Shown here: in pieces, positions 1 to 30,594 of the stretch
Numbering within the stretch: position 1 is the stretch's first letter
How the letters are laid out: every line of letters begins with the position of its first letter
Source of the DNA: an uncultured Eubacteriales bacterium
Lineage (GTDB): Bacteria; Bacillota; Clostridia; Lachnospirales; Lachnospiraceae
Direction: 5' to 3'
NCBI GenBank assembly: GCA_902772745.1
Contig: CACYBV010000037.1
Span: forward strand, 1 to 30,594
Length of the DNA: 30,594 nucleotides
The notes under the pieces: model-generated
Told to the model about the DNA's origin: nothing
The model's database searches: none
Seen by the model: only the letters and a program-made list of their open reading frames with translations
Position numbers and translations under genes: made by a program

Positions 1-1
1 C

Positions 2-94
2 GAAGTATTCAAGTACATCGGCGTCGATGTGGACAAGATCGGCTACAACCAGCCGGCAGGCGTCCGTTATCCGACGGAAAATCCCTTCGCTTAA
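2..94 (+). CDS. C-terminal 30 aa of an L-fucose-isomerase-family sugar isomerase (XylA-II-like); partial, begins upstream of the window
   Basis: The frame from base 2 reads EVFKYIGVDVDKIGYNQPAGVRYPTENPFA, stop TAA 92-94. This resembles, from memory, the C-termini of clostridial fucose-isomerase-family proteins that cluster with xylB. Confidence 0.5.
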   Translation, partial: EVFKYIGVDVDKIGYNQPAGVRYPTENPFA

Positions 95-163
95 GGCGTC
101 TGATCTGCTGCCCGGGAGATGTGAAAAGCATCTGAAACCCCGGCAGGAACAGAATAAAATCCA

Positions 164-200
164 GTTACAGGGAGCGGAAAAAAAGCCCGCTTCCTGTAAC
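164..200 (+). terminator. 14 bp hairpin after the isomerase, possible terminator
   Basis: GTTACAGGGAGCGG (164-177) pairs with CCGCTTCCTGTAAC (187-200) with one G-U pair. The U-tract is weak (GGCGTTTC). Confidence 0.4.
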
Positions 201-287
201 GGCGTTTCATGAAAAAGGCTGCGGCGGGCAGTTGCTGATGTAATTATGCAGCCGCGAACAGGTCTGAGACGGAAGGAAAAATTACAA

Positions 288-1139
288 ATGCCAAAAATAA
301 AAATCACCTGTGATTCCACCTGCGATCTGACGCCGGAACTGTATGAAAAATACGATGTTGAGGTGATCCGTTACGGGATTTATCTCGGAGACGAACTCAG
401 GACAGACGGGGTGGACGTCCAGGTTTCCGATCTGTACGAATACGCGGACCGGACCGGAACTTTGCCGAAAACGGTGGCAATTTCACCGGATGAGTACATG
501 GAAGTATTCCGGAAGTATACGGATCAGGGGATGAGTGTGATCCATATCAATCTTTCCTCTGAGATGTCTTCGGCCTACCAGAATTCGATGATCGCAGCAC
601 GCGAAGTCGGAAATGTTTATCCGGTGGATTCCAGGAACCTGTCCTCCGGAGCGGGACACCTTGTGCTGCTCGCGCGGGAGCTTGCGGACCAGGGGCTCGA
701 GGCAACGGAAATCGTCGCCCGGCTCGAGGAAGCCCGGGAACGGCTCGATGTCAGCTTTGTCCTGACAACGCTCGAGTACCTGAAAATGGGCGGGCGGTGT
801 TCTTCGGTTGCCGCATTCGGCGCGAATCTTCTCAAGCTGCATCCGGAGATCCGGGTGACAAACGGCAAGATGGGCGTCGGCCGGAAATACCGCGGAGCCA
901 TGAAAAAATATGTGGAAGCCTATGTCCGCGGTGCGCTTGAAGGCCGGACGGATATCGACCTTCGCCGGATTTTTGTGACACATTCGCCGATGGATGACGA
1001 GGTGGTGCAGTTTGCGGTCCGTCTTGTCAAAGAACTGCATCCCTTCGAGGAGGTGATAGAAACCTCCGCGGGCTGTACGGTATCCACACATTGCGGACCG
1101 GGCACGATCGGTGTGCTGTTCTTTACAAAACAACAGTGA
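288..1139 (+). CDS. DegV family fatty-acid-binding protein
   Basis: KITCDSTCDL N-terminus, INLSSEMSSAY, DSRNLSSG, LEYLKMGGR and STHCGPGTIG C-terminus. ATG 288 follows AAGGA; the ORF-track start at 246 has no RBS. Confidence 0.93.
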   Translation: MPKIKITCDSTCDLTPELYEKYDVEVIRYGIYLGDELRTDGVDVQVSDLYEYADRTGTLPKTVAISPDEYMEVFRKYTDQGMSVIHINLSSEMSSAYQNSMIAAREVGNVYPVDSRNLSSGAGHLVLLARELADQGLEATEIVARLEEARERLDVSFVLTTLEYLKMGGRCSSVAAFGANLLKLHPEIRVTNGKMGVGRKYRGAMKKYVEAYVRGALEGRTDIDLRRIFVTHSPMDDEVVQFAVRLVKELHPFEEVIETSAGCTVSTHCGPGTIGVLFFTKQQ

Positions 1140-1171
1140 TGGAGAAAGCGAACGCTTTTAAGGAGTGAAAA

Positions 1172-2635
1172 ATGTATTATATCGGTATCGACCTGGGGAC
1201 TTCGGCCGTCAAACTCCTCCTGATGAAGGGAGACGGCAGCATTGAAAAGATTTCCAACCGCGAATATCCGCTGTATTTTCCGAAAACCGGCTGGTCCGAG
1301 CAGAACGCGGAGGACTGGATTACGGCGGTCAAGGACGGCCTTCGGGAGCTGCTTTCCGGAATCGACAGATCCGAAGTAGCGGGCATTGGCGCCGGCGGAC
1401 AGATGCATGGGCTTGTGATTCTCGATGAGGACGATCGGGTGATCCGCCCGGTTATCCTCTGGAACGACGGCCGGACGCAGGAAGAAACCGACTGGCTCAA
1501 TCACGAGATCGGAGAGGATGTGCTCGGCAGGGAGACCGCGAACATTGCATTTGCCGGATTTACCGCGCCCAAGATTCTCTGGGTGAAGAACCATGAGCCG
1601 GAGAATTTCCGGAGAATCGCGAAGATCATGCTTCCGAAGGACTATGTCAACTATGTGCTGACCGGGGCCTTTGCCACGGAGTATTCGGATGCTTCCGGGA
1701 TGCTGCTTCTGAATGTTGAAAACAAATGCTGGTCGAAAAAAATGCTGGAGATCTGCGGCATTACGGAAAATCAGCTTCCGAAGCTTTACGAGAGCTATGA
1801 AGTGGTCGGAACCCTGAAGCCGGAAATCGCGGAAGAGCTTGGACTCCCGGAAACCGTAAAGGTGGTTGCCGGCGCCGGCGACAATGCGGCGGCAGCAGTC
1901 GGTACGGGGACCGTCGGCCCGGATCAGTGCAATGTTTCTCTGGGCACTTCCGGAACGATGTTCATCAGCTCCCGGACATTCAAGAACCCCGAAAACCACG
2001 CGATCCACAGTTTTGCCCATGCGGACGGCACCTGGCACCTGATGGCCTGCATGCTCTCGGCTGCTTCCGGCAACAAGTGGTGGAATGAGGAAATCCTCGG
2101 GACAGATGACTACAATAAGGAGCAGGAAGGAATTGCGGAGCACCTTGGGGACAACGAAGTGTTCTATACCCCCTATCTCATGGGCGAGCGCTTCCCGCAC
2201 AATGATACGAAAGTCCGCGCCATGTTCATCGGCATGTCCATGAATACGACGCGCCGCGATATGACGCAGGCTGTTCTCGAAGGCGTGGCATTCAGCTTCC
2301 GCGACGCGCTGGAAGTTGCGAAGGAACTCGGCATCGACCTCAAGCGTACCAAGATCTGCGGCGGCGGCGCGAAAAGCCCCCTGTGGCGCAGGATTATCGC
2401 AAACGTCCTGAACCTTCCTGTAGACATGATCGAGTCGGAACAGGGCCCGGGCCTCGGCGGCGCGATGCTGGCTGCGGTCGGCTGCGGTGAATATGCTTCG
2501 GTAGAGGCTGCAGCGGACGCGATCGTACGTGTCGTCGGTACGGTGGAGCCGGAGCCGGAGCTTGTGAAAAAATACGATGAAAAGTACCAGACCTACCGGA
2601 AACTGTATCCGGCGGTAAAGGAACTTTTCAGATGA
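1172..2635 (+). CDS. xylB: Xylulokinase (FGGY carbohydrate kinase)
   Basis: IGIDLGTSAVK, GAGGQMHG, ILWNDGR, GFTAPKILW, TEYSDASG, GAGDNAAAA, PYLMGER and CGGGAKS motifs. RBS AAGGAG. Confidence 0.9.
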   Translation: MYYIGIDLGTSAVKLLLMKGDGSIEKISNREYPLYFPKTGWSEQNAEDWITAVKDGLRELLSGIDRSEVAGIGAGGQMHGLVILDEDDRVIRPVILWNDGRTQEETDWLNHEIGEDVLGRETANIAFAGFTAPKILWVKNHEPENFRRIAKIMLPKDYVNYVLTGAFATEYSDASGMLLLNVENKCWSKKMLEICGITENQLPKLYESYEVVGTLKPEIAEELGLPETVKVVAGAGDNAAAAVGTGTVGPDQCNVSLGTSGTMFISSRTFKNPENHAIHSFAHADGTWHLMACMLSAASGNKWWNEEILGTDDYNKEQEGIAEHLGDNEVFYTPYLMGERFPHNDTKVRAMFIGMSMNTTRRDMTQAVLEGVAFSFRDALEVAKELGIDLKRTKICGGGAKSPLWRRIIANVLNLPVDMIESEQGPGLGGAMLAAVGCGEYASVEAAADAIVRVVGTVEPEPELVKKYDEKYQTYRKLYPAVKELFR

Positions 2636-2654
2636 TACGGAGAGAAACCTGAAA

Positions 2655-4004
2655 GTGACAGCGGCAAGAGAGAGAAGCTTACGGATTCTCAGGATTATAA
2701 CAGCGGTGCTTCTGTGCCTTTACTTTTTTTCGGCATCGGTGTTTATCCTGAAGATCCGCGGCCGCTTCCCCTATCAGTTTCTGGGGGCCGGCGCGGGATT
2801 ATCCGTACTGATTCTTTTCATTGTGAACAGAAAATTCGAACGGACAGACTGGCTCCTCACGCTGGTCTTTCTGTCGTTCATTCTGTCTGCAATTTCCGCC
2901 GAGATCAATCAGATGCCGGAAGCCTACCTGAAGCTTTCGCGATCCTCCGCACTGATGGCGGTCCCGCTTTATTTCGCGGCGGCTTATCTCGGCGCGGACA
3001 TGAAGCGCTCCGTAAAGCTCATGGAACTTTTGAAACTCGTGCTGAAGGGCATTACGCTCCTGCAGGTCCTGTGGATTCTTCTGCAGTTTTTGCTGTATCG
3101 GCTGTTTAAAATCGACATCAACCAGGTGATTTTCCATGACATCCTGCATCAGGAAGGGCTTGTGAGTTTCTACCGCGAGAGATTCTATCCGGCGGGCTTT
3201 ACCTGGCACGGCGGATCGATTGCACCGCTCCTCGTACTGGCCTTTGTGCTTTTCAAAAACCCGGTCATCCGGCTCGTGGTGCTTGCCGAATCCTTCCTTG
3301 TGGGAAGCTCCACGGCGATCGTGGGCGTGCTTGCGGCACTTTTCCTGACGATTCTTCTCGGACTGATCCGAAGAGAGTACACGATCGCGAGGATCCGCGC
3401 TTTCTTCCGGAAAAAGAACATCTGGAAAATGGTGCTCGGCGCAGTCCTTATCGCCGTCTTTGTCTTTGCTTTCATACGAATGAATCTCTGGGCGGTCGTG
3501 AAGGGCCGGATGCTCTACCTCATGCTTCGGATGAAGAATACGGACTTTGACGGCAGCACGCAGATTCATATCCGCTATTTTACCGATTTCCCGCAGATCT
3601 TCAGAAACAGCAGCTGGACGGAGCGGATCTTCGGATACGGCAATTACTCATCCGGTTACCCCTTCCAGATCTACTTCGGGCAGTACAAATGGATGGAGAC
3701 CTTCGTCGCTGAATGCGATTTCATCAATATCCTCGTGAGCCGCGGCATTTACGGCTTCCTGGTGTATTATATTTTCCTCGGAATCCTTGCTGTGCGGGGA
3801 CTGAAAAAGGACAGCCGGTATTTTATATTTACCATAGCGGTCGTACTTCAGGGAGCGGGCTATAACGTACAGTGGCAGTATATTTTCATGACGGAAATCC
3901 TGATGTACCTTTCTCTTCAGGCGGGCAGAAATTTCTTTGAGGAAAAGTCTGTGGAAGGACAGCAGAAAATGCCGGCGCTTCTCAGGCGGTTCGGGAACCT
4001 TTGA
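2655..4004 (+). CDS. Polytopic membrane protein, O-antigen polymerase/ligase (Wzy-like) candidate
   Basis: About 10-11 hydrophobic segments. RFYPAGFTWHGG, GSSTAIVG, and a large loop ending IFGYG...ECDFINILVSRGIYG resemble Wzy_C-type proteins. GTG start. Confidence 0.5.
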   Translation: MTAARERSLRILRIITAVLLCLYFFSASVFILKIRGRFPYQFLGAGAGLSVLILFIVNRKFERTDWLLTLVFLSFILSAISAEINQMPEAYLKLSRSSALMAVPLYFAAAYLGADMKRSVKLMELLKLVLKGITLLQVLWILLQFLLYRLFKIDINQVIFHDILHQEGLVSFYRERFYPAGFTWHGGSIAPLLVLAFVLFKNPVIRLVVLAESFLVGSSTAIVGVLAALFLTILLGLIRREYTIARIRAFFRKKNIWKMVLGAVLIAVFVFAFIRMNLWAVVKGRMLYLMLRMKNTDFDGSTQIHIRYFTDFPQIFRNSSWTERIFGYGNYSSGYPFQIYFGQYKWMETFVAECDFINILVSRGIYGFLVYYIFLGILAVRGLKKDSRYFIFTIAVVLQGAGYNVQWQYIFMTEILMYLSLQAGRNFFEEKSVEGQQKMPALLRRFGNL

Positions 4005-4016
4005 TTTGGAGGATTC

Positions 4017-4292
4017 ATGCGCAGAAGAAATTATCAGTTTGAAATTCTCGAGGTAATCCTTTCTATTGCGGTGATCGGACTATCAGTTGTGCTGTTTTTC
4101 CGCTCGTCGGAACTGACGCTTCTGTTTCCGCTTGTTTTCGGTCTCGCTGCGATCCTGGCGCTGATGTCGGCGCTGGACGGTACGGTATTCAACCGGAACC
4201 GCGTGATCAAAAAGAGCCGGATCGTAGTATTCGGCATTCTGACGGTGCTCCTTGCAGGACTCGCATACATCAGTTACAGGGTGGTGCGGTAG
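4017..4292 (+). CDS. Small 3-TM membrane protein (possibly DUF6637-like)
   Basis: 91 aa with three hydrophobic segments and RBS GGAGG. Its stop abuts the ATG of the next gene. Confidence 0.7.
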   Translation: MRRRNYQFEILEVILSIAVIGLSVVLFFRSSELTLLFPLVFGLAAILALMSALDGTVFNRNRVIKKSRIVVFGILTVLLAGLAYISYRVVR

Positions 4293-4622
4293 ATGGAAAC
4301 AAAAAGGACGGTACTCTGCGGCGCGAATTCCTATGAGGAAAAATATTATTTCAACGAGGAGTTCAGCGGCATTCCGCAGATGGTGAAGGATGAACTGAAG
4401 GTCCTGTGCGTGCTCTTTACCGAGGAATGCGGCGGGATACTGACACTGGAATTCCAGCCGGACGGGACGCTCCTTCTGTGCACACGCGCGGACGATTACG
4501 ATTACCTTTACGATGAAATCGAGACCGGGCTTCAGATCCGTCGGATCCAGAAGGAAAAGAAGACGCTTCTGGAATCCCTGGAGATGTATTACCGTATTGT
4601 ATTTCTCGGAGAAGATTCATGA
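4293..4622 (+). CDS. DUF6145 family protein
   Basis: VLCGANSYEEKYYFNEEF...LCVLFTEECGGILTLEF...LLESLEMYYR matches, from memory, this conserved Lachnospiraceae family usually found upstream of dusB. Confidence 0.8.
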   Translation: METKRTVLCGANSYEEKYYFNEEFSGIPQMVKDELKVLCVLFTEECGGILTLEFQPDGTLLLCTRADDYDYLYDEIETGLQIRRIQKEKKTLLESLEMYYRIVFLGEDS

Positions 4623-5605
4623 AGGAACCTGGAAAAATGCAGATCGGAACGCTCTCTGTTCCGGTGCCTCTTGCCCTCGGACCGATGGCCGGAGTTACGG
4701 ACAGCGCATACCGCGAAATCGCCGCATCCTTTGGGTGCGGCTTGTTTACGACCGAAATGGTCAGTGCGAAAGCCCTGTATTACCGCAATAAAAACACCGA
4801 ACTCCTGCTGACGCGCGGAGAGACCGAGTACCCGGTGGGGGTGCAGCTCTTCGGAAATGATCCGGACATCATCGCGGAAATGGCGCTCAGGATCGAGGAC
4901 CGGTTCGAATTCATTGATTTCAATATGGGCTGTCCTGTGCCGAAGGTCGTGAAAAACGGCGAAGGATCGGCGCTGATGCGTGAACCTGAACTCGTGGAAA
5001 AGATCTTCACGAAGCTTGCAAAAACCGTACACAAACCGGTCACCGCAAAGATCCGGAAAGGTTTTTCGAAGGACGAAGAGCTCGCGCCGGAAATTGCCCG
5101 CATCCTGGAAAGCTGCGGCGCCGCAGCGGTTTCCGTGCATGCGAGGACCCGCGAGCAGTATTACAGCGGCGAAGCGGACTGGGAAACAATCCGGCGCGTG
5201 AAGGAAGCCGTCCGGATTCCGGTCATCGGGAACGGCGATGTCCGCGATGGGAAGACTGCGGCGAAGATGCTTCTTGAAACCGGATGCGACGGCGTGATGG
5301 TTGCGCGCGCTGCCGAAGGAAACCCGTGGATTTTCAGGGAGATCCTGCATTACTTAAGAACCGGGGAGGAACTCCAAAGACCCTCGGCGGAGGAGATCTG
5401 TGCGATGATTCTCCGCCATACGGAGCTGCTGACAAAGCTGAAAGGAGAACATCTGGCGCTTCTGGAGATGCGGAAACACGCGGCCTGGTATCTTAAAGGG
5501 GTTCCCGGTGCGGCGGATCTTCGGAGACGGATATCGTCAATTACATCGGCGGAGGAACTCGGGGAGCTCCTGTCAAAGGTGACGGAGATATACCGGCAAT
5601 CATAG
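4619..5605 (+). CDS. dusB: tRNA-dihydrouridine synthase B
   Basis: LGPMAGVTD, TEMVSAKAL, VQLFG, DFNMGCPVPKV, VHARTREQYYSG, IPVIGNGD and GVMVARAAEGNPW. ATGA overlap with the upstream gene; the true start may be ATG 4637. Confidence 0.95.
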   Translation: MKEPGKMQIGTLSVPVPLALGPMAGVTDSAYREIAASFGCGLFTTEMVSAKALYYRNKNTELLLTRGETEYPVGVQLFGNDPDIIAEMALRIEDRFEFIDFNMGCPVPKVVKNGEGSALMREPELVEKIFTKLAKTVHKPVTAKIRKGFSKDEELAPEIARILESCGAAAVSVHARTREQYYSGEADWETIRRVKEAVRIPVIGNGDVRDGKTAAKMLLETGCDGVMVARAAEGNPWIFREILHYLRTGEELQRPSAEEICAMILRHTELLTKLKGEHLALLEMRKHAAWYLKGVPGAADLRRRISSITSAEELGELLSKVTEIYRQS

Positions 5606-5773
5606 AAAGCCTTTTCCGGCGGAGACGGCATCCGCAGCGCAACAGAAAAAATGCACAGGCGGATACCGGGGAACAGAGAAAGCCGGCGGCAAAAGGAATA
5701 CGGAGCAGCGAAAAGCCGGCCCGGGGATGACGCCGGCCGAGGGGAGGCTTCGAAGCCCCTCGAAAATCAGCTC

Positions 5774-5802
5774 TTTACATTTTAAAATAACTGTGATATA
5801 AT
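5774..5802 (+). promoter_or_regulatory. Sigma-A promoter for tRNA-Gly
   Basis: TTTACA (5774-5779), 17 bp spacer, TATAAT (5797-5802), with extended -10 TG. It lies 12 nt upstream of the tRNA. Confidence 0.8.
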
Positions 5803-5814
5803 AGCCTCCGTTCT

Positions 5815-5885
5815 GCAGGATTAGTACATTGGTAGTATGTCAGCTTCCCAAGCTGAAGAGGCGGGTTCGATTCCCGTATCCTGCT
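5815..5885 (+). tRNA. tRNA-Gly (anticodon CCC)
   Basis: Acceptor GCAGGAT/ATCCTGC, D stem GTAC/GTAT, anticodon arm TCAGC-TTCCCAA-GCTGA, T arm GCGGG-TTCGATT-CCCGT. Discriminator T; CCA not encoded. Confidence 0.95.
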
Positions 5886-5903
5886 TATAAAGTACAGCAC
5901 CCA

Positions 5904-5965
5904 GGTAAAAATATACGGCTTCTGGCTGTGCACTCGTGCATCAGCCAGAATTTGATGTTTTTACC
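5904..5965 (+). terminator. Long rod hairpin after the tRNA, likely terminator or processing stem
   Basis: TTCTGGCTG (5920-5928)/CAGCCAGAA (5942-5950) with inner TGCAC/GTGCA, followed by TTTGATGTTTTT. Outer stem GGTAAAAATAT/ATGTTTTTACC. Confidence 0.55.
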
Positions 5966-6027
5966 GGGAGTGATCTTGAGACGAAGACGGACCGACCATC
6001 CGGATAAGACAAAGGATGCATATTCTA

Positions 6028-6072
6028 AGCACCCGACACGAGGACATTTCCACAGTCCTCGTGTCGGGTGCT
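6028..6072. repeat. Perfect 18 bp inverted repeat upstream of greA
   Basis: AGCACCCGACACGAGGAC (6028-6045), 9 nt loop, GTCCTCGTGTCGGGTGCT (6055-6072). No U-tract on either strand. Confidence 0.9.
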
Positions 6073-6118
6073 GAATAATAACAGTTAACGCCAGACAGGC
6101 AGTAAGGAAAGGGACAAA

Positions 6119-6595
6119 ATGGCTGAGAAGAAGAACATTTTGACATCATCCGGCGCAAAAAAGCTGGAAGACGAGCTGACGAACCTGAAGGTTGTGCGCC
6201 GTGCGGAAATTGCGCAGAAGATCAAGGAAGCACGTGCGCAGGGGGACCTGTCCGAGAACGCGGAATACGACGCCGCGAAAGATGAACAGGCGGAAATCGA
6301 AGCCAGAATCGGAGAGATTGAAGCGATTCTCAAAAACTCTGAAGTGGTCGATACCGAGGGGGATCTGAGCCGGGTATTTATCGGTTCGACGGTCCGGGTT
6401 CTCGATCTGGAATACGACGAGGAAGAAGTGCTCTCGATTGTCGGATCCAACGAGGCCAACAGCATGGAAAACAGAGTCAGCAATGAATCTCCTCTCGGGA
6501 TGGCGCTTCTCGGAGCAGCCATCGGCGATGTGGTTACCGTCAATGCGCCCGGCGGAGATTTTGAATATAAGGTGCTTGCGATCGGGCGCCAGTAA
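6119..6595 (+). CDS. greA: Transcription elongation factor GreA
   Basis: EARAQGDLSENAEYDAAKDEQ, VFIGSTV and SNESPLGMALLG. Confidence 0.97.
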   Translation: MAEKKNILTSSGAKKLEDELTNLKVVRRAEIAQKIKEARAQGDLSENAEYDAAKDEQAEIEARIGEIEAILKNSEVVDTEGDLSRVFIGSTVRVLDLEYDEEEVLSIVGSNEANSMENRVSNESPLGMALLGAAIGDVVTVNAPGGDFEYKVLAIGRQ

Positions 6596-6604
6596 GGAAG
6601 GCTT

Positions 6605-8545
6605 ATGGCAGGAGAGAATCAGGACAACAGAACTCAGGATATGAACCAGCTTCTGCGTATCAGAAGAGAGAAGCTGCAGGAACTCCGGGAACAGGGAAAG
6701 GACCCCTACCGGATTACGAAATTCGACCAGACGGCGCATGCGGAAGAAATCCGCAGCCGCTATGAAGAATTTGAAGGAAAGACGGTTCAGATCGCAGGCC
6801 GGCTGATGTCAAAGCGTGTGATGGGCAAGGCTTCTTTCTGCAATGTCAAGGACCTTTCGGGCGGCATCCAGGTGTATGTGGCCCGGGACGATCTTGGTGA
6901 CGAAGCTTATGCCGCTTTCAAAAAGCTGGATATCGGTGACAATGTCGGCGTGACGGGCTTTGTTTTCACCACCAAAATGGGCGAGATCACGGTGCACGCG
7001 AAGTCTGTTGAGCTGCATACGAAAGCCCTGCAGGTCCTTCCGGAGAAATTCCATGGCATGACCGATACGGATCTTCGTTACCGTCAGCGTTATGTGGACC
7101 TTTTCATGAACGACGAAGCGAGAAGCACCTTGGTGAAGCGCTCGCAGATTCTTCGGGAGATCAGGAATTTCCTGAATCAGCGCGGTTTCCTGGAAGTCGA
7201 GACACCGATTCTCGTCGAGAATGCCGGCGGCGCGGCGGCGCGGCCGTTCATGACGCATTTCAATGCGCTGGACCAGGATATGAAACTCCGGATTTCCCTG
7301 GAGCTTTACCTGAAGCGCCTGATCGTCGGCGGCCTGGAACGCGTCTATGAAATGGGCCGTGTATTCCGCAATGAGGGGATCGATACGCGCCATAACCCGG
7401 AATTCACCATGCTGGAGCTGTATCAGGCCTATACCGACTACAACGGCATGATGGAACTTACGGAGTCGATGTACCGCACAGTCTGTGAAAAGGTGCTCGG
7501 TACGACAAAGATCCTCTATAACGGCGTGGAGATCGACTTCGGAAAGCCTTTTGAGAAGATTACGATGATCGAAGCCGTCCGGAAATACGCCGGCGTCGAT
7601 TTCGATCTGATCCGTGACCTCGATTCGGCCCGTGAAGCCGCGAAGGCGCACGGCGTTGAATTCGAAGAACGCCATAAATGGGGCGACATTGTCAATCTTT
7701 TCTTTGAGGAATTCTGTGAAGAGAAGATGATCCAGCCCACATTCGTCTGTGACCATCCGCTGGACATTTCGCCGCTGACCAAGAAGAAACCCGACGATCC
7801 GATGCTTGTGGAGCGGTTTGAGCTGTTCATCAACTGCGGTGAAATGTGCAACGCCTATTCCGAGCTTAATGATCCGGAGGACCAGCGGGAACGCTTCAAA
7901 GCCCAGGAAGCGGCGCTGGCGGCGGGCGATGAGGAAGCCAATACGACCGACGAGGATTTCCTTCGTGCTTTAGAGTACGGAATGCCTCCGACCGGCGGCA
8001 TCGGCTACGGCATTGACCGCTTTGTCATGCTGCTTACAGGCGCGCAGGCAATCCGCGATGTCCTTCTGTTCCCGACCCTCAAAATCCAGAAGACAGGATC
8101 GGAGGACCGCGGGACACAAGGTCTTTCCTCCGTTCTGAAAGAGACCGTACAGGCGGCTGAGGAAGTGATCGATTTCTCCAATGTCGTAATTGAGCCCCTC
8201 TTTGCCGATACCGTTGATTTCGAAACTTTTTCAAAGTCCGATTTCCGCGCCGTGAAGGTTAAAGACTGCACCGCCGTTCCGAAATCCAAAAAGCTTCTTC
8301 AGTTCACGCTGGACGACGGCTCCGGAACGGACCGTACGATTCTTTCCGGGATTCATGCTTTCTACGAGCCGGAAGAGCTTGTGGGGAAAACCTGTATCGC
8401 AATCACGAATCTTCCGCCGAGAAAAATGATGGGCATCGATTCCTGCGGTATGCTGCTGAGCGCCCTTCATCACGAGGGAGAGGAGGAGAAGCTTCATCTT
8501 CTGATGGTGGATCCGCACATTCCGGCCGGCGCAAAGCTGTATTGA
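6605..8545 (+). CDS. lysS: Lysyl-tRNA synthetase (class II) with a C-terminal tRNA-binding OB (Trbp111/MetRS-C-like) domain
   Basis: RYRQRYVDL, FLEVETP, FRNEGIDTRHNPEFTMLE and YGMPPTGGIGYGIDR. The extra C-terminus DFRAVKV...KSKKLL...RTILSGI...NLPPRKMMGIDSCGMLL is a tRNA_bind domain. Confidence 0.96.
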   Translation: MAGENQDNRTQDMNQLLRIRREKLQELREQGKDPYRITKFDQTAHAEEIRSRYEEFEGKTVQIAGRLMSKRVMGKASFCNVKDLSGGIQVYVARDDLGDEAYAAFKKLDIGDNVGVTGFVFTTKMGEITVHAKSVELHTKALQVLPEKFHGMTDTDLRYRQRYVDLFMNDEARSTLVKRSQILREIRNFLNQRGFLEVETPILVENAGGAAARPFMTHFNALDQDMKLRISLELYLKRLIVGGLERVYEMGRVFRNEGIDTRHNPEFTMLELYQAYTDYNGMMELTESMYRTVCEKVLGTTKILYNGVEIDFGKPFEKITMIEAVRKYAGVDFDLIRDLDSAREAAKAHGVEFEERHKWGDIVNLFFEEFCEEKMIQPTFVCDHPLDISPLTKKKPDDPMLVERFELFINCGEMCNAYSELNDPEDQRERFKAQEAALAAGDEEANTTDEDFLRALEYGMPPTGGIGYGIDRFVMLLTGAQAIRDVLLFPTLKIQKTGSEDRGTQGLSSVLKETVQAAEEVIDFSNVVIEPLFADTVDFETFSKSDFRAVKVKDCTAVPKSKKLLQFTLDDGSGTDRTILSGIHAFYEPEELVGKTCIAITNLPPRKMMGIDSCGMLLSALHHEGEEEKLHLLMVDPHIPAGAKLY

Positions 8546-8572
8546 GCTCTGAAATTATAAACGATTTATTAA

Positions 8573-8615
8573 GGCACCTTTTCCGATCCGATTCGGGAAA
8601 GGTGCCGTGTTATTT
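8573..8615 (+). terminator. Intrinsic terminator after lysS
   Basis: GGCACCTTTTCCGA (8573-8586)/TCGGGAAAGGTGCC (8593-8606), followed by GTGTTATTT. Confidence 0.75.
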
Positions 8616-8705
8616 CGGAACGGAATACCGGAAATCCGATCATTGCCGGGCTGAATGAATACCTTAACATGTGGGTCCGGGTTTTCATACCGGAGTAAAA
8701 AAAGA

Positions 8706-8734
8706 TTGCTGTTTTCGCATGAAGCTGATATAAT
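8706..8734 (+). promoter_or_regulatory. Putative sigma-A promoter for the NUDIX gene
   Basis: TTGCTG, 17 bp spacer, TATAAT (8729-8734), with extended -10 TG. Confidence 0.65.
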
Positions 8735-8840
8735 GATGTCAATAAAAGGACGCTCCGATACGGAAGAGGACAGGAAACCGCACGTAATCCGACGGCCTTC
8801 TCAGCTCCGGAGCGGAGAAATCAGGGGCAGAAAAAGGAGC

Positions 8841-9287
8841 ATGAAAACAGTCAGAGTTGCGGCGGCAGTCATACATGCATTAAACAGCCGCGGAGAAACG
8901 GTCATCTTTGCGACGCAGCGCGGCTACGGCGAATACAAGGACTGGTGGGAGTTCCCCGGAGGAAAGATCGAAGCATACGAGACGCCGGAACAGGCCTTAC
9001 GGCGGGAAATCCGCGAAGAACTGGATGCCGGAGTCACGGTCGAAAAGCTGCTGACGACAGTAGAATATGATTATCCGGCTTTTCATCTGTCGATGGATGT
9101 TTTCTGGTGCAGCCGGGGAGACGGGCAGCTGACGCTTTTGGAGCATGAGGCTGCGAGATGGCTGCCGATGGACAGCCTGCATGAAGTAAACTGGCTTCCG
9201 GCGGATATTCAGGTGCTGGATGCGATTGAGAAAGCGGGACGGGACAGGACCGATTCGGAGGAGATTCGGCAGAGAAAGCCGGACTGA
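8841..9287 (+). CDS. NUDIX hydrolase, MutT/NudG-like (d)NTP pyrophosphohydrolase
   Basis: ATQRGYG...WEFPGGKIEAYETPEQALRREIREEL Nudix box and WLPAD. ATG 8841 follows AAGGAG. Confidence 0.9.
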   Translation: MKTVRVAAAVIHALNSRGETVIFATQRGYGEYKDWWEFPGGKIEAYETPEQALRREIREELDAGVTVEKLLTTVEYDYPAFHLSMDVFWCSRGDGQLTLLEHEAARWLPMDSLHEVNWLPADIQVLDAIEKAGRDRTDSEEIRQRKPD

Positions 9288-9390
9288 TCAGAAAAAGAAA
9301 GATGATACGGTGAGAACGGAAGAAAGCTTCCGAAAAAAACCGTCAGAGATACACAAAGGATGATGAACTCGGAAAGTGAGGGAGAAATCA

Positions 9391-11139
9391 ATGAAGTTTT
9401 GTACAAATTGCGGAAAGCAGATCAGAGAGACGGCGGCGTTCTGCACTTTCTGTGGGCAGAGAACCGGGTTTATACGGCCGCAGCCGGGACCGGCTCCGCA
9501 GCCCGTGCCAATGCCGCAGCCCGTGCCAATGCCGCAGCCGGTACCAACACCGCAGCCGGCAGCAGCTCCCGAACCGGCACCAATGCCATGGCCGGGACAG
9601 GCGCCTCTTCAGGAACAGGTTTCCGAACCGGTGATGCAGACGAATCCGATCCCGGATCCGGCAGCGGCGCCGTGGCCGGCAGCTCCTGAACCGGCACCAA
9701 TGCCGCAGCCGGCACCAACACCGCAGCCGGAGACGCCATGGAAACCTGTGACGGCAGCGGTTTTGGATCAGGAGGAAATAATTCCGCAGCCGGTCCCGGT
9801 ACCGGAACCGAGTTGGGAAGAGAAGCCAAGCCAGGCTCTGAAGCCCCCGAAGGAGGACCTGCTCTCATTGGCAGATGATCCGGTGTGGGAACAGCCGATT
9901 CCGCAGCCGGATGTGCCGTTGTGGGAACAGCCGATCCCGCAGCCGGATGTGCCGATAAGGGGACAGGAAACTCCCCGGGCGGATGAACTTCTGCAGACTT
10001 ATGCTCCGATCCCGGATGATATTCCGCTGCCGCCGGCTCAGGAACCGCCGCTCGCACCGGAATTCCCGAATCTTCCGCCGCAGGGAGAAGCGGTGATGCA
10101 GAATGAACCGTTCCGTCCCTTCCCGCAGGAAGCGCCGCCGCAGCCCGGAATGCCCGGAATGCCGCAGCAGGGATCCTGGCAGGAAGCCCCGCCGCAGCCC
10201 GGAATGCCCGGAATGCCGCAGCGGGGAGCCTGGCAGGGAGACCCTCGGGAACAGCTTCCGCCTCCTCCGGTGCAGGAGATGACACCGCCGCCGTATACAG
10301 TCCCGGGTCCGACAGTGCAGCAGTCGTTCGGCCCGGCCCCTGTCAGCGAATCGAAAAAGAAGAAATCCGGCAGCAGCATTCTCCTTTTGTGCCTTCTCGC
10401 AGCTGTATTTTTACTCGGCCTTTGTGCGGAAATTTTCGCCAACATGCCGATCCGGGACCTTCTGTACAATCCGCTGAATATCCCGCAAAGCGAATTGAGA
10501 CGGATCGCCTATCTCCAGGTACTGCAGAGTTTCGGAATTGAAAGCATCCCGATCTATTCGGCGCCGTCGTTTCTGATGAATCTGATGGTTTACAGGGCGG
10601 GGAGCAGCACGGGCGCGGTTCTTCGCTGGATTCCGTACCTGATCCTGTTCTTTATTCCGGTCCTTACTGCGTTTTTCCGGAACAGGAAGGTTCAGAGCGT
10701 TCCGCTCTTCGTAAGCGGAGGCTTTACGCTTCTTGAGGGTATTGGAATTGTGCTCGCTTCGGAGCTGAGTCCTATCGGAGGGCGGATTCTGAATGCGTTT
10801 TATGCCGTTCCGTTTATTATGGAAGCGGTGATCGTCATTCTTCTTGCGGTTTCCTTCCTTGCGAAGAAGAAGCTTTTGTGCCTGATTTCGGGCATTCTGT
10901 CGGTACTTTTCGCAGTGGATTCGATCATGCTGACACCGGTGATCCTGAGGATTTCCAGGATGTATATGCCGGTGACTCTTGAAAACATCCTGCGTTCCTT
11001 CAGATGGGTGCTGTCCAATCCCCGCGCGCTTTACCTGGATGCGGGCGCCTCTTTCTGGCCGGTTTATAAAACCTTCGTCCTTGTAATGTATGCGCTCCTT
11101 GCGTTCTTTTCACTGAAAAAACTGAAAAAGGAGAGCTGA
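9391..11139 (+). CDS. Zinc-ribbon / Pro-Gln-rich linker / multi-TM membrane protein
   Basis: MKFCTNCGKQIRETAAFCTFCG (zinc_ribbon_2 pattern), about 300 aa Pro-rich region, then KKKK and about 6 hydrophobic segments. RBS GAGGGAG. Confidence 0.8.
   Translation: MKFCTNCGKQIRETAAFCTFCGQRTGFIRPQPGPAPQPVPMPQPVPMPQPVPTPQPAAAPEPAPMPWPGQAPLQEQVSEPVMQTNPIPDPAAAPWPAAPEPAPMPQPAPTPQPETPWKPVTAAVLDQEEIIPQPVPVPEPSWEEKPSQALKPPKEDLLSLADDPVWEQPIPQPDVPLWEQPIPQPDVPIRGQETPRADELLQTYAPIPDDIPLPPAQEPPLAPEFPNLPPQGEAVMQNEPFRPFPQEAPPQPGMPGMPQQGSWQEAPPQPGMPGMPQRGAWQGDPREQLPPPPVQEMTPPPYTVPGPTVQQSFGPAPVSESKKKKSGSSILLLCLLAAVFLLGLCAEIFANMPIRDLLYNPLNIPQSELRRIAYLQVLQSFGIESIPIYSAPSFLMNLMVYRAGSSTGAVLRWIPYLILFFIPVLTAFFRNRKVQSVPLFVSGGFTLLEGIGIVLASELSPIGGRILNAFYAVPFIMEAVIVILLAVSFLAKKKLLCLISGILSVLFAVDSIMLTPVILRISRMYMPVTLENILRSFRWVLSNPRALYLDAGASFWPVYKTFVLVMYALLAFFSLKKLKKES
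9496..10232 (+). repeat. In-frame tandem repeats in the Pro-rich linker
   Basis: 18 bp unit CCGCAGCCCGTGCCAATG twice plus degenerate copies (9496-9549). 36 bp period WEQPIPQPDVP twice (9885, 9921). 54 bp period QEAPPQPGMPGMPQxGxW twice (10125, 10179). Confidence 0.9.
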
Positions 11140-11173
11140 GGGCAAAAAGCCCCGTAAAAGGAAAGAAACGGAT

Positions 11174-12034
11174 ATGGCAGTCTGTTCTGTATGCTTCAGG
11201 CACTGCAGTCTGAAAGAAGGAGGCATCGGATTCTGCGGCGCACGGACACAGCGGGCGGGAAAAATCGAACCGCTTGTGTATGGAGGAATATCCTCCGCCG
11301 CGCTGGATCCGATCGAGAAAAAGCCGCTGGCCCGTTTTTACCCGGGAAGGAAAATCCTTTCCGTCGGTTTTTTCGGCTGCAATCTCCGGTGCCCTTTCTG
11401 CCAGAATTATGAAATTTCATGGTCGGAAGAAGCGGGGAGACTTCGGAAAAATGCGGAGCCGGTATCTCCGGAAGCGATCGCGGATATGGCGGAACAGCTT
11501 ATTCCGCGAGGAAATATCGGCGCCGCATTCACCTACAACGAGCCGCTGGTAAGCTACGAATTCGTGCGTGATACCGCAAAACTTCTCCATGAACGGAGGC
11601 TGAAAACGGTTCTTGTGACAAACGGGACGGCGGAGCAGGATGTTCTTGCGGAACTGCTGCCTTATACGGACGCGATGAATATCGACCTCAAAGGCTTCAC
11701 GGACCGGTATTATGAGAGCGTACTCGGCGGAAACCTCCGGCAGGTCATGGATTTTATCCGTACTGCCGTGCGGCACTGCCATGTGGAACTGACGACACTC
11801 ATCGTTCCCGGTGAAAACGACACGGAAGAGGAGATGCGGGAGCTGTCCCGGTGGGTGGCGGGCCTTACGGACGCGCAGGGGAACCGGATCGGATCGGAGA
11901 TTCCGCTGCACATCTCGAGGTTCTTCCCGCGTTTTCACATGAACGACCGCCCGGCGACCGACGTCAGGCTGATTTACAGACTGGCGGATACCGCGTCGGA
12001 AAACCTGAAATACGTTTATACCGGAAACTGCTGA
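11174..12034 (+). CDS. AmmeMemoRadiSam-system-type radical SAM enzyme (PFL-activase-like)
   Basis: N-terminal CSVCFRHC...GFCGAR, DPIEKKPL, GCNLRCPFCQN (CxxxCxxC), FTYNEP, NIDLKGF, PLHISRFFP and YVYTGNC. Confidence 0.88.
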   Translation: MAVCSVCFRHCSLKEGGIGFCGARTQRAGKIEPLVYGGISSAALDPIEKKPLARFYPGRKILSVGFFGCNLRCPFCQNYEISWSEEAGRLRKNAEPVSPEAIADMAEQLIPRGNIGAAFTYNEPLVSYEFVRDTAKLLHERRLKTVLVTNGTAEQDVLAELLPYTDAMNIDLKGFTDRYYESVLGGNLRQVMDFIRTAVRHCHVELTTLIVPGENDTEEEMRELSRWVAGLTDAQGNRIGSEIPLHISRFFPRFHMNDRPATDVRLIYRLADTASENLKYVYTGNC

Positions 12035-12071
12035 AAAAGAGAAGGGAATAAGACCTGACGTCACAAAAACA

Positions 12072-12111
12072 GGCAAGCCCCCAGGGACAGAGATCTCCCT
12101 GGGGGCTTGCC
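12072..12111 (-). terminator. Terminator between the convergent radical SAM gene and tex
   Basis: GGCAAGCCCCCAGGGA/TCCCTGGGGGCTTGCC, perfect 16 bp stem. The minus-strand tail is TGTTTTTGTG. Confidence 0.8.
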
Positions 12112-12127
12112 GTCCCGTCAGAAACAG

Positions 12128-14284
12128 TTATTTCGCCTGTTTGATCGAAAGCGAGATGCGGTTTTTCTTTCCGTTCACATCAAGGATGACGACCGTCACT
12201 TCGTCGCCGACCGACAGGACTTCCGAGGGATGCTTAATATAGCGGTCCGCGATCTCGGAGATATGAACAAGACCGTCCTGATGGACGCCGATGTCGACAA
12301 AAGCGCCGAAATCGATGACGTTCCGGACAGTTCCCTTAAGAACCATCCCCGGCCGGAGATCCTCGATCGACAGAAGGTCGGTGCGGAAGATCGGCGCCGG
12401 AAGCTCGTCACGGGGATCGCGGCCGGGTTTCATCAGTTCCGAAACAATATCCTGGAGGGTCATCAGTCCGACACCGCAGTCGGACGCGGCTTGCTCAGGC
12501 CCGTAAAGCTGAAGCGCCTTCGGAAGTTCCCGGAGTTTCCCGGATCGGATGTCGGAAAAATCCTTATGAAGAAGCGTGAGAAGCTTCTTTGCGGCATCAT
12601 AGCTTTCCGGATGGACGGCGGTGCTGTCGAGCACATTTTCGGCGTCCGGAATCCGTAAAAAACCTGCGCACTGCTCATAGGCTTTCGGACCGAGCTTCGG
12701 GACTTTGAGGAGCTCCGAGCGCTTCTTAAAGGCGCCGTTCTGCTCCCTCCATGCCACAATGTTCCTGCTGACTGCGGGAGAGAGCCCTGAGACTCTCTGT
12801 AAGAGCGAAAAAGAGGCCGTATTCAGGTCGACGCCCACCTGGTTGACACAATCCTCGACGACAGCGGAAAGGGCCTCTTCCAGGCGCTTTTCGGGCATAT
12901 CGTGCTGGTACTGTCCGACGCCGATCGCTTTCGGATCGATTTTGACAAGTTCGGCAAGGGGATCCTGGAGCCTCCGCGCGATCGAAACCGCGGAGCGCAG
13001 GTTCACATCGTAGTCCGGGAATTCCTCGGAAGCCAGCTTTGACGCCGAATAAACCGAAGCGCCGGCTTCGGAGACGACCATATAGGAAACGTTTCGGAGC
13101 GTGTTTTCCCGGATCATTTCGGCGGTCATGGCTTCAGTCTCGCGGGAAGCGGTCCCGTTCCCGATCGCGATTCTCGTAACGCCGTACTTTCGGATCATTG
13201 CTGCGAGTTTCTTTTCGGCTTCCTGTTTCTGGCGTTCGCCGTAAGTCGGATAGACGACGGCGGTGTCGAGCACCTTGCCCGTAGGATCGACAACGGCGAC
13301 TTTGCAGCCCATGCGGTAGCCCGGGTCGAGGCCCATTGTGACCGCTCCGCGAACCGGCGGCTGCAAAAGAAGCGGCTTCAGGTTCGATGCGAAATTCCGG
13401 ATCGCGCCTTCCGAAGCCCTGTCCGTGAGTTCGCTCCTGAGCTCGTTTTCGAGAGAAGGGCGCATGAGACGCCGGAAGCCGTCCGTAATCGCCGCATCGA
13501 GAAAAGCTTCGGCCGGGGAATGCTCCCGGATGATGGATTTTTTCATCGCCCAGAGAATCTTATCCTCCATGACATCGAAGCTCACTTTCAGAAACCCTTC
13601 CTTCTCGCCGCGGTTCAGGGCAAGGATCTGGTGGTCGGGAATGCGCGAAAGATCCCCGGAAAATTCATAATAACCGCTGTAAACGGAGTCTTCTTCCCCG
13701 GCCGCCCTCGAAAGGAGCGCGCCGGAGCGGTGATAGAATCCGCGGATGCCTTTCCGAAGTTCCGGCGAGTCGGAAACCCGTTCGGCGATGATATCGGAAG
13801 CGCCCTGGAGCGCATCTTCCGCCGTGTTCACACCTTTTTCGGGATCAATATAGGGAATCGCTTCCAGTTCCGGCGCCTTCATGTCCGTGTCCTGCGCATA
13901 CAGGATATCCGCAAGCGGCTCGAGCCCCTTTTCACGGGCAATTGTCGCGCGCGTGCGGCGCTTCTTCTGGTAAGGACGGTACAGGTCCTCGAGCTCCGAA
14001 AGCGTCTCGGCGTCCCCGATGCTTTTTTCAAGTTCTTCCGTAAGTTTTCCCTGCTCCGAAATCAGCCGCAGCACTTCTTCACGGCGTGCTTCCAGGTTTC
14101 TCAGGTATTTCAGACGCTCCTCCAGCGTCCTGAGAAGTTCGTCGCCCATGTTCTCATGGGCTTCTTTTCTGTAACGTGCGATGAAAGGAATGGTATTGCC
14201 CTCGTCATACAGGTCAATGACGTTCTGTATGATTTTCGGGCTTTTTCCAAGCTCTTCCGACAGTCTCTGTGTAATCCGGTCCAT
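12128..14284 (-). CDS. tex: Tex family RNA-binding transcriptional accessory protein
   Basis: GNTIPFIARYRKE, GLDPGYRMGCK, IAIGNGTASRET, VSEAGASVYSAS, IGVGQYQHD and a C-terminal S1 domain FGAFVDIGVHQDGLVHIS. Confidence 0.95.
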   Translation of the reverse strand: MDRITQRLSEELGKSPKIIQNVIDLYDEGNTIPFIARYRKEAHENMGDELLRTLEERLKYLRNLEARREEVLRLISEQGKLTEELEKSIGDAETLSELEDLYRPYQKKRRTRATIAREKGLEPLADILYAQDTDMKAPELEAIPYIDPEKGVNTAEDALQGASDIIAERVSDSPELRKGIRGFYHRSGALLSRAAGEEDSVYSGYYEFSGDLSRIPDHQILALNRGEKEGFLKVSFDVMEDKILWAMKKSIIREHSPAEAFLDAAITDGFRRLMRPSLENELRSELTDRASEGAIRNFASNLKPLLLQPPVRGAVTMGLDPGYRMGCKVAVVDPTGKVLDTAVVYPTYGERQKQEAEKKLAAMIRKYGVTRIAIGNGTASRETEAMTAEMIRENTLRNVSYMVVSEAGASVYSASKLASEEFPDYDVNLRSAVSIARRLQDPLAELVKIDPKAIGVGQYQHDMPEKRLEEALSAVVEDCVNQVGVDLNTASFSLLQRVSGLSPAVSRNIVAWREQNGAFKKRSELLKVPKLGPKAYEQCAGFLRIPDAENVLDSTAVHPESYDAAKKLLTLLHKDFSDIRSGKLRELPKALQLYGPEQAASDCGVGLMTLQDIVSELMKPGRDPRDELPAPIFRTDLLSIEDLRPGMVLKGTVRNVIDFGAFVDIGVHQDGLVHISEIADRYIKHPSEVLSVGDEVTVVILDVNGKKNRISLSIKQAK

Positions 14285-14361
14285 AAATTGGTTCTGTTCC
14301 TCCGATTGTATCCGCCCGGCGCGAAATAATGATTCTCCCGGACGGCTTTTTACCAGAGAAG

Positions 14362-14390
14362 ATTGTATCTGATTGCAGGAAAAAAGTCAA
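14362..14390 (-). promoter_or_regulatory. Sigma-A promoter for tex
   Basis: Minus strand TTGACT (14390-14385), 17 bp spacer, TACAAT (14367-14362). Confidence 0.7.
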
Positions 14391-14394
14391 TGCC

Positions 14395-14423
14395 TTGACC
14401 TTCCGGAGAATCAATGGTATAAT
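14395..14423 (+). promoter_or_regulatory. Sigma-A promoter for the SGNH hydrolase gene
   Basis: TTGACC, 17 bp spacer, TATAAT, with extended -10 TG. Confidence 0.75.
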
Positions 14424-14499
14424 ACGCAGGAATACAGAAAATGACTGCCCGGATCTGACCCCGGGCGTACAGACAGGCATCAGCCCGGAGATTACAGGA

Positions 14500-15708
14500 A
14501 TGAACAGATCGCAAAAGAAAAAAATACAGAAAATCCGGAAAAGCCGCCGTGCGATCATGATGGCGGAGATTGCGGTCGCGGTGCTTGCCATCGCTGCGGC
14601 GATTATCGTTCTCGTGGTGACGGAAAAAAAGAAGAATGAAAAGCCGGCGGACAGTCTGACCTCTTTGTCTGAAAACCTGACGGAGGAAATGACGGCGGAA
14701 ACGCCTGCGACAACGGAACCGGAAACCACGACAATCGCGCCGGAAACGACGACTGCGGAACCCGAGACCTCGGAAGAACCGACCGAAACGACGACGGAGC
14801 AGGAGACCGATGAAGACGGAAATCCGGTGATCTCCTTTACGATTGAGCCGACCGGTCAGTCGGAAGCTGACGTTACAAGTACCGCGCCGGATTCTACGGA
14901 GACGCCGTCTGAGCCCGGTTCGGAATCAGGGGATCCGGAGAACACGGATGAAACGGACAGCGATGCAAAAGACGGTACGGAGAGTGATTCCGAAACCGAC
15001 ACGGACGACAGCGAAGAGAGCGATTCGGAAAGCGAATCCGAGGACGTTTCGGAAAGTGATGCCGAGGATAAATCGGAAAGCGAATCCGGAAGCGACACTG
15101 AGGACGGCTCAGAAAGCGAGACGGAAAGCACCGATGAAAAGCTGGAAGGCCCGGATTATAGTCAGGTGGTCTTTATCGGCGACTCCCGGACGCTTACGAT
15201 GGGAACAGGCGGCGAGCTTGCCTTCGACCTCGTTCCGATGGATTCGATCGCCGCAACCTGGGGCGGACAGCTGACGGACGGCTCGGCTTATGAAAACATT
15301 ACGAATGCCGCGCTCAAGACCCGCAAAAAAGCGGTGTTCTGGTACGGGATCAACGATGTCCAGCTGAATCCAGAGCGGGACAACCCGGAAGTTTTCATCG
15401 CGAACTACGACCGCCTGATTTCGACCTATCTCACGATGTACGACAGCAGTACGGTTTATATTCTGTCCATACTTCCGACAACCGTCCGGGAAAAGGATTA
15501 TTACGAGGGACAGGATGAAAACATCGCCGCCTATAACCAGGCGCTGCAGACCTATGCGTATGATCACAATTATGTCTTCCTGGATCTCACGCCGCTTTTC
15601 ACCGGCGACGAGTGCTTCTCGGAAGGCGACAACATTCATTTTGCCGACTGGTGGTATAAGGAGCGCTTCCTCCCGGCTGTGACGAGAGCAATCGGAATTG
15701 TATACTGA
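14500..15708 (+). CDS. Membrane-anchored SGNH/GDSL hydrolase on an acidic Ser/Thr/Asp/Glu stalk
   Basis: Basic N-terminus plus one TM and a long low-complexity linker, then FIGDSRT (block I), YGINDV (block III) and DNIHF (block V). The ORF-track start at 14329 lies upstream of the promoter. Confidence 0.85.
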   Translation: MNRSQKKKIQKIRKSRRAIMMAEIAVAVLAIAAAIIVLVVTEKKKNEKPADSLTSLSENLTEEMTAETPATTEPETTTIAPETTTAEPETSEEPTETTTEQETDEDGNPVISFTIEPTGQSEADVTSTAPDSTETPSEPGSESGDPENTDETDSDAKDGTESDSETDTDDSEESDSESESEDVSESDAEDKSESESGSDTEDGSESETESTDEKLEGPDYSQVVFIGDSRTLTMGTGGELAFDLVPMDSIAATWGGQLTDGSAYENITNAALKTRKKAVFWYGINDVQLNPERDNPEVFIANYDRLISTYLTMYDSSTVYILSILPTTVREKDYYEGQDENIAAYNQALQTYAYDHNYVFLDLTPLFTGDECFSEGDNIHFADWWYKERFLPAVTRAIGIVY

Positions 15709-15828
15709 TCCGGATACACAGTCATTTTTCGCCGGCGCGTACCGGCCTCTGTGCCCGCATATGATATGCGTGTTTTCAGCCCCGGAGATGAATGCGGATT
15801 CCGTTAATTTCAACTGAACAGAAATCGG

Positions 15829-15866
15829 ACTGAGGGACGCCTGCGGGCAGGAGTCCCTCAGTTTTT
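15829..15866 (+). terminator. Intrinsic terminator downstream of the SGNH gene
   Basis: ACTGAGGGAC...CCTGC-GG-GCAGG...GTCCCTCAGT followed by TTTT. Confidence 0.75.
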
Positions 15867-15976
15867 AGATTCGCCGTTCAGTATTTCACGGATCCGGCGG
15901 ACGTTCGAAGTGCCGCTGTCCGCGATCGGGATATAGTACATCGATGGTTCCTGCCGGTATAAACAGCCCCGGCTTT

Positions 15977-16026
15977 GAAAACAATCCGGGGCTTCATCAT
16001 ACAGCTGCTGTATGAAAAAGCCCCGG
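15977..16026 (-). terminator. Probable terminator for the AraC gene
   Basis: CCGGGGCT (15986-15993)/AGCCCCGG (16019-16026) enclosing TCATACAG/CTGTATGA. The minus-strand tail is ATTGTTTTC. Confidence 0.55.
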
Positions 16027-16062
16027 GAAAAGCAACGGATAAATCTTAATTGTTTCCGGCAG

Positions 16063-16920
16063 TTATTTTGCCTTGCGGATCTCGTGAATGCGGCGGTACT
16101 CATTCGGAGAGACGCCGACATGTTTCTTAAAGACCTTGTTGAAATTGGAGATCGACTGGAAACCGGAACTCTGCGCGACATCCTGGATCGAAATCCGGCG
16201 GTTTGAGAGCAGCATCAGCGCTTTCTGGATACGATGGTCGTTGAGGTAGTCATTGAAGCTCTGGCCGCTGTACTGGCGGAAGAGACGCGAGAAATAGAAG
16301 GTGCTGATGCCGACTTCTTCCGAGACCTCCGCCTGGGTGATTCGCTTGTCGCAGTTTGCGATGATATAGCTGCAGGCTTTCTCCATCTTGGAGCTGGAGT
16401 TGCGGCGTACGAGTTCGACGTTCTGGGCTGCGAGAGAATTATCGCGGGCTTTTTTTGCGGCTTCGATGAGAATCTTCATGATGTCGATCCGGACGAGGGT
16501 CTCATAGAACAGCTCCTGCTTTTCCGAACTGCTGTATGCATGCAGGAGACAGGCCGTGACTTCGTCCCTCAGCTTTTCACAGGAATCATCGAGAAGGCGT
16601 ACGGTATTGAGATAGTGGTAGTAGGCACAGATATCTTCACATTCGTTGATAGCGCTGGAATCGAACTCGAGCACCAGGGCGCCTTTTTTCGAAGAGGAAA
16701 TAACTTCGAATTCTTCACCCGGCCAGACAAGCAGCACGTTTCCTTCCGAAAGGCTGAAATCCTGGTCCTGGACACGGAACTTAATGCGGTTCTTTTTTGC
16801 GAGAATGAACCTCGCCGGCATATGCCAGCGCTGATTTCCCGAGAGCTCTTTCTCCCCGAGATATCCGAATTCAAAACGGGTTTTTGATGCCTCGGGGAGC
16901 TTTGTGTTCCCTTTTTTCAT
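16063..16920 (-). CDS. AraC family transcriptional regulator
   Basis: Cupin-like N-terminus (RWHMPARF...LVWPGEEF) and a double HTH: VSEEVGISTFYFSRLFRQYSG...RIQKALMLL...VAQSSGFQSISNFNKVFKKHVGVSPNEYR. Confidence 0.92.
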   Translation of the reverse strand: MKKGNTKLPEASKTRFEFGYLGEKELSGNQRWHMPARFILAKKNRIKFRVQDQDFSLSEGNVLLVWPGEEFEVISSSKKGALVLEFDSSAINECEDICAYYHYLNTVRLLDDSCEKLRDEVTACLLHAYSSSEKQELFYETLVRIDIMKILIEAAKKARDNSLAAQNVELVRRNSSSKMEKACSYIIANCDKRITQAEVSEEVGISTFYFSRLFRQYSGQSFNDYLNDHRIQKALMLLSNRRISIQDVAQSSGFQSISNFNKVFKKHVGVSPNEYRRIHEIRKAK

Positions 16921-16960
16921 TTTCTTTCTCCTTGGATTGGAATTTTTGATTTATGTTCGC

Positions 16961-18760
16961 TCATGAAGTTTCTTTTTCAAGCTTCCCGAAATACAGGCGG
17001 TGGGCTTCACCGTAAATCCGGTTGAAGTTTTCGTCCCGCCCCTGGTGCAGGGAAGAAATGTAGCTGTGCTCCTGCTCGGCGAGCTCCGGATGTATTCTCG
17101 CCATCGTGGAGACGCCGATATTGCTGCAGATATCGGAAATCCGCTCGATATCCGACAGGAGGTTCAGGAAAATACTGTCGACAATAACGGTGCATTCGCC
17201 GCTTGCAAGCCGTTTCAGGTGGTTTTCCCGAAGCGCGTTCACGAGGTCATCGACGACTTCCTCCAAAGGCTCGATCGAGCGTGCAGCCTGTTCGTCGCGC
17301 TTCTCGAAGGAACGGTGCGCGAGATCCAGGACCTCCGCGATCAGTTCACGGATCACTTCGAGCTCCCGTTTCGCGCTTTCGGAGAAGCTGACGCTGTTTT
17401 TCTGGAGTCCCTGTGCGGCTTCGGAAATATTGACCGCATGATCGCCGAGACGCTCGAATTCCGAGGTGATGCGGTAGTATTCGTTCATGATCCTCAGGTG
17501 ATCGTCGGACTTGATCGTTGAGCTTAAGCCCACGAGATAGTTGCAGATCCTGTCCGCGAAAATATCGATCCGGTCTTCTTCCTCATTGATTTCCGAAAAC
17601 GCTTTTTCGTCGTATTTCGAAAGCAGCGCCCAGGCGCGGTGGATGTTTTCGCGTGCCGCGTTATACATCGTAAGAAGTGCATCGTAGCAGCTGTTGAATG
17701 CAATCGCGGGCGTGCTGTAGAACTGCGTGTTGAGTCCTGCGAGCTTGTCCGCATATTTTTCGTCCTGCTGTATTCTGCTGCGCACGATGATCTGTGAAAG
17801 CTTTTCGAACCGGAGAACGACGGGAAGCAGCAGCAGTGCGCTCGCGAGATTGAAGACGGTGTTGGTATTGGCAATTCCGCCCGAAAAGATCGGTTTGAGC
17901 CAGATGCCGTCGAGGACGCCGAAGGCATGAAGCAGGGAAACCCCGAGAAGCGCAAGCGCGGACTTTCCGAGGTTGAACAGGATATTGATGATGCCGACAC
18001 GTTTTGCATCCGGCTTCGCTCCGATCCAGCAGACAATTGCGGTTGTGACGCAGTCACCGAGATATATTCCGACGAGAACCGCATAAATTCCCTTAAAGGT
18101 CAGCTGACCGGTTGTCGAGAAGGTCTGCAGGATACCCACAGCGGCACTCGAACTCTGGAGCACGAATGCAACGGCGGCTCCGCTCAGATATCCGATGACG
18201 GGGCTGTCGTCCAGATTGGCGAACAGAGAAAGAAACGCAGGGGATTCGGTCAGGGAATTTACGGCATTGGTCATATTCAGAAGTCCGGAGAAGAGAATTC
18301 CGAAGCCGACGGCGATACCGCCGATCTGTTCGGATTTTCGGATGTGGATGAACATGATCAGGATGACACCGATAATCAGTGCAGCAGGCGCAAGGGTGGA
18401 AGGTTTAAAGATCTGAAGCCAGGCGACTTTGGATTCGTTGAGGTCCAGAAGACGGATAATCTGGCCGGTTACTGTGGTTCCGACATTGGCGCCGACGATG
18501 ATGCCGATGGACTGCCTGAGTGAGATGATGCCGGCGGCCACGAGACCGGAAGTGATGACGATTGTAGCCGTCGAAGACTGGATCACCGCCGTCACTAAAA
18601 GCCCCAGTAAAAATGCTTTGAATATGTTGTTTGTAGCCTTCTCGATTATTTTTTTCAGCGCGCCCGAAGAACTCTCTTTCAGCGTGCCCGACATGAGCCG
18701 CATTCCGTATAAGAACATGGCCAGTCCGCCCAGAAGGCTGATAAAACCGAATATATCCAT
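16961..18760 (-). CDS. Na+/phosphate cotransporter family protein with C-terminal PhoU-like domains
   Basis: GGLAMFLYGM, duplicated QSSTAT/QSSSAA motifs, GANVGTTVT, GIYLGDCVT, and PhoU-like EFERLGDHAVNI and DIERISDICSNI. Start placed at MDIFGF (18760), downstream of the promoter. Confidence 0.9.
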   Translation of the reverse strand: MDIFGFISLLGGLAMFLYGMRLMSGTLKESSSGALKKIIEKATNNIFKAFLLGLLVTAVIQSSTATIVITSGLVAAGIISLRQSIGIIVGANVGTTVTGQIIRLLDLNESKVAWLQIFKPSTLAPAALIIGVILIMFIHIRKSEQIGGIAVGFGILFSGLLNMTNAVNSLTESPAFLSLFANLDDSPVIGYLSGAAVAFVLQSSSAAVGILQTFSTTGQLTFKGIYAVLVGIYLGDCVTTAIVCWIGAKPDAKRVGIINILFNLGKSALALLGVSLLHAFGVLDGIWLKPIFSGGIANTNTVFNLASALLLLPVVLRFEKLSQIIVRSRIQQDEKYADKLAGLNTQFYSTPAIAFNSCYDALLTMYNAARENIHRAWALLSKYDEKAFSEINEEEDRIDIFADRICNYLVGLSSTIKSDDHLRIMNEYYRITSEFERLGDHAVNISEAAQGLQKNSVSFSESAKRELEVIRELIAEVLDLAHRSFEKRDEQAARSIEPLEEVVDDLVNALRENHLKRLASGECTVIVDSIFLNLLSDIERISDICSNIGVSTMARIHPELAEQEHSYISSLHQGRDENFNRIYGEAHRLYFGKLEKETS

Positions 18761-18800
18761 TTGCGTAAAAACGCTCCCCGTACATTTGATAAACAAATTC

Positions 18801-18829
18801 ATTATAATTGATCTTTTTACAATTTGCAA
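18801..18829 (-). promoter_or_regulatory. Sigma-A promoter for the Na/Pi transporter
   Basis: Minus strand TTGCAA (18829-18824), 17 bp spacer, TATAAT (18806-18801). Confidence 0.7.
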
Positions 18830-18865
18830 CTGTGAAAAATCCGAGAACTTGTGTCCTTCCCGCGC

Positions 18866-18894
18866 TTGTCTTTTCGTGCATTTCCATGTATAAT
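18866..18894 (+). promoter_or_regulatory. Sigma-A promoter for the deaminase-fold gene
   Basis: TTGTCT, 17 bp spacer, TATAAT (18889-18894). Confidence 0.65.
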
Positions 18895-19000
18895 GAAGCC
18901 GGGACGGGAGGCCGGTCCTTTTGTGTGCGGTTTTGTGAACGCACGGGATACAGGGCTCCTGCAGACACCTTTTTCAGAATTAAACGTGCGGAGGAATCGG

Positions 19001-21439
19001 ATGGCGTATTTCGGAAGCTTTTCCCTGGATCAGGAGAAGGATATCATCGTGGACCTGGATCTTTCGGCCGGGCTGATGTCCTATGTGCTCCGGACGCCGA
19101 ATCACGGATCGGGAAACCTGATCACGAACCTTTCGCGGATGTGCGGACTGCCGCTGTCGATGGACGAACAGGGGCTTTTTGTGATCCGCGGAACCGTTCC
19201 CTGCTACATTGATGACCGAAACCGGATGGTTTATGTATTCCGGCTCCGGGACACGAAAGCCGCGAACATCTATCCGGACGGAACCATCGAACGGAAGGCC
19301 TCAATCCCCGCGATTTCCAAGACCCTGATGTCACAGACCAAGGATTACCGGCTCGATTTCAAGAAAACCGTCGTCAAGACCTACATTCTCTCGGAATGCA
19401 AATTTCGGACCGACCTGCACACGCATATGAACGCGAACCTCTCGCCGGACGTGCTGATCGCGCTCGGGATCCGGCATGAAATCCGTTATCCGCTGTATTA
19501 TATAAAAAAGCTGGGGCTGAAACTCTCGGAAAAGCAGCAGGAAACGCTTCTCCGGCGGCGGAAGGAACAGGAGGAAAAATACCGTGACTGCGGACTTGAA
19601 GGAAAGTACCTCGACCGCAGGATCGACGACAATACCTTCATCAATTTTGCCGACCTGATCCTGAAAAACCTCGAAAATGCCGCTGAAAACATTCCGAAGA
19701 TCCGGGCTTCCCTTTCCGTGATGAAGGACGGACAGGCGGTTTTTACGAATCTTGAAAAAGTATACCTTTACCGCTATGTTTTTACGAAAGGCGAAAAATC
19801 AGCGCATCCCGTCGTCCTTTCGGGGATCGAATCGATCCCGGACCCGGATATCGCACAGGCGCTCCGCAGGATGATGCTGGACATGCACAGCCCGGAATAT
19901 GCGGGAAATACGCTGTTCCAGAACAAACTCCTGTGGATCGCGCGCGGCTATAAAGACAAGGGCATCCGCTATGCGGAGATTTCCGACACTTCGCTTCTAA
20001 AACCCGGCGAATCGTTCCGGGTGCTTTCGGAAATCCACGAAGTCATGCCCAAAATAATGCGGGAAACCGGCGTAATGCTCCGCTTCCTTGCGGCTTTCCG
20101 AAGGATTCCCCTGACGATCGTCAGAGACCGGATCCTGCAGGACGACCGGTCGGAAAGCCTGCGGATGCTCCGGGTCATCTCGGGGGATCCCTATGTCGCG
20201 GGGACCGATATCGTCGGCGAGGAAATCAACGACATCCGTGAACTTTCGCCGCTGATTCAGGGCATTGTCCGGACCGCTGCGGACCAGCCGGGATTTGTCG
20301 TAAGGATTCACGCCGGTGAAAACGATTCCCTCCGTGACAATGTCCTGAACAGCATCCGCTGCGTGCGGGATTCGCTTCAGCCGGGACAGAAGATGCCGCA
20401 CCTTCGGATCGGGCACGGGCTCTATACCGCAAATCTCGATTCGCAGAAAGGAAAGCAGCTGATCCGCGAGCTGATCGAAAACCGGGTAATCCTGGAGTTC
20501 CAGATCACGTCAAACGTCCGTCTGAACAACCTGTCGGAGCTCACCCGTCATCCGCTGAAAAAGTACCTCCGGGCAGGCGTTATGTGCGTGCAGGGGACGG
20601 ACGGCGGCGCGCTGTACGGGACGGATTCTATCGACGAGGAGCTCGCGCTCGAGAAGATGCTCGATCTCACAAGGCCTGATCTGATGCGGATGCGGGAGAC
20701 GGAAGAACGGGTCCTGAAAGATTCTTTCGCCGCTTTTTATGAAAAAATGAGCGAATTCGACCGGCATGCGGGCGGGCTTCCCTGCAGCGGATATTATGAA
20801 AGAAAACTCCGGGAAAGCACAGACCTGGCACCGGCGGTTCCGAAAGAACAGGCGAAGAATGCTTCCGCCGAGGTGTTTTCAAGGGAAATCCGGGATCTCC
20901 CCGCGGGAAAGCTTCCGGTCGTCGTCCTCGGCGGTTCCTTCAACAACGACAGCCATCATACGGTGCTCCGGGAAGAGAACTGCGAGCTTCTCCGGGAACT
21001 TCTCATAAAAGGGGATCCTTCAAAAATCTTCTTTGTGATCGGACACCGGATTTCAGGTTATGAAAAATACCTGCTTTCGGAAAACCGCGGACGATTTGAA
21101 GTGTTTTCCTTTGTTCCGTCGGAAGTGACGAAAGCGGAAGAAAAGCGGCTGAAAAAAGCCGGTGTTCTGATCCGGGTATCGATTGAAGCTTCTGGACTCG
21201 GATTATATAAGAGCGTCACTTACGAGATTTTCAGGCGGCGCGAATCGGTGCTTCTTGCGCTTGACGGAAACTCCGCAGGCGCAAACATGATACAGGACGC
21301 GAAAAACGGTCATCGGGGCTGCAGGATTTTCATCAGCGGCCGCAGCCGGGCGCTTCAGAGAAAAGCGCAGTCCCTTGCGGGCTACGTGAAAGTGTTCACG
21401 GGAACGCAGGGCCTTGCGGAGGAAATTCTCGGAGAGTAA
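19001..21439 (+). CDS. Large adenosine/AMP-deaminase-fold metallohydrolase with N-terminal extension and SLOG-like C-terminal domain
   Basis: DLHTHMN (19412), RIHAGE (20306), RIGHG (20405), FQITSN and GTDGG (20594). ATG 19001 follows GGAGG. Confidence 0.8.
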   Translation: MAYFGSFSLDQEKDIIVDLDLSAGLMSYVLRTPNHGSGNLITNLSRMCGLPLSMDEQGLFVIRGTVPCYIDDRNRMVYVFRLRDTKAANIYPDGTIERKASIPAISKTLMSQTKDYRLDFKKTVVKTYILSECKFRTDLHTHMNANLSPDVLIALGIRHEIRYPLYYIKKLGLKLSEKQQETLLRRRKEQEEKYRDCGLEGKYLDRRIDDNTFINFADLILKNLENAAENIPKIRASLSVMKDGQAVFTNLEKVYLYRYVFTKGEKSAHPVVLSGIESIPDPDIAQALRRMMLDMHSPEYAGNTLFQNKLLWIARGYKDKGIRYAEISDTSLLKPGESFRVLSEIHEVMPKIMRETGVMLRFLAAFRRIPLTIVRDRILQDDRSESLRMLRVISGDPYVAGTDIVGEEINDIRELSPLIQGIVRTAADQPGFVVRIHAGENDSLRDNVLNSIRCVRDSLQPGQKMPHLRIGHGLYTANLDSQKGKQLIRELIENRVILEFQITSNVRLNNLSELTRHPLKKYLRAGVMCVQGTDGGALYGTDSIDEELALEKMLDLTRPDLMRMRETEERVLKDSFAAFYEKMSEFDRHAGGLPCSGYYERKLRESTDLAPAVPKEQAKNASAEVFSREIRDLPAGKLPVVVLGGSFNNDSHHTVLREENCELLRELLIKGDPSKIFFVIGHRISGYEKYLLSENRGRFEVFSFVPSEVTKAEEKRLKKAGVLIRVSIEASGLGLYKSVTYEIFRRRESVLLALDGNSAGANMIQDAKNGHRGCRIFISGRSRALQRKAQSLAGYVKVFTGTQGLAEEILGE

Positions 21440-21452
21440 GAACCGGTTCCGC

Positions 21453-21481
21453 TTGAAATCGAAGCCGGGCTGGTGTATGAT
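21453..21481 (+). promoter_or_regulatory. Putative sigma-A promoter for the Mrp/ApbC gene
   Basis: TTGAAA, 17 bp spacer, TATGAT. Confidence 0.6.
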
Positions 21482-21559
21482 ATAGGGTATGTTTACGCCG
21501 CCGGGCGAAACAGATTATAAAGCCGGTCAATCCCGGCAGATGAAACAGATTATATAGAC

Positions 21560-21596
21560 TGTCATCCCGAGTGAGCGAAGCGAATCAAGGGATCCC
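21560..21596 (+). repeat. CGTC/TGTC-type REP-like palindromic element
   Basis: TGTCATCCCGAGTGAGCGAAGCGAATCAAGGGATCCC: GTC tag, ATCCC/GGGAT stem and internal GAGCGAAGCGA, the pattern of the GTCATyCyGAGCGAAGCGAxGGATC family. Single copy in this window. Confidence 0.6.
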
Positions 21597-21631
21597 GTCA
21601 ATAAAGAGCAATACAAGGAGAACCAACAATC

Positions 21632-22468
21632 ATGGCTGAAAACTGTGATCACAACTGTGAAAGCTGCGCGCTGAACTGCGATTCGAGAACGGCGCCGCAG
21701 GATTTTCGTGAAAAACTGAATGCGCTTTCAAGCGTCGGAAAAGTCATCGGCATCGTCAGCGGCAAAGGCGGCGTCGGAAAGTCCCTTGTGACTTCGCTTC
21801 TCGCATCAGCCTTGCAGAAGAGCGGGCGTCAGGCGGCGATTATGGACGCGGATATTACCGGGCCTTCGATCCCGAAGGGCTTCGGGCTCTCCAGGGAACA
21901 CTGCACTTCCGACGGAACGAACCTGTATCCGGCGGAGAGCGAATCCGGCATCCGGATCATGTCGATGAACCTCCTTCTTGCAAATGCCGACGACCCGGTC
22001 GTATGGCGCGGCCCGGTGATCGCCGGCGCCGTGAAGCAGTTCTGGACGGATGTGGCCTGGGGCAATGTGGATACGATGTTTGTCGACATGCCCCCGGGAA
22101 CCGGGGACGTTCCGCTGACCGTATTCCAGAGCCTTCCCGTGGACGGAATCATCGTTGTGACAAGTCCGCAGGAACTCGTGTCGATGATCGTCGGAAAGGC
22201 CGTGAAAATGGCGGATATGATGAATATTCCAATCCTCGGCATCGTTGAAAACATGTCTTATTTCGAATGCCCGGACTGCGGGAAGCGCCATGCGGTCTTC
22301 GGCGAGAGCCATATCGACGCGCTGGCAGAAACCTACGGGATCGACACGGTCGCGAAGCTCCCGATCGACCCCGCCCTCGCGGCGCTCACGGATCAGGGCC
22401 GGATCGGGGAATATGACTGCCCGGCGCTTACGGATATTCTTGCGAAGATTGAAGCGGTGAACGAATAA
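21632..22468 (+). CDS. Mrp/NBP35 (ApbC) Fe-S cluster carrier ATPase
   Basis: N-terminal CDHNCESCALNC, VSGKGGVGKS, DADITGPSIP, VVWRGP, VDMPPGTGD and ENMSYFECPDCG. Confidence 0.93.
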   Translation: MAENCDHNCESCALNCDSRTAPQDFREKLNALSSVGKVIGIVSGKGGVGKSLVTSLLASALQKSGRQAAIMDADITGPSIPKGFGLSREHCTSDGTNLYPAESESGIRIMSMNLLLANADDPVVWRGPVIAGAVKQFWTDVAWGNVDTMFVDMPPGTGDVPLTVFQSLPVDGIIVVTSPQELVSMIVGKAVKMADMMNIPILGIVENMSYFECPDCGKRHAVFGESHIDALAETYGIDTVAKLPIDPALAALTDQGRIGEYDCPALTDILAKIEAVNE

Positions 22469-22540
22469 CTGCGGGACAGTACGGGCGGAATCGGGCAGCG
22501 GACGGCTTTTCTGAAGGAATTATTTCAGGAGGAAGTGAAC

Positions 22541-24553
22541 ATGAAAAAACAGCGGATTCGCGCAGCGGTATTACTTGCGGTTTTTCTTCTCGGCGCATTT
22601 CTCTGTCTCATGATCGCGGGCCGGATCCAGCATGGATTCGGAACGGTGGAAATCACGGAAGGATATATCGAAGCGGATGATCGGGACGGAAAGGAAATCG
22701 GACAGATCCGCTACAAGCTGTATAAGCCCGCAGGCGTATCGGAAACCAATAAAGCTCCGGGTATCCTGCTTCTGCACGGCTACCAGAACGACCATGAAAC
22801 CTGCGCAGCCTATTCGATCGAGCTTGCGCGCCGCGGCTACGTGGTGCTCGCTATCGATGAGTACGGCCACGGTCTCACGACGGCGGGGCTTCGGTACCGC
22901 GGCTATGTCAATCACAAGGTGACCGTGAACTACGGCGAGGACAGCGAAGAAGCCGGTACATTCAAGACAACCGGCGGTCCGGTGCGCTACCGGATCATGA
23001 TGAATTTCTCGAACCTGAGTTTCTTTGATCCGCATTATTCTGCGGATCAGGACGGCAATTACCTGCTGGATTCTTCCTGCGGCGGCTGCATCGCATACCG
23101 GATCCTCGCGGATTATCCTTTTGTCGACAATACTAAACTCGGCCTCTCCGGCCATTCGATGGGCACCTGGTCCAGCTGGTCGGTCGCCGCAGCCTATTCC
23201 GGAACAGAGATCGAACCCAAAGCCACTGTGCTGCAGTGCGGCGAGCTGTTCACCGACGATGCCTACGATGTACAGAAGTATCATTTCAGCAATGTGCTTC
23301 TGCTGCAGGCAAAATGGGACGAATTCAGCTACTTCCGCGACTATGAAAAGAATGTCACGGATGAACTTCTGAAGTCGGACCTTCGGACAAACTTTCTGGG
23401 AACCGATGCCGGGAACGCGAAATGGGACACGACTTTCGGCGACTTTTCGGACGGATCTGCAAGAAGGATGGAGCTTCTCTATACGAACCACCGCCTGACG
23501 ACCCACAACAAAAAGGGTCTCGCGGCTGCGATCGACTGGTTTGATGCGGCAACCGGGCACACTTCCGCGATTGCGCCTGAAAAGCAGATCGCGATGGCAA
23601 AGGAATGGCTCGTATTCGCGGCGATGCTTTTTGTGATCGCGGCGATGATTCCGTGGATGAACCTGCTCCTTACGGTTCCGTTCTTCAAAAAAGTCATTCA
23701 GCCGCTTCCGAGTCCGTACAAGGCGAAGACAAAAGGCCCGTGGTGGAAGGGCGCCGTGATCACGATGCTGATCGCCGCGTCGACCTACCCCTTTATGACG
23801 CAGCTCGGGCACGGACTCCTGCCGCTTCCGGAAAATGTATTCCGTATGACGGTCGGAAACGGCTTTATCGCCTGGTACCTCCTGCTGATCCTGATCATGG
23901 TCGTTATGACTGCGGTGTCAAGGGTGCGCGGGAAGAAAAAGGGAACGCTTCAGACCTGGCACGACATGGGACTTGCGGCAGCGGAAAAGCCCGATAAAAT
24001 CAGCCTCGGCCTCTGCCTCCGTTCTGCGGTGCTGGTGCTTGCGACCGTGCTTCTGATGTACCTCTGCGTCGTTTTTTCGGAAGCGTTTTTCAAGCTGGAC
24101 CTTCGGTTTATCTGGCCCTTCTTCAAGAGATTCAACGGTGAACGGCTTCTGCAGTTTATGGTCTATATCCCGGTATTTGCGCTGTTCTTCATCCTGAACA
24201 ATTCCAAGATCATGGCATCTGCGAGAACGCACTGGACCTATGAACCGGGCTTCAAGGGATTTTTCCAGAACTGGTGGCGGAACGCGGTCATGATGGCCGG
24301 CGGGATTTTCATTATCATCCTCCTGGAGTATATTCCGTTCTTTCTCGGAATCGGCCCGGGCGCTGACCTTATGTTCGGATCCACCTTCGGCGGACCGTTT
24401 ATGTCGCTTCTCATTGTTTTCTTCCCGCAGGTTCTCGTGTTCAGCGTTCTCGGGACGATTATCTACCGGAAGACCGGAAATGTTTATACCGGCGCAATCC
24501 TGATCGCGGTGCTCGCCTCCTGGGTGGTCACCGGCGGTTCATCGATGCTGTAA
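22541..24553 (+). CDS. Alpha/beta hydrolase with N-terminal TM and multi-TM C-terminal domain
   Basis: LLHGYQN, RGYVVLAIDEYGHG and nucleophile elbow GHSMG, followed by about 8 hydrophobic segments. RBS AGGAGG; start is GTG 22535 or ATG 22541. Confidence 0.8.
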   Translation: MKKQRIRAAVLLAVFLLGAFLCLMIAGRIQHGFGTVEITEGYIEADDRDGKEIGQIRYKLYKPAGVSETNKAPGILLLHGYQNDHETCAAYSIELARRGYVVLAIDEYGHGLTTAGLRYRGYVNHKVTVNYGEDSEEAGTFKTTGGPVRYRIMMNFSNLSFFDPHYSADQDGNYLLDSSCGGCIAYRILADYPFVDNTKLGLSGHSMGTWSSWSVAAAYSGTEIEPKATVLQCGELFTDDAYDVQKYHFSNVLLLQAKWDEFSYFRDYEKNVTDELLKSDLRTNFLGTDAGNAKWDTTFGDFSDGSARRMELLYTNHRLTTHNKKGLAAAIDWFDAATGHTSAIAPEKQIAMAKEWLVFAAMLFVIAAMIPWMNLLLTVPFFKKVIQPLPSPYKAKTKGPWWKGAVITMLIAASTYPFMTQLGHGLLPLPENVFRMTVGNGFIAWYLLLILIMVVMTAVSRVRGKKKGTLQTWHDMGLAAAEKPDKISLGLCLRSAVLVLATVLLMYLCVVFSEAFFKLDLRFIWPFFKRFNGERLLQFMVYIPVFALFFILNNSKIMASARTHWTYEPGFKGFFQNWWRNAVMMAGGIFIIILLEYIPFFLGIGPGADLMFGSTFGGPFMSLLIVFFPQVLVFSVLGTIIYRKTGNVYTGAILIAVLASWVVTGGSSML

Positions 24554-24618
24554 GGACAGATCAGCGGCAGAATGCACACGGGTTCGTCCGGAACTGGCAT
24601 CTGCAGCAAGATAAAATT

Positions 24619-25749
24619 ATGAAACAGACAGTTAAAATTTCCGGAAAAGAGCGGGGAAAAATCATTGTCCGGACCAGCGTGATCGGGATCCTTTCGAACC
24701 TGCTGCTTTCCGGATTCAAGGCGGCAGTGGGAATGCTTACGGGATCGATCGCGATCGCCCTCGACGCCGTCAACAACTTAAGCGATGCGCTGTCCTCGGT
24801 GATCACGATTATCGGGACCCGGCTTGCGGCGAAGAATCCGGACCGCGAGCATCCGCTCGGGCACGGACGATATGAGTATATTGCGGCAGAAATCATCTCC
24901 GCGGTCATTCTGTACGCCGGCATCACCTCCCTTGTGGAGTCCGTGAAGAAAATCATCACGCCGTCGGCGCCGGATTATTCGGCAGTTTCTCTTGTGATTG
25001 TCGGCGCGGCGGTTGCGGTCAAGATCGTTCTCGGGAGCTTTGTGAAAAAACAGGGCGTCCGCGTAAATTCGGACGCGCTCAGGGACTCCGGAAAAGACGC
25101 GCTGTTTGACGCGGTAATTTCCGCGACGACACTTCTTGCGGCGGGAATCTTCCTCGTTTTCGGTCTTTCCCTCGAGGCATGGCTCGGCGCGCTGATTTCG
25201 CTTTACATCATCTGGTCCGGTGTCGATATGTTCCGGGAGACGATGTCGAGAATTCTCGGCGAGCGTGTGGATACGGAGCTCTCCCGGGCGATCAAGGGAA
25301 CGATTACCGGTATTCCCGGGGTCAGCGGCGCCTATGACCTGATCCTGCACAGCTACGGGCCGGACAAATGGCAGGGCTCGGTGCATATCGAGGTCCCGGA
25401 TACCTGGACCGCGGAAGACATCGACCGGGTTTCGCGTCAGATTCAGGAACTCGTCTATGTGGAGCATCAGGTGATCCTGACCGGGATCGGCATCTACGCA
25501 AGAAACACTGTGGGCGGAGAAGCGGAAACAGCCCGGACCCGCATCACAGAGGCGGTCATGGCCGAAGACCAGGTCCTGCAGATTCATGGCTTTAACTTCA
25601 GCGAAGCGGAGAAGACGATCCGTTTCGATATCGTGCTGGATTTCTCCGCAGACCGGCAGGCGGTATCAGATCAGATTTTGAAAAAGGTGCAGGCGATGTA
25701 CCCGGATTACCGGATCCGGATTGTGGTCGATTCGGACATCAGCGACTGA
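24619..25749 (+). CDS. Cation diffusion facilitator transporter, MntE-like site, two C-terminal ZT_dimer-like domains
   Basis: GSIAIALDAVNNLSD, PDREHPLGHGRYEY, ALRDSGKDALFD and LILHSYGP. Confidence 0.9.
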   Translation: MKQTVKISGKERGKIIVRTSVIGILSNLLLSGFKAAVGMLTGSIAIALDAVNNLSDALSSVITIIGTRLAAKNPDREHPLGHGRYEYIAAEIISAVILYAGITSLVESVKKIITPSAPDYSAVSLVIVGAAVAVKIVLGSFVKKQGVRVNSDALRDSGKDALFDAVISATTLLAAGIFLVFGLSLEAWLGALISLYIIWSGVDMFRETMSRILGERVDTELSRAIKGTITGIPGVSGAYDLILHSYGPDKWQGSVHIEVPDTWTAEDIDRVSRQIQELVYVEHQVILTGIGIYARNTVGGEAETARTRITEAVMAEDQVLQIHGFNFSEAEKTIRFDIVLDFSADRQAVSDQILKKVQAMYPDYRIRIVVDSDISD

Positions 25750-25759
25750 CAGGGGATTT

Positions 25760-26233
25760 ATGCTGACGACACTTTGTTATATCGAGCAGGACGGGAAATA
25801 CCTGATGCTGCTTAGAAACCGTAAAAAGAAGGACATCAATAAAGGCAAATGGATCGGCGTCGGCGGACGCTTCAAAGAAGGAGAGACGCCCGAAGAGTGC
25901 CTCATACGGGAGGTCCGGGAAGAGACCGGGCTCACGCTCCTTTCGTGGCAGTTCCGGGGAGTCGTTACCTTTCGCCAGGATCTAGGAGAAACCGAGTATA
26001 TGCACCTGTTTACGGCAGACCGGTTCAGCGGGGAGCTTACGGACTGTGATGAGGGCGAACTTTCGTGGATAGCGAAGGAGGACATCTTTTCTCTGAACCT
26101 CTGGGAAGGGGACAGGGTGTTTTTAGAACCTCTGCTGTGCGGCGTTCCGTTTTTTACGGCCTCACTGAAGTACGAAGGGGAGCGGCTTTCGGAAAGCGAA
26201 ATACGGATTTATATTGACAGGCAGGACGGCTGA
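25760..26233 (+). CDS. NUDIX hydrolase, 8-oxo-dGTP diphosphatase-like
   Basis: MLTTLCYIE...YLMLLR...KWIGVGGRFKEGETPEECLIREVREETGL and CDEGELSW...LWEGD. Confidence 0.9.
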   Translation: MLTTLCYIEQDGKYLMLLRNRKKKDINKGKWIGVGGRFKEGETPEECLIREVREETGLTLLSWQFRGVVTFRQDLGETEYMHLFTADRFSGELTDCDEGELSWIAKEDIFSLNLWEGDRVFLEPLLCGVPFFTASLKYEGERLSESEIRIYIDRQDG

Positions 26234-26258
26234 AAGAAAGCCGTGTAAGGAGTGTTTT

Positions 26259-27026
26259 ATGGAAACGGTAAAGCTGATTGTGATCATTCTTGTAAGCCTT
26301 TTCGTGTTTACGGGCGGGATCCTGTTCCTTCTATGGTTTTTCCGGGACCGCTTTGTCCCGAAGGTGCCGGAGAGCGGACGGAATCCCGAAGAGGACCCGG
26401 AAGAAGCGGCGTATGCACCGTATGTTTCGGAACCCGTCCGGTCTTCAGAGGCACTAAACAGCCGTCCGGCCTATGCTTCGGCGCCTGCGGGGCCTGCGTA
26501 TACGCCGTATCAGCCGGATACCGGAGACTACGGTTACGGGGATGATGAGGACTATGACGATTATCCGGAAGAAAACATGGATTCTGAGCAGGATTATGAT
26601 GCATCTTCGTCAGCGGCGGATTCCGGGCCTTCTGCGGCGCATCTTTCGGACCTGCTCGACTGCATTTATCTTCCCGGAAGGCGGCTTTCCGAGTGCGGAA
26701 TTCCCGGCGATTATATTTCCGGGGATGGGACGGAAGTGCCTGTCGACGGCGATCTTTTCGGCGAATACGCATACGGCGGACTGACGCTTTCAGGGGACGG
26801 CTCCGATGACCCGACGATTGACAGTTTCTACATCATCGGATCGGGCCTGAGTTTTTCCGAGTACGGCGAGCGTTTCAGGGAACGCTTCGGCGAATCCGTA
26901 TCGGAAGGAGAGCAGGAGGGAGAAGACGGTTCGAAGACAGAATATGCCGGATTTTCGACGGATTTCGGGACGCTGTGGCTCAGTAAAGGCTCCGGAAACG
27001 ACTATGTGAATATTAATTTCACATAA
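26259..27026 (+). CDS. Hypothetical single-TM protein with acidic linker and small C-terminal domain
   Basis: RBS AAGGAG, an N-terminal hydrophobic helix, a D/E/Y/P-rich middle and about 110 aa of globular-looking C-terminus. Confidence 0.7.
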   Translation: METVKLIVIILVSLFVFTGGILFLLWFFRDRFVPKVPESGRNPEEDPEEAAYAPYVSEPVRSSEALNSRPAYASAPAGPAYTPYQPDTGDYGYGDDEDYDDYPEENMDSEQDYDASSSAADSGPSAAHLSDLLDCIYLPGRRLSECGIPGDYISGDGTEVPVDGDLFGEYAYGGLTLSGDGSDDPTIDSFYIIGSGLSFSEYGERFRERFGESVSEGEQEGEDGSKTEYAGFSTDFGTLWLSKGSGNDYVNINFT

Positions 27027-27150
27027 GGAGACGGCTTTTTTCAGACGCTGATTCGCCCTGTGCCGTTTCAGCTGACGATTTCCGGCGCAGGAATCCCGTC
27101 CGGGTACAGAGTATACGGCGGGATCCTTAAGAGAAGCTGACAGGAGTTTT

Positions 27151-28410
27151 ATGACAGAAAAGGTAATACTTGCAGGGATCAGAACAGAAGGCGAAAATGT
27201 CGAAGAATCGCTCCGGGAACTCTCGGAGCTTCTTCGTACGGCAGACGCGGAGGTTTTGGGAACCGTGATCCAGAACAGGGAAGCGATGCACCCCGGGACC
27301 TATCTCGGAAAAGGAAAAATCGAGGAACTCCGGGAGATGATATCGGATCTCGGAGCGACCGGGATTGTCTGCGACGACGAGCTTTCGCCGGCGCAGATGA
27401 AAAACCTGGAGGAACTTCTGGACACGAAGGTCATGGACCGGACAGTTGTGATCCTGGATATTTTTGCAACACACGCACATACCAATGAAGGCAAGCTGCA
27501 GGTCGAACTTGCGCAGTGCAGGTATTCGCTGACCCGGCTTTCGGGGTACGGGAAATCCATGTCCCGGCTCGGCGGCGGCATCGGGACCCGCGGTCCCGGC
27601 GAGACGAAACTCGAAACCGACCGCAGACGCATCCGCCGGCGGATTACGGTATTGAAGCAGGCGCTTTTGGACCTCGAGGCGCAGCGCAGCGTCCGAAGGT
27701 CCAGAAGGGAGAAGAACGCGGTCCCGGTTGCGGCGATCGTCGGCTACACAAACGCCGGAAAATCCACGCTTTTAAACGCGCTGACCGGCTCCTCGGTGCT
27801 TTCCGAGGATAAACTTTTTGCGACCCTGGATCCGACCACCCGGAGCCTCACGCTGCCCGAAGGGGAGAATGTGCTGCTGACGGATACGGTCGGATTTATT
27901 CATAAACTGCCGCATCACCTGATCGACGCCTTCCGTTCGACGCTGGAGGAGGCGAAATACGCCGACATCATCCTGCATGTGACGGACGGATCGGATCCTG
28001 CATGCTATGAACATATGGCGGTCGTTTACGAGACGCTTCGGGGACTTGAGGTCCGGGGAAAACCCGTGATCACGCTTTTCAACAAGTGTGATCTCGTCCC
28101 TCCGGAACAGGTTTTCCGGGATCCGAACGCCGACCGGAGCCTCCGGATTTCAGCGAAAACCGGTGAAGGGCTCGATCGGCTTCAGCGGGAGATTCAGGGG
28201 ATTCTCCGCGAGAACCGGGTGGAAATCTCGACGACGGTTTCCTATCGTGACGCCGGGATCATTCACGAAATCCGCGAAAAGGGACAGCTTCTCTCGGAGG
28301 AATACGGAGAGGAAGGAATCCGGATCCGGGCGCTTCTCCCGAAGGCATTTTACCGGCAGATTCAGGCGCGGAAGGAGAGAAATCATAACGAGGAAGACGG
28401 AGGAGATTGA
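27151..28410 (+). CDS. hflX: GTPase HflX
   Basis: YLGKGKIEE, LSPAQMKNLE, QVELAQ, GIGTRGPGETKLETDRR, GYTNAGKST, LFATLDPT, DTVGFI and NKCD. Confidence 0.96.
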   Translation: MTEKVILAGIRTEGENVEESLRELSELLRTADAEVLGTVIQNREAMHPGTYLGKGKIEELREMISDLGATGIVCDDELSPAQMKNLEELLDTKVMDRTVVILDIFATHAHTNEGKLQVELAQCRYSLTRLSGYGKSMSRLGGGIGTRGPGETKLETDRRRIRRRITVLKQALLDLEAQRSVRRSRREKNAVPVAAIVGYTNAGKSTLLNALTGSSVLSEDKLFATLDPTTRSLTLPEGENVLLTDTVGFIHKLPHHLIDAFRSTLEEAKYADIILHVTDGSDPACYEHMAVVYETLRGLEVRGKPVITLFNKCDLVPPEQVFRDPNADRSLRISAKTGEGLDRLQREIQGILRENRVEISTTVSYRDAGIIHEIREKGQLLSEEYGEEGIRIRALLPKAFYRQIQARKERNHNEEDGGD

Positions 28411-28411
28411 A

Positions 28412-29920
28412 ATGGATTATACGAAACTTCAGAACGGCTCCGACGTACGGGGCGTCGCGATGGCCGGAGTCCCCGGAAAGGAAGTAAATCTGACGGAGGA
28501 CGCGGTCAAAAACATCATGCGGGGCTTTATCCGCTGGCTCTATGAAAAGACCGGAAAGATTCCCGGAAAGGACCGGCTCTCGGTCGCAGTCGGCAGGGAC
28601 TCGCGTCTTTCCGGGCCGGAGATCGTATTCTGGACCGTTTCCGCGGCGACGCAGGACGGGGTGACTGCGGTTGATGTGGGACTTGCGAGTACGCCGGCGA
28701 TGTTTATGTCGACGATCCTTCCCGGCTTCGAATTTGACGGCGCTGTGATGATCACTGCAAGCCACCTTCCCTGGGAGCGGAACGGCATGAAGTTTTTCAC
28801 GCGTCTCGGAGGTCTTGAAAGCTCGGATATCAGGGAAATCCTGCGCACGGCCGGCTGCCCGATGGAACCGCTTCCGAGGATTCCCGGCAGGGGAAACGAC
28901 GGCAGCCTGATGGATGCGTATTCCGCACACCTTCGTAAGCTCATTCAGGACGCGACCGGAAAGGAAGAGCCGCTTTCGGGGCTCCATATCGTGGTCGACG
29001 CCGGTTCCGGCGCGGGCGGATTTTACGCAGAGAAGGTGCTCAGGCCTCTCGGAGCAGACACCTCGGGCTCGGTGCTTCTTGATCCGGACGGACATTTCCC
29101 GGGGCATATCCCGAATCCGGAACTTCCGGAAGCGATGGAGAGCATCCGAAAGGCCGTCCTTGACAGCCGCGCGGATTTCGGCATCATTTTTGATACGGAT
29201 GTGGACCGTGCGGGCGCGGTGCTTTCGGACGGAAGGGAGCTGAACCGGAACGCGCTGATCGCGGTACTTTCTGCGATTCTTCTCCGGGAACATCCGGGCA
29301 CGTCGATCGTTACGGATTCGATCACTTCGACCGGGCTTACGGAATTCATCGAGAAGCACGGCGGCGTGCATCACCGTTTCAAACGCGGCTACCGCAACGT
29401 CATCAACGAATCGATCCGTCTGAACAGTGAAGGCATCGATTCGCAGCTTGCGATCGAAACCTCGGGGCATGCAGCGATGAAGGAGAATTATTTCCTCGAC
29501 GACGGCGCATATGTCGTGACACGGCTTCTTATCGAGCTTGCGAAGGGTGTGAAGCTGCAGGATCTTGTCGCGGACCTTCGGGAACCCGCGGAAGCCAGGG
29601 AATTCCGTTTCGACATCCTTGAGCCGGATTTCAGGAGCGCAGGAGAGGAGATCCTTGGGGATCTTCAGGCTTATGCATCCGCGCATGAAGGCTGGGAAGT
29701 GCTGAAGAATAATTACGAAGGCATCCGCGTCAATGCGGATTCGGCGCACGGAAACGGATGGTTCCTGCTCCGGATGTCGCTGCACGACCCGATCCTTCCC
29801 CTGAATATCGAATCGGACGATGCGGGCGGCGTAAAGCTGATTGCGGCGGATCTTGGCGAATTCCTCGCGCATTACGCGGGCCGGATCCGTACGGATGTAC
29901 TGAAAAACTTTCTCTCATAA
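28412..29920 (+). CDS. Phosphoglucomutase/phosphomannomutase family protein
   Basis: LQNGSDVRG, GRDSRLSG, TPAMF, ITASHLP (phospho-Ser), FDTDVDR (metal loop) and IETSGH. ATG 28412 has RBS GGAGG inside the hflX end; the ORF-track start at 28088 is an overlap artefact. Confidence 0.93.
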   Translation: MDYTKLQNGSDVRGVAMAGVPGKEVNLTEDAVKNIMRGFIRWLYEKTGKIPGKDRLSVAVGRDSRLSGPEIVFWTVSAATQDGVTAVDVGLASTPAMFMSTILPGFEFDGAVMITASHLPWERNGMKFFTRLGGLESSDIREILRTAGCPMEPLPRIPGRGNDGSLMDAYSAHLRKLIQDATGKEEPLSGLHIVVDAGSGAGGFYAEKVLRPLGADTSGSVLLDPDGHFPGHIPNPELPEAMESIRKAVLDSRADFGIIFDTDVDRAGAVLSDGRELNRNALIAVLSAILLREHPGTSIVTDSITSTGLTEFIEKHGGVHHRFKRGYRNVINESIRLNSEGIDSQLAIETSGHAAMKENYFLDDGAYVVTRLLIELAKGVKLQDLVADLREPAEAREFRFDILEPDFRSAGEEILGDLQAYASAHEGWEVLKNNYEGIRVNADSAHGNGWFLLRMSLHDPILPLNIESDDAGGVKLIAADLGEFLAHYAGRIRTDVLKNFLS

Positions 29921-29932
29921 GGGGATGCATCA

Positions 29933-30594
29933 ATGAAAAACAGACGTTTCTTCCTGCTTTGCTCTTTCCTTTCGAACGTTCTGGTCTTTGTGATGGCTTT
30001 CTATGCGGTCGGAAGTTCGATCCGCTACCACGGCGGCGGTGAATTCAACGGAACCGGTTTCCGAACCTTCCGTTACTTTACGACGGAATCGAACATACTC
30101 GCGGGAATCGTATCGCTCCTTGCGGCCGGATTCACGCTTCCGGTGCTTCTTGGGAAAAGGGAACGTGTTCCGAAATTCGCGCTTGTTCTGAAATATGTCG
30201 GCTCCTGTGCGGTTGCGCTGACTTTCTTTGTGGTGCTCGCATTCCTGGGACTGATCTACGGCTACGGGATGATGTACCGCGGTGCGAGTTTCTACATGCA
30301 CGGAATCGTACCGATCCTCGCGATGGTTTCATGGATCGTGTTTGACCGGGGAGCGCATCTTAAGATACAGGCCTTTCTTTTCGGCCTGATTCCCGTCGTT
30401 CTGTACGGCGTGATGTATTTTGTCCAGGTCGTGCTGAGAGGACCTGTCCGGGGCGGATGGGAAGATTTCTATGCTTTCACCCGCGGCGGGAAATGGTGGC
30501 TGAGCCTGATGATCGTCTTTGCCGGTGCGGCAGTGCTGTGTCTTCTGCTGCTTTTTCTGCATAACCGCTGCGACCGGTCGGGCGCTGCCGTCCA
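29933..30594 (+). CDS. Pr6Pr-like integral membrane protein, partial (runs off the window end; absent from the ORF track)
   Basis: MKNRRFFLL...RYFTTESN...YMHGIVP...LYGVMY...DFYAF. The frame stays open to the window end, and the YFTxxSN/HxxxP pattern is present. Confidence 0.7.
   Translation, partial: MKNRRFFLLCSFLSNVLVFVMAFYAVGSSIRYHGGGEFNGTGFRTFRYFTTESNILAGIVSLLAAGFTLPVLLGKRERVPKFALVLKYVGSCAVALTFFVVLAFLGLIYGYGMMYRGASFYMHGIVPILAMVSWIVFDRGAHLKIQAFLFGLIPVVLYGVMYFVQVVLRGPVRGGWEDFYAFTRGGKWWLSLMIVFAGAAVLCLLLLFLHNRCDRSGAAV

Follow-up and report, generated by a model that had tools for sequence, protein, structure and literature searches.

The window analysed here, the whole stretch of 30,594 nucleotides, carries on its forward strand a gene (19001..21439) encoding 812 amino acids plus stop, whose product is composed of an N-terminal domain, an adenosine deaminase (ADA)-family barrel and a C-terminal SLOG domain; the database gene call P0002 (812 aa) is 100% identical. 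The segment 20903-21439, on which the preliminary description had concentrated, represents the final 178 codons of this one open reading frame. The frame first opens at a GTG codon at 18851, upstream of the ATG at 19001. Since the latter agrees with the gene call and with the conserved N-terminus of the homologues, ATG 19001 rather than GTG 18851 is taken, from these sequence comparisons, as the true start. Inspection of the sequence revealed a GGAGG ribosome-binding site immediately 5' of 19001, and a consensus scan revealed a promoter-like site (TTGTCT-17 nt-TATAAT; 18866..18894, forward strand) about 105 nt upstream of the ATG. Both promoter hexamers are kept in the closest relative, G008; the leader is not kept there, and no conservation of the leader was found among four genomes of the genus. 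No match to riboswitches or other Rfam families was obtained in the region 18600-19150.

The N-terminal domain (residues 1-134; 19001..19402, forward strand), delimited by alignment and AF2, is beta-rich with two helices. It is highly conserved, with a mean column identity of 64%, and was modelled with a pLDDT of 91.1 and a pTM of 0.83. The domain has no Pfam match, and comparison of the model with known structures yielded no clear match (best Foldseek E 0.05, best VIA Z 4.2). The kinase N-lobe (Z 4.2) and Legionella lpg1496 domains (E 0.05) were considered as its fold and set aside as weak and scattered matches, and a CARF-like match was absent from both the Foldseek and the VIA results. In the protein, this domain may act as a further surface for regulation or assembly.

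The central part of the protein, residues about 135-600 (19403..20800, forward strand), is an ADA-family TIM barrel, as established by PF00962, by an alignment of 53 sequences and by an HMM alignment to 6n9m. PF00962 matches residues 320-582 with 60.5 bits against a gathering cut-off of 27. The ADA alignment located the HTH metal motif (19418-19426) and the motifs HAGE (20309-20320), RIGHG (20405-20419) and TDGG (20597-20608), all on the forward strand. Residues H140, H142, H437, E440, H472, D534 and G535 are invariant in the 53 sequences, and the first six of these line up with the motifs of the E. coli-type ADA 6n9m, so that the domain retains all metal ligands and catalytic residues and is catalytically complete. 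Fusion of the SLOG domain to an ADA-family domain, as proposed in the preliminary description, is thus borne out. The HxH strand and Pfam profile position 84 are about 180 residues apart, against about 70 in the profile itself; in comparison with classical ADA, the barrel holds about 110 extra residues after beta1.

Databases label members of the family 'adenosine deaminase' or 'hypothetical', and the closest PDB sequences are those of classical adenosine deaminases. Along with the housekeeping genomic context, these observations would be expected of an ordinary adenosine or adenine deaminase that uses its SLOG and N-terminal domains solely for folding, oligomerisation or localisation, with no small-molecule signal bound by either. 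Such an assignment is quite improbable in view of several other features. The score is far under the cut-off of every NCBIfam ADA equivalog, the best being TIGR01430 with 47.1 bits against 216.55, and the same genome encodes a second PF00962 protein, of 312 aa, in which the DD pair is kept. The Asp-Asp pair (TDDP) of Add contacts the purine. In the 812-aa protein the position of Asp296 of ADA is occupied by the invariant Gly535 (TDGG versus TDDP) and the equivalent of Asp19 is Asn144, the residue roles being those in mouse ADA. Finally, the SLOG domain shows, in its Gly-rich loops and polar pocket, a conservation far beyond the needs of a scaffold. Because of the low equivalog score, the presence of another PF00962 protein and the replacement of Asp296 by Gly, the 812-aa protein is not the housekeeping Add orthologue. 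A Gly at this position would fit an altered recognition of the base, and could mean that the substrate is no ordinary adenine compound.

The protein would be a single-chain deaminase of the PF00962 family, with the central barrel as the enzyme. Its most likely reaction is the hydrolytic deamination not of free adenosine but of an adenine nucleotide, be it AMP, ADP, ATP, a deoxy derivative or one of the ADP-ribose type. Nucleotide substrates have been described for PF00962 enzymes that are fused to a sensor or cooperate with one: Cad1 converts ATP to ITP (PMC11645235) and KomA acts on dAMP (bioRxiv 10.1101/2024.12.20.629578).

Following a linker in which the conservation map shows no column conserved (residues about 601-621; 20801..20863, forward strand), the C-terminal domain comprises residues 622-812 (20864..21436, forward strand), as defined by a 48-sequence alignment, an AF2 model, Foldseek and VIA-align. 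The conserved domain begins at residue 622 (nt 20864), slightly upstream of position 20903, where the preliminary description had placed it. Modelled alone by AF2, residues 622-812 gave a pLDDT of 93.1 and a pTM of 0.90. The strands that had been picked by eye from the sequence as following the SLOG/LOG order correspond to real strands of the model (LPVVVL, beta1; IFFVIG, beta2; EVFSF, beta3; SVLLA, beta5; CRIFIS, beta6), to which the model adds beta4 (LIRV) and beta7 (VKVF), absent from that list. The Foldseek comparison of the model with the PDB returned 29 matches at E <= 1e-3, led by TRPM4, MCP, DprA, ShosA and LOG. VIA-align, an all-against-all comparison independent of Foldseek, found the best match in TM1055 (Z 14.3), followed at Z 9.6-12.6 by TT1887, MCP, DprA, TRPM2/5/7/8, LOG, PpnN-like proteins and the SLOG domain of ThsA. 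The best 25 VIA-align matches, from Z 14.3 to 9.5, are all SLOG members, and unrelated Rossmann-type folds score Z 9.0 or lower; the leading matches of Foldseek belong to the superfamily throughout as well. As SLOG members fill the top ranks and other Rossmann-type folds reach only Z 9.0, the predicted structure has the three-layer alpha/beta Rossmannoid fold of the SLOG superfamily (SMF/DprA-LOG), well beyond chance. The AlphaFold and Foldseek check proposed earlier for this domain thereby returned SLOG-type matches, with LOG and DprA among them.

The SLOG identity was revealed solely by structure prediction and not by sequence searches. Residues 611-812 gave no Pfam match at E <= 10, PF03641 included, and PADLOC as well as phmmer and profile searches of the PDB found nothing meaningful for the C-terminal domain.

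The alignment revealed four conserved motifs in the SLOG domain, all on the forward strand: the GGS loop (20930-20938), GH..GYE (21041-21064), the helix YKS..YEIF.RR (21206-21241) and DGNSAGAN (21263-21286). The predicted pocket lining, with the motifs GGS, GH..GYE, YKS..YEIF.RR and DGNS..N..Q.A.N, is invariant or nearly so across phyla, and the core of these motifs (GGS, GH, G.E, YK, D755, N762) survives in the most divergent relatives. Residues G644, G645, S646 and G681, situated directly behind model strands beta1 and beta2, are invariant, as are the polar residues S646, T654, E688, K737 and D755, and N757 and N762 occur in at least 90% of the sequences. SLOG members are known to bind nucleotides or related phospho-ligands, as in LOG, PpnN, ThsA with 3'cADPR and TRPM2/4. 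By analogy, the domain probably binds a ribose-phosphate-containing ligand through the Gly-rich beta1/beta2 loops and the polar pocket, bearing in mind that a fold shared by a model with such proteins is no proof of ligand binding.

Many of the residues of this pocket are invariant and charged or polar, and LOG, PpnN-like and TM1055-type proteins are among the nearest structural neighbours. Together with a domain fusion that appears obligate and would suit substrate channelling, these observations are compatible with a bifunctional two-step enzyme, in which a divergent LOG/PpnN-like SLOG domain frees the base or ribose-5-phosphate of a nucleotide, while deamination of the substrate or product falls to the ADA domain, for example AMP to IMP to hypoxanthine plus ribose-5-phosphate. 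This explanation is nevertheless unlikely, as the LOG signature is missing: with motif equivalence set by position relative to the strands and not by superposition, the counterpart of the LOG motif PGGxGTxxE reads DGNSAGAN[M/L/T] in 48 sequences, the position of the catalytic Glu being occupied by M, L or T, and the counterpart of GGGxxGxM reads GH..GYE. Genuine LOG proteins of the same genus retain both motifs, and hhalign of the SLOG-domain alignment against them gave a probability of 1.4%. The degeneracy of the PGGxGTxxE motif, and the preference for binding over LOG-type catalysis that the preliminary description had drawn from it, are therefore upheld. Because of the missing Pfam and LOG-profile matches and the degenerate LOG motif, the C-terminal domain is a new SLOG family, set apart from LOG by sequence profile and motif, and more likely a putative binding domain than a LOG enzyme. 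In the proposed mechanism it would not be a LOG-type phosphoribohydrolase; the polar pocket residues could equally, judging by their conservation, serve a catalytic activity of an unrecognised kind.

The SLOG profile found only 158 representatives among 1.84 billion proteins, and those checked are ADA fusions or apparent fragments thereof. The SLOG family thus occurs almost only in ADA fusion, which argues that both domains are functionally tied. The fusion family itself is large: the 8,000 candidates scored yielded more than 5,600 90%-identity clusters, and species-representative genomes hold relatives at no fewer than 537 places. The gene is present in 7 of 17 genomes of the genus and in 3 of 398 other genomes of an even sample of the class, about 1% of the Clostridia sampled. 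Its carriers are mostly ruminant-gut MAGs, and the family has its main occurrence in Lachnospiraceae, Oscillospiraceae, Erysipelotrichaceae and Atopobiaceae of the rumen and ruminant gut. The 21 Atopobiaceae/Coriobacteriaceae rows form one tight clade, and the gene is apparently vertically inherited in Atopobiaceae; horizontal transfer took place among Bacillota families and into Actinomycetota.

Within the genus, 7 genomes carry the fusion, 5 carry LOG, none carries both and 5 carry neither. Replacement of LOG by the fusion, as such a complementary distribution might imply, was considered and rejected: the kin are non-independent, LOG is rare throughout the order, and among 10 carriers of the fusion outside this genus, 3 possess LOG too. 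The lack of complementarity outside the genus likewise speaks against the two-step enzyme.

The neighbours of the gene in the window are housekeeping genes, the adjoining ones coding for a Na/Pi-PhoU transporter and an ApbC/Mrp-type ATPase. The locus is syntenic with that of G008, with equal nucleotide identity in the gene and its flanks. A clean insertion or deletion at a syntenic site was sought in the genus members without the gene, where the two flanks are widely separated or on different contigs. No conserved neighbour or operon partner was found in 80 loci, and the strand orientation of the neighbours is random. Among the 146 flanking ORFs from 37 loci, genes for defence or mobile elements are not enriched: no Pfam family occurs in more than 3 of them, and the top 25 families of both the Pfam and the PADLOC tallies include no TIR/ThsB. 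Carriage by phages or prophages was rejected as well, since none of the 2.9 million viral contigs of IMG/VR holds a relative. Overall, the setting looks like ordinary chromosome and not like phage defence, and the anti-phage framing of the preliminary description, built on RADAR and Thoeris, finds no backing in the conserved partners, flanking ORFs or viral copies sought.

A rival reading is a role as stand-alone anti-phage or conflict effector. The SLOG domain would sense an infection-derived nucleotide, in the manner of ThsA with 3'cADPR, or a metabolite change, and would switch on the deaminase; growth would then be arrested, as in Cad1 or RADAR, by depletion of ATP/dATP or by a flood of ITP/dITP. 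In architecture the protein resembles both Cad1, where a Rossmann-type sensor is joined to ADA, and ThsA, where an effector is joined to SLOG, the PADLOC CARF_ADA model matches the ADA part (E 4.6e-7), and single-gene defence systems exist. Patchiness and transfer between phyla and families, as described above for this gene, are traits that defence or conflict genes typically show as well. This role is rather unlikely nonetheless, given that the 80 loci contain no signal-producing partner, that the housekeeping neighbours, the unenriched flanking ORFs and the lack of viral copies all point away from defence, that the Atopobiaceae clade is tight and apparently vertical, and that PADLOC gave neither an RdrB nor a ThsA match.

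Our preferred reading, to which we assign a probability of roughly 50%, is that of an adenine-nucleotide deaminase under ligand regulation whose role is physiological. The ligand-bound SLOG domain would tune the deaminase allosterically, and the enzyme may function in the control of adenylate or purine pools or in purine salvage. A physiological role is favoured over phage defence because the gene is a stand-alone chromosomal one, vertical in some lineages and transferred horizontally only on occasion, among ruminant-gut anaerobes. A bolder proposal, which we regard as tentative, is that the protein represents a new class of single-chain signal-gated purine-nucleotide deaminases. The SLOG domain, perhaps aided by an N-terminal domain that would have a new fold, would respond to an alarm nucleotide or a ribose-phosphate metabolite by turning on the deamination of ATP, AMP or a non-canonical adenine compound. 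Ruminant-gut anaerobes would thereby possess a one-gene switch that collapses the adenylate pool, either to control stress or dormancy or as partner-less abortive infection.

If the preferred reading holds true, SLOG would be the third sensor type for ADA-family nucleotide deaminases, after CARF and the RADAR assembly, and an ADA-family deaminase would be a new effector type for SLOG sensors, encoded by a partner-free gene. As two of the three domains are invisible to Pfam, the current annotation misstates the probable function of the 812-aa family. Because the family is concentrated in rumen and ruminant-gut lineages, it may also have a bearing on stress physiology or on the turnover of purines and nitrogen in the ruminant gut. 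In agreement with the preliminary description, which knew of no characterised protein of this kind, no description of the ADA-SLOG architecture was found in the literature searched, a search that did not extend to the SLOG survey of Burroughs et al. 2015.

Among the known systems, Add/ADA (6n9m, 3ewc) share with the protein the TIM-barrel motifs HxH, HxxE, GHG and TD, and are distinguished by a length of about 330 aa against 812. Contrary to RADAR, the protein has no RdrB match in PADLOC at E <= 1, and its neighbours are not RdrA ATPases. LOG/PpnN (PF03641) are cytokinin-riboside 5'-monophosphate phosphoribohydrolases or nucleotide 5'-monophosphate nucleosidases. TM1055 (1rcu) aligns with the SLOG domain over 155 residues (rmsd 2.8 A, 19% identity), and LOG, with the same fold and strand order, scores Z 10.6-11.5; in the LOG/PpnN/TM1055-type proteins, the Gly-rich loop after beta1 and the loop-helix after beta5 lie at the same places. 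The domain differs from LOG/PpnN in showing no HMM or profile-profile similarity, in not keeping their two motifs and in being fused to a deaminase.

The MHR1/2 region of TRPM channels is a SLOG module as well, with ADP-ribose bound in TRPM2 and ATP in TRPM4. TRPM4 was the top Foldseek match (E 1.6e-5), and Z 12 was reached by TRPM2, 5, 7 and 8 over about 180 residues. The TRPM modules belong to eukaryotic channels, carry large insertions and share only 12-16% identity with the domain, and from their fold nothing certain follows about the ligand. ThsA of Thoeris, a SIR2-SLOG protein sensing 3'cADPR (PDB 7uxs/7uxt), likewise has a C-terminal SLOG domain on a nucleotide-degrading enzyme, and 7uxs/7uxt match at Z 9.6-9.8 over about 141-145 residues. 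Its effector is a SIR2 NADase instead of a PF00962 ADA-family deaminase, the 812-aa protein has no Thoeris match in PADLOC, and ThsA is not the nearest SLOG, since TM1055, TT1887, MCP, DprA and TRPM score higher.

Cad1/CAAD, from type III CRISPR systems, is an adenosine deaminase fused to CARF (PMC11645235, PMC12669630). The 812-aa protein differs from it in that its sensor is SLOG and not CARF and is C-terminal and not N-terminal, in the extra orphan N-terminal domain and the large barrel insertion, and in its setting, with no CRISPR-cas genes in the window and no conserved partner. Both proteins unite in one chain a Rossmann-type nucleotide-sensor domain and a PF00962 deaminase whose metal and catalytic residues are intact; the PADLOC CARF_ADA match is confined to the ADA part of the profile (positions 339-560), and PDB 9c67 is a weak sequence match. 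The ligand-gated conversion of ATP to ITP by Cad1 is the best functional analogy for the 812-aa protein.

Our analysis showed the 812-aa protein to be a stand-alone, three-domain protein which combines a complete active site of the adenosine-deaminase (ADA) family, an obligate SLOG-fold domain without the LOG catalytic residues and an orphan N-terminal domain. The region 20903-21439 is held by a single open reading frame on the forward strand, which opens at GTG 18851 and ends at 21439. The start of the protein was placed at ATG 19001, in agreement with homologues and the database gene call, with a GGAGG site immediately upstream and a sigma-70-like site (TTGTCT-17-TATAAT, forward strand, 18866-18894) farther upstream. 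An Rfam search found no element upstream of the gene, and comparison with relatives of the genus revealed no conservation of its leader.

Sequence profiles recognized the deaminase part only. PF00962 (A_deaminase) was the sole Pfam family (60.5 bits, residues 320-582), the NCBIfam adenosine-deaminase equivalogs reached 47 bits versus a cut-off of 216, and in PADLOC only the Cad1-type CARF_ADA model matched, partially and within the deaminase region (E 4.6e-7). Residues 611-812 and 1-140 matched no Pfam family, with one sub-threshold match to Toprim_2 (E 0.06); PADLOC had no match for residues 611-812, and the C-terminal domain profile had none among PDB sequences.

The SLOG fold of the C-terminal domain was confirmed at the level of the predicted structure. 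The model of residues 622-812 (pLDDT 93.1, pTM 0.90) contains seven beta-alpha units, and Foldseek matched it in the PDB to TRPM4, Moco carrier protein (MCP), DprA, ShosA, LOG, YvdD and TM1055, with 29 matches at E <= 1e-3. VIA-align, used independently in an all-against-all search, placed TM1055 at the top (Z 14.3, rmsd 2.8 A over 155 residues), followed at Z 12.6-9.5 by TT1887, MCP, DprA, TRPM2/5/7/8, LOG, PpnN-like proteins, the SLOG domain of ThsA, ShosA and another TRPM chain; glycosyltransferase-type and other Rossmann folds, YpsA among them (Z 8.7), appeared only at Z 9.0 and lower. The preliminary description had assigned this fold by eye and proposed structure prediction with Foldseek as a check; its strands correspond to beta1, beta2, beta3, beta5 and beta6 of the model, and the LOG, DprA and ThsA matches it looked for were recovered, the last through VIA-align.

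Within this fold, the motifs of LOG are replaced. In an alignment of the C-terminal parts of 48 homologues (pairwise identity <75%), the position of PGGxGTxxE reads D-G-N-S-A-G-A-N-[M/L/T] and that of GGGxxGxM reads G-H-x-x-x-G-Y-E, equivalence being set by position relative to the strands rather than by superposition; genuine LOG proteins of the same genus keep both motifs. Because the motifs differ from those of LOG and profile-profile comparison with a LOG alignment gave a probability of 1.4%, the domain is, at the sequence level, a new SLOG family that lacks the LOG catalytic Glu. The degeneracy of PGGxGTxxE claimed earlier was thus borne out, with M, L or T at the catalytic Glu position, and the accompanying reading of a probable sensor rather than a LOG-type catalyst holds. 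A two-step glycosidase-deaminase, which would pair the ADA active site with cleavage by the SLOG domain, is less likely.

Conservation is very strong in the loops and in the helix preceding beta5. Across 53 sequences G644, G645, S646, G681, E688, Y736, K737, F744, D755, G756 and A767 are invariant, T654, E742, R746/R747, N757, S758, N762, Q765 and N769 are at least 90% conserved, and the conserved core is still kept in the most divergent relatives. A purely structural SLOG domain is likewise a less likely explanation. The most divergent relatives of the domain (P0213, P0219, P0225 and P0239) are rich in Lys, Asn and Glu, a composition suggestive of AT-rich organisms, and carry long low-complexity tails; P0239, at 261 aa, is possibly an unfused SLOG protein.

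The deaminase domain retains H140 and H142 (HxH), H437 and E440 (HAGE), H472 (RIGHG) and D534 as invariants in the 53 sequences, all lining up with the matching motifs of E. coli-type ADA. Two positions, whose roles we take to be those of mouse ADA, are changed: Asn144 occupies the Asp19 position, and an invariant Gly occupies the Asp296 position (TDGG, 20597-20608, versus TDDP), which suggests altered base recognition. About 180 residues separate the HxH strand from Pfam profile position 84, versus about 70 in the profile, and this extra segment is itself highly conserved. The genome encodes a second PF00962 protein of 312 aa (L004:1171-2109) with the DD pair kept (SDD); the cell therefore has another ADA-family enzyme besides the 812-aa protein.

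Conservation peaks in residues 1-134 (19001-19402), where mean column identity is 64%. They are confidently predicted as a beta-rich domain (pLDDT 91) with no convincing fold match in the PDB: VIA-align reached Z 4.2 at best, with a kinase N-lobe, and Foldseek E 0.05, with domains of Legionella lpg1496 that bind nucleotides. The domain may represent a novel fold or a second site for ligand binding.

A word-indexed protein search revealed at least 5,636 relatives (E <= 0.001) among 8,000 candidates scored, and all of the best 120 are 808-853 aa long, reach 98-100% coverage and carry the name 'adenosine deaminase' or 'hypothetical'. The SLOG-domain profile matched only 158 of 1.84 billion representatives. 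The ten long or divergent matches scanned showed either the ADA fusion, at lengths of 770-1,010 aa, or no Pfam domain, and two of three short divergent ones start within the last part of the ADA domain, in the manner of truncated gene calls; most remaining matches are short and partial. On the matches scanned and read, the family seems essentially confined to the ADA fusion.

The gene occurs in 7 of 17 genomes of the genus and in 3 of 398 other genomes evenly sampled from the class; a first sample showed it neither in 8 further genera of the family nor in 16 further families of the order. Two matches at E ~5e-4 in the first sample were rejected as ordinary ADA-family matches. Canonical LOG (PF03641) is present in 5 genomes of the genus, none with both genes and 5 with neither; outside the genus this mutual exclusion fails, with LOG accompanying the fusion gene in 3 of 10 carriers. 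A one-genome-per-species scan yielded at least 537 encoding stretches. By their titles, at least 52 of the best 80 are ruminant MAGs (RGIG records refer to sheep, goat, deer, yak, buffalo or cattle; RUG titles we take to denote rumen MAGs), and these 80 derive from Lachnospiraceae, Oscillospiraceae/Ruminococcaceae, Erysipelotrichaceae/Solobacterium, Christensenella and Atopobiaceae/Coriobacteriaceae. Maximum-likelihood analysis of 67 full-length proteins grouped all 21 Actinomycetota rows into one tight clade, nested with 95-100% SH-aLRT support among Bacillota rows, whose families are intermixed. The pattern is consistent with horizontal spread and later vertical retention, the direction being inferred from midpoint rooting only.

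Such a patchy, horizontally spread distribution would suit a phage-defence gene, and this explanation is kept alive. The surroundings of the gene speak against it. Its neighbours are a divergent Na/Pi-cotransporter-PhoU gene and an ApbC/Mrp-type ATPase gene, with AraC, Tex, LysRS, GreA, Dus, HflX, CDF and NUDIX genes farther away, and gene and flanks are syntenic with the closest relative (G008) at 77-79% nucleotide identity. Across 80 loci no neighbour is conserved (largest cluster, 10 loci) and the strand of immediate neighbours is random. No Pfam family exceeded three occurrences in the 146 flanking ORFs taken from 37 loci, and the PADLOC matches essentially came down to a UvrD-type helicase and an RT-helicase, one of each; three additional loci have metabolic neighbours too, and no relatives were found in IMG/VR. 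Because the context is chromosomal, partner-less and non-island, and the Atopobiaceae clade is vertically retained, a physiological role is more likely than phage defence. From the preliminary interpretation the fold and the sensor reading stand, and the defence framing, having neither a conserved partner nor defence-rich flanks, does not.

Elsewhere in the window, two separate NUDIX hydrolase genes (8655-9287 and 25721-26233) do not adjoin the fusion gene, and in a 672-aa ORF two genes downstream (22535-24553) only the N-terminal part has a match, weak and below cut-off, to an alpha/beta-hydrolase family (Hydrolase_4, E 1e-4), the remainder being unassigned. No Pfam match at E <= 0.001 was obtained for the three long ORFs 2655-4004 (449 aa), 26214-27026 (270 aa) and 29933-30592 (at least 220 aa), ORF 9376-11139 (587 aa) has an N-terminal zinc-ribbon only, and a tRNA gene at 5815-5885 (RF00005, 64 bits) is the sole Rfam match.

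A full-text literature search on SLOG-deaminase pairings and ATP deaminases, the 2015 SLOG classification being outside its scope, found no description of the ADA-SLOG architecture. In SLOG domains whose function is known, the bound ligands are of the ribose-phosphate type. Because of this, and since sensor-linked PF00962 enzymes act on nucleotides, the protein would be a ligand-regulated adenine-nucleotide deaminase. Among such sensor-fused or sensor-assisted enzymes, Cad1 acts on ATP (PMC11645235) and KomA on dAMP (bioRxiv 10.1101/2024.12.20.629578). The ADA-SLOG protein would fall among the sensor-fused ADA-family deaminases, a kind already known.
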